Of a stretch of 63,927 nucleotides of DNA, positions 1 to 63,927 are shown piece by piece. The DNA lies in NCBI GenBank assembly GCA_030265395.1, contig JARFYF010000036.1, positions 33,422,546 to 33,486,472 of the forward strand, in the 5' to 3' direction. Each line of letters begins with the position of its first letter. Positions within the stretch are counted from its first letter, which is position 1. The position numbers and the translations under genes are program-made. This stretch comes from Rhina ancylostomus (Eukaryota). Below the pieces are notes generated by a model that was not told where the DNA came from, searched no databases, and saw only the letters and a program-made list of their open reading frames with translations.

Positions 1-196
1 CTCTCTAATCACTTTTAGGTGGCATTTCCTGCCAGTTTTTCCCAGGGATTTATGCTTTGTGTGTGTTTTTTTTACATTTCAGAATGAGTACCAATCTTTG
101 ATCTGTCTCATTTTCCTTTTAATATCTAGTGTCAAATTTTTCTGTACTTGAGCCAAAGTTTGTCTCTTTTTTTTCTGCTCGATGGGATCTGTGTAG

Positions 197-337
197 CTGG
201 TTCTTAAAGAAGTAATTTGGGCATGCCAGGAAAATCACAAAGCTGCAAAAGTTGTCTTCAGTCACTCAGACGAGATGAGTGCTGGAGAACTGCCTGCTTG
301 CTGCACTTCTCTCCACAATCAAACTGAGTGTCAGGAG
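197..337 (+). other. Candidate exon (141 nt, phase 0-0, open: LVLKEVIWACQENHKAAKVVFSHSDEMSAGELPACCTSLHNQTECQE)
   Basis: Polypyrimidine tract + tgtag acceptor, GAG|gtaagt consensus donor, stop-free frame; protein not recognised. Confidence 0.5.
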
Positions 338-450
338 GTAAGTACAAGTGGTGGCTGATTCTCTTCTACTTGTTTAATGCCATCGATCACAGAGAGATTT
401 TGGTCCACTCAAAGATACAAGTAAGCTGCATCCCTGAGATGTAACTCTTT

Positions 451-560
451 TGGCAGGATTCTTGCCTCTGGATTAGAAGGTTGTGTGTTCAAACTCTGCC
501 TTGAGACCTGAGACAACATCTAGGCTGACACTCCAATGCAGAGCTGAGAGTCATAGGTAC
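451..560 (+). mobile_element. DeuSINE (SacSINE1-like) 5' fragment
   Basis: cttgcctctgga-ttagaaggttgtgtgttcaaa...atctaggctgacactccaatgcag resembles the recalled shark DeuSINE head. Confidence 0.6.
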
Positions 561-567
561 TGACTAG

Positions 568-710
568 TTTCTTTGATTTATTCATTTTTCAGGATCTGAC
601 AAGGCCTGCACTTATTGTCCGTTCCTAATTGTCCTTGAGAATGTGGTTGTGAGCTGCCTGTAGTTTTTCTGGAGAAGGTACTGACCTTGCCCACTGCCAA
701 GAGCTTTCAG
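568..710 (-). mobile_element. 3' tail of unclassified LINE ('family X')
   Basis: Reverse complement of ...ttctcaagg(g)caattagg..ggcaataa tail also seen at 22195-22530 and 43960-45345. Confidence 0.55.
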
Positions 711-1721
711 TCCTGATGATGGTAAATGAAAATGGTTCACTTCTATGGAACATAATGCATGAGGAATGGATATCTGGGAGTTCTTGACTCGGGCATTAAC
801 AGGTATGCAAATTATAAGNNNNNNNNNNNNNNNNNNNNNNNNNNNNNNNNNNNNNNNNNNNNNNNNNNNNNNNNNNNNNNNNNNNNNNNNNNNNNNNNNN
901 NNNNNNNNNNNNNNNNNNGACTCGGGCATTAACAGATATGCAAATTATAAGGTTGTAATGAATCATAAGGTTGTAATGAATGGTTTCTGTTTGTCTGTTT
1001 ACACAATAATATAATAAGACATTTATAGTGTTGTAAAATGGCACAGCACAGAAGGAATCCATTTGGCCCCCATTCTTAGTTTGTTGGTTATGCTACTCAA
1101 TTAGTCCTTAACATTGTTCTTTCCCAACAGCCCTGTAAAAACAATTTCCCAGCAAGTGCCTTGAAGTGCTGTGACCTAGAAGGCTAAGGACTGAGTGCTG
1201 GGAAGTGGGACTAACACATTATTTTGACCAACATGAAGCCAAATGGTCTCCTTCTATGTTGTAAATCTCTGTAAGAATTTAGCCAGTTCCCTTTTATAAC
1301 TTATTGTTGAATCAGCTTTCACCAGCATTTTATTTGGTGTATTTCAGACCACAAAAACTCATTTGTGAAGTCTACAAAAAAATATGGATCCAGGCAGGTG
1401 AATACAGATCAGCTGTGATGTTACTGAGTCATGTAACAGACTAAAGGGGCTGAATGGCCTACTTCTGTACTGTTGATACTATTATGCACACTTGAAGGTC
1501 ATTAATAATCTCCCTCTGTATTTAGAAGCTGAAAAAATTGCTTCTTAATGTTTACACAAAATAAATAGTAAATGGTAAATGCTTAAAATAAAAACAGAAA
1601 CATGGCTAATATCTGGTAAAAAGAAAATAATGTTAACTAAATAATGTTGAAAGTGCTGTCATTTTGATCTGTAATTCGAAGGACATTCCATTGCACAACA
1701 TACTAATATCATTCTTTTTAG

Positions 1722-1875
1722 GTAACGGTGAACTAGTGTTTCTGCTTTTTTGCACCTGCGAGTGTTTTTGGAAGAGCTGGAGTCTGCCTGTGCTGAAGGA
1801 TGTAATGTTTATGATGGGGTATTACAGTTCTCGGGGGGTATCATTAGCACAGTATTAACAGGCAACATTCCATAG
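1722..1875 (+). other. Candidate exon
   Basis: Branch-like tactaat (1701), attctttttag acceptor, TAG|gtaca donor; no frame is open end to end. Confidence 0.35.
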
Positions 1876-2061
1876 GTACATTATTAGGGACAAGAACAAT
1901 CTGGTCCCAGTGAACTGAATACAGTGCTTATTTTGTTACTGAAGCAATTTCAGAAGAATTGAGCAAAAAAAAATTGCAAATGTGCATTTGTTATCTCTGC
2001 TTCAAAAAGCACCTTATTTTACAAACTAATCCATTCTTCTTTTCTTGCTGGGGCCTTGTAG

Positions 2062-2137
2062 TAGATCACTGGGTCACGGCCTGCGTATTGTATTCCTAAG
2101 CACTACATCATTTCCACCATCTGGCAGTAAGACAATG
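2062..2137 (+). other. Candidate exon
   Basis: aactaat branch, pyrimidine tract, tagtag (NAGNAG) acceptor, ATG|gtaagc donor. Confidence 0.35.
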
Positions 2138-2914
2138 GTAAGCAAACAATCACTGGAATCTCCCACCTTGTTAAAGCAATTATTTCTCCTGTTCAGAGGC
2201 TGACTCCTCCGGGAAAGGTAGAGGAAAGAAGTCTTTAGTTATTGTCTGACAGGTTATTTACACTTTATCATACAAATGGCCATAACATGGTGTCAGGAGC
2301 AAGTTCTAACCTGTCTCTGTAATGCATACTTATTCACTCATTCCTCTGTAGAGAATTGAGAACTGTTGTCACTTTCACTCTTTTACTCAAGGCCCAGTTG
2401 CTGGAACATTATAATCAAATAGGCAGTCATATCCTCATAACACAACTGGCTGTCCACAATGGTTTGATCTACAGTACTGTGCCTTTCTCTATCAGGCAGA
2501 GCAACATTGTGGTATTGCTTCTGATGTGGTATTGCTGTGTCATGTGCATTCATCTTTTCTTGTTTGAAATGTATACCACACATGTGAAGTAGTTTGAATC
2601 TGGAGACACATTTGTTACTTCTCTAAAATGGGGTTAAGATCAGTAGGTCTGGAAACCAGGAGGTTTTCTGTTTTAAGTCTTTGGTAGTAACTGCTCTATA
2701 GAACAAACCCACAACAGCTCGTTGCCTTGAAACTCCCAGTGCACCTCAATGCATGTGTTAGGCAGAAGGAGCAGTGGGGTGGTGTGGACTGTTATCACCA
2801 TTGGCCCTTCTGCCACCCCTACCATTACTTGCAATGCCTAGCAACCCAAGGCCTGGTTGCCCATTTGAGCTGGGGTGGGGTTTTGTTCAAGGAGGCACAT
2901 GTTGATGGATAATT

Positions 2915-3494
2915 TGGGGTTCAAGAGCCACGAGGTAATGTTGCAGCTTGATAAAACTCTGGTTAGATGACATTCAGAATATTGTGTTCTGGTCACCTCA
3001 TTATGGGAAGTATGTGGAAGGTTTGGAGACGGTGCAGAGGAGATTTACCAGGATGCTGCCTGGATGAAAGAACATATCTTATGAGCAAAGGTTCAGTGAG
3101 CTAGAGTTTTTCTCTTTGGAGTGACAGAGGATGAGAGGCAACTTGATAGAGGTGTATAAGATTGAGGGGTATAGATAGTGGACAGCCAGTACGTTTTTCC
3201 CAGGGCAGCAATGGCCAATACCAGAGGACATCCATTTAAATGGAGTGGAGTAAAGTTTAGGGGAGATGTCAGAAGTAGGTTTATTTACACAGTGGTGGGT
3301 GCCTGGAATGCACTGCTGGTGGTAGAGGCTGATACAATAGGGTCATTTAAGAGTCTTAGATAAGCACATGGATGTAAGAAAAATGGAGGGTAATGGGCTG
3401 TGTAGGAAGGAAGGGTTAGATTGATTGTGGAGCAGGTTTATATAGGTTGGGATAACATTGTGGGCTGAAGGGCCCATACTGTGCTCTATCCTCT
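2915..3494 (+). mobile_element. CR1 LINE, ORF2 C-terminus + 3'UTR
   Basis: Degenerate VQRRFTRMLPG and NTRGH..K motifs; tail tgggctgaagggccc..ctgtgct. Confidence 0.9.
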
Positions 3495-3499
3495 TTTTA

Positions 3500-4140
3500 C
3501 AACAAAAAGAGATGATGGCTACTGCAATATCAGTTAGGCTATGGCATCCCATGGAACACAACTAAGACTGGTATTTCATAGTCATAAATAAGCTCACATT
3601 CATCAGAAGGATGAAAGACTTGAAAGTCACAGCAACTACCATGGCAGTATGAATCCTGTCTGGAAATCAGGAGGTCCCTAAGAACCAAGTGATCTACAAT
3701 GTAATCCAACTCACCTCAAGAGATTTAGAGGATTTGCAGAATGTATGTTCACCATTGAGATCTCATTCCCACATAATCCAACACAGCTTTGTAGAGAGAT
3801 AATTCAAACTGTCAAATGTAGAGAGATAAAGGAAGAGTCCAACTTTGCCTCATTGTAAAACAAGGGCATGTGTTTTACGATTGACATGAAACTGCCAGCC
3901 AAGGATTGAATGGCAGAAAGTACAAGAGATATTTTCCACATGACAAAGAAGCAGCAAGACAATGACTGATGCACAGCAATACAGCAACCAAGTTGAGAGG
4001 ACAGACACTGCATGTAACAGCTTCCAGTTATAAAAACCTGGAACCCTGTTAAAGTTATTGATAAAGTTGATTCTCCAAAATTGTATGTTAAGACCAAGGT
4101 GGACCAGCAGGAGAAAGGGAACAGAATCCATCTCCAGCCT
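3500..4140 (+). pseudogene. Degenerate Gypsy/Ty3 LTR-retrotransposon integrase
   Basis: Frameshifted translation QQKEMM..RLWH..WYFIV..FIRRMKDLK..EVPK..QLTSRD..FAE..FTI..PHNP..FVER/IIQTVK..DMKLPA..LNGRKYK..KTWNPVKVI..NRIHLQP is collinear with an rve core plus C-terminal domain. Confidence 0.75.
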
Positions 4141-4412
4141 TTTCTGGATCTGATGAAAGGAAGAACATGAGCAGCAACAGAGAATGTTACATTTACAACA
4201 GGGGTAACAGGCATCACATTACCAACACAATGTGAAAATCCATCACCGGCTGGTGTAACTACATTCAAATGTAAAGAAAAAGAGACACATCTGACAACCA
4301 CCCAAGTGATTTTGTCAATGATACTTTAACTGTGACCATTATTAATTGAATTTAAATTTAGTTTTAAAGATTTCATTCAAAATAATAAGAAAATGGACAG
4401 AAAGCTTTTCTT

Positions 4413-4460
4413 AAAGAAAGTGGAATGTTGTATTACTGCAAGGATGAATATGGATCTATT
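4413..4460 (+). mobile_element. Polypurine tract and start of 3' LTR of the Gypsy relic
   Basis: aaagaaagtggaa immediately followed by TGTTG at 4426, ~280 nt after the integrase. Confidence 0.55.
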
Positions 4461-4486
4461 TTGTTATGGGCACAGGTGTACAACTT

Positions 4487-4710
4487 GGCTGTCTGTAAGG
4501 AGTTTGTAAGTTCTCTCTGCTTCTGCGTGGGTTTCCTCCAGGTGCTCCAGTTTCCTCCCATGTTCCAAAGACATACAGGTTAGGAGCTGTGGGCATGCTA
4601 TGTTGGCTCTGAAAGAGCAATGACACTTGCAGGTTGTCCCCAGCACATTGTCAGTTATGCAAAAAGATGCATTTCACTGTGTTTTGATGTACATGTGACT
4701 AATAAATAAA
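4487..4710 (+). mobile_element. V-domain SINE, 5'-truncated, Rex1/Babar-type tail
   Basis: V core gtgggtttcctccaggtgctccagtttcctccca; tail gcatttcactgtg..gtacatgtgactaataaa. Confidence 0.85.
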
Positions 4711-4859
4711 TGTCAATAATTGTATCATCTCTCACCAGTGAACTGAATATTGTGTGGACGTGTTTTTCCAGGCAATACCTGCAGTCTGAAAGTAAATATA
4801 AGTCATAGATTTGAGATTTTGGAGTGCAAGAAACAGTTCTAGGAACAAATGAATGAAAC

Positions 4860-5035
4860 AAAGGATATTATTTCCATTTGGATGGGTAACCAGCCTACAG
4901 TTTAATTCTCATTGAAGAGTAATCTTGAACTTCAGAATTGCATAGTAATGTGCACCTGGATCATCTCCTCAAGTCTTTGGAGTAGGTTTGAACCTATAAC
5001 ATTTCTAGTACCCTTTGGACAAGATTGTTCCTAAC
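4860..5035 (-). mobile_element. DeuSINE 5' fragment
   Basis: ctcaagtctttggagtaggtttgaacctataac is the reverse complement of the head seen at 451-560. Confidence 0.45.
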
Positions 5036-5756
5036 TAATAGTTTTATCAGAAATTACATTCAATACATATAAAGATTGGAACATGTAGTCTAGGGTATTC
5101 CTTGCAAAGCTTCAATAGTGCCCCTTAGCACATATGACATACTGCTGATAGAATGCAGTTTAGTTCTGGTGGTCCAATCAGCTACACTATGGAACTTCAT
5201 AAGTTATGCAGTGGGTTACTCTTGTCTTACTTGATAAGCAGAAATCCATGTAGTTACACAATGGATAATCTGTGCACTCTTGAACAAATGAACTCTGGCA
5301 TTTTAACTATTGTAGATATTTTTCTTCCATTACAAAATCTTGATAAAGGATGAAGGCCATTAATAGAGGGCACCATCACAGTGGCAAGTCAAAAATGTAT
5401 TAGTTGTATAAGGAAGGCCATTTGCCCCATCATGCACATGCGGTCTCCCAGGTAGCGTTAACCATTTAATCCTATCCCTGCTCCTTCTCCACCATTCTGT
5501 GAATATTTCACCTGCAAATTTTTCTTCCATGTTCACTTTCTTGTTTTTGGAGAAAATAAGGCAAAAAGATTGTGACAAAGAGCATGGGTTTGGGGTAGTA
5601 CAGCCGATCAATTAAGTTGAGAACCGTGAATATCATAACAAACTTGTGGCATCATTTCCCATATTTTGCATCTTTTTGCTGTATTACGAATTCCAGATTT
5701 ATTAGCTGCCCCCATATTTCTGCTAGCACAATTTATATTTTAACCTCTTAAATACC

Positions 5757-5785
5757 TATTATTATTATTATTATTATTATTATTA
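5757..5785. repeat. (TAT)n microsatellite
   Basis: Directly visible. Confidence 0.95.
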
Positions 5786-7779
5786 GCTGCCCAAGCACCT
5801 CCCCCAATCCTTTCTTTCACCATCACCATAACCTTACAATGCCATTGCACAATTTCTCCCATGTACCTTCCAAAGACACCTTGTGTATTCCCTGGGGTAC
5901 TACAGTTTTGGTCATGTGAATAACATTTACACAGTAAGAAATTTAAAAATGCAAAATTTGTAAACTTATTTGCAGTAAATATAATCTTTACTATGAATCC
6001 AGTGCAATGGCAACTTTGCCCATGAGGTAAAACACTGGTAATTCTTTGAAGTGAGATGCAACTCCACATTGGAAGATCACCTTTATCCTACTATCAAAGG
6101 AAACGGAATAAAGATAAAAGTTCCCATGTAAGGTGCTCATTGCTCTTAGTTTATTGATAAATTGGATGTAACACTTGCAAAAACCTTATAAAATGATCCA
6201 TCAGGGCTCTCAGCCTCAGGCAATCAATATGGGCAAAGGCCAAGTAGAACAGGGAGCCAGATATTATGATATTATGATACTAGAAGTGATGGTGTTTCAG
6301 ATTTTGAGAAGCAGATCGAAGTCTAGCCATCATAAAAGCTGAAGAGCAAAATGAATCAATGTCCTCTGTTTACTTCTTAATATGCTGTTATCTCCCCGCA
6401 CTTCCTCAGTGTTACCGCAACCCTTTTCTGAAAAATAATCCCCAAACAGTTTAACAGGAATACTCCATTATGCGAGTTGTTCATTTTTACTTGGAGATAA
6501 ATGGTATGAATTGTTTACTCCCAAGATACAAATGTATGAAGTGAAAGTGCTATGCTTGACAGCACCTAATGCAGTTAGAATGTACAGTTAATTTGATTCT
6601 GATTCTTTATACAGTTTCTCTGTCACAAGTATCTACTAGTTAGTATGAAAAATACAACAGGAAATGGGCCATGGCATGCAAGAAGAGGCGATTGTATTAT
6701 TTAACTTTACAGGAAGCAATTTTCTTTCATAAAAAAAATTCTAATGTAATTTAGTGGTGATTGTGTTTCTTGATGCTGAAAGCGATGGCCCTTTTTGCTG
6801 ATGTTTTTACTTCTTACTTGTACTGACAAGCACAGCCTGCTCAATGCCTCACGTTTATTTTTCATTTCATCACCAAGTACAATTTTTTGAAGCAGGAGAT
6901 TGAAATTAAAGAAATAGTTGTGTTAAATGACCCTCGGAATAAATGAATGTAGATTGCGTGGGACTGGATAATTCTGTGCTGTATTTTTTTTTTGATGCTG
7001 CGATATTCATTTAAAGCTGTATCTCCCTCCCACCTCATTCCTAACTGACTCTTTACATCTTAATGATATGTCTGCTTTAATCCAGTATACTGTACTAATG
7101 ATGCAACTGTTTTAAGTTACTCAGTTATTGTTCCTGCTTCTGAATGCTTTGGCATTTTATGAATAAAAGGTTTGGTCAAAGTTGCTCTGCATCATGTTAT
7201 GTGTGAATCTATTATAGCTATTCTTTTATCCTTCCTCATATCTGGGAGAACACATGCCCAAAAATTTGGAGCAATGCATAGATGATTGAACTTGTCCCAC
7301 CATAAACTTGCAAACTTGTGCTTGGTGAGCATCAGCTACGTTGTTGGCTCTGTTCAGGGACCAGTGTTTTGACCATAGGTGTCTTAACAGCAGAGGAGAT
7401 TTATTGGACCTGATGTGAAGTCCAAGTAGTGTGAGGTTATCTCCTGGCAGTGGTTCTGTACTTTGTTGAGTGAGCAATTGGATATTGGCAGCACCTTAAA
7501 ACCGACCAATGGTCCGATGTTCAGTTCCATTGGCTGCAGTAGAAATGAATTCCAGGTGTTGTGTAAAGATCGATAAGGGCAAGTCCACCTATTTTGTATC
7601 CTGGACAATTCTAGTTTTGCCTGCCTTGTGGTGGTACTGTGAAACCAAAAAGTCTAAAATTACATCATAGCCCTTTCTGTTGAGTTTCCTCTGAAAATGC
7701 TTCATTCCGTTGCCATGCAATTGTGTTTTCATTACCAATAGGACTGAGTAATACAGTGCTGTCCTAGGTGTTCCCTCAG

Positions 7780-8560
7780 CATCCAGTCTCTGTCAACATA
7801 AGCTCACTCAAAAGTTGGCTAACTCTCACTGTCCAGTTCACATTATACTCCACTTCTTGGTGACCACATGTTTCTAGTCTCTGAGCACCTTGGTTTTAAA
7901 TTTCTTATGGCTGTGTTCAAATCCCACAAGGGCCTCACCTATTCAAATCTCAGAAGTTTCATCCAGCACTTCAACCTTCTGGCAATTCTGGCCCTCTTGT
8001 GCATTCCCCATTGTCATATCTTCACCACTGGTCATCATGGCAGGATGGTGGTGCGGCAGTTAGTGCTGTTGCTTCATAGCTCCAGGAACTTGGGTTCGAT
8101 GCTGACCTTCAGTGCTATTTGTGGAGAATTTCTACAGTCTCTCTATGACTGCATGTGTTTCCCTCGGGTGATGTAGTTTCCTCCCACATATCAGTGATGT
8201 TCTGGTAAGGTTAATTAGCTGTTGTAAATTGTTCTGCAGTGTACCTTAATGGCAAAATAGAATCAAGGGGGAGTTGACAGACATGTGAGAGAGAAAATAA
8301 ATTGCAGGGACACAAGGAATTGCAATCCAGGAACCAGCATGGACCCAATGGGCCAAATAGTTGCCTTCTGTGCTGCTATAAGTATGAGATAAGAAAAGTT
8401 CACATTGTAGTATCCGGAATCCTCTCTTTGAACCTCACTGTCTCTTTTTTTTTCTTCTTCTTCACATCAGTCCTTAAAACTCTCCTCTCTTCTTGGGTCA
8501 CCAGAGCTAATATATTTTCCTTTGGCCGAGTGTCAATTTGTTTGTCTGCTTACATTGGCC
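7780..8560 (+). mobile_element. L2 LINE 3' fragment interrupted by a SINE
   Basis: ttttaaatttcttatggctgtgttcaaatccc and ccttaaaac...gtgtcaa L2-type tail on the two sides of 8036-8392. Confidence 0.65.
8036..8392 (+). mobile_element. V-domain (HE1-like) tRNA SINE with CR1-type tail
   Basis: A/B-box head ggtggtgcggcagttag..gggttcgatgc, V core, tail tgggccaaatag..cttctgtgctg. Confidence 0.8.
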
Positions 8561-8744
8561 TGTTACATTCTGCTGTCAACCTGCAATAACATCTGCTGTA
8601 ACTCTCTCAGGTTGGCATTAAGATGGTATCATGGAATCAGCACAGGAAGAAGAAGGAGATTCATCCCATTGTGTCAGTGTCCAAGCACTGAACCTCAGGG
8701 AACACTATTATTCAGTCAAGAAAACAACAATTTACCAAAACTTA

Positions 8745-9180
8745 CCTCCCCACCATTGGTAGTATCGATAGGAGATGCTGCCTCAAGAAGGCAACATCCT
8801 TCATCAAGGATCCCCATCATCCGGGCCAGGCCATCTTCTCACAGCTACTATTGGGCAGGACATACAGAAGCCTGAAGTCCCACACCACCAGCTTCAAGAA
8901 CTTCCCTTCAACCATTCGGTTCTTGAACCAACCGACATAACACTAATCACTACAGTATAGTAACACTATGACCATTCTGATCACTTTGCATTAAAATGAA
9001 CTTTGTTTTTCTTTGAATTGTGTTCTTTCTTGTGAAAATTGTATAATTTATGTTTGTTTTTCTTGTGAATGCTGCTTATATGATGCTATGTGCCTGTGAT
9101 GCTGCCGCAAGTAAGTTTTTTATTGCACCTGTGCATACACACACTTGTGCATATGACAATAAACTCGACATTGACTTTGA
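8745..9180 (+). mobile_element. Rex1/Babar LINE 3' end
   Basis: CLKKA..IKDPHHPG..LFS.L..GR.YRSLK motif; tail gcatatgacaataaa. Confidence 0.85.
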
Positions 9181-9224
9181 ACCCTCTGTTGTTTGATACA
9201 TAATCACACTTGCATTAATGCTTT

Positions 9225-9680
9225 CAGTGTTCTTTTTATTTGCTTCAACTTTGCTGGTAAGCTTGTTATGTGCCACTTTTTCAAAAGCCTTCTGCAATTC
9301 CATGTACTCCACATCAACTACATCAACCTCAACAGCATTATCCATTACCTGATCAATAACTTCTATCAGATTCGTGAAACATTATTTGCCCCTAAGAAAT
9401 CCATGTTGGTTTACCTTATGTTATCCACTTTTGTCCAAGTGTCTATTGATCCTGTCCTGATCAATATTTCTGAAAGCTTTCCTCTCACTGAGTTTAAAAT
9501 GATGAGTCTATAATTGTTTGGCTTATCCCTTCTCCCCTTTTTTGGTCAAGGGAGCAACATTCATCACTCTCCAATCCTCTGGCACCACTCACCTATTGAA
9601 AGATTACGGTCATTGCTTCCTGAGATTTACTCCCAAACTATTCTCAAGATCCTAGGATGCAAGCCCTCTGATCTGAACTG
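9225..9680 (-). mobile_element. CR1 RT fragment
   Basis: VDVEYMELQKAFEKVAH corresponds to VDVVYMDFQKAFDKVPH. Confidence 0.8.
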
Positions 9681-10499
9681 GATGTAAGGCTTCAAATCCA
9701 ACTGGTGATCCTATATCAGCACTTTCACTGATAATTAAATCAAACAAATTTGGAAAGACTGCGTCAGCCACAAATGTGGCAAATAAAAGTGTGAATGGGT
9801 GATGATGCTGGGTGAACTATGGTCCTGTGGCTTTGCTCATGTCTCTGGTATCCACAGTGAGGCATTGATCATCATCATGGCCCATTCCTACCCAAAACCC
9901 AGGTCGCCATTTGCTTCTGACGTCACTTACAATTTCCCACATCATAACCAATGTTGAGGTCTTTCACTTCCTTTTACTAACATCCTTAAAAATTAGCTTT
10001 GAGCACTCAAATTCTGGCTTGGGCCACCTTGCTCCATATTATATCCTTGGATATGTAGCCATCTTTCTTCTTGTGCGCATATCTAAACCAGCAAAGACTT
10101 CCTCACTTGATAAATGCTTGACATATTTGCTTCTGATGAAACTGTTACATTGGTGATTGAGAGTGTTACACAATCTGCTTCATTCATGCATCCTTCTAAA
10201 TTTACTTATAAGAGTTCTAACATTGGTTGAGCGCTATGGGTGAACATTTTTGTTTAGAATTGCAATTACAGAACATACCCAGTAACTTACCTTCTGGCTT
10301 TTCCTCCAGCAAATTTCTGCCACAAATACCTCCACCTTCATTAGCCATTTGGGGATGTCTTTTTCTTCATTCCATGGTTGTGTATTTTCTTATCCCTTTG
10401 TGTATAACCCAGTGCCCTTTTTGCGTACACCTACACTGAGCACCCTGCAATGGGACATCATGTCCTGGCTCTGTGGAGGCACGGGGTAGACGCCACAAA

Positions 10500-10680
10500 C
10501 TGTGAAGGGCAACAGGAAAAGCTCTTTGAATGGAGCTGGTGAACAGTGAGGGAAGCAGTGACTGCCCTCTGGAGGTGGAGGAAATTGTCAAAGAGGCTCA
10601 ATAACTGGCAATTGTAGGAGGCTCCGAGGATGTCAAGCAAAATTACCGCCTTTCCATGGCGCACTTGGACTGTCAGAGCT
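10500..10680 (+). pseudogene. Possible PIF/Harbinger Myb/SANT-like ORF relic
   Basis: Frameshifted ELVN..REAV.PSGG.RKLSKRL..*EA.EDV....PWRTWT resembles W..A..V...RTW.QC. Confidence 0.35.
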
Positions 10681-11872
10681 CTGTGTCGCTGATGAGCAAT
10701 ACCTCCTATAATGTTTCCAGACCTTCCCTGAAGGGGTTACTCTTGTAGAAACTTCAGACCTCATTACTTGATGACTTTATCACCACTGGCAGTGTTGGAT
10801 GTAACAACCTCACGCTTGCCATTAACAGAGTGGAATTAAGTTAATTTGCAATTGACCTGCTGAGTTTTTATCATTGAAAATTTAATTTGAACTGCAAAAA
10901 AAACTACAAATTGATCGAACAACGGCAGTTGGCAGGTTCTTTAACCACTCCTGAACTTGCATATTTCAGGCTAATTAGTGTAAAGGACTCTTGCTCGATG
11001 ACTTTTACTGAAATTACTGTTAATCTTGAGTGTAAATTACTGTTGGGGGGTGGGTTGGGGACGGGGAGTGGTGGAACTGATTCCTATTAACATACAATAC
11101 CAGTGCTGATTTTTCATGTGGGTGTATTTTAGGGTAACACATCTACAATGCATCAGACAAAAGTCGCACCAGGGAAGGAACTACTTGTTCATATGGGTTT
11201 CTACCTGATACTAGCTGCACATGAAACCTCTGGTTTTAACCCATTTCAGCCAATAGCAACAGGGGGCTGTGTGATTTTGTGCTTGATTGAAATTGACAGG
11301 ATGTAAAACAGGTAAATAAGGGACCTGTTCCATTCCCTGTAGCAGTTGAGGTTAAAATGAGGACTGGAGTTCAGGTGCAAACTAGGCTTTAAAGGCCTCA
11401 GGCTGATTAAAGGGGCATGGAGAAATGAAGAGGTAAGAATTGTTAAAAATTTTTTGTTTACTAGTCCTAGAGTTGCTGAAAGATGCTAGATGGCTATTTT
11501 GGTTGCTTGGAGTAAGTTGAGACTCTTTAAGATGATGACAGAAGTTAAGTGCCACTGAAGACTGAAGGTTGATAAAGGAACGTGAGCCCTGCAAGTTGTG
11601 GAGAACTAGTATGGACAGTGTTGTATCTCATACTGGGTGTAATATTCTCCATTGGAGCTGCCTGCAATGCAAGGCAACCAATAATGGAAGAACTGCTCCC
11701 AATGAGCACTGTCCAGAGACAGAGGTCCACTCTTCTTGCAGGCAGGTCTAGTGAGGGCACTGGAAAGCTGACTTCTTACTAAGGAGAAGGTTGTGTAGAT
11801 TTCAGTGTGTTTCCTCTGGTCATCATCTCTGACTGTTGAAGATTCAGTAGATAAATTGGATGAAATTATCCC

Positions 11873-12458
11873 TATATAATGTGGAGGATCAGAGGGATCT
11901 TGGGGTCCTAGTCCGTAGGATGCTCAAAGCAGCTGCACAGGTTGACTGTGGTTAAGAAGGCACACTGTGTATTGTCCTTCATCAATCATGGAATTGAACT
12001 TAGGAGCCAAGGAGTATTGTTGCAGTTATATAGGACCCTGGTCAGACCCCACCTGGAGCACTGTGCTCATTTCTGGTCGCCTCACTACAGGAAGGATGTG
12101 GAAGCCATAGAGAGGGTGCAGAGGAGGTTTACAAGGATGCTGCCTGGNNNNNNNNNNNNNNNNNNNNNNNNNNNNNNNNNNNNNNNNNNNNNNNNNNNNN
12201 NNNNNNNNNNNNNNNNNNNNNNNNNNNNNNNNNNNNNNNNNNNNNNNAGAGTGGTGAGTGTGTGGAATGGGCTGCCGGCAATGGTGGGGGAGGCGGATAC
12301 GATAGGGTCTTTTAAGAGACTGTTGGATGGGTATATGGAGATGAGAAAAATAGAGGGCTATGGGTAAGCCTAGTAATTTCTAGGGTAGTAACATCTTCGG
12401 CATAGCTTTGTAGGCCGAAGGGCCTGAATTGTGCTGTAGGTTTTTCTATGTTTCTATC
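11873..12458 (+). mobile_element. CR1 LINE 3' end (gapped)
   Basis: LYRTLVRPHLEHCAHFWSPHYRKDVEAIERVQRRFTRMLP; tail tttctatgtttcta. Confidence 0.95.
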
Positions 12459-12619
12459 TGGAAGGGTGAATTAGGTCATTTGATCCTGAAAGCCTACAGT
12501 TGAATAAAACCATGGCTGATTATCACCTTGACTCTCAACTCCACTTTCTTACTTGATCCTGATAGCCCTGATTGTCCAAAACAGGATGGCTCAAATGGCA
12601 ATATTATTTCTTTTTAATT

Positions 12620-12865
12620 GGGAAGCACGGTAGTGTAGCAGTTAGTGCGACACTATTACAGCACCAGCGATCGGGGTTTGATTCCCGTCACTGTCTGTAA
12701 GGACTTTGTACATTCTCCCTGTGTCTGCGTGGGATTCCTCCAGGTGCTCCGGTTTCCTCCCACATTCTAAAGATGTACAGGTAGGTTAATATGGGTTTTA
12801 AAATGGGCGGCGCGGACCTGTTGGGCCAGAAGGGCCTGTTACCATGCTGTAAATAAAAAATATTA
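12620..12865 (+). mobile_element. Full V-domain tRNA SINE with CR1-type tail
   Basis: Head gcacggtagtgtagcagttag..ggtttgattccc, V core, tail gggccagaagggcctgtt. Confidence 0.9.
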
Positions 12866-15544
12866 AAAAATAATGTTCTTATATTCTTAAAGTTGATAAA
12901 ACAGATAATCAAATTCAATATAATCCACCTCTGGGGCAATTGAGACAGGATATGATATTGTGTCTCTATTTCTCTTTGGGACTACATTCTTTCGTAGAAT
13001 TATGTGCCTCTGCATGGGACTGTATTCCCATTCTGGTACAGGGCTACCTTCGTATTTCTCTGTGGAGGTATGTTCATTTCTAATGAGAATCTGGTCCTGT
13101 TCCCCAGTAAATTTGTGTTCCTGATCCTTGTTGGAATGATGGTGTTATATCCCTTTGGGATTATGTTCAAGTGTCCCAATGTGAATGTTTTCCTGTTTCT
13201 AGGTCCTGTGGGATTTTGGTTCTTTGAGTGGATGTATCCTTCTTTTTCTCTCTGCCATTCCAATAAGCAGCAGAGAGTTTCAATTCATGACATTCTTTTT
13301 GGTTATTTAGGCATGTCCTGGTATTGATTGGACTGTGCATGCATTAACTAAAGTTAGAAATTTATATCTGATTAGTAATATTAAATAGGCTCTGCAGTCA
13401 AATCAGCACGTTGTATTCTGCCTCTGAAATTCTTTCCTCTTTCCACTTTCCACTGAAATCCATGCACCGATGCACTTAACACTACTGACCGCAGATGAAT
13501 TTTTAGACGTCTGTGTGTTAGAATAAGTGGTCCAAATAATGTACCAATATTCGTATTAACTTGCAGAGTAACAGCTCTGCAGTGCGTGCTCCCACAGTCA
13601 AATATATAAACACTGCACTTCTAACAAGTCTGACCCAATCTTTCTGGACAATCAAATCTATTGTCTAAGCAACAATTCAATGTTATGTGCTGTTGCTGCA
13701 TATAAATAGTGTCTCTTTTCATTTTATTCACTGAGACTCAGTTGTACAGCAGTAGTGCTTGAACCACACAGCCGTGTAACCAAAGATCATCTTTTTTTTG
13801 CTTCAAAGGTTGTTCTTCATGTAACATTCATCTTAGTGACTCTGTACAGAATTACTGAACCTGCTTATGGCAAGTCCAATGAAAGCATCAATATATCTGT
13901 GTTTTGTACTTTAAATGTCATGCCTCTTGTTAATGTGATGAACGAACTTTAAAAAGAAATATTAGACATGTGTAGATCTTTAACTGGAGTCTGCTGCCTT
14001 TGATTAAGTATTCCATTTGTTAGAATAACTTCAAAGAAATATTTAAGCACACCTGCTCCACAGTCAGTCAAATAAGAATCCTGAATTTTTTTAAGACATA
14101 TATTCCATCATTTACTCGCACATCTTTAGTAGTGTGAAGAATGCCGAGGCGCCTGAGGGTTATGACATTGAGATGTTATGTGACAGATTTGCAGGTGTGT
14201 TGAAGAAGTGGGTATGTGGTACATGAGGAGTATTAGTGAGCGATGCACAGTAAAGTGGTGGCTCAATGTGAAGGCCATTGTGGTATGAGGGTGCAGTGGT
14301 GGTGGGTGCAATATTTCAGGCAATTTCATCACAATGATTATGGGATATTGTAAAGCCTGTTCCGGGGAAGATAAAAGCGTTTATTAAATGCAGCACTAAA
14401 CCAAGCATCCACAGGGCACCAAACAGTACATTCAGGTGCTGAAGAGACAGCATTTAGAGTGGAGTGTGGGGAATATCTGAGATGATACAGCAATGGTTTC
14501 AGGGTGAGCCTGAAGTAGTAATGCAGTGCAGAGTGTAATTGTGTTGAAGGGTAAGGGTTTTCAATGTCTGGTTTCATGGCATCATTAAAAGGTTGCCAAA
14601 ACATTTCAGCATTTATGTCTTATCACAAACTGGTGCTGGAACTGAAAATTCATTATCTTCCTCCTTGCTAATTATTCACTGTGCATATTTTGCTTAAGTT
14701 CATTGCACTAGCCCTCATTAACAATGCATGACTTAATTAGTGATTTGATCAAAGTTGAAGATTGACGTTCAGATGTTGAGGCTGTGGCTGCGTGATAATA
14801 GAAATACATTCTATTAGTCTTTGGTTAAGTACAGTGCTCATCCAGCTCCTGCTAACCAAGGAAAGGCTTGATGAGATGGAGTTTGCTGTAAATATATTAA
14901 GACATAGATTCAAATCGGTGGTCAAACTGCAGGGAAGTGTTTCACTTTAACTGCTTTCTTTAATTGTTCTTTGTAGCCAGGCAGTGTCTGTTGTAAAAAT
15001 GAAATAATAAAGCCTCGACAGTTTAACTACTTCACGACCTGCGATGTGTAGATTTTTGTTTTCAATACAACAGTTTGATGTCAACCTAAAATGGCACATT
15101 TTTAGATTTGTTGCTGCTGTTCTTTTGTCTTAAACAGATTTTTATTTTTACTCTCGGTATTTTCTACAGTTCGTGAATTTAGGAAAATATTATAAGCTAC
15201 TCATTAAGCTAATGGTGGAGTATCTGTTCTGTCCTAGTCCTTCAGTATGTTGTAAGCACTAAAAAGAATGGGGAACAAAGGTAAAAGTGACAGCTGATAG
15301 TCGAGGAGTGACATTGATTTATAATGTAGGTTGGAGTTAGTAGATAATGCTCACTGTGCAAGGCTGTACTTTTGCTTTTTCACTTCATATAAGACAATGC
15401 TCCTGACGATGCTTTCCATGTAAGACTGTGAACTTGATGATTCTCTCTCATTTTTGAGACTGCGTTCCTTATCTTCCAATGTAATTTTAAACCATTAATT
15501 TTATCAGTGTATGCTAATCTCTCCTTTGTGGGCTGATTTCTACG

Positions 15545-15800
15545 TATTCACTCGTGATGTGGGTGTCCGTGCCAAGGCCAACATTATTGTCCACCCCGAA
15601 CTGCTCTTGATAAAGTGTTGGTAGGGCTTCTTAAATTGCTGCAGTCCTTGTGATGAACATGTGTTCTTATTACATTAGAACATAACATAGAGCATAGAAC
15701 AGTACAGCGAGGAAAGTTTCAGGATTCTGCGCAAGATTTGATGAAAGAACATTGTTATATATCTAAATAGATGGTGTGTTACTTGGATAGGAATATATTT
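15545..15800 (-). mobile_element. LINE family X 3' tail
   Basis: gtgatgtgggtgtcc..ggccaacattattgtccaccc..cttga is the reverse complement of the family tail. Confidence 0.55.
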
Positions 15801-16234
15801 TGTTACATTTTGGAGAATTATATATTCAGGTATGCTGTTGTTTTGGTCTGGAATATTTTTCTATCTAATAAATTGATCAATCCTCCAGGTTTAGATTTAT
15901 TATACTGAAAAGACAATGAAGACCCTACCTTATCCATGTGCCTCATCTTCACGTTCAGTGTAGTAACCTGAATTATGCCATTGTGACTTTCTCACATCAG
16001 CTAGCTGCCTTACTGAGTGACTTTGGACATTTGGAGCTAGTGCAGAGATATGGGTAATAATACACAGGCTTGTGTTCTCTAGAGTTATTCAAAAGCAATC
16101 AATTTCAGCTCCTTGTGGATATACAGAGAATTTCACCCAATTGTTCTGAGTGCACTTAAGGTCAGAAATCTTGCTTTGGTGCCTTTGGCTACTCATTGGA
16201 AAATTGTGCGTGGCTATGATTGCCTACATACAAA

Positions 16235-16578
16235 ATTCTGTCAAGGCTAGGCAGACGGTATACGGCAAGGATGTTTCCCCTAGCTGGGAAGTCCAGAACA
16301 AAGGGTCGCATTCTCAGGATATGGGGTGAGACATTTAGGATTTAGGTAAGGAGAAATTTGTTCACCTAGAGGACTGTGAACCTATGGAATTCTCTACCAA
16401 GGAGGGCTGTGGAGTCAACTTGCTGAATATACTTAAGGAGGTAGATAGACTTCTAGGCATTAAAGGTTTGGGGAGAGAGTGGGAATATAATAGAGAGATA
16501 GGAGATCAGCCATAATCATATGAATAGCAGAATAGGCTTGAAGGCTGAATATTATTCCTGCTCCAAAGTTTCTATGCT
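16235..16578 (+). mobile_element. CR1 3' end
   Basis: ggatgtttccc..tccagaacaaaggg..tggaattctctacca..ggctgtgga. Confidence 0.8.
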
Positions 16579-16712
16579 AATCCATTTGACAGGAAACCCA
16601 TGAGCTAATACTGTTCAATTGTAAGGTGCTCACTCCTACCTTGCACTCAAAGCACCAAAATTGAAGAGTGCATTTTTAAACCCAGGTTGCGGAGTTCAAT
16701 GTTTTTTAATCT

Positions 16713-16833
16713 AGAGTCATAGAGAGATGCAGCATGGAAACAGGCCCTTCAGCCCATTGGGTCTGCACCAACCATCAAACACCCATTTTTGCACTAAACT
16801 CATCCTATCTATTCTCCCCACATTCTGGTTAAT
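16713..16833 (-). mobile_element. SINE 3' end (CR1-type tail) running into a gap
   Basis: cagcatggaaacaggcccttcagccca; matches the 62417-62760 copy. Confidence 0.75.
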
Positions 16834-19800
16834 NNNNNNNNNNNNNNNNNNNNNNNNNNNNNNNNNNNNNNNNNNNNNNNNNNNNNNNNNNNNNNNNNNN
16901 NNNNNNNNNNNNNNNNNNNNNNNNNNNNNNNNNNNNNNNNNNNNNNNNNNNNNNNNNNNNNNNNNNNNNNNNNNNNNNNNNNNNNNNNNNNNNNNNNNNN
17001 NNNNNNNNNNNNNNNNNNNNNNNNNNNNNNNNNNNNNNNNNNNNNNNNNNNNNNNNNNNNNNNNNNNNNNNNNNNNNNNNNNNNNNNNNNNNNNNNNNNN
17101 NNNNNNNNNNNNNNNNNNNNNNNNNNNNNNNNTTTGCACGTGGTGCAGCAAGCACTGAGACAACTGGTCTTGTTATACATATAGTCGGCAATGATAGAAT
17201 CACCCAGTAATAGAAACAGTCAGTCCTATTATATAGTCAGTGCTTTTGTATAATAAATGGGCAGTAAGCCCCGCTGTACATATTCAGTCTCTCATGTTAT
17301 GTTTCCAGTATGTAATATGTAAATGCTATAGAATGTTACAGATACAGAAAGGAGGTGCAAAGTTGGTTGTATTACACATTCAGTAAGGATGCTGTCATTG
17401 TTGCTCTAGATGAATCAATAAAGCTGCTGTTGAGTTTCCTGTCAGCAGTAATGGTGATCAGGAAATGTGATAAACTTTTAAAATTAATCCAAAACAAAGT
17501 CTCTCTGGAACAGAAAGACGAAATAATTGTTGGGACAGGTGGAGGAAATACTTCTCTCTATCATTAAGCTGATCCTTTAGGACCTTTAATGTATATGCAT
17601 ATCAATTACCCCATGGAGATTGGGTGCATTTGCTTGGGACACATTGGAATTCAGCATTGCATTCAGAGAGCACAAAGTGATGAGGAGCTACCCAGTACCA
17701 ATGATGTTTAGAAATTATAATTATGAAAAACTACACTCATTCAACTGTGCCTCTGCAAACTGAGTTCAGTGAGAGTACTTGCTTCAGTGGAACGGAAACT
17801 GAAATTATTAATGTTCAAAATAAGGTTAATTCTTCCTTGAAATAGCAGACAAATAGCACCCAGAAACCATTGTGCACTAATATTGCACAAGTGTCAATAT
17901 CATTGTATTATAGGTATGTGATCTTTGTGGGATTCAGCTGGATTGCCTTGAGAAATGCATCTGCAGAGAAGTTGGGGTTGAAATGTCCCATGCTTATTTT
18001 AACCAAAACCATGATCTCGTTTGTACTGCAGCAGAGACGTTGGAGTCCAATCAAGTCATCTACTTGATCTTATTCTCAGTGATTCAGGAATAGAATTACC
18101 TGGATTTTGCATTATCTACATTAAGAGAGGAACAACTATCCAATTGAAGATCTTTTACAGTTAACTCCAATAAAATGCAGTTTTGCTTAGGGAAGCTTTG
18201 CAATAAAACTTCTTGTTGGCAGGAATAATATGCTGGAACAAATTATTATTATAAATTATTTATCTTTCTCCATCCTATGGAGAAGTAAGTGAGTGTGATG
18301 AGATTCTCTAGCCTCCACCAAGAAAAACGACTGTTCTGGTCGCCGTGTGAGTCTGTAATAACGAGGTTTGATCACTCTGAGGTTTCCCATTTGAAGTCAT
18401 TGTGTGGCACACACACCAGTGGCCTGAAGCTGCGAGACAGTTTTAGCTCTTACACAGTTAATACATAATTTTATATATCATGGTTTGGAGAAAAATGACA
18501 ATTTCAGCAATTTTGACACCTAGCTTTTCCCTGATACATAAACAGCCTTTCCCTAGTTCTCTTACAGGTTTGCTTTACAGAAAGAAAATTCATCATAGTC
18601 ACTCCATTTTATCTGTGAGTATTAATTGTTCAATTTTTTCTTCTTTTTTTCCCCCTGGTGCTGCTTTTTTTTTTGGTACAATTTAATCTCTTGCTGTGAA
18701 CAGAAAGTGCTGTACTGTTACAACAGTTTTGTCATTTTCGCTGTCATCAGGCTGACGCTTGGCTGACAGGTAGCAGATGTGTGGAAGATGGATGCTGTTC
18801 TGAGCAAGGATACAGATTAACTGCAAACAAACTGGGTAATAAATGGGAGATGCAGTGTGGGTTTGATGAGGACTCGTCTGCATGCCGTGATGTATGTGAA
18901 GGCAAGCTGCTAGCAATTTGTATCTGAGAAACGAGTCATCTGTCAAAAAACGAACCGCAGAACACGTTGCATCTGAGCACTACAGATTGCGCTGGGATAG
19001 CAAGATGAATTGTGCCAAAGGGATGGTCATGTGCGGGGTATCTGCAAATCAGATTAAACATCATAGTTAGGGCTTCATAGAACAGCTTGGGTTACTTGAT
19101 TATAGAATAAACAGTGTCTTTATTAACTCCTCCTGAATGTATATGGAATTTTGTATTGACTTAATGTTGCTGGGGTAAGTGGAGTCTTGTGAGGTCCCCC
19201 TTCCTTTATCCATCTTGTCTGTAGGGTTGGTTGAAAGGGTATCAAGAAAAATAGAGCAGATGGAGATATGTTCAGGTCAATCATGAGACACTTGAACCAC
19301 AGTGCAATCTCAAAGGGCTGAATGGCCTGTTCCTCATCCTAATGCTCCTATGAATGATTTCTGAGGTAAAACACCGATTCTGACAGGACCTCCAAATATG
19401 AGGTTCCAGCTGCTTTTGGGAATAATGGAACTTCTTACTCAATAGAAAAGTGCCTGTAATCAATTTTATAAAGGAACGATAGTAATTTTGCAGGATATTT
19501 AATATCTAAATACCTTAACGATACTGAACTGTGTCTGATACATTAGGATTTGACATTTAATGAAAACTGTATGGCTATGACTGGGCACATCTGCAAGAAC
19601 ACAAGATTTTTTAGTCAAATTTTACCAAAGGCACTTTCCAGTCTAGAAAGTGTGCAGCAGAGACATGCAGACAAGGAAGTTCCTATCTTTAATCAGTACT
19701 TGATGTTGTGTTGCTGATTTCTGTGGGGTATTGCAGAGTTCTCCAATTGCCTTAGTGTTCCAAGATTTAAGAAAGTTGGCCAGTTTTGACCTTTTATTGT

Positions 19801-19994
19801 TAATCATAACCTTTGAGTATGTGTGTGTGCTTGATTCTGTTTGTGTATGTGTTTGTACTTTGGAAAAAGACAAGGCTGTCAATGAATCCCATCCATAGGC
19901 TGATGATAATTACCAGTCAGGGTTTGCAGCATGGTACAGTACAATAATGATATTAATATTCTCAGTCCAGATCTCTCCAACACCTGAAAATTTT

Positions 19995-20210
19995 AAAAAA
20001 ACTGCAAATACTGGAAATCTGAAAGTAAAACAGAAAAGGCTAGAGATACTCAACAGATCAAGTAGCATCTGTGGAAAGAGAAACAGTAAACATCTGGTCT
20101 GAGATGCCCCTTCAATTCTGACGAAGGATCTCTGACCTGAAACATTTCTCTTTTGAATGATGCTGCCTGACCTGTTGAGTGTTTCTGGCATTTTCTGTTC
20201 TGTTTTTATC
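19995..20210. mobile_element. Inverted pair of Penelope-type terminal units
   Basis: Left arm aaacagaaaaggctagagatactcaacagatcaagtagcatc is the reverse complement of right arm gatgctgcctgacctgttgagtgtttctggcattttctgtt. Confidence 0.7.
20114..20146 (+). ncRNA. Degenerate minimal hammerhead ribozyme motif
   Basis: CTGACGA-AGGATC-TCT-GACCT-GAAACATT. Confidence 0.55.
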
Positions 20211-20402
20211 CCTCTGTGACCTCTTCCTTCTCCACTTTTAGAATTCATTTCAATCCTGCAACTCTCTGGAATATCTGTTTCTCCAGTTCCATTCTTTTGA
20301 CCATTCTTGAATCCAATCACACAGTCATTGTCAAGGCTCAAGCTCTGCTCTTCCCTCTCTAACTCTCTACCCCTTTCCACTTCCCTTTCCTCCTTTAATA
20401 TG

Positions 20403-20742
20403 CACAGCACGGTGGCACAGCTAGTAGAGCCACTGGCTTGCAGCCCCAGAGACCCAAGTTCAATCCTGACCCTGGGTCCTTCTGTGTGGAGTTTGCATGT
20501 TCTTCCTCTGACTGTGTGGGTTTCCTCGAGGTGTCTGATTTCCTCCCACATCCCAAAGACATGCAGGTTGGTAAGTTAAATGGCCACTGTAAATTGACCT
20601 GAATGTATAAGTGAGCGATAGAATCAGAGGGTAGTTGGTGGGAATGATGGGAGAATAAAAAGTTGTATTTTGTAGGATTAATGTAAATGGGTGGTTGATG
20701 GTTGGTCTGGACTTGATGGGCTGAAGGGCCTGTTTCTGTGCT
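20403..20742 (+). mobile_element. V-domain (HE1-like) SINE inserted in an L2 tail (20270-20795)
   Basis: tRNA head, V core and CR1-type tail; flanked by L2 end ..ctataaaaattaaagttgttgttgttg. Confidence 0.85.
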
Positions 20743-21451
20743 TAGGATATTTTGCTATGTTGAAAGTGCTATAAAAATTAAAGTTGTTGTTGTTGGAGCT
20801 TGGTATCTTCCTTTCTTGGATGCTTGGTATCTTCCTTACAGGAAACAATAGTTCATGGGTCAGTGATTATCCCTTGGAAAGGATGTCTCAAGAAATTATT
20901 ATTCACCTTAATTGTTATATATAAAATCTATTGGCTATTGCTCAAAATGTCAGGGACCAGAGTTCCAAATTTCCTTTTTGGTTTGTAACCCATGTAATTC
21001 CTATGAAAATGCTTCTAATTTGACTAAATATTATTAGATTGTTACATGAAATAGGTAACTGGCAACAAGTAATAGTTACTTTCTCGAGTTGGTGAGAGGT
21101 GTAAAGCAACAGATTGGGGCCATCTCCATATGTGCACTGAATTGAAGTCTTACTGCAGAATTGTTCAAACAGATGCTCACTCCTCAGCATCTGTAACTTG
21201 AGCAAGTGGCTTGTGATGATATGTTGTCCATGCAACAGCCTGTCATCTGGAGGAGTTAAAATGTAAAGTGAGTTATAGTCAGTGCTTCTGTCAGTGAAAC
21301 ATTGTGAATTACCCACCAAGTGATCAGGCTTGAACTAGATTGAGTAGCTTGGTCGGATAATTTTGTATGTTTATGTGCATGTGCATGTGTGTTTAAATGT
21401 TCATGTTCCTATGGATGTGCTTGTATTAGACTGATATCAGTTTGTGCACCT

Positions 21452-22185
21452 ATCTGGATGTACCACGGCTTGCTATGGCAACTGCTCTGCTCAGGACCGC
21501 AAGAAACTGCAGAGAGTTGTGGATACAGCCCAGCGCATCATGGACACCAGCCTCCCCTCCATGGACTCTGTCTTTACCTTTTGCTGCCTTGGTGAAGCAG
21601 CCAGCATATTCAAAGACCCCACCCACCTGGGTTATTCTCTCTTCTCCCCTTTCCCATCAGGCAGAGGATACAGGACCCTGAGGGCACATACCACCAGGCT
21701 CAAGAACAGCTTCTATCCCACTGTTATAAGACTATTGATCAGTTCCCTTATACGATGAGATNNNNNNNNNNNNNNNNNNNNNNNNNNNNNNNNNNNNNNN
21801 NNNNNNNNNNNNNNNNNNNNNNNNNNNNNNNNNNNNNNNNNNNNNNNNNNNNNNNNNNNNNTGTATCTTATAGTCCACATCCCGGCTGCTGTTTGGGGGC
21901 CTGTATATAACTGCTATTAGGATCCTTTTACCCTTGCCATTTCTTAACTCAAGCCATAAGAATTCTACCTCTTCTGATTCTATGTCCCTTCTTTCTAGTG
22001 ATTTAATATCGTTACTTACCATCAGGGCCACGCCACCCCCTCTACATACCTGCCTATCTTTCCTATGTACCCTTGGACATTCAGCTCACAATCACAACCA
22101 TCATTACAATCTGTATGAATGGTATGCAGGACAAGTTTTTCACTGTACCTCGTTACAAGTGGCAATAATACACCAATACCTCCAG
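21452..22185 (+). mobile_element. Rex1/Babar LINE 3' end (split by gap and CR1 piece)
   Basis: YGNCSAQDRKKLQRVVDTAQRI..KDPTH..PSGR..RLKNSFYP; tail tttcactgtacctcg at ~22140. Confidence 0.9.
21862..22085 (-). mobile_element. CR1 ORF2 APE endonuclease fragment
   Basis: EFLWLELRNGKGKRILIAVIYRPPNS; GGGVAL motif upstream. Confidence 0.9.
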
Positions 22186-22194
22186 TACCATTGA

Positions 22195-22530
22195 CCCAAG
22201 GCTACAGTGTGTGCAATCTACAAAATGCACTGTAGTTACTTGTCTAGGTTAAACCTGTGACCACAACTACTGAGAAGGACGCCAAGCAGGCAAATGGGAA
22301 CACCACCACAAACAACTCATACACCACCCTGACTTGGAAATACTCTTATCCTTTCATTGTCACTGGCCTAAGTCATGGAGCTCCTTTGCCAATAGTCTGA
22401 GGGTGTACCTTTACCTCAGGATCAGTGTTTCAAGTAGGTGGATCATCGTCACCTTCTCAAGGCCAGTTAGCCATTGGCCATAAATGCCAGCCTTGCCAGT
22501 GATGCCCGTATCCTGAAGAATAAAAAACAA
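22195..22530 (+). mobile_element. LINE family X 3' end
   Basis: caccaccctgacttggaaa...caccttctcaagg...ataaatgccagccttgccagtgatgccc. Confidence 0.75.
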
Positions 22531-23691
22531 AGGCTGTTGCACAGTACACTAACATAATGCTTTTAACATTCTCAGTTTTATTTTCTCCCTGCACAGTTTC
22601 TTCCCACTCCATGTCTATAATCTCCATCAGCCTTATGTTAAAAGGCATTGCAGCAACTCACCAAGGTTACAGCAATACCTATCTTGTCCAATTCTGACTC
22701 ACTGAACAACCCTCAACAATCTCTCTGGGTGAAGGCAGAGTGAGATGGGGAATGCAGGTGAAAACTAATGGGGCTGGCATCCTGCTACTTCTCAAGAAGA
22801 AAAGATCTCACAATTGGCACTGCTCTAAACAACTTTGCTCTCAAAGGGGAAGAAATGTTGCCAGAACCAGGAAGAGTCACAGCGTTAACAAACTCTTGAG
22901 ATTTGGCAGGAGACCTGTAGCCATGGTAATGATTTGTAGGTTTGATTCTGGGATGTTAAGTGATAACTGTGACACTTACCACAGTCACAGGCTTCAATTA
23001 ATGATTTAGTCTTCAGAATAAAGGAGATTCAAGCCCAGCATCAGTTCAGTGAAGGAGAATACAGAACCTGACTGTAAGTTCCTAAGAATGTTTTTAATAA
23101 TAGAGATACAGCTGGAGAGCTTCCAGTAGTCTTCACATCAGAATCACTTGCTGTTCTCACTGATAATCCCACCTGGCAACTGACTTTGTTGACAGAAATC
23201 TTTCCCTCACATCTCAGTTGTAACTGGTGACTAGACACACTTGCAGTGGAAAATACTTCCTTCAGATGGCTGGCTGGCTGTTTGGAACTCCCATATGAAG
23301 CTCCGTGCAAGTACAGCTTGTCCCTTTTGCATGAATGTGCAAGTGTGTGTGCTCATGCATGTGGATGTGCTTGCTTTTGACCAACATTGTTCACCTCCAG
23401 CATCATTACTGTGGCTATAGTGTGTGACGTCTAGAAAAAGCACTGTAGATACTCACCCAGGTTACTCTGGCTGGAACTTCCAAACCCGTGACCTCTATTT
23501 GCCAAGAATGATGCCAAACAGGCACAAAGGAACACCACCTTGGGAATATATTCAAGCTTCATTCTGACATGGAACTATATTGTCATTTTTCATTATCACT
23601 TGGAAGAATATTACACTGAAATCAATCCTTTTCACATAATAATGATCACACTAGATTACTAAATGAAATATATTCCCTGTTTTCCACACTG

Positions 23692-24520
23692 ATAGAGTTA
23701 TCAGGTTGTGTAGCACAGAAATGGGCTCTTCAACCCATCGTGTACATGCTGACCTTTTTGCCCATCTACATTATTCCTATTTGCCCGTATTTGGACCATA
23801 TCCTTCTATGCCTTGCCTATTAAAGTGTCTGTCTAAATGCCTTTTAAAAGTATTAATTGTATCTGATTCCACCATCTCCTCTGGCAGCACATTCCAGATG
23901 CCAATAATTCTCTGTGTAAGAACCCTACCAAAACTACGCTCTCATGTTGTTTATAGCTGGTCATAGAGTCATACAGCATGTAAACAGGCCCTTCAGCCCA
24001 ACCAGTCCATGCTGCCCAAGATTCCCATCTAAGCTAGTCCTATTTGCCTGTGTTTCGNNNNNNNNNNNNNNNNNNNNNNNNNNNNNNNNNNNNNNNNNNN
24101 NNNNNNNNNNNNNNNNNNNNNNNNNNNNNNNNNNNNNNNNNNNNNNNNNNNNNNNNNTGGCTGTCTACTCTATCTATATCCCTCTAAGCCTTTCCTATCC
24201 ATGTACCTGTCCAAGTGCCTTTTAAATGTTGTTACTATGCCTGCCTCAACCACGTCTTCTGGCAGCTCATTCCATATACTGACCACCTCTGGGTGAAAAA
24301 TTTGCCCCCTCAGGTTCCTATTAAATCTCTCCCTTAGCATCTTAAACCTAAGCCCTCTCGTCCTTGATGCCCCACCCTCGGGGGAAAAAGACTGCACATT
24401 CACCCTGCCTATGCCCCTCATGATTTTATACACCTCCATAAATCACCCCCATTCTTCTACGATCCAAAGAATAAAGTCCCAACCTGCTCAACCTCTCTCC
24501 ATAACTCAGTCCTTCGAGTC
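23692..24520 (-). mobile_element. Two CR1 3' ends (23692-23925, 23961-24520)
   Basis: EVYKIMRGI..SRTRGLRFK..WNELPE..FKRHLDRYM. Confidence 0.9.
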
Positions 24521-25319
24521 TCACTTAATTTTATGTTAATATTGCTTAATGGGTCCTTTTAAATATTGTGTCCAGTTATTGCATTTTCCTCTCCATTGAC
24601 TAGCTGGGAATATATATTATTGCCTTTGGAGATTGTAGTTTACAATTTAAAGGGGAAAATGCACTGATACAAAGATTTATTACAAATATCTTAAATACTG
24701 GAGCTGGAGTCAATGCTCATTGTGATGATGATGTGAATAGGGATGAAGGAATGAACTACCTTCTCTCCAGAGGACAAAAAGCTACAAGGTTTTGTTTCCC
24801 ACCCCAAATCACTCAACTAAGCCAATCTCTAACTGAAAGAAAAGCCACTCCGGCAATCATTGTTCGGAACTGAAGAGTGTGTAATGTTATGGGACGAATA
24901 AACTAGAGGCACTAGACGCCAAATTGCACACTCTTAATGAAAGTGCAAGGAGGTGAGTTGACTCCAAGTCTGTGCTAATATATATCTTTGTTAGTGGTTA
25001 AAGGATGTGGTCAAAAGCAGGTAATTTTTCTGCCTGTCAATAGTTATAACTTACAATAGTTTGTGACTGAGTGAGATCAGTGGAACTAAGCTGAGCTGGG
25101 CTAATAACGGAAGTAATATTCTTTTTAGCATTTTAATGGTGGTGCTGCAATTGACATATTTCTACATCCCATAATTGTCTAGTTGTCTGGTTTCTTGTGG
25201 GTCTGTGTGCTAGATGTTACGTTGGATGTGGTTTCCATTCTGTTGTCCTGTGGCTTACTGCGAGCTCACCCTATTTACTTGACGTAGAATAAATCACTGA
25301 CAGAAAATAACTTTTAAGG

Positions 25320-25680
25320 TCATTGCTAGCAAGACTAACAATTATTGCCCACTCCTAACTACCATCAAACTGAATGGCTGGCTGGGTCATTTCAGGGGAC
25401 ACATATTGGTATGAGCCTGGAATCAGTAATTAAACCCGATTTATGTAGAAATACTAGATTTCATTCTAATGAATGACATCAGTGAACCAAACAGGTGTCA
25501 ATGACAATTTGATAGTTCCATGTTCACTGTTTCTGATAATATCTTCTCAGTCCCCTGCTTATTTAATTAGCTGAATTTAACTGAAGTCCAGCTACCATGA
25601 TGGGATTTGAACTGCTGACGTTGGATTAGTCCAGGGCCATAGTTTACTTATCTAGTAACACAGCCACTGTGCCTCTGTAC
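25320..25680 (-). mobile_element. Meta-domain-type (SlmI-like) tRNA SINE
   Basis: tgggatttgaact B-box reverse complement, gacatcagtgaacca core, attattgcccactcctaa tail. Confidence 0.6.
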
Positions 25681-25764
25681 CCTATATACAGAATTCACAT
25701 GGGAATTGTTGCTTTCACCTTTTGTCAACAGCTATTCTGTCTTTGTATCAATACATCAGTATGT

Positions 25765-26050
25765 CATATAGTTGTACAGCACAGAAACAGATCCTTCGAC
25801 CTAACTTGTCTATGCCAACTTTGATGTCCCTCAATGCTAATCCCATTTTTCTGCATTAGGCTCATATCCCTCTACTCCTTTCCTTTCCAAGAACCTATCC
25901 AAATATCTTTTAAACATTGTAGTTGTATCTGCCTCTATCACCTCCTCTGGCATGTGTTCCATATGGCTACCACCTTCTTTGTGACAATCTTGCCATTCAG
26001 CTCGCCTTTAAATTTCTCCCCTCGCACCTTCATCCTTTGTTCCACAGGTC
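25765..26050 (-). mobile_element. CR1 3' end
   Basis: tacagcacagaaacag..cctctatcacctcctctggca..ttccat. Confidence 0.75.
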
Positions 26051-26577
26051 ACAACAGAGGTAAAACATTGCTCTGGTACCACCTTTGATATACAATTGGA
26101 CATACTTTTGTTTCAGGATCAGACCAAGGAAACTCCAATTATGCCTGATGATGAGAGAATACAGATATTGTATAGCAAATTGATCCTCATGTGGTACCCC
26201 TGTAATCACAGAACTGCAAAAGCTAGTTTCATTCCCTTTAAATACAGAGTTCCCTTCACTCTCAACATGAAATATACTGGAATTATTTTTAGTTTCCATA
26301 AAACTCCTTGGGCTTAATTATATTGGCTTAATCCAAACTGAGTTAGTGTAATTATGCTAAACGTCCCCCAAATAGACATGAGATCCCCCAACAGGAGTCT
26401 CACATAAAGGCAAATTTAAGAGTTTCCATTGGAATACACGAGATTTATAAATTTCTTTTTTTAAAAAGATCTTTTTGGCTTTCTCTTAACTCTTAAGCTT
26501 TGATGATATAAAATGCCAATTAATGGAGCTCTATGCCCTGGTTAATACAGAGCATTGCAACCTATTATGTTGTCCAC

Positions 26578-26860
26578 TGATGGGATGTGGGCATCAGTAG
26601 AAAGCCTGGTGTCTAATGGATATCCCCAGCTGGCCTTGAACTGAGTAGATTTCTGGTTCAATCAACTAATTACCTGGAGTCTGTCAATCTGACATCACAG
26701 ACCAGATTGGGTGAAGATGCAGATATCTTTTCCCAAACTCCAATTTAGTTTCCCAGACAATCTCGATCACAACTGCTGATGCTTGATTTGATTCCAGCAT
26801 TATTTCAATGAATTAATTATTTGCTTTGATAGGATTTAAGCTCACTTATTAGGTTTTGTA
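26578..26860 (-). mobile_element. Meta-domain-type SINE
   Basis: gggatgtgggcatc..ccttgaactgagt..cagaccagattgggtgaagatgcagat. Confidence 0.5.
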
Positions 26861-26877
26861 AACCCTATGCAGCTCTG

Positions 26878-27712
26878 TGGTGTGGCTGAGAGGTGCAGTG
26901 GCTAGTTGCCTTGTGGTTTCAGTGACCTGAAAGTTCAGCTCTGATCTCCAGAACTGTCCATGTGGAGGTTATGAGAATGTTTATGAGAATGATCCCGGGT
27001 ATGAAAGGATTAACATGTGTGGAGCATTTGATGGCTCTGGGCCTGTACTCATTGGAGTTTAGAAGGATGAGGCGGATCTTATTGAAACCTACTGAACATT
27101 GAAAGGGCTGGATAGAGTGGATATGGACAGGATGTTTCCAGTAGTGGAGAGTCTAGAACCAGAGGGCACAGCCTCAGAATAGAAGGACATCTCCTTAGGG
27201 AAGAGATCAGGAGGAACTTCTTTAGCCTGAGGGTGGTGAATTTGTGGCATTCATTGCCACAGATGGCTGTGGATGCCAAGTCATAGGGTATATTTAAAGC
27301 ACAGGTTGATAGGTTCTTGATTAGNNNNNNNNNNNNNNNNNNNNNNNNNNNNNNNNNNNNNNNNNNNNNNNNNNNNNNNNNNNNNGCCATGATCGAATGG
27401 CAGAGCAGACTTGATGGGCTGAATGGCTAAATTCTGCTCCTATGTCTTATAGCCTTATGTTCTACACATTCTCCCTGGTGTTGGTTTCTCTTGGCCGTCT
27501 GGTTTCCTGCCACATCCCAAAGATATGCTGGGCTACTGTAAGTTGCCCCTCATGTAGACGGGTATCAGGAGAATCAGGGAGAGCTGATGGACATGTGACG
27601 GATGATAGGTTACAGGGAAATGTGAGGGGGAATGGGACTGCAATTGGTCTGAGATGTAGCATAGACTTGATGGGCCAAATAGCCTCCTCTTGTATCGTAA
27701 CTAAATGCGAGA
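26878..27712 (+). mobile_element. V-domain SINE split by a CR1 insertion (26971-27459)
   Basis: SINE reads tgtccatgtggaggtt | cacattctccctg across a CR1 3' end ending tatgtcttatagccttatg. Confidence 0.8.
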
Positions 27713-29193
27713 TATTCTAATGCCTGGAACACACTGTCAGGGGTAGTAGTGGAAGCAGACATCATAGTGGTGTTCAAGAGGCCTTTAGACAGGCACACGA
27801 ATGTGCAGGGAATGGATGGAAATGCTCTTGAATAAGAGAAAGGAGTTCTTTTGAAATTATCCGCAATGCATGCAGAAAAGTGATATTTTGATTTTCCTTT
27901 TGCTGTCCACGATTCATGCTTATTATTGTCCTGGTGTGGGAATATATCGCTGCCAATTTCACTATTCCATATTTTTTCTGGGGGATTAAAGTGAGCTGTG
28001 CTACACACATACTTCTGTAAACCAATTCTGACATTTCCCATATTGTTAAAAGAACAGGATGCCACCTTGTATATTAAAGTTAATGAGAAAGTTTGGATAT
28101 TTTTATATATTTTCTGATCTTGCTTTAAATGAATGGGAATAAGAAGTGATTGTAATGCTTTAATTTAAAACACCGCTATTTTAAACTTCATTACACAAGC
28201 ATTTGCATTTTTACTTCATATATGGAGAGTACATCTTATGCATGGCTGAGAAACACACTTGGGTACGTAGTTTCATTTCCCATTTATTCACTGTCATTGA
28301 CTTATTTAGGTCCATAATGGTGATAATTTATTACTGAGCACTCCCTGCATGGAGTAAATAAGGGCTGTCTTTTGTAAATTCCCAGAGCAGTTTAAAAAAA
28401 TGTGAAAATGGAATCTATATTTACATTTACTGCACTTGTACATGCCGCATGCACATGCACCTGATAAATTATACAGCAAATCTTTTAAAAAGAAAAATCT
28501 GTCAGATAAAGAGGGATAATGATGGATATACTTGTGCATATTTGTGTTATGATAATGACTATATATAGCTGATCGCATTGTCTTGCTTTGGTGGGACACA
28601 TTGGTAGTGCCAACTTTTTAAGAAAGATTGAACAACATATCTGGTTTGGAGCAATTAAAATTGTTTCTAGATATAAATCCCAAGGGATTTATATTTCCTG
28701 TCAACTTAAGTCATCTAAAATGGCCCTTTTTTTGGGCTTCAAGTATTTATATTTCTGCTACTGTTTAAGGGAATTGTCATGTCTACATTGTGACCCACTG
28801 GTCCGGATTTTGCAATGGCATTCATAGTGAAACTATCGGTGTTTGCTATTGGTACAACTGAAATTAATGGAGACTTTGGGGTGTTCATGCATGTGCAGTG
28901 TATTGCAGAAACCCACAAGCTGCTTTTGGTGATCCAGTGTGCCCGAACAGGCTTTGCTGTTTGGCTCTACAGCAATCAAGTTGAAGTCGATGAGAATTTT
29001 GTGTAATTACAAAATAGCTTGGCAATTATGTACCCTGCAGTTGATAGTAGTGGGATATTCAAGACTTTAGGGCTTCTTAAAAGCACAGCCTCACGTCCTG
29101 AGCATTATGCATGTGCAGGATTATGTTAGTGCAATTCATTCTCATCTTTTGGCAAGTTAACAGTTAGTGAGCAGTCTCTTCTGCTGTACTTAC

Positions 29194-29361
29194 AATTTCT
29201 GCAGCTGCACCACTATGCAAAGGATTCTGTGCTACTCTGTCCTGGGGTGTCACTGGAGGAGCCGTTCTTCCTCTGCAGGTGTACAGACATTATGGTTGAA
29301 GGAGATCATTGCCAGCTGCTTCTGGCCATTTTCCTTACTGGTCAATGGCCTCAAACATTAG
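29194..29361 (-). other. Candidate non-coding exon (168 nt)
   Basis: Minus strand atttctcctccttctttag| ... ATT|gtaagt; stops in all three frames. Confidence 0.35.
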
Positions 29362-29769
29362 CTAAAGAAGGAGGAGAAATCTGTAATTACTGTTCCTTTA
29401 AAACAAGGGGAAGTCATCTATATTGAATTCCATTCCCCACTTCTTAATTCTAGTTGACACTTTTGAAGAGTTTATTAGCAAAAATATGTGGGAAAAGAAG
29501 GAACAGTGGGAACAAGGAGGAAGTGGAGAGGTTCAGTGCACAGCTTGAAATTAGCAGGTAGTTTTATATAATCTCAATTTTATGTTGGTTTTCAAATGGT
29601 TGGGTGGTGGCTGTTGGTGACTGCAGTTAAAAGCATCACTTAAATATTAGAATAAATTAGAACTGGCTGTAGTTTGCTGAAGGAATGTCACGTGTTCATG
29701 CAACCTCTTTTGGTCAGGAGACCAAGGCTCCGGTTTATTTGTTGACAGCAAGTGCATGCTTGAGAGAAA

Positions 29770-30100
29770 CAAAGCATTATATTTGTATATCGCCTTTCAC
29801 ATCTCTTTCAGTGCAAACTATGACACTTCTCATCAGTAGGATCTTTCTGAAGTACCGTTATAACATTGGAAATACATCAGACCATTTGTGCACAGCAAGC
29901 TCCCACAGTAGAAATGTTTTTGTGATGTTGGTTGGGGGAAAAGTATTGATCGAGATTGATATTCTCTCCTAAGTAGTAGCATGAGTTCACCCAAAAGAAC
30001 GAAAGGGATCGTGTTTTAACATCTCACCCAAAAGGTGGTACTTCTGACACTATAGAACTCCTGGCATTTTATACTGAAATGTCAGTTTCAATATTTATAT
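29770..30100 (-). mobile_element. DeuSINE
   Basis: tatatcgcctttcac tail, tttgtgcacagcaagctcccaca Deu core, gatgttggttg. Confidence 0.75.
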
Positions 30101-30859
30101 TGATTTTTATGCTTTTTTGAACTGTGAATTTGGATTTTGTGCATGAATGTTTCAGAAGATTTGTTTCTCAGTTCACTGTTAGTTTAGTTACACAAAGACA
30201 TTATTTTGCAATTTCTGAATGCTGAATGTGAAGTTTGAACCTCTGTTATTCAATGCAAAAGCATTTACTTGGGACACATTTGTGACAACTGAAAATATCT
30301 GTTGGGCACGGAGACCTTGAGTGGTATCTAGCTACAAGAAGCTTTGTGAGACATGTTGAAGCATTTCAGATGCCTCAAGGAGGGGGGGAGTGGATGAGTC
30401 TAACCAACATCTCCTGTGATGAATCTTGTACTTTCTTGTGGGGTTCAAATAATAATGCACAACTTTGTCATCCAAAGCATCACAACTACTGAGCGACTAG
30501 AGATGGTGGATACCTAACTGTAGGGAGGACACACAAATGTAGGACAGTTATCATTGTGGGCTGATCAAGCCAAACTTTTACATTTCTTTTACAACTTTCC
30601 TTTGTAAATACACATGCAATCTAATGGATCCATTGTCCTTTGTACCAGCTTCCTCTATCTGAAGGTATGAATATTTTACCATGGATCTAATTTCTGTTGG
30701 CCGTAGATTTTACCCAAAATTGAAACAAACCAACCTCAAGAAATAGGCTTAATCGACCAAATTTTATGTCCTTAAATGAGTTGTAAATTTTTTTAAAAAT
30801 TCCCACATCTACCTGATAGCTATGTCCTCTGCGGTCTAAAAATTATCCTTCTGTTTGTA

Positions 30860-31190
30860 TTTGTTCGGGGGACATGAATATCAGCATTTATTGTTCATCC
30901 CTTGTTGTGCTTGAACCAAAGAGGTAGTGAAGCGTCATCCACATTGGTGTATCTGGTGTCAGATGTAGGTCAGATTGGGTAAGGATTGCAGATTTCCTTC
31001 CCTGAAGACCAGATCGGTTTTAAGGTGATCCAGTAGTTCCATGGTTACTGTTACTGTGACTAGAATTTCTTTGCAAATCACAGATTTCATTTCCTTGCTG
31101 CCATATGGGGATTCAAACTCAAGTCTTGTGATGAATGGTCCAGACCCTGGCTGCTAGTCAAGTAACTTTATCACTATGCCACTAGTACCC
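30860..31190 (-). mobile_element. Meta-domain-type SINE
   Basis: gggtaaggattgcagatttccttccctgaag core; ggattcaaactc B box. Confidence 0.7.
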
Positions 31191-32037
31191 ATACTTTCTG
31201 GTTGTTTTCCTATCTGTCTGTGTTGCCCATTCCACTAGTTGCCCCAGACAATGAACCTTGGCATCTACCATAACCCTGGGATACCAGATCCAACCCACAC
31301 CTACTGCTAGTGAAATGGATTGGCAAATGGATCTGGATGTATTGTTCTCCTGAGAGGACAAACCTTCACATTAACCATACCTCTGTTGCTGGACAATTCT
31401 GTTTATTGGCATCTCAATGAAAATTCTGATTCCAATGAGATCAGTACATCCTGTTCTTCAGATTTTCTTATCCAAATCCCAATCTGTCAATTTCAGGATG
31501 GCTGTTGCTTACATAATTTACTTTTAGAATTTATTCAGCTTGAAGCTTAGGGTTGCACCTGCATTGCTTTCTAATGGAAAGACAACTCTCAGTACACATA
31601 ACCTATATCAGATATGTGGTGATTCGAAGATTGTCAATTACAGCAGTTGAGTCTGCATCCCTCACTAAATTCAATGGGCTGAGGCTGCTGATTAGACAAG
31701 GTAGACCAGGGTTGTGAAACTGTAAGATTTTACAACCAGTGTGTTTTGTAAGCTAAAGGAATTGATTTTGTAATAGGAATGATGTGTTTAATGTTGTGTA
31801 GCACAAGTACAGTTAGTGGGATTTTGCAACACTAAAATAGATCCTGCTCCTCAGATGGAGAGACAGAGAGGGAGAAAGAATATGACTTAGACTGCAACAC
31901 TTTCCTGTCAAAGGAAATTTAGCCAGTGTTTTGGTCATTTTGTGTCTTCCTGAAGTATGTTCACATGTTGTTTTACTCTTCTGTGAGAAGTTGCTCAAAT
32001 TCAAACCAATCACTTTCTGCTATAAATTCATCAGTGT

Positions 32038-33065
32038 AACAACAGCAGCTCCCACTTGTTTACTGCCTTTAGCATAAACATGCCAATGGTCTCCATGGAA
32101 GTGTTATCAACAAAAATTTGACACTGAGCCAGAGAAAGAGATATTAGTGCAGATGATGAGAACCTCCATCAAAGAGGTAGGTTTTAAGAAACACTTTGAA
32201 TGAAGGTGTGGAGAAGTAGAGTAGCTTAGCAAGGGAATTCCAGAGGTCAAGGCCAAGGAAGATGATCAATAGTAAACTGAGTTTGGGGCAGGTATCTTAG
32301 AGGGTTATGGGGCTGAAGGAAATTACAGAGGTAGGCAGGAGTAATTTTATGGAGGATTTTAAAAAAATACAAGGATGACAATTTCTGAAAGTGAGGCATT
32401 GGCTAATTGTGAGCTGGCATCTGTCAGCAGGCACAAGGGTGATGGGTGAAGGGGAACTTGGACATGTAGCAGGATTTGGAAAGGAGAATGAGGAAGAGTA
32501 GCCAGGACATTGGAAGAGTAATAACTGGAGATAACAAAGGCAGAGATGAGGGCTTAAGCAACAGCTGAGCTGAGGCAGGGGCAGATTTAGGTGGTGTCAT
32601 GGAGGTAAAAATGAGTATTCTATGTAAAAGCTTGGACTTGAGATCAGAAGCTAACCAAGGCCACGGGCAGTCTAGTCAAGTTTCAGGTCATTGCTTGAGT
32701 AGTGTAAATGGTGGCTGGGGAATTGAATCTGTGACTATGTCCAAAGATTGGAGAAAATTTCTGTCCATTCAGAATGGGTCATGAGACAAGTAATCTGACA
32801 ATATCGAGATGGTGGTGGGGTTAAGTGAGGTGGCGGTGAGGTACAACTGGACATCATAAGCGTACATGTGGAAATTATGTTGTATTTGCTGATGATGGTG
32901 TCCATGGATAGACAGTAAATTAGAATCAGGGACCAACCCCTGTGGGATATCAATGCACAGGAGGTGACACAATTGCTATGATTCTGTGGCTATGACTGAA
33001 TGAAGCAGTGGGTGGTATTCTGCCCAGCTGAACAGTGGTGAGGAGACACTGGACGGGGACAGTTA
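32038..33065 (-). mobile_element. L2 LINE 3' region
   Basis: NFHMYAYDVQLYL (YADD relic); aaatttgacactgagcca..caaagaggtaggttttaag tail. Confidence 0.85.
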
Positions 33066-34196
33066 GCCATGCCAAATATTAAATATTGAACCGGTGCTCT
33101 ACTTTTGGAGTCTGTCTTCCACTTGGGTTTGTTGAGTCACTGCTGTATTGCAGTTTGCTTCACCATGTTTGGGACTTCAATGCTGTGCTCCATCAGACTT
33201 GTTATGGAGGTTCTCATGCCTTACAGCAGAGCCCCACAGAGAAATCACTTCAAGGAAAGCCTTAGCAGTCTTTATCAAGATCATTCCTTTTTTGAATTGT
33301 TTTTGTAACACTGGAGGATGTCTTTGGCAAATACCTTTTGAAAAGTTAATTTATGGCTAACGTCTAACTCAGGGCTGCCTCCGTGACATGACGTTTCATT
33401 ACGTGACTTTGGATTATAATCTCTCCCTCCTTTTGAGTGCAATCAATGGGGTTTCTCTTGGCTGCAGAGGTGTTGGTAAATGCAGAGCCTTTGAGCTTGA
33501 CTTAAAAAAAATCTCTAGAAGAGAGATCCCACAATTACTTCATTTATAAATAGCAAATACCCTTCAATAACCAATAACTTCACACAAATCATTCCCAATG
33601 TACTACTTATCCATAATAAAGGTTTGGTGGGGGATATTGAAAGAATGATCCACATTTTGAACTNNNNNNNNNNTTGCTCACCAGATCATGAATGTGGATG
33701 GTATTGCAAAACTAACTATTATTTGACTACCTCTAGAAATAAATGCCACAGTCTTCACAAAGGACTTGCACCTTTCACAAAATCATCGAACTTTACAGCA
33801 TTGATGGAGGCCAGATAGCCATCATGCCATAAATGCTTTTCAGATCATCCCACTTCCCAGCTCCCAGCTCCCTACTAGTCTGGTAGGTAATAACACATCA
33901 AGTGTTTACCCATGTATATTTAATTGTGATGAAGACTTCTACCTCCAGTTCCCTTGAAGGCAGTGAATTCCAGATACCTCTCACTCATTGGGAAAAAGTA
34001 TTTCTCACCATTCCTCTATGCTTTTGAAAAAGGATGTTGATATAAATGAAGAGATTTAAATAAGTTGTTTTCCTATTTTAGTTGTCATATGGGTGAATGG
34101 ATCTCATGTGCTTTATACCTTGTGAAGAGTTTACATTAAGCCAATAGCACTAGCTTTTAATAATATATCATCTTTGATGCAGCATTAATCAGTCAG

Positions 34197-34337
34197 CAGT
34201 CCAGATGAAGGGACATGACCCAAAATATCAACTGTCCATTTCCCTCTCTATGTAGGTGCTTCCTGACTTGCTGAGTTCCTCCAGAGGTTTGTTTTTTTGC
34301 TCCAGATTTCAGCATCTGCAGTCACTTATGTCTTCAC
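34197..34337 (+). mobile_element. Solo hammerhead-bearing Penelope-type unit with 11-bp TSD
   Basis: TAATCAGTCAG at 34186-34196 and 34338-34348; unit starts CAGTC-CAGATGA-AGGGAC-AT-GACCC-AAAATATC-AACTG. Confidence 0.8.
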
Positions 34338-34374
34338 TAATCAGTCAGAAATTGACTAGTCATGAAAATCAAAA

Positions 34375-34490
34375 TAAGCTGCAGATTTTGAAAATCTGAA
34401 AAACCAACAGAAAACGCTGGAAAATTCATCTGGTCAGACAGCACCTGTGGAAAGAGAAACAGTTAATGTTTCAGTTCCAGGACCCCTAGT
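34375..34490 (-). mobile_element. Penelope-type terminal unit
   Basis: aacagaaaacgctggaaa..gcacctgtggaaagagaaacagttaatgtttcag. Confidence 0.7.
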
Positions 34491-36859
34491 TCAGGTGACA
34501 GAAGCTTGTGAGGTTTAAAGAGTTTTAAAGGAGCAGACAGAAGTGGAGAGGTTTAGGCATATAATCCCAGGGGAAAGGAAATGGGCAGTACCCAACAGAC
34601 TAGAGTTAGGGGGATCTTAACACAAGGGTGAGAATTTTAAATTCAAGGCATTGGGAGACTGGAACCGATGTCAGTCACTCTGAATACTTTCATACAAGTC
34701 ACAGACAATTAAAAAGACATTAATTTTCATATTACAGACACTTTAGCAATGTGACTACATCATTATAGTTTATATAATGTGATTCTAATACTTTGCAAAG
34801 GTAGCTGCAGGCAAAATATTTCAATGCAGACCCTACATATGAAATGAGATGTAGTTACTGTTGTTTCTGAAATTAATGGTGCATTTTTAGTTGAGCAATT
34901 TAATTTAATGATGCAATTCATCCAATAAAGACAACATTATAGAGAATATGTACAGGCACAATGATGTTACCTTTGTTCTGGATAATGCTCCTGATGTTGG
35001 TGACTCTTTATTTTATCCCCAAGTGCTTGTGTGTTTATTAAATGAAGGTTTAAAAAAATGAGTTTTACAAACAAATTATTCATAAGTACAATCACTGGCT
35101 ACAGAACAGCAGAGCTTAATGTTCTATTTAATCAATGATTTTGGTTAAATTTGTTTTCTTATATTCTGTACAATATTTTTGTAAATTGAATTTGTTTGCT
35201 TCTTCCCCTCTCAATCTCCTGATTTTTCATTTTGATATCTCATCTTGTTTGACTTCTTTGAGCCTTTCTCCTTTCTCTCTGCATTCACACTAAAAATAAG
35301 TCGCTTATGTGTGCCAGTGTGTTGATGACTTGTTGTGCTTCCATCCTTATGGTTGTCTCTGTTTAACTGAATATCGGGAGATGAACAAAGTGGACAGCTG
35401 ATGCTTTAGCTCTCGCACCTAGTCTTTGACACAGGACCACAGATATCTATAAAATAATAGGAAAAATCTAAAATCAATTGCATTGCTTTTTTTTCATCCC
35501 TGTTTCAAATATTCTTTGAAGATTTCATTGACAAGTTTAAAGGAACCATGCTCTTTTCTGAAATTTATAAACTACATTCTCCAGAACAAATAAAATTAAG
35601 TTGGAACACAGATTATTCAACAATAGAGCAGAGCAAGGCCATTCAATCCATCTTACTGGCACTAGCTCTCTTTGGTTAGATCCATGTGCTTTCTCCTCCC
35701 TCCCCCANNNNNNNNNNNNNNNNNNCATCCAGTCTCCTTTTAGAAAGTTCCAGTTGGATCTCCATACACCGTCCTTTCAAGAAGTGCTTTCAAGATTGTC
35801 ACATGCAAAGTTATGCAGGTAGTTTCCATTATGGGTGTGAGCATAATAGTTCCTAATAGTGAGAAAAGAAAATCATGACAAAAAAATAAATAGCACTTTA
35901 GGTTTTGTTCAAATTTGCATTGACGTGTTTCAAACAATGTCATGAAAGATTGTTATTAAGTCAGATATCACACTTCTGGGATCACACTTCAGAGAACCAA
36001 GAGAGTTTAAAAAAGGAAAGGTAGACACACTTCCTGCTGGTTCTTGTCTTAGGAAGCAGCCAGGGGTTTAAAAGCAGCTGCAAGCTACTGAGAAACAATT
36101 ATCCTCTGACCTCAATAAATGCTTAGCTAGTAACCTAAGTATGTGCCCATTTACAGCAATTAGAAACAGGACAGAGTAGATCACACACAGTTCTAGCAGA
36201 AAAATAAGACTATCATATATTGTACTCCTGTCCTTACAAAGAAGCCTATTAGATGACTAAAACAACTAATGTTACTCAGGTGGGATATACGTAACTGTTA
36301 CTACCAATATTGTTATAGTTTAAAAAAGGAGCCTCTTCAGAAGGTGAGATTCTTACAACATAACATATTTATTTTATTCAATTTCAGAAGCTGTTGTCTT
36401 CACACAGACTGTTTTTCTAATGGAATTTATTGAATGTCTCTTACAGTTTTGGAAATTAACTCAACATTCTCTCCAAACTACTCACATTTCTCTGTTAATG
36501 CTGGTTGTATAAACAGGAAGAGACAGGCTACTTGATATATTCCTGGAGATGTTTGGTGTGAGCCTTCTGAATTGGATGAATCAACGAGTGCAGATGTGCC
36601 CCAATTATAGGAGCATTGCCTTCACATAAAGCTCGAGAATGGTGATTTAAAATGTGTGGAAATTCTATTAATGATTGAGGGAGAAATCATGTCCAACAGT
36701 TCTCTGTAATTCTGTTGTGTTAATCTGGCTTGTGCCTCTTCTTCTCTTCACTGTAAAGTTAGTTGTCTGTGATCTGACATTCACAGTACATTTTATAGAC
36801 CCTAGTTCTCCTCTCGTCTCTCTCTGTTGAACATGTATGACTGTCATTCAACTGTTCGG

Positions 36860-37115
36860 TCTTGGGCAGCATCCCAACTATTCCTTCTCAGATGGATGAT
36901 AAAACATCTCATTGCACCTTTCTGCATGTGAGTCCTTGAAGTGTCCAATGTCATATATACCCCTCAACCAGCATTACTTACACAGGTTATCTCGTCGTCG
37001 TCTCATTTTCCTTTGGGATACCTTGCTGTTGGCAAACTGGGTGTTGGGTTTCATATAATTCTAACGCACTGTGTAAAGACTTCATTAATCATAAAACACC
37101 ACGAAGTACACTACC
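36860..37115 (+). mobile_element. DeuSINE fragment
   Basis: ctcagatggatg..ccctcaacca..ccttgctgttggcaaactgg. Confidence 0.6.
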
Positions 37116-37599
37116 GAATCTCAAGATTAATTTCTTTTAATATTCTTCCTTCCTGTTCTCTAAACAAGTAGCAAGAAGAACATCCCTCATTGATAGCCTG
37201 AAACATAACAGTATTCTACTCTGCTCCAGAGTTATTCTGTTGAGTCAATGGAAAGAGTTTTGGAGGTTGAGAGGAAGTTACCAAGCAGTGCATTTAGAGC
37301 TTGTAATGGGAGGTGAATTTCTAAACCAGGTCTCTTTCTGGATGATTCTACTTCAATCCAAGATGCTACTTCACCATAGAGGTCACCCTCCATTATCACT
37401 TTTCTTAATATTCAAGACGAGGTATGGCTGGGAAGTCTCTTTGTTACAATCACTGATTTTTAACTCCAGATTTATTTGATTACATAAATTCCCAAGCTGC
37501 TTTGGTGGAATTTGATCCCATGTCTCCAAATTATTAGTCCAGGTGCAATTTCATAATCAACCATTCCAGTCTTATATCCCACATTTCTAGGATTCTAGG

Positions 37600-37872
37600 A
37601 TCCTCTCTCTCTTGGTCTTTCAGATTTCTTTCAACTCTTCCTGTTAACGGCTGCCTCAGAAATGCCTTTACCACCGTGTTACAGCCAGTGCCACCAGCAT
37701 GGTCTCCATCCTACCATAGATCTCCTCTATTGTTCTGTCCAGCTTCCCCCACTTTCTCTGCAACTTGAAACTTGTTTTATTTCTGAATTTTTCCAGTTCT
37801 GATGATATTAGCTCTAATTCTCTCACCACTGATGCTGCTTGACCTGCGGAGTAGTTCCAGCATTGTCTGTTG
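37600..37872 (+). mobile_element. Penelope-type pyrimidine-rich 3' region + terminal unit (stem II deleted)
   Basis: ttccagttctgatga..gatgctgcttgacctgcggagta.ttccagcatt. Confidence 0.6.
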
Positions 37873-39669
37873 ATATTCAATAAGTTCAGAAGCATTACCA
37901 CTGTGCAGACTGGGAACTCACACCTGAGATTGTTCAAGTCTGGATCCCTGAATAATGGTCAGGAGGAAGGATTTTGTTCACTTCGATCAATTTTAAAGTT
38001 ACAGTCAATGTTGCCATTTAACTCCGGAACTGATAGTTACATCTTCATCATTATGCCTTTCAATGAGTTCCCCTCAATGAGCAATTAGATATTTGTAATC
38101 TTGTGTGCAGCCTGCTTTCTGAAATCCTGCTACACACTGCATCTCTCGACTTGAATCATCACTCCCCTATGACTTATTTTGTGCAGGCACTGCTAAATTA
38201 TTCTACTTCCTTAACATATTTTAAATTTTAATTCTCAATTTCAAATATTCAAGCTATTAAATTCTAGGTGTGGAAACATTAGGTAGAATTTCCTCCAAGC
38301 CTTCCATGTAACCCACAGGCAAAACTTCATTCCCGCTCAGATTTTACCCAAGGGATAAATATTAACGCACATTCACACTTCCAGNNNNNNNNNNNNNNNN
38401 NNNNNNNNNNNNNNNNNNNNNNNNNNNNNNNNNNNNNNAAATCAATTTTTCTTTTCATGAACTAAATTCGGATGGAAAAATGTTGATGAATAATCATTCT
38501 CTGAGAATTTTGCTCTTGTCCAGCCTGTGGCTTTCCTTCGTTGTATTCTTTCCTTGCCTGTCAGTACATATCATCCTGCAATATTGTTTAGTTTGTAAAT
38601 GAAATGAAATCAAGAAGAATGGGACAATGTGGCTCTGCTTATGTTTTCGTTTTGACTTTAATAGCGAGAGACTAGACCCTTCGACTGGTTTGAAAAATGA
38701 CCAGGAGGGCTTCTCTTTGTAAATTAAATTGGTGTCTTTTATCAGGGAAAGGATTCAGCAGCCACTGTGCTTTAGAGACTTGCTTAAGAGTCAGGGATCG
38801 ATGGTGGATCTATGATTTTATAAATTTGTTGAGATCAAGTTTCCTCATACACACATTCAGGTTGTTTAAAACAAAATGAAGGAAGTAGTTAGAGCTTCTA
38901 ATGTTCTGAATTGAATTCTTGGTCGACTGTGAGTGGTTGGCAGGTTGCATGGTCAGCGTTATTCTGTGCTGAAATGTGCACTAAATGCTGGCACTCAAGT
39001 TATTTTTGCCTCAAATTAACAAGTGCCTGGAGCTGGCCCTTACATAATTGTTCCCATGTACAAAATAACATGTTTTTTTTCTTTCTTCTGACATGTTAAT
39101 CTGGTGATTCGATTCTTGACCATGGCATTTTAAAAGAATTGAATTTGTGAAAAAGATTAAAACAAATAAAGTCTTACAAAGGAAACACCACAATATCCTG
39201 TAAGGTAAATATTATTTTTGTTGAACGAGAAGCAGAATATTCAATCTGAATATATGAGGCATTTCTTAGTCTTTAAATTAAAAGAAGAACAGAAAACACT
39301 TTAAATTAATGTGATCTAGTTTGGGAATGGAAATAGTGGTCAGGGTGTTGGTTTTATTTGGCAGAAGGGTCATATTTCCGAACGTGCCTCTGAGCTATCC
39401 TTATCAGCTTGCTTTGCTTCTTTCAAATACAAGTCGGTTCATGTTTTAGAAGACTCTTCTGAATGGGCCTAATTTTGTAAACTTCTGATCTTAATACAAC
39501 ATTTTCAAGATGAATTTGAGCTAATGGACAAACATACAAATAGAGACTGACAAGAAAAGATTATTTATTGAATATAAATAGCTGAATCTAAATTTACTTG
39601 AAGAGATCTTTAATTGGATTCATTCACCCTGTAGATCATTTCAAGTTAGTTGGAGATTATTTAAAGTAT

Positions 39670-41817
39670 TTTACTGTAAGATCAATTAAAGGTGATTTGA
39701 GAATAAAATTAGTTTTACCATCATGTTAGGACACACTAAATAACTTGATGCTAAGCAAAAGTGAAGCAAATGGAATAAAATCACAAGATAGCATGAATAC
39801 AAAATTGGCCAAGTAATAGACAGCAGAGCGTTGTGAATGGTTGTTAGTCAGACTGGAGGAAGGTGAATAGTGGCGATTCCCAGGGATCGATGTTAGGCCA
39901 TTACTTTTTTGATCGAAATTAATGACTAGACTTTGGAGTGCAAGCCACAGTTTCTAAATTTGCAGATGACACAAAACTTGGCAGTATTGTGAACTGTGAA
40001 GAAGATGGTGATAAGTTGCAGCAGGATATAAACAGGTGGGAAGAATGGGCAGATGAGTTTAATCCAGATAAATGTGAGGTGAAGCATTTCGGCAGGAAGA
40101 ATGAGGAGAGGCAATGCAGAATAAAGGATATTTCACTGAATGGGGCACAAGAGCAGAAGAACTTCAAGGTATGGGTGCTTTAGTCATTGAAGGTGACAAG
40201 GCTGACTACTGAGAGAGCGGTTCAAAAGACGTATACCAATTCTGGGTTTTTAATCAATGGAAGCATAGACTACAAAAGCAGGAAAGCCAAACTGAACCCT
40301 TATAAAACACTGATCTGACCTCAACTAGAGTTTTGTCTTCAGTTCTGGTCACCTCATTATAGAGGGGTTGTTGGAGGCTTTGAAGAGGGTCCAGAGCAGA
40401 TTCATGAGAATGGATCCTGGAATGAGGGACTACAGTTACAAAGATAGAGTCCAGAGGCTAGGACTTTCTTCTCTGGAGGAGACAAGGCTGAGGAAAGATA
40501 TGATAACAGTACATAAAATGATACCTGATCTAGACAGAATGGATAGAGGGAGGCTGTTGACTCCAGTGGAGGGATCGAGGACCAGAGATCACAGATATTA
40601 AACAAAGAGGAAGTTACTTAATTTTTGCGCGATGTATATTTGGAATCTTTTTTGAATTGGAATTGGTTTATTATTGTCAATTGTACCAAGGTACAGTGAA
40701 AAATTTGTCTTGCATACCATTCATACAGATCAATTCATTACACTGTGCATTGAGGTAGTACAAGGTAAAACAATACAGAATGCAAAGTAAAGTGTCATAT
40801 CTACAGAGAAGGTGCGGAGCAGGTCAACAGTAAGATGCAAGGTCATAACAAGGTAGATTGTGAGGTCGAGTCCATCTTATCGTACTAGGGAACAGTTCAA
40901 TAGTCTTATAACAACAGGATAGAAGCTGCCCTTGAGCCTGGTGGTACGTGCTTTCAGACTTTTGTATCTTCTGCCTGATGAGAGGGGGAAGAGGGAATGA
41001 CTCAGGTGGGTGGGGTCTTTGATTTTGTTGGTTGCTTTACTGAGGCAGCAAGAAGTACAAACAGAGTCCATGGAAGGGAGGCTGGTCTCTGTGATGTGTT
41101 GAGCTGTGTCCACAACTCTCTGCAGTTCCTTGCAGTCCCAGACAGAGCAATTGCCATACCAAGCTATGATGCATCCAGGTAGGATGCTTTCTATGGTGCA
41201 TTAATAAGGGCTGGTGAGTGTCAAGGGGGACGTGCCAAACTTCTTTAGCTCCTAAGGAAGTAGAGGTGCTGCTGAGCTTTCTTGGTCACGGCATCTACAT
41301 GGTTGAACCAGGACAGGCTGTTGGTGATATTCACTCCTAGGAACTTGAAGCTCTCAACCCTCTCGACCTCAGCACTGTTGATGTAGACAGGTGAATGTGC
41401 ACAACCCTCCTTTCCTGAAGTCAATGACCAGCTCTTCTGTTTTGCTGACATTGAGGGAAAGATTGGTGTCATGACACCATGTCACAAAGCTCTCTATCTC
41501 CTTTCTGTACTCTGACTCATTGTTATTTGAGATATGGCCCACTACAGTGGTATCATCTGCAAACTTGTAGATGACGTTAGAGCAGAATCTGGCCATGCAG
41601 TTATGAGTGTATAGGGAGTAGAGTAGGGGAACACATTGCCTTAAAATGTGGTGGAGGTTGGTTCCACTGTGGCCTTTAGCAGGTAATTGTATTGATATCT
41701 GGTGATGAAGAAGTGCAGGGCTGCAGAGAGGGCTTGGGATGGAACTAATCATTTGCTCTAGTAAAGAGCTGGTGCAGACACAATGGGCCAAATGTACTGT
41801 AACCATTCTGTGATTCT
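39670..41817 (+). mobile_element. CR1 RT + 3' end, interrupted by a Rex element
   Basis: VSKFADDTKLG..FNPDKCEVKHFGR; ALKRVQSRFMRM; tail resumes at 41635. Confidence 0.9.
40654..41634 (-). mobile_element. Rex1/Babar LINE (RT to 3' end)
   Basis: LYSLYTHNC..YKFADDTTVVG..LNVSKTEELVIDFRK; VESFKFLGVNI; KDPTH..SGRRYKSLK. Confidence 0.95.
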
Positions 41818-42444
41818 ATTATAATTAGTTTGCCCTTACTGAAGTTCATTTGCTTTTCTATATTGAGGTAAATTGTGAAAACCAACAACAGAAAAAAGAA
41901 AATGAGGGTCTGCAGGGACTGGAGAACAAAGTCAATGGCATGGAATGTCCGTGAGTTCATGGAGCAAAGCTTCAATGAGTATTGCATTTTTCAGGGAGCT
42001 GCTGTCCATTCCTGCAAACCTACAGCCATCATCACTGGCTAAGAACAGTTGTCAGCCCTAGAATGTCATAAATGCTTATTTACATTGATGGCAACTAATG
42101 TTGAATGCAAGTGTAGTATCTACCACACATCCCAGTGTGTTCTGGCTGTAATAAACATTCTCCAAGTTTGTGTAACATTTTCCACATATTGAGATTTTCC
42201 AAGCTTCCCAAGGGACTATGGTATCTCCTGTTTTGCACTTCTATTGCCCGTAAGGACCTGCACTCATTGCTCACTGACAGTTACACATCCTTATGTATTT
42301 CCATCAACCAAAAGAACAGGACAGAAAGAATGCATCTTACTCTGGGCAGAAAAGGCAGTCACATACACTTAGGGTCCCATTGTTTCCAAAGCAGGGAAAG
42401 TACTGATGCTGCAGATTAATGACCCAACAAATTAATGAGTTTAC

Positions 42445-43075
42445 AGACTAAAAATAAATAAAACTTCATCACACATTCTCCAGGAAAAACGTACTTTCAG
42501 TATATTAAAATATCACTGACCCTAATGTTAGATGAATTACAAAACCTCCCTCTCCATTCAGCTTTGAGTGCACAATCTGCCCTAGGTCCCATCGTGATAC
42601 CAAAGTTATTAATCTTCTATTACAGTTTGCAAAGAATGAAATTGTGAATCGGCACAAACTAAAGAAATGCAAATTCAGCATTTTAATTTTTTTTAAAAGT
42701 TCAAATAACCTTGTAGTGAATAATACTTTCTACATTTGGAAGGGTGGGAATTAGGATATATTGTTGTTATTGATTGTCAAGTCAATGGAATGAATTTCAT
42801 TGTACAATGCGCTGACACCACGATATACTGCAATTAACACTACCCAAAGTTGAATGAATTTCTAGGCAGATATAATATTAAGGTGTAGCAGACAAAATGT
42901 TATTGAATAAATAATTACATTTAATGTTACTCAAAATAAAGCATTGCAACCTTTGCAGAGTGAAAAAACGTACTAAAACTTCACTGACTGTGGTTAAAAC
43001 CACAGATGAATTACATGACCTCCCCCTCCATTCAATTGTCAATGAACAGTCTGCCCTAGGTCCCATACCAATGAT
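42445..43075. repeat. Degenerate direct duplication, period 474 bp
   Basis: gatgaattac at 42531/43005; tctgccctaggtcccat at 42576/43050; aaaaacgtact and tcactgac shared. Confidence 0.8.
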
Positions 43076-43959
43076 GTTGAGGGGAATTATCAGATTTCTG
43101 GGTCTACATCCATTAGACTTTGCAGATTTACCTTCTGCAATTTACTAACTTGTCTTTTCATTTTGCTGATTCATCTCATTTTAAGGCATGTACATAATTC
43201 TGTTAAGACATTTCAGTGGGGTTAAAATCTTAGCTTATAACTGGCCCCTTGGCTGAAGCTAAACTTGCATTTATGTTTTCCAAATCTGAAGTCTATCCAT
43301 ATGTATATATTTATTTCCAAAATTGTTTTCCATGTTTTTTAACTGATGTCGCTGATTCTGCAAAGAAGTGGGGCTGGGATAAACTATTGAAGTGAACAGA
43401 AGAGTCAATTTGGCAATTAAGTTGTAGGTAGGTTCAGGATTTTAAACATTTAAATATATGTCATTCAAAAATAAGGCGTTAGTTGCTTGTCAGAATTTTA
43501 AAAAAAGTTTACTATTAGTAATGCAGGATGGGGATTTACTTCAAAGTACTGAGTAAATACCTCTGGGTATTCAGTATTTGACCTTAGTCAAGCATAGATC
43601 AATATTCTGTGTCAGGGTGAGTACATCATATTCGCATTTTGGAAGAGACTATTAATCATGTTCAAATCAGACTAGAATTATGGCCTGAAGGCTTAGATTT
43701 CAGGGCACCCTCATCATACTTCTGTAGCTGAATGTTCAAACTACGGCACAAATTAACTTTCCAACCTAAATTTCATATGCATGCTGACTTTATCGCTTCT
43801 TCAGTCAGTAGTTTCAACGGTATCCCAAGGGAACTTCCAGTGTTTCTCAAGGCCTATTAAATGCAACCATTGGAAGGGGGATGGGAATGGCTGTATAACG
43901 TGTGAGGCACAACCTCGCTGGAGAATCTGTCTTCTGAAGAGGGCAGGTAGATCCAAGAA

Positions 43960-45345
43960 AAAACAGGCTGTTGACTGGAACTCCTTCCACTGCCCCAGAC
44001 ATTCATTCCCTCCTCTTATGGATGCAGAGTGGCTGCAGTGCACACCATCCATAAAATGCACTACACTACTTGCTCAGGCTGCTCTGACAGTTCCTCCCGA
44101 GCCTGCGACCTCTACCACCAAGAAAAATGAGGGTAGCAAGCACATGGGAACACTTGCAAGTTCCTCTCCAAGTTGCACATCACCCTGACTTGGAATATAT
44201 CGCTGGCCGTTAATAGTTGCTGGAACTAAATCCTTGAACTCCTTACCTAGCAGTACTGAGGAATATGTTTACCAGGACTCTAGCAGTTCAAGAAGGCGGA
44301 TCATCACCACCTTCTCAAGGGCAATTAGGGATGGGTTATGAGTTATAAAGAGAGGCTGGTTATGCTGTGATGTTTTACCCTGGAGTGTAGGAAGCTGAGG
44401 GGTGATCTAACAGAGGTATATAAAAATCATGAGGGGTGTAGATAAGGTGGCTGGTTATAGTCTGGGGAGTCTAAAACTAGAGTACATAGATTTAAGGTGA
44501 GAAGGGAAAGATATAAAAGGGGAAACCTTTTCACACACAGGGTAGTGGGTATATGGAATGAGCTGCCAGAGGAAGCTGTAGAGGTGGGTACAATTACAAT
44601 GTTTAAAAGACATTTAGACAAGTACATGGAGGGAAAAGGTTTAGAAGCATATAGGCCAAATGCAGGCAAATAGGACTAGCTTGGACAGACATCTTGGTTG
44701 GCATGGACTAGTTGAGCTGAAGGGCCAGTTTCCATGCTGTATAACTCTGTGACTCTGAATGTTGGTGATGCTCAGGTCCTGAGAATGAATATGAGAAAAG
44801 ATAGCTGTGTGCAGTAGACCAGCCACATAAATACTGTGGCCACATGATCGGGTCGCAGGTTGGCTATTCTGTGGTGAGTGACTTACCGCTTGATCCCAAA
44901 ACCTTTCCAGCATCTACAAGGTTAAAATCAGGCAAGATAACATGGAATATTTTTCACTTGCCTGGATGAATTCAACACTCAAGAAGCTCAAAATCATTAG
45001 GTGCAAAGCAATTAATTGGCTGGTGACCCATCCAACACCTTAAATATTTACTCCTTTCACCGTGGCTGCAATGTGTACCATCAAAGGTTGCTCCACAGAT
45101 ACTACTTGGACAGGATTTTCTAAACTTGCAACTTCAGCCATCTAGGAAGATAAGGTGAGCAGGCACATGAGGAGACCATCACACCCCACCCTGACTTGGA
45201 GATGTATCATTGATCCTTTACTGGTGATGGACCAAGATCCTGGAACTAGTCACAAAATTGGAGTATTTTCACCATGGTTCAAAAGGGAAGATTGCCATCA
45301 CCTTCTCAAAGCAGGACCCATGTCCATGAATGAATAAAAAAAGAG
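43960..45345 (+). mobile_element. Two LINE family X 3' fragments; first split by CR1 (44336-44757)
   Basis: SHINTVAT..IYKVKIR..MEYFSLAWMN..LKKL; tail caccttctcaagggcaattagggatggg. Confidence 0.8.
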
Positions 45346-46019
45346 TTTGACTTCCTATGTACCTTTCTCTGTTTGGACTGTAAACGATTGCAGGCTGGTT
45401 GTCCTTAGTGAGTGCCTGTACTTGAACAATTCCCTCCTGATAAATCTGTTGCTAACAAAAAAGGATCAACTCCTCTTTCTTTTCTATTTGGATACAATAT
45501 TAGCTTGAGTTGTCCTCCCAAATACTTTGTCAAATAGAATAGAAGAAAAAAAATCCAGCATATGGATAGTTAGTACCACAGTAATAGACAATTGTTCAAT
45601 TTTGAAACTGTGCCACTGTTTTTTTTCAGACACCTTGAATCCCACTTTAATTACAGAACAAAATGAGTTACGGACTGCTTTGTGAATGTGATAAACATCT
45701 TTATTCAGTAATGCCCAAGTATCCTGAAGACACTATAAGAGCTATGATTGTGCCTCAAGCTGAAATTCCTATCCAATGTTCTTTGAAGGAGTTGCTAATC
45801 TGTGTAAATTAAACACAATAACCTGTGTGCAAAAATAATGGGGTGAGATACTTGATCTTTGATAAGGCAAGGTGTGATATCAAGGCTAATCGTCCTTAGT
45901 TAAAAGTGCACTGAATTCATTAACACACTTCTTACAAAAAAAGTCTTTGCTCTCATCTCCCAAAAAATTCAGATTAAAGCCATTGAAGGTTCAGCTCTAG
46001 CTGTTACTTTTCTAGTCTC

Positions 46020-46945
46020 AAAGTTAAAGTGGAGTTTATTTTCAAATGCACAAGTGAATCGGAAACAGGTTTATTATCACTGATATATATGTCGTGAAAT
46101 TTGTTGTTTTGCAGCGGCAGTACAGTGCAAGATATAAAAATTACAGAAAATGACAAAAAGTGCAAAAGAGGAATAATGCGGTAGTGTTCATGGACCTTTC
46201 AGAAGGTTGATGGCGGAGGGGAAGAAGCTGTTCCAAAAACGTTGAGTGTGGGTCTTCAGGCTCCTGTACCACCTCCTCGATGGTAGCAACGCNNNNNNNN
46301 NNNNNNNNNNNNNNNNNNNNNNNNNNNNNNNNNNNNNNNNNNNNNNNNNNNNNNNNNNNNNNNNNNNNNNNNNNNNNNNNNNNNNNNNNNNNNNNNNNNN
46401 NNNNNNNNNNNNNNNNNNNNNNNNNNNNNNNNNNNNNNNNNNNNNNNNNNNNNNNNNNNNNNNNNNNNNNNNNNNNNNNNNNNNNNNNNNNNNNNNNNNN
46501 NNNNNNNNNNNNNNNNNNNNNNNNNNNNNNNNNNNNNNNNNNNNNNNNNNNNNNNNNNNNNNNNNNNNNNNNNNNNNNNNNNNNNNNNNNNNNNNNNNNN
46601 NNNAAAAACTTACTTGCAGCAGCATCACAGGCACATAGCATCATATATGCAGCATTCACGGGAAAAATATAAATTAAACATTATATAACATTTTTACAAG
46701 AAAGAACACAATTAGAACAAAAAAAAACAAAGTCCATTTTATTGCAAAGTGATCAAAGTGGTCATAGTCCTACTAAATTGTAGTGATTAGGGTTTTGCTG
46801 GTTGGTTGAAGAACTGAATGGTTGGAGGGAAGTGGCTGTTCTTGAACCTGGTAGTGTGGGACTTCAGGCTTCTGTACCTCCTGCCCGATGGTAGCTGCAA
46901 AAAGATGACATGGCCTGGATGGTGGGGATCTTTGATTATTGTTGA
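46020..46945 (-). mobile_element. Rex1/Babar 3' ends around a gap
   Basis: LLPSRRWYRSLKTHTQRFWNSFFPSAI; second copy matches 8745-9180. Confidence 0.85.
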
Positions 46946-47929
46946 TAGATTGACAAGTCAGATTGGTGTTATAGATAGCACTCTCCAAAACAGCTCTTGC
47001 TATTTATAAGTTTGCTTAACAGTGGCAGAAATGAAGGCATTAGATTCTATCAAATATAACCTCTGTGTTGTGATACCCAAACCATTGATAACCAGAGTGA
47101 AGCTGATGTTTTATCTTCAATAGCATTTCAAAGCATTGAACTAAAGCAAAACTCTCACACAATTTGAGGATCAATTTATTTTTCAGATCTTACCTGCAAT
47201 GCACGAAGAAGGATTCATCATAAAATACTAGTCTGCCTGATTTTTGAAATAACAATGTGGACAGTTCTGCTAATACTGTATTAACCTATGTAAAATATTC
47301 CTGGAAATGCCCCTGCTTTGTACTGAATTTGCTGCCTAAATCCAGGGTCTTAGGTTAACTAACATTAGGTTAACTAACTGACTAATCTCAATGGTATCAT
47401 AACCTCAGTCAGCTTGTTTCAAAGAGGAACACTTTGCCCTTGAAGCATTTGTTGAAAGGAAAGGGAAAGACACCTCAGCCTGCAGGCAGTTTTCCCACAT
47501 GAAAATGTCTGTGGTTTCTACAAGCGGATCTGTGGGTCTCGGATCAGATTACTAAGTCACCCAAGGATCCATCAGTGAATAGCGGCAGATCATTTTTGTA
47601 CTGAGGGATCACAGTTAATACATTTAAACATATTGTACAGGTAATAAAATAAAATGACTCCTGCATTACCATCTGATAGTTTAGACTCACCACATAATTA
47701 CATATTGATCTGTCTGTAAAAGTTTGTTTTCTTTGCTTCGTTCTCAGTCTTTTAATTCCTGAGCTCATAGGGAGCCAGAAGGGAAAAAGATGATGATGGG
47801 AGTTTGTGTCTCTCCCCCAGCATTGGAGAGAAATAAAACACAAAGGGTGTTTTTCTTCTAGAAGCAGAGCAGGTTTACAAGGGTCAGTAGCCAGAAGGTA
47901 GGGATCAAGGTGATTGGCATAAGTTGACA

Positions 47930-48140
47930 CAAGGAAAAATTCATTTTATATAATGTAGAGTTTGCTTCCTGATATACAGCTGGAAACAAATTCATTCAGA
48001 GCCTTCAAAAGCAAGTGGAACACTCGAGAAATGCGGGGATTTGGGGGAAGAACGAGGGTGAAGGACAGGTTGGACTTCTCTTTGAAAGAACCAGTGTGGA
48101 CTGGTTAGGCCACTCGGCCACTTTCTGTACCATATGGTTT
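47930..48140 (+). mobile_element. CR1 3' end
   Basis: Degenerate tail similar to 41635-41817. Confidence 0.55.
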
Positions 48141-49829
48141 GTGCACATGGTGTGAGTATAGGACATAATTAAATCATTAATGCCCCACTGAAGATTCTCA
48201 CACCTGACGTTGGAATGACTTGTAGTATCGTTCTTGGACATTGGAGAGTGAACAAATTTTGTTTGAGTACAACTTTATTCACATCATCTTAATGCTCGTG
48301 TTATAATTCTCTCCTTTGACCTTTTGAGTTTTATCTATTCCTGCAACAGACATCATCCAAAGTGTTCATCCGTTCATCCTTTCATCTGGTAGCAAAGCAA
48401 AACTGGGACCTACAAGATCAAATACTCGGCTCTGACCCACTGGGCTAGAATTACAGCATAGGTATTAGGTATTAAATATTCCAAATATTCTTCAGAGCAG
48501 ATCTAAATGTCTTTAGAATGGGTGCATTTTGTTTTATTTGTATCATAGAGTCTTTGGCTATTCTGTGTAATTATTTCAGGTAGCCTATGACAATGAATGT
48601 TGAGGGTTTTGAGGAAATGTTACAACTTGCTTCAGATTGTCTGTGGGCTCCTTGTGCATGGAAGGTTCTTCACTACACAGAATCCTCACTTTTGAAGCCA
48701 GGATTGCAAAATTGTACTATTCCGTGACCTGTTTTTCATCGAAAGAATTATTCCAATAAATTTGTGTGGTGTGTAGTTTTAGATTCTAAGTGCTCAGTAC
48801 CACCACAAGTTGTTGTTCTTCTCCTTCATCCATATTAAGGGCTGAATAAATACAAAATGAACCTAATTAACTATCTATGAATCTGAATTCATGGTTGGAG
48901 CTCCAATTCTGATTCAATTACCAACAATATAGTTTGATATTAATATTGGCTCTAATGAAATTGGAACACCCATCAATTTCCAACTCAACCTGAAATTAAC
49001 TCATTCAAAGCAACCTGTGATAAATGTTAGCTGTTGCACTGGGTCAACTGAGCAAGCACTCAGCTTTTCGTGCTGTTCCCTGCAACACTGGATCCTGTTA
49101 GTCCAGCCAGTATTTTTGGGCAATGCCACTGTCCTGCACTATTGTCATGGAAACAGCCTGGCCTGTTCCAGCACTTGAACACACAGATGGCAGCAGGATA
49201 ACAGTAGGGGCTTACTGTTTTGAAAGAAGATGTATGGCTTTGCTCACATGGCTGCTTAATGAGCTGATCATTGGTGAGCACACACTATGCAAATTGATAG
49301 TGTGGCAATTTGCAGCTATGGTATGTTTTGCACAGTCAGCTTGACAACAAACACCTAATTTCATCTCTTTCAAACTTCCATTGTTAAATTAAGAGGTTCT
49401 TTACTCATATGCAAATAAGTTCTTTATAAATTCATCAGCCTGCTCAATATTTGTGTTGCTGGGTGAGATTTGAAAAGTTTCCACAGGTGGCTGGAGTGAT
49501 TGAAGAAGCTTTGCTCTTTAGACTTCTTTGATCAAACAGTATCTCCTGATGTAACACATGAAGCTCCACGGGGCAAGACAGTTACACAGTTGTCGTTATA
49601 GGACAACTTTGTGTAGCTTAATAAGGACCAAGTGGAGCTAAATTCACACCTCCAACTACAGAGGGCTTTAATTATACAGGTCCAACCATTGGCCTGACTG
49701 AATATTGGAGTGCATTGCCAGGTGAAATTAACCATACAACTGATACTTTTAAGGCAAAGTTGTCAGCCTAATGGTGGTATCAGATGTGCTTCATGCAGAA
49801 GATTCAATGAAAACCTTTGTGATGCATTG

Positions 49830-50100
49830 AGCATAGAACAAAGAACATGGAACAGTATAGCACAGGAACAGGTCATTTGGCCGACCATGTCTGCGCCAAT
49901 CATGATGTCAAATGAATCGATTCCCACCTGCCTGCACCTGGTCTGTACCCCTCTATTCTCTGCCTGTTCATGTGTCTATCTAAATGGGTCTTAAAAGTTG
50001 CTCTTACAGTATATCTGCTTCCACCATCTCCCCTGCCAGCACATTCCAGACACCTACCACTCTCTGTGTAAAAAAAAACTTGCCTTGCACATCTCCTTTA
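49830..50100 (-). mobile_element. CR1 3' end
   Basis: aacagtatagcacaggaacagg..cagcacattccag..accactctctgtgtaaaaa. Confidence 0.8.
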
Positions 50101-50270
50101 TAGAGGGTGAGGGACCAAATTTCAGACATGTTCATCAGAGCAAAAAATAATAATAGGCTTTGCTTGGAAATTCATTCTCAGTCTGTGATGGTAGGTATGA
50201 TTTGCAGTAGCATCATTGAGTTATACTCCACCTCAAATTCATTCAGACTAAAATATGCTGATGCTACTAT

Positions 50271-50573
50271 GGTGGCACGGTAGTGTGGCAGTTAGCGTAA
50301 TGCTATTACAGTGCCAGAGACTTGGGTTCAATTCCCACCACTGCCTGTGAGGAATTTGTATGTTCTCCCTGTGTCTGTGTGGGTTTCCTTCAGATGCTCT
50401 GGTTTCCTCCCACATTCCAAAGATGCACGTTTTAGGAATTGTGGGCATGATATGTTGGCACTGGAAGCATGGTGACACTTGCAGGCTACCCCCAGAACAT
50501 TATATGCAAAAGATGCATTTCACTGTGAGTTTCGATGTACATGTGACTAATAAAGATAGCTTATCTTATCTTA
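50271..50573 (+). mobile_element. Full V-domain tRNA SINE with Rex1/Babar-type tail
   Basis: Head ggcacggtagtgtggcagttag..gggttcaattccc, V core, tail tttcactgtg..gtacatgtgactaataaa, (cttat)n. Confidence 0.9.
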
Positions 50574-50594
50574 CTACGTAGTTCACTTAGTGCA

Positions 50595-50705
50595 AAGTGA
50601 AAACAGAAAATGCTGGAAATACTCAGCAAGTTAGACTGCATCTGTGGGAAGAGTAACAGAGTTAACATTTCAGGCCAACGACCCTTCATCAGAATTAGGC
50701 ATTTA
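50595..50705 (-). mobile_element. Penelope-type terminal unit
   Basis: aaacagaaaatgctggaaatactcagca..gcatctgtgg. Confidence 0.75.
50660..50696 (-). ncRNA. Minimal hammerhead ribozyme motif (canonical CUGAUGA core)
   Basis: AATT-CTGATGA-A-GGGTC-GTT-GGCCT-GAAATGTT-AACT. Confidence 0.65.
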
Positions 50706-51181
50706 NNNNNNNNNNNNNNNNNNNNNNNNNNNNNNNNNNNNNNNNNNNNNNNNNNNNNNNNNNNNNNNNNNNNNNNNNNNNNNNNNNNNNNNNNNNNNNN
50801 NNNNNNNNNNNNNNNNNNNNNNNNNNNNNNNNNNNNNNNNNNNNNNNNNNNNNNNNNNNNNNNNNNNNNNNNNNNNNNNNNNNNNNNNNNNNNNNNNNNN
50901 NNNNNNNNNNNNNNNNNNNNNNNNNNNNNNNNNNNNNNNNNNNNNNNNNNNNNNNNNNNNNNNNNNNNNNNNNNNNNNNNNNNNNNNNNNNNNNNNNNNN
51001 NNNNNNNNNNNNNNNNNNNNNNNNNNNNNNNNNNNNNNNNNNNNNNNNNNNNNNNNNNNNNNNNNNNNNNNNNNNNNNNNNNNNNNNNNNNNNNNNNNNN
51101 NNNNNNNNNNNNNNNNNNNNNNNNNNNNNNNNNNNNNNNNNNNNNNNNNNNNNNNNNNNNNNNNNNNNNNNNNNNNNNNNN

Positions 51182-51357
51182 TTTTTTCCTTTCTCTCCTA
51201 ACCTTTGACCCATCCCCCGATGGATCTGCTCTCCCCTCCTCCCCCACACCTGCCCATCGCTATCTCTTACCTGTATCTACCTATCACCACCTTGTGCCCA
51301 CCCTGCCTCTCCTCTTTTCTCCACCTATCATTGCTCTGCTTTTCCCTCCTATATATT
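51182..51357 (+). mobile_element. Penelope-type pyrimidine-rich 3' region
   Basis: C/T-rich tract atctacctatcacc.. across the gap from the terminal unit. Confidence 0.5.
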
Positions 51358-51524
51358 AAGGTACCCAGCAAGTGAAGTTTATAAGAAAATAACTCAAATA
51401 AACTTTGAACCAATCATGAACCATGCATCTGACCACTATGTCTTGCCTTGTGAATTTTTGTGAGTTAAATAAGGAGATTCTGTTTGATCACTTCTGAAAG
51501 AGCAGAATGTTTTAAAGGCCAACT

Positions 51525-51792
51525 ATAGGTGAAGTTTAAAGGAGATGTGTGGGGCAAGTTTTTTACACAAAGTGGTGGGTGCCTGGAACGTATTGCCGGA
51601 GGAATTGTGGAAGCAGATATGAAAGTGATGTTTAACAGGCTTTTAGATGGACATGTGAATATACAGGGAATGGAGGGATATGGATCATGTGCAGGCAGAA
51701 GAGATTTATTTCAATTTGATACTGTGTTCAGCACAGACATCATGGGCCAAAGGGCCTGCTCCTGTGCTGTATTGTGCTATGTTTTATGTTCC
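51525..51792 (+). mobile_element. CR1 3' end
   Basis: KFKGDVWGKFFTQ..FNRLLDGHVNIQGMEGYG. Confidence 0.85.
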
Positions 51793-52184
51793 ATATTAAT
51801 TGGGATGTGCTTGTGATAAACATAATACAAAGAACATAAAGAATATTAATGCATGGATAAGCATGTCTAACAAGATGTCCAGAGAGACAGAAACTTGAGT
51901 GAGCATTGGTTTGGCTAACTGGCCTGTTCAAGATTCCATGACAGGTCTGGTTGGACTCATCTGTATGTTCATGGTTACATAAAGATAATCTCTGTAAGAG
52001 ATTACTGGGTGGAACGTTAGCCTTGTTGTACTGTGCTGAGTGCACAACAATGTAACATATATAGGTAGAATCCTGCATCTGAAATTTTCGCCTATGTTCT
52101 TAAGAGTGCAACATGAATACTTTGCTGTGTCACATCTTGACCTGATGCAATGGAGGGTAAGTTTGTACTCCAGTATTTCTTTTA

Positions 52185-52510
52185 ATGCATTCCCAGGATT
52201 TGTGGATTGCTGGAAAGATTGGCATTAATTGCCAATCCTTTTGAAATGAATAGCTTGCTTAGCCATTTCAAGGGTTAGTTCAGAGTCAACAACATTATTT
52301 GGGGTCTGGACTCATATATACACCAAAGGTAAGGACCGCAGGTTTCCCTCTCCCAGGGAGTGAAGCAGATAATTATTTATTTGTCTTTACTTCCATGACC
52401 TTATGATCTAATTGAACTTAAGTTCATAAGTGTTGTGTGTCAAGATCCTATGTCAAGATTATTTGGCCATATCTATAAATTGCTAATCCAGTAATATCAC
52501 CATACACTGT
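52185..52510 (-). mobile_element. Meta-domain-type SINE
   Basis: gcttgcttagccatttcaaggg..agagtcaac..gggtctgga..ggtaaggaccgcaggtttcc. Confidence 0.7.
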
Positions 52511-53342
52511 CAACAAGCGCTTTAGTCAATCCGTGGCGGATTCAGGTTCACAAATCTGCAACCAGCACCCAATATAGAAGAAACAAAAACAGATTCTAAC
52601 CCCTGCAACACTGATAGAACAGGGTGGGTGTTGTACTGAACTCCATTTTGAACCATCCATGTGTCACACTCTGAGGGAGATGGCTTTAAAGAAACCTCCT
52701 CCGAAGCAACCTGGCCAGATTGGCCACACATGACCAAAATTCCCATGTTGACTGCGATACAAATACAACTCTGACACTGATGAGCTATAAATGGTCGGAT
52801 TTGGGCTTTTCCTTTGGAGGATTGGGGAGGCTGTAACAGATGTGCAAATTTTGAACAGAGAATCTTTAGTGGAGTTGTACCATTTGATTCTAATTCTGCT
52901 CTGCTGTACTCTGCATAAATAACTGAGTTAGAATAACATTATAAGCACAAAATGTGCAGCTGACAAGTCTGCCTTAAGCTTGCAGGGTGATGGTATGGGT
53001 GTTGAAGAAGCCTTGAAAGGTTGCCATATGGAAGTAGTTTTAACATGTCATTATAGTGGCTTACAGTGAGACCTGTTTTCATAGCTCTCACTTACAAGTT
53101 CTCAGCAATAGCAGTGTGCTTAGTTTCATTATGCCTTAATAAGTGGATTTTAAACCACAGACTGAGCAATTCAGCTGCTTCCATATAAACGCAATGACAG
53201 GCTTCATTAGTACTATGAAAGCTGAGAAAACCCTTGAGCATTTCCTTAATCTGATGCTGACTCTCACCTATCTGCTCCTAAATGATGAAGTTAGTCCCGA
53301 CCTGCTGTTCCATAATTTGCAGTTGTGAGATATTCATCTCAC

Positions 53343-53533
53343 AGGGGAATAGTGCCATTTGAAGTTGAGCTTCACTTGAAGTAGCAAGTGGCTTTTCTCG
53401 GCTTAACTGTGGAACGCTCCCAGCAAAGGGTTTTAAGCGCATCAACACATCCACACAAAAAGGGAGGTGGAGGTGGATTGCGGACGGACTGCTTGTAACC
53501 CTCGTGGATGTCCCAGTCATCTCGCTCATCGAC
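53343..53533 (-). other. Candidate exon, CpG-retaining
   Basis: ttttttatatccttcttgtgaagcag|GTCGATGAGC...CCCT|gtgaga; two largely open frames. Confidence 0.4.
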
Positions 53534-53762
53534 CTGCTTCACAAGAAGGATATAAAAAAAGAACTTTGCAAAATCTAAAATGTTTCCTAACACACCTGCC
53601 ATTTGTCTGCTGACAAGTAGTTTTTCACACAAAACCAACCATTTGCTCTAGAGACTCTGAGAGTCATGCCGGTGACTAGCAGGTAGAAGTAGACATGAAT
53701 TTCTGACTGTACCATGATTGATGGTGCTTATTTGCAGTTGAATGCGTTAGTCGTATTGAGGT

Positions 53763-53767
<5 letters not shown>

Positions 53768-53799
<32 letters not shown>
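53768..53799. repeat. (TA)n microsatellite
   Basis: Directly visible. Confidence 0.95.
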
Positions 53800-53803
<4 letters not shown>

Positions 53804-54207
53804 TCAAGCCTCTCCCAGTTCAGGTTGCAAGATATGATTAATTTTGTGTAATAACAGCAGCTACACTGCGTGTTCAGTATTCCTTTGACATTTCAAAATA
53901 AAACAGAGAGAACTCTGGTTTTAAAAACAAGTGAGACAGCAAGCAAGGGAAAGGGACTCATGGCAAAGTCTTCACAGTGAAACATTACCACTCCCATAAG
54001 GAAAGTACCATGCTTTAAAACTATTTCACTCCTGAAAGATGCTTATATAATTGTAATTAAATTGAAGAGTATAATAGGTATTATTAATCTCCAGATTTTT
54101 ATTCTCTTCTTTCCTCTCTTGCTATGGGTCCTCTCTATTAACGATGGGTTGGAATAATTCAGGAGTTTGGTGTTCGTCATTGAACAATGTGGCCAACTGA
54201 ATATAGT

Positions 54208-54582
54208 CAGAACATAGGACAGTACAGCACAAGAACAGGCCCTTCAGCCCACGATGTTGTGCTGAACTAATTAAACTAGTAATTAAAAGCCTACTAAACT
54301 GGTCCCTCCTGCCTCCACAAGTCCATATCCCTCCATTCTCTGCTTATTAACATGCCTATCTAAGAGCTTCTTAAACATCCCTATCCTATTTGCCTTCACC
54401 ACAGTGCATTCCATGCACCTACCACTCTCTGTGTAAAAAAAATAACTTGCCCCACACACCTCCCTTGAGTTTACCTCCTCTCACCTTAAATGCATGCCCT
54501 CCAATATTAGACATTTTGACCCTGGGGAAAAGATACTGCTGTCCACTCTACCTATGCCCCTGATAATCTTATAAACTTCTAT
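54208..54582 (-). mobile_element. CR1 3' end
   Basis: IEVYKIIRGIGRVDS. Confidence 0.85.
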
Positions 54583-54682
54583 NNNNNNNNNNNNNNNNNN
54601 NNNNNNNNNNNNNNNNNNNNNNNNNNNNNNNNNNNNNNNNNNNNNNNNNNNNNNNNNNNNNNNNNNNNNNNNNNNNNNNNNN

Positions 54683-54840
54683 TCCCACATTGCAAAGACG
54701 TATGGGTTAGGAAGTTGTGGGCGTGCTACGTTGGCGCCGGAAGCGTGGTGACACCTGCGGGCTGCCCCCAGAACACTCTACGCAAAAGGTGCATTTCACT
54801 GTGTGTTTCGATGTACATGTGACCAATAAAGAAATCTTAG
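54683..54840 (+). mobile_element. V-domain SINE 3' half with Rex-type tail (CpG-rich, young)
   Basis: ggcgccggaagcgtggtgacacctgcgggctgccccca..tttcactgtgtgtttcgatgtacatgtgaccaataaa. Confidence 0.85.
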
Positions 54841-55351
54841 ATGTGCTGGTGGAAAATTCCCCTTCAAGAGGAAATAGGATAAGAGCAGAGTGGAAAAAAT
54901 TTTCAAGGCTCCGCTGAAAGGGCTGGGGGATGGTGGAACTAGGGAGTTGATCTCGTTGCAAGCCGGCACAGCCATGATGGGCCAAATGGTCTCCTTCTGT
55001 ATTATGACCATTCTGTCACCTCACAATCAGGGCAAACACCTCTCATATCTGAAACGTAACCAACAGATTAATGAAAGCACACAGTGATCCCAAAGGGTTG
55101 GAGGTGGTGGAGGCAGATGGGTGGGGACGGAGTCACAGGGTGACCTACGCAGGGATTAAAATAGAACAACACAAGAAGTTGCATTCATTTAATGCAATTA
55201 ACATCGCAAAATATCCCCAGGTGTTTCACAAGACCCACATCAAACAAGATTTGACACTGAGCTAAATTAGGTAATGCAACAGCAGATGGGGGTGTACAGG
55301 GGAGTTGCTTCAAGGGAACGTCTCAAAGAAGGAGCACTTCTTCGAAGGATT

Positions 55352-55892
55352 TAGAACAGAGAACAGGACAGCACAGGGACAGGCCCTTCAGCCGGTGATT
55401 TTTGGCCGAGCTAATTAGATTAGTAATCAAATGCCCAACTGAACTAATCCCTTCTGCCTACACAATGTCCATCTCCATTCCCTGCGCATTCATGTGCCTG
55501 TCTAAGAGCCTCTATTGTATCCGCCTCTACCACCACTCCAGGCAGCACATTCCAGGCACCCACCACTCTCTGTGTAAAAAACCTTGCCCAGCACATCTCC
55601 TTTGAATTTACCCCCTCTCACCTTAAATGCACGCCCTCTGGTATTCAACGTTTCAACTCTGGTAAAGAGATACCGGCTGTCCATTCTATCTCTGCCTCTT
55701 GTAATCTTACAAACTTCTATCAGGTCTCCCCTCAGCCTCCGCCACTCCGGAGAAAACAACCCAAGTTTGTCCAATATCTCCTTAGAGCTCACGCCCTTTA
55801 ATCCAGGCAGCATCCTGGTAAACCTCTTCTGCACCCTCTCCAGTTGACTGTAATACTCCAGATGTGGCCTGACCAGAGTTTTATAAAGCTGC
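55352..55892 (-). mobile_element. CR1 3' end
   Basis: LYKTLVRPHLEY..ERVQKRFTRMLPGL..RRLRGDLIEV. Confidence 0.95.
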
Positions 55893-55911
55893 ATAGAGCT
55901 GAGTTTTATAA

Positions 55912-56423
55912 AGATCAGGACCTCAAATGCTGAGGATGTTATCTTGACAGAAGACATTGACAGTGGTTTGCATATCCTTCCAGTGAATTTGGAGGATTTT
56001 GCAGCAACACCATTAGTGTTATTTCTCCAATGCCTTTATGTACCTGCTGGTAGTCCAGGTCTAGGAGCATATCAGAGGATGGGGGTCAGCGTTGTCCAGT
56101 AGATCAGAAGATTTGTGCTTCAAATACTCTTTTGCTCACACAGCCAAAGGCTGTGCTGGCACATTGAATGTAGTGCCGAACTTGATCATCGATGTCTACC
56201 TTCACCAGAAGGTGCTCCTGAGATAGGAGAAGTGCTCCAGATTTTCAAGGGTCTCACCATGGATCTTTATTATTAGAGAACAGTGTGATGTAGCAGGGGC
56301 AATTTGGTGGAGGGCCTCCTTGTGCTTGTTGAACTTAGGGCCAGTTCTCCCATATGATTCTGTGAATGAGTCCATGAGCTCATCCTCTGTGTGACTCAAA
56401 TGCAAGCGTCATTAGAGGGCAGT
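55912..56423 (-). mobile_element. RTE-clade LINE RT fragment
   Basis: HTEDEL..FTESYGRTG..IKIHGETLENLEHFSYL..DIDDQV..QCASTAFG..KILQIHWKD. Confidence 0.8.
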
Positions 56424-57386
56424 AGCTGTAAGGAGAGGTTAGACAATCTTGGATTGTCTTCGCTGGAGCATTGAAGGTTCAGGGCTGACCTGATGGACAT
56501 ACATAAAATGATGAGAGGCGTAGACAGGTACGTAGTCAGGGTCTTTTTCCCAGGTTGGAAAGGTCAAAGATTTAAGGTGAGGGGGAAAGTTTAAAGAGGA
56601 TAAAATGTCCCTCAGGCATGGATCATTGTTTATTCAGAAATAAAACTCAAAAATGCTGGGAGCATTCTGCAGGACAGGCAGCATCTCCAGAAAGAGAAAT
56701 AAAATTTTCTTTCAGGTTAAAAATGGTTCAGGTTAAAAACCCTTTATCAGAACCAGGACATGAAAACATAGCTCTTTGAATGTTGCTGGAACAATATTCT
56801 GGAACTCCCTACTTCATGAATTGTAGAAGACCAGTACGAAGGTTTCTCAAGGGCATGGAGGGATGGGCAATATATGTGAGGGTTGTCAGCAATGCCCACA
56901 GCCTGAGGATGATGTAATAATGGGATCGGGATTGCGCTTGCACAAACTAATAATGGGACATTCTACACCCAAGGTGACAAATTGTATCGCACCAGGATTA
57001 GCCAAGTTTAAGAATTAACAGATGGGATTGGTGAAGGTAGATAATTGAGATCAACCTTTACCAACCCTACAAGCAGACTGCTTTAGCAATAACTAAGCAG
57101 AGACTGTTCACGTTTGACTAGAGCTAACAATATGGATTGACACAGAAGTTAAATCTTTGATGACCTTACAGTCTGCCTTCTCTGGAGCAAATGCACAAGT
57201 TAAGCAGCAAGATAATGGGATTTCTCCCTGTTTACTCATGGTAGGAAAATAATACTAATATTACTTGAAGCAATTGTACATTTCTTTGAAAATATATTTA
57301 GAAAATTCAAAATAGTACATGGATGTGCATGATCTGACAGCAATTCATTTATAAGGTTTTAAACAACTTTGTCAAGTCTACTATCT

Positions 57387-58108
57387 GAATCAGAATCAGA
57401 TTTATTATCCCTGACTTATATGGCAAGAGAATTGTTTTGGGGCAGCAGTACAGTGCAAAGATGTAAATGTTACTATAAATTTCAAAAATAAATAAATAGG
57501 GCAAAAAAAAGGAATAACGGGGTAGTGTTCATGGTTTCATGTACCGTTCAGAAATCTGATGACAGAGCGGTAGAAGCTGTTTCTGAATCACTGAGTGTGG
57601 GTCTTCAGGCTCCCGTAGCTCCTCCTTGATGGTAGTGATGTGAAGGGGGTATGTCCCAGCTGGTGAGGGTCTTTAGTGATGGATGCTGCCATCTTGAGGC
57701 ACAACCTCTTGATGTCCTCGATGGTTGGGAAGGTTGTGCCCAAGGCTGGCTGAGTCTACAACCCTTGGCAGCCTCTTGCAATCCCCTTCNNNNNNNNNNN
57801 NNNNNNNNNNNNNNNNNNNNNNNNNNNNNNNNNNNNNNNNNNNNNNNNNNNNNNNNNNNNNNNNNNNNNNNNNNNNNNNNNNNNNNNNNGCCTCCATACC
57901 AGGCTGTGAAGCAACCAGTCAGAATCCTCTCCACTGTACATCCTACATCTATAGAAATTTGTAAGAGTCTTTGGTGACCGACCAAATCTCCTCAAACTCC
58001 TAATGAAGTAGAGCCGCTGGTGTGCCGCCTTTATGATTGCATTGATGTGTTGGGGCCTGGATAGATCCTCTGAGATGTTGACACATAGGAACTTGAAGCT
58101 GCTCACCA
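57387..58108 (-). mobile_element. Rex1/Babar LINE 3' part
   Basis: VSSFKFLCVNISEDLS..HQRLYFIRSLRRFG..ILTGCFTAWYG. Confidence 0.9.
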
Positions 58109-59429
58109 TTCAGTAGAGCTGTGAAAGATCACTAGTACTTACATGTACTGCTTCATTGATTGACACAAAGGACAAATCCTTCTTCTGGGACACCGGTCTG
58201 AGTGTAGACATGTTTTGAATGTTGTTGTATTTTGCATCAGTCATCTTAAGAGAAGACCATCACCAGTGTAATCAAACAAAAACTGGTGCTTAACCATGTC
58301 AGAAGATTTTAAGGCGGATGTTCAAAAGCTTGGTGGCACAGTTAATAGACATGATTAGACAATGTGGGACATCGTTTGAAGTTGCTTACAAAGGGACTTC
58401 TTGTTGCAAAGGCCCCAGTGGGACATGGTGCCTTCAGCTGAAATTGTTGAGAAGTTCCTGTTAAGAATGTGATCCATAAATTATCCACTTACACCTAGCA
58501 GAATCATGACACCTCAACATCTATTCAACACCTGTTTCGGCACCAAATGACAATACATTGCATATTTCCTTGACTGATCCAAGCCCTCTTTCAGCTGGGG
58601 TAGAGGGTCTCATTCCCAACTTGCCCACATGATGGNNNNNNNNNNNNNNNNNNNNNNNNNNNNNNNNNNNNNNNNNNNNNNNNNNNNNNNNNNNNNNNNN
58701 NNNNNNNNAAGTGTTGACTGACATTATTATCTCACCTCTTGTGTTCAAGTTCCATCTGAGTGTCACCAGGGCAATCTTCCTTCAGGAGAAAAAAGTTCAA
58801 GTTCATAGAGGTGACAGGGCAGCTATAAATCTTCAGCTTGTTTTACACAAAAATTGGTTCCCACTTTGGCGTCTAGATGTTTGTGAATGAGAGCTGAAGT
58901 CTTTTAATCAGAAAGGCAACCCAAGATATTCTGGCTTGTTTAACTCATTATATTAGAACTTTTTATATTTTGAGCTTATCTGCATATTAACCTTCTGGGG
59001 AGAATGGAAACACGTTCACAAGTTTTGCCTAGGTGCCCAGGGGTTTTGTCCAAAAATTTAACAGGCTAGCATGAAAATTGGGGATTTAGTAAAATTATTT
59101 CAAGACTGAGTAAACCTGTTTAAAGATATTTGTTGCAGACATTCAGTTGGTACAATAAACCTTTTTTTCATGCATATATTTAGAAGTAAAGACACCAGTA
59201 TTCTGTGTAATTGTGTTTTGATATCTAACTTTGCAATCTTTGTATCTAAAAACAATCTAGATTTGTACAGTATAAAACAGGTGATTTGCTTCAATCTTCG
59301 TCTATTCGTTTCAAGAAATCAGCGTGGAGATTCAGTTGAGGGGAGGTGGAAGTGACAGTGAAGGAAGAGAAAGAATGGATAACAACAACAACTTCTGGTT
59401 ATAAAGCTTTGAAAACCATCCCAGGGTAC

Positions 59430-59735
59430 TTGTCTGGAGTGCAAAACAAAACTGACGCTTAACTACATCAGATTTTAAGGCAGATGATAAAAGACTTGGT
59501 TTGGTAGGTAGGTAATTAAGGAGCTTCTTGGGGAGAAGTGGGGAAGTCTGGTTTGGATGGGGTTGAAAATTCCAGACATTTTGGCCTTGGCAGCAAATGG
59601 CTTGGCTGGTAGTGTGAATGAGCAAGTGACTGGAATGGGAGGAGTACAGATACCTCAGAAGGTTGCAGAGCTCGATGACATTGCAGGGACAGAGGAGGGG
59701 CGAGGAATTTCAAAGATAAAGTAAGAATTTTGTAG
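59430..59735 (-). mobile_element. L2 3' fragment
   Basis: ggtaggtaattaaggagc..aattccaga..ggccttggcagc; similar to 32038-32400. Confidence 0.6.
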
Positions 59736-59767
59736 TAAAAATTTAAAAATGCAGGAAAAACTCTAAA

Positions 59768-61020
59768 TCATGAATGAAGGGTCTTGACCCGAAACGTCAA
59801 CTGTCCATTTCCCTCCATAGAAGCTGCCTGATCTGCTGAGTTCCTCCAGCAGTTTGTGTGTTGCTCCAGGTTCCAGCATCTGCAGTCTTTCTTGTGTCAG
59901 TCTCATGTGTTGCTAATGTTGTAAAGTCCAGGTAATGTTGTATAGTCTTGCCTACTTTATAGTTGAGGATTTGCTTGATCGGGAGACAGTGTGGGTCAGT
60001 AAGCATGGGTGATGGGGGGTAGGACACAAGCAGCAGAATTTTGGGATACAACAACAATCTGCTGGAGGAATTCAGCGGGTTGAGCAGCATCTGTGGAGGG
60101 TCGAAACCCTGCATCAGGAATTCCTTTCCTCCCACAGATGCTCCCTGACCCTCTTAGTTCCTCCAGCAGATTGTTTGTTGCTCCATATTTCAGTGTCAGC
60201 TTTCTCTTGCGTCTGCTCTGAATTTTGGGATGCCGTTGTTTGTGGTCAATAGGACCACGGAGGCAGACTCTGAAGAAGAAAAAAACCAAGATGATGGAGG
60301 AACTCAGTGGGTCAGGCAGCATCTGTGGAGGGAAATGGACAGTCGATGTTTCGGGCCAAGACCACCAGGACTGCAATTCAACTTCAATCTCGATGAGCAG
60401 AAAAGGCAGTCGTATTTCTTCAAGCTGAATCAAACTTACTGAAGGATTTCTAGAAATCACTGTCAATGCACATGCGGAGGGAAAGGATCTGTTGATGTTC
60501 AGGCCTCAACCCAAAACGTCGACTGTCCATTTCCTTCCACAGATGCTGCCTGACCTTCTGAGTTCCTACAGCATCTTATTTTTTTGCTCCAGATTCCAGC
60601 ATCTGCAGACTCTGAAGTGCTGAATGTAGATGAGGCAAAGGCATAGATGAGAGTTCCAGCTACACATGAGATCAGGTTTTGTTGTAGAGTTGGAAATCAG
60701 TGCCATTAGTGGCGTGGGTGTGTGATACGATTCACACAGACACCCAACTCTACATGGGTTTCCAGACCTGCAACACCAAGGGTTAAAGCCACTCTGTTGA
60801 GACGCAAGAGACTGCAGATGCTAGAATCTGGAGCAACACACAAGATGCTGGATGAACTCAGTGGTTAGGCAGCATCTACAGAGGCAAATAGACAGTCAAC
60901 ATTTTGGGATGATACCCCTCATCTAGACTCAGCGGGTCGAGCAGCATCTGTAGGGGGAAAAGGAATTGTTGACGTTGACCCTGCATCAGGTCCTTGAATG
61001 TCAATGATTCCTTTTCCTCT
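59768..61020. mobile_element. Cluster of at least 7 Penelope-type hammerhead units in both orientations
   Basis: Repeated gatgctgcctga..ctgagttcctccagc unit; TSDs GAATTTTGGGAT (60036/60220) and GCAGACTCTGAAG (60263/60605). Confidence 0.8.
59771..59803 (+). ncRNA. Minimal hammerhead motif, intact 3' half
   Basis: TGAATGA-A-GGGTC-TT-GACCC-GAAACGTC-AACTG. Confidence 0.55.
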
Positions 61021-61689
61021 GCTTATGAATTGACACTGATTTTCACAAATCCTTCAATAAATTTGATGCAGCTTGAAGAAATATGACTGCCTTCTTTGCT
61101 CGGTGATTTAGGAGTTGGATGGGAGGAGACTGATGAGTAAAATAAAATGAGATTCTTGGGGTATTGGTCATTAAATTAAAATGGATCCTTGGGAACTGAT
61201 CGGCTTATAAAAAGGAAAAGGCAAGGCACAGGGAGCTTATTACATCGTAACTGAGCTTCTAGTGAGAAGAATTCATGTATTACAATGCAAATTGACAATG
61301 CTTTTGTGTTGTCATGTATAATAGCTGTTAAGTGTCACATGAAGTCTTAGTAGAATTAGTTGTAACCCTGAGGCAATGTTATTAATTCTTCCAATAACTT
61401 TCATACCAACTATTTATAGTCTGCATATTCAGTGTGTCATAACTGGGGCTGCAGTAGCATGAATTGTTATTAAGCTAACAGCCTATGCATGCAAAAGCTT
61501 CACTTAATAATTATTAGTGTCAGGAGTTATTACACAGCAGCTTTACTGAGGTGCTGTATATTCAGTTGTCATTAGTCTGGTCTCTTCTGGAAGCTGCCTG
61601 AATTTGCTGTCAGTGCACCAATGTTTTGATACCTGCCATATATAACATTTAAAAAAACAGCAGATGTAGTGTGTGTGCACTTCCATCGT

Positions 61690-61930
61690 GACTTTCACAG
61701 CTTAAGCCACAGTTTACAGCAATGAAACACTTTTGAAATGTGGTTGGTGCTGTAATGCAGGAAACTGGCCACCCAATTTATGCATAGCAAGCTCCCATGA
61801 AGAGCAGTGAGATAAGTGATTGGATAACCTGTTGGCTGAGGGATAGATTTTGGCCAGGACATCACCGATCTTCCCAAAATAGTACTGTGGGACCACTTAC
61901 TGAGAAAGCTCTGGTTAATGTCTGCTCCAA
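61690..61930 (-). mobile_element. DeuSINE fragment
   Basis: ccaatttatgcatagcaagctccca..gttggctgagggatag..tggccaggaca. Confidence 0.75.
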
Positions 61931-62254
61931 GTTCTAATCCATCAACAGCGAAGCACACAGATAGTGATGTTATTTAACAACCCCTTGATTGGTGTCAGCT
62001 CGACATGGATCCCTTCACGGATAGGTTAGGGAATGGGGGAGGCATGGTTTTGATTTTTAGCCTGTTGGTCACCCACTTTAGCTTTGACGAGCCCTCGTTT
62101 GATTCCAGTTGGCAAATGGGTGACTCGAGGCACCTTGGACCAGGTTTGCTGTTGGCAGCTGTAGGTTATATCCTGGTAGATGCTGATGGAGGAGGATATG
62201 GAGCTAAGGTGATATTCGTGATGGTTTAAGGTAGGGAGACAAGAAATAAATGGA

Positions 62255-62410
62255 GGGACTTGCATCTCACTATATAGTGCCTTTCACAACCTAGGCTTTT
62301 CCCCATAGCACTCACCAAATGAATACTTTGTGAAGTGTAATCACTGTTGTAGTGGAAGACATCAATAAGAAGGCTCCCACAACCAGCACTATGCTAAAAG
62401 ACCAGATATT
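62255..62410 (-). mobile_element. DeuSINE 3' fragment
   Basis: gacttgcat..tatatagtgcctttcacaacct..gaagtgtaatcactgttgta. Confidence 0.7.
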
Positions 62411-62416
62411 GATGAG

Positions 62417-62760
62417 TCATATAGTCATAGAAAAATACAGCATGGAAACAGATCCTTCAGATACCATTCACACCAGCATGCAACCGGCCATTTACACTCA
62501 TCTTACATTAATCCCATTTCTATTGTCTCCACATTCTCATCAACTCCACCGCCCCGCCCTCCCCCCCCCACCCCCGTATTCCACCACTTGTATACAAACC
62601 AAGGACGTTTTACAGTAGCCAATGAACCTACCAACCCACATGTGTTTGAAACCAGAGCTCCAGGAGGAAACCCATATGGTCACAGGGAGAACACGCAAAC
62701 TTCACACAGTCAGCACCCAAGGTCAGGATTGAACCTAGCTCTCTGGTGCTGTGAGACAGA
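62417..62760 (-). mobile_element. V-domain (HE1-like) SINE
   Basis: ggaggaaaccca..gtcacagggagaac.caaact..cagcacccaaggtcaggattgaacc. Confidence 0.85.
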
Positions 62761-63057
62761 GGTTCTATTCCTTTCAAATGGGAAGGTCGGTAGATGAGCT
62801 TGGACCCACGGTACTTAGTTTGAGTTCTGGAGGAAGATTACTAACTTCTCCTCAGCTCCATGAAGACAAGCACAGACCTGTGCACTCCCCTCTGGGCAGG
62901 CATGGAGTCCATGTGGAGAATTTCCGTGTCCTCTGTAACCTTCGAGGATGGCAATGGGCAAACCAACACACATGAAGGGACCCCATTCTGCATTGTAAAT
63001 GGGACGACTGTCCAACTGGGGAAAAGGCATGATGGCCTTTGAGGGAGATTAGTAGTG

Positions 63058-63303
63058 GAGACACAAGAGACTGCAGACGCTGGAATCTGGAGCAACACAC
63101 AGTAGGCTGGAGGAATTTAGCAGGTCAGGCAGCACCTGTGGAGGGAAGTGGATGGTCGATGTTTCAGGTCGAAACTCTTCATCTGGTCTCAAGATGAAAG
63201 ATCCAAATGAAGGGTCTTGACCCAAAACGTCAGCTGCACATTTCCCTCCATAGATGCTGCCTGACCTGCTGAGTTCCTCCAGCTTTTTGTGTGTTGCAGC
63301 AGC
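63058..63303. mobile_element. Head-to-head inverted dimer of hammerhead units
   Basis: ~95-bp arms around a ~16-nt loop; near-TSD ATTAGTAGTG (63048) / ATTAGTAAGTG (63304). Confidence 0.8.
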
Positions 63304-63927
63304 ATTAGTAAGTGATCATTATCCATGTTGCATACCTACCTCCTCCACTTTATCCTGAGAGTGCAAGCTCTGGAGTGCTGGAATTTTCAACTTTCACAGA
63401 GTATCCTCACGTTTCATTCGAATGGTTCGTTCCCTGCCTGATGTTGATTTTGAAAAATTAAGTCTGATTCAATAGGATTGAATGCAAATAGTGAATGAGA
63501 GGCTGCTGGATTGCAGGGTCCAACAGCAGCTTCACATTGCAATCCTTAAGATCTTTGAAAAATCTCTGTTTAAGTATGCATCATCTTTTCTACTTTACAC
63601 CTTTGTCTGCATCAGATTGATTTTTTTAATTCACAAAGCAAAATACCACAAATGCTGCAAATCTGAAACAAAATAGAAAATGCTGGAAATACTCAGCGAA
63701 GGGAAACAGGTGATCTTCAGGACTGCGAAAACCTAAAAGCAAAACAAAAACTTTAAGATGCAAAGGTAAGCAGGGAGGGGGAGGCAAAGAGAAAACGTTC
63801 TCTGATGGGAAGGGGATGCAATAAGAGAAGAAACTAAAATGTCTATAGGGCAGATGGAATTTTGGGAGTGAGGGTGGTTAAGGCAGCAATGAATAACAAA
63901 CAAATGGTTTTCTCCTTGTTATTATTT

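Follow-up and report, generated by a model that had tools for sequence, protein, structure and literature searches.

Results

The insert at 34197 and its target-site duplication

A 141-nt insert (34197-34337) was identified in the analysed window, by which we mean the whole stretch of 63,927 nt of Rhina ancylostomus DNA to which all coordinates refer, and it is likely an old retrocopy, now dead, of the hammerhead, body and tail that form the terminal region of a Penelope-like element (PLE). The unit matches four of the five features of an endonuclease-bearing PLE terminal fragment, namely the hammerhead, the tail, the inverted arms or partial tandem, and the duplications. The insert is bracketed by an exact direct repeat of the 11-mer TAATCAGTCAG, identical at 11 of 11 positions, just as a sequence-only reading of this DNA had described it (Table 1). 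Exact repeats of at least 11 nt were obtained by chance in 4 of 18,745 random spans under a first null and in 11 of 18,674 under a second.

Contigs from public sequencing runs were used to examine the two junctions of the insert. Those of run X1 (33911-34245 and 34298-34458), which is possibly the source sample and hence not independent, spanned both junctions with 0 differences; both were also bridged by contigs of run X7 (33843-34280 and 34310-34478), which comes from another organism about 92-94% alike, indicating a genuine insertion that predates the divergence of the two. An assembly artefact was therefore rejected as the origin of the insert. No empty site was found among the 15 contig joints listed for the public runs, which counts against the reading as a PLE copy, and the left flank of the insert was not covered by run X15. 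Record 24 of run X20 covers 34332-34481 without running into the unit, and may represent an empty site.

The 34197 copy was 85% identical to the consensus of seven window copies, itself included, and a perfect 11-bp pair beside a copy 15% off its consensus is somewhat lucky and counts against the PLE-copy reading. The pre-insertion target (34342-34362) forms a short, imperfectly palindromic sequence (AGTCA-GAAAT-TGACT); CAGTC, the letters of stem I, also occurs within the duplication TAATCAGTCAG.

A hammerhead motif preserved at the consensus level

With +1 set at the first base of stem I in all unit numbering, the consensus is composed of stem I (+1 to +5), the core (+6 to +12) with an additional A after it, stem II (+14 to +25), GAAAC, a GUC triplet (+31 to +33) and the 3' strand of stem I (+34 to +38), a layout previously proposed by eye which agrees with that of the published PLE minimal hammerheads (PMC4209133). 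The hammerhead is present only at the consensus level. In the 34197 copy the core reads CAGATGA (U4A), GAAA has become AAAA (G12A) and GUC has become AUC, and each stem has one mismatch (A.A in stem II, C.A in stem I); through U4A and G12A, an intact core (CUGANGA, GAAA, NUH) is absent from this copy. G12 is the general base of the hammerhead (PMC6155905), and its loss should kill the ribozyme of the 34197 copy. The core pattern given in the earlier reading occurs at only two places in the window, with three mismatches each, and the 34197 copy is not among them.

The U4A change was shared by four of the six subfamily arms covering the position (34197, 60929, 63190 and 63200; of the other two, one has U and one is ambiguous), whereas U4 was kept in all of the published hammerhead rows compared (44/44; PMC4209133 supplement). 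An older subfamily, with stem I CAGTT/AACTG, has also kept U4. The prevalence of U4A in the subfamily suggests that the ribozyme of its source element was weak or dead while that element was spreading.

Two checks to which the sequence-only reading had pointed, the Rfam hammerhead models and covariation in stems I and II, gave no signal: Rfam had no hammerhead match in the whole window or on the best arm, and in an alignment of 11 decayed arms 59% of the cells were paired, a score that was reached by 294 of 500 shuffles. An Rfam match to MIR2118 at 60059-60169 was set aside as an inverted pair folding back on itself. One C-G to U-A change between the two subfamilies was read by eye. The folding of four single copies was no better than that of shuffles (z 0.44 to -0.93), and two halves of the consensus hammerhead, when cofolded by script, paired mostly via stems I and II, an outcome on which no conclusion is based. 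The 3' half of the script consensus (+51 to +132) formed a long hairpin (z ~ -2.3 against mononucleotide shuffles), single copies of which do not exceed dinucleotide shuffles; the hairpin could be a binding site of the enzyme.

Copies of the family in the window

Iterated nhmmer searches of the 64-kb window recovered 18 related arms in about 11 insertion blocks, close to the dozen or so copies estimated earlier, and the arm profile gave 0 matches in five mononucleotide shuffles of the window. Between 4,764 and 18,386 contigs per public run mapped to a 1.1-kb stretch, nearly all of them on two repeat arms, indicating that the family is very abundant, with contig depth not to be taken as a copy number. 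Exact-pattern scans for the unit yielded 0 loci in the viral, metagenome and prokaryote genome collections.

Eleven of the 18 arms were concentrated in 3.6 kb (59700-63310), which suggests insertion near earlier copies or local rearrangement. A stretch of about 130 nt at 60371-60501 has an inverted copy, 76% identical and 0.5 kb apart, at 60995-61125; it sits inside the insertion with the 13-bp duplication, includes a piece of another arm, and is either local template-switch filler or derived from a shared composite source. The arm at 37740-37872 resembled by eye the loose-end consensus of the older subfamily described below. The pyrimidine-rich piece at 51182-51357 matches the upstream region of the longer copies, stops right after TATATATT, and is separated by a gap of 476 N from an arm at 50600-50697 with which it lies back to back. 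Another repeat family, whose head is tRNA-like (50279-50500, 4489-4649, 12691-12851 and 20482-20567; Rfam tRNA score of 26.4 bits, below threshold), is probably a tRNA-derived SINE, and many decayed LINE-like fragments were observed elsewhere in the window.

Table 1. Positions in the window of the insert at 34197, its parts, and related arms and pieces.
Feature	Positions	Strand	Basis
Left copy of the 11-bp target-site duplication	34186..34196	+	Repeat and bridging contigs (X1, X7)
Decayed minimal type I hammerhead	34197..34234	+	Sequence, 11-arm alignment, published layout
Stem I 5' strand; core (U4A); extra A	34197-34201; 34202-34208; 34209	+	Hammerhead of the 34197 copy
Stem II; decayed GAAAC	34210-34214/34217-34221; 34222-34226	+	Hammerhead of the 34197 copy
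Cleavage triplet (cut expected after 34229); stem I 3' strand	34227-34229; 34230-34234	+	Hammerhead of the 34197 copy
Body of the terminal region, reaching roughly to the short 3' end class (+94 to +107) of the PLE unit	34235..34300	+	
Optional 30-40 nt tail, ending at the right duplication	34301..34337	+	Tail as in PMC8557442, PMC11167929
Right copy of the target-site duplication	34338..34348	+	Repeat and bridging contigs
Neighbouring arm of the older subfamily (stem I CAGTT/AACTG); separate insertion, no duplication found	34362..34497	-	
Head-to-head inverted pair, older subfamily; tail only on - arm, no duplication left	19996..20200		
Older arm extending upstream beyond stem I through a tract of pyrimidines (uncertain upstream edge)	37740..37872	+	
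Likely upstream pseudo-LTR piece ending in TATATATT; no hammerhead after it	51182..51357	+	
Tailed solo arm; stem II the best preserved, with GAAACGUC; no duplication found	59766..59899	+	
Head-to-head inverted pair; tail only on + arm, 12-bp duplication at 60036 and 60220	60036..60231		
Inverted composite with ~130 nt filler; 13-bp duplication at 60263 and 60605	60263..60617		
Two arms in partial tandem, with a short overlap (GAGT) at the joint	60796..60994	-	
Head-to-head inverted pair; tail only on - arm, 7-bp duplication at 63048 and 63304	63048..63310		

PLE-like 3' ends, inverted pairs and duplications

The 3' ends of the 18 arms, two of which were corrected by eye to the duplication edge, fell mainly into two classes, seven at about +94 to +107 and nine at +121 to +136, while two arms ended earlier at internal junctions. 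The optional tail of 30-40 nt was present in nine of the 18 arms and missing in seven; such a tail, often found on one end of the insertion, is a PLE feature (PMC8557442), and in an anole PLE it marks two internal sites at which reverse transcription starts (PMC11167929). Four head-to-head inverted pairs were observed alongside one partial tandem, and in all of the pairs (4/4) the tail was carried by exactly one arm.

Target duplications of 11, 12, 13 and 7 bp were detected at four of the 11 blocks with 13 edge definitions tried, a 7-bp duplication being expected by chance in 4.9% of random spans. The lack of a duplication of at least 7 bp at the remaining blocks (7/11) counts against the PLE-copy reading. 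Tandem Repeats Finder listed 10 arrays in the 64-kb window, none of them of this unit. The link to PLEs that had been made in the sequence-only reading is upheld by the minimal-hammerhead layout and by a real target duplication.

Relatives among proteins and gene models

A profile built from five translated arms matched 29 proteins among 1.84 billion, none of which (0/29) carries an RT or GIY-YIG Pfam domain. Word searches and a full HMMER search found no RT or GIY-YIG frame tied to the unit, which counts against the PLE-copy reading, and an atlas search for a PLE partner protein gave no match. Ten of the matched proteins were looked up, and the four named ones were gene models from rays, one from Mobula, two from Hypanus and one from Narcine; judged by these matches, the host is likely a cartilaginous fish and probably a ray. 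The unit appears as the last exon of a Mobula C-type lectin and as the first exon in the models of a Hypanus parkin and of a Narcine Gla protein, while another Hypanus protein has it as an internal stretch (P0020, P0021 and P0030 for the ray models other than the lectin). Isoforms X1 and X2 of the Mobula lectin diverge from isoform X3 exactly where the unit is entered (P0002/P0033 compared with P0032), which implies a putative splice acceptor between +3 and +4 (CAG/T) in this model, at a position deduced from the protein.

In two further matches, P0009 and P0046, about 150 codons of upstream sequence are read into the unit. The best match of this upstream part among 1,320 windows was 51182-51361, possibly with a composition bias. 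The N-terminus of P0009 is reminiscent of what we take to be the end of a PLE endonuclease domain. As an idea, an ATG near +55 might be a candidate start of the PLE ORF.

5' ends cluster at stem I

The 5' end lies at +1 to +10 in 12-13 of the 18 arms and deeper inside the unit in four (+15, +22, +37 to +39, and +70), and arm 37790 continues upstream. The clustering was the same for arms with short and with long 3' ends, indicating that the boundary follows position and not length, and the upstream flanks of 14 arms were no more alike than random, inverted partners excepted. The claim of the sequence-only reading that 5' ends at stem I are non-random is supported in the window.

The contigs of the public runs gave a view of the sequence that lies beyond this boundary. 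Among the rows listed, none of which came from X15, loose contig ends before 34197 numbered 286 in X1, 292 in X7 and 209 in X20, and their consensus upstream of 34197 was pyrimidine-rich, with an agreement of 0.38-0.44. In a simulation that used a stand-in upstream sequence and our own definition of agreement, a value of 0.32 was obtained with nothing shared, and the observed values were reached when about 20-50% of contigs shared upstream sequence; the agreement in a 3'-end control was 0.38-0.39, and the share of upstream-extending contigs may be lower. It appears that about 20-50% of the contigs reaching stem I continue into common upstream sequence, and the 5' peak looks real, with a minority of longer copies.

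An unlikely reading of this peak is that the arms descend from a separate short non-autonomous master, SINE-like, about 140 nt long and beginning at stem I, which would have been transcribed independently and copied in trans by PLE enzymes without any need for cleavage. The sharpness of the peak, the dissimilar upstream flanks and the approximately 50-80% of contigs that reach stem I without common upstream sequence all speak for such a master, which the common U4A could mark, and so do the Hypanus and Narcine gene models that begin inside the unit and the non-autonomous PLEs known in Chlamydomonas (PMC8557442, PMC9977147). However, long forms with the same end exist, the peak is found in both subfamilies, each of which would need a short master of its own, and the 3' ends obey the PLE tail rule; moreover, ARAGORN finds no tRNA gene in the window and no A-rich tail was seen. 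Nothing in the window requires a separate short master.

Random 5' truncation of a PLE, with the peak arising from low processivity and detection, is more doubtful still. New insertions of Chlamys PLEs have a median of 128 bp without any hammerhead (PMC9977147), and in our own data the profile began at +1, arms within an insertion are not independent and very short fragments would be missed, all of which could favour such an origin. Against this, the pile-up of 12 of 18 ends within 10 nt has a binomial probability of ~1e-8 relative to a flat 100-nt range, a rough figure given that the arms are paired within insertions and the profile starts at +1, and it is seen in short- and long-3'-end arms alike.

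The sequence-only reading had further proposed that the unit moves as a retrozyme-like ribozyme element, that is, that tandem or dimer transcripts self-cleave, circularise and are then reverse-transcribed by PLE enzymes into new loci. Its PLE hammerhead, duplication and 5' clustering at stem I were retained, but this mode of movement was not, and we regard it as very improbable. The consensus does keep the ACGU palindrome needed for helix III of a dimer, and solo 'monomer' relatives have been described, including one from a chondrichthyan (bioRxiv 10.64898/2026.07.22.740005). Yet a self-cleaved or circular template would give starts at +34 or head-to-tail arrays, and their absence weakens this reading: none of the 18 arms starts at the cleavage site (the nearest start at +37 to +39), no circularly permuted copy was seen, and the 64-kb window holds one partial tandem but no tandem array of the unit, PLE signatures being found instead. 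The U4A of most subfamily arms, set against the invariant U4 of the published rows, and a stem covariation no higher than that of shuffles point the same way. A SINE with a tRNA, 7SL or 5S head was discarded, as there is no tRNA gene (ARAGORN), no Rfam match on the unit and no A tail. A splice-acceptor origin of the 5' peak was set aside for the 34197 copy, in which +1 to +3 are flush with the duplication; the arms are moreover without a common upstream exon.

Discussion

Proposed mechanism

For the PLE-copy reading that we prefer, the enzyme, the internal initiation and the cause of the 5' peak are inferred as follows. The reverse transcriptase and endonuclease of the PLE itself probably inserted the copy, in a process that would have cut an AT-rich target and would explain the 11-bp duplication. 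Reverse transcription likely began internally, at the tail end of an uncut RNA, and would then have covered about 140 nt back to stem I, where copies preferentially stop. Ribozyme cleavage was likely no part of the cycle; in an anole PLE, insertion stays normal when the ribozyme is mutated, and the cut site is neither the start nor the end of any RNA read (PMC11167929), and such cut-independent insertion fits both the absent +34 class and the common U4A. A short copy lacking the upstream region would not be copied again unless it had landed behind a promoter.

The stop at stem I is most likely explained by a pseudo-LTR transcript that starts at this point, with the enzyme running off the 5' end of the RNA; stalling or trimming at the folded motif would be the main alternative. 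Within the PLE-copy model, we regard run-off at the transcript start as a credible cause, though one held with less than even confidence, and stalling, trimming or template switching at a folded or protein-bound motif as a possible one held with rather less; a splice-related boundary seems improbable, and other causes take up the remainder.

A more specific form of the run-off proposal, which we advance tentatively from the sequence, is that the transcript of the ray PLE would start on stem I, with TCAGTC as initiator and a TATA-like box about 30 nt upstream, and that internal initiation at the 5'-proximal tail site would yield a discrete run-off cDNA of 100-140 nt, comparable to a strong-stop product, which would be integrated directly. 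Stem I overlaps TCAGTC, which is presumably initiator-like, and from about -30 to -24 the loose-end consensus consists of A and T alone. Two other observations were counted for a run-off start: the upstream piece at 51182-51357 ends in TATATATT, and the Hypanus and Narcine gene models have their beginning inside the unit. The putative Mobula splice acceptor at the same CAG/T counts against a start site at stem I, as would, by analogy, the start in D. virilis, which lies 46 nt before a 75-nt intron ending at helix I, about 120 nt upstream (PMC2377424), and the short copies made by Chlamys PLEs that have no hammerhead (PMC9977147). In the PMC4209133 supplement, the initiator-like contexts UCAGU or UCAUU were noticed, by eye and with no control, just before the core in Nasonia, Ixodes 2, Trimeresurus, Xenopus 1, Ciona and S. 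mansoni 2.

Comparison with known systems

The unit resembles the minimal type I hammerheads of metazoan PLE pseudo-LTRs (PMC4209133) in its U-rich 5' flank, short helix I, core with one extra base, G-C opening of helix II, GAAAC-GUH and palindromic helix III stub. It differs from the rows compared, among which there is no cartilaginous fish, in carrying U4A; those motifs, mostly dispersed and single, were ascribed to truncated PLEs, and no 5'-end peak at helix I is described in the accessible parts of that work. The unit is likewise similar to the Poseidon element PAc of Anolis carolinensis (PMC11167929), in which the hammerhead is followed by two 3' end classes at 110-150 nt, targets are AT-rich and insertion occurs without the need for cleavage; In PAc, the ORF starts at stem II; for the ray unit, the searches described above found no protein partner.

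Head-to-head arms, a tail on one end, solo pseudo-LTRs and captured sequence between repeats are shared with Penelope of Adineta vaga and with the general PLE pattern (PMC3846280, PMC8557442), and duplications of 8-10 bp together with inverted and solo pseudo-LTRs have been published for rotifer PLEs (PMC3846280); unlike in Adineta vaga, the copies observed here are much more abundant, most of them with a length of only about 100-140 nt. Animal non-LTR retrozymes (PMC7761336; bioRxiv 10.64898/2026.07.22.740005) are similar in being non-coding and PLE-derived, in their type I hammerhead, their size and their solo monomers, but retrozymes are defined by tandem units, intact ribozymes and circular RNA (PMC7761336, PMC6765202), whereas the ray copies are without arrays or cleavage-defined ends. 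The Chlamys PLEs MRC1 and Chlamys-N4 (PMC8557442, PMC9977147) also correspond to very short PLE-made insertions, but they have no canonical hammerhead and include proven non-autonomous masters.

A preprint has already proposed that animal retrozymes, solo monomers included, derive from PLEs and are non-autonomous (10.64898/2026.07.22.740005). In the literature covered, which was mostly without subscription papers, neither this ray family nor a U4A change in a PLE hammerhead nor a peak of 5' ends at helix I was found described, and the accessible part of PMC4191386 yielded nothing on U4; the family may already be listed in Repbase or Dfam.

Implications

The 34197 copy is an inert fossil of a known kind, and the value of the family to which it belongs is as a test case; some ray gene models also draw exons from the unit. 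Genomic evidence that PLEs can spread without cleavage would come from a very abundant subfamily whose core has changed. If the 5' peak corresponds to the start of transcription, it would link the internal initiation observed in vitro to the flood of solo hammerheads in animal genomes. Run-off, if true, would explain why solo minimal hammerheads occur by the thousand in animal genomes, with ends as uniform as those of SINEs, with no need for a retrozyme or a separate SINE, as well as the amplification of a subfamily despite its U4A core, and solo hammerheads would then be by-products rather than replicons.
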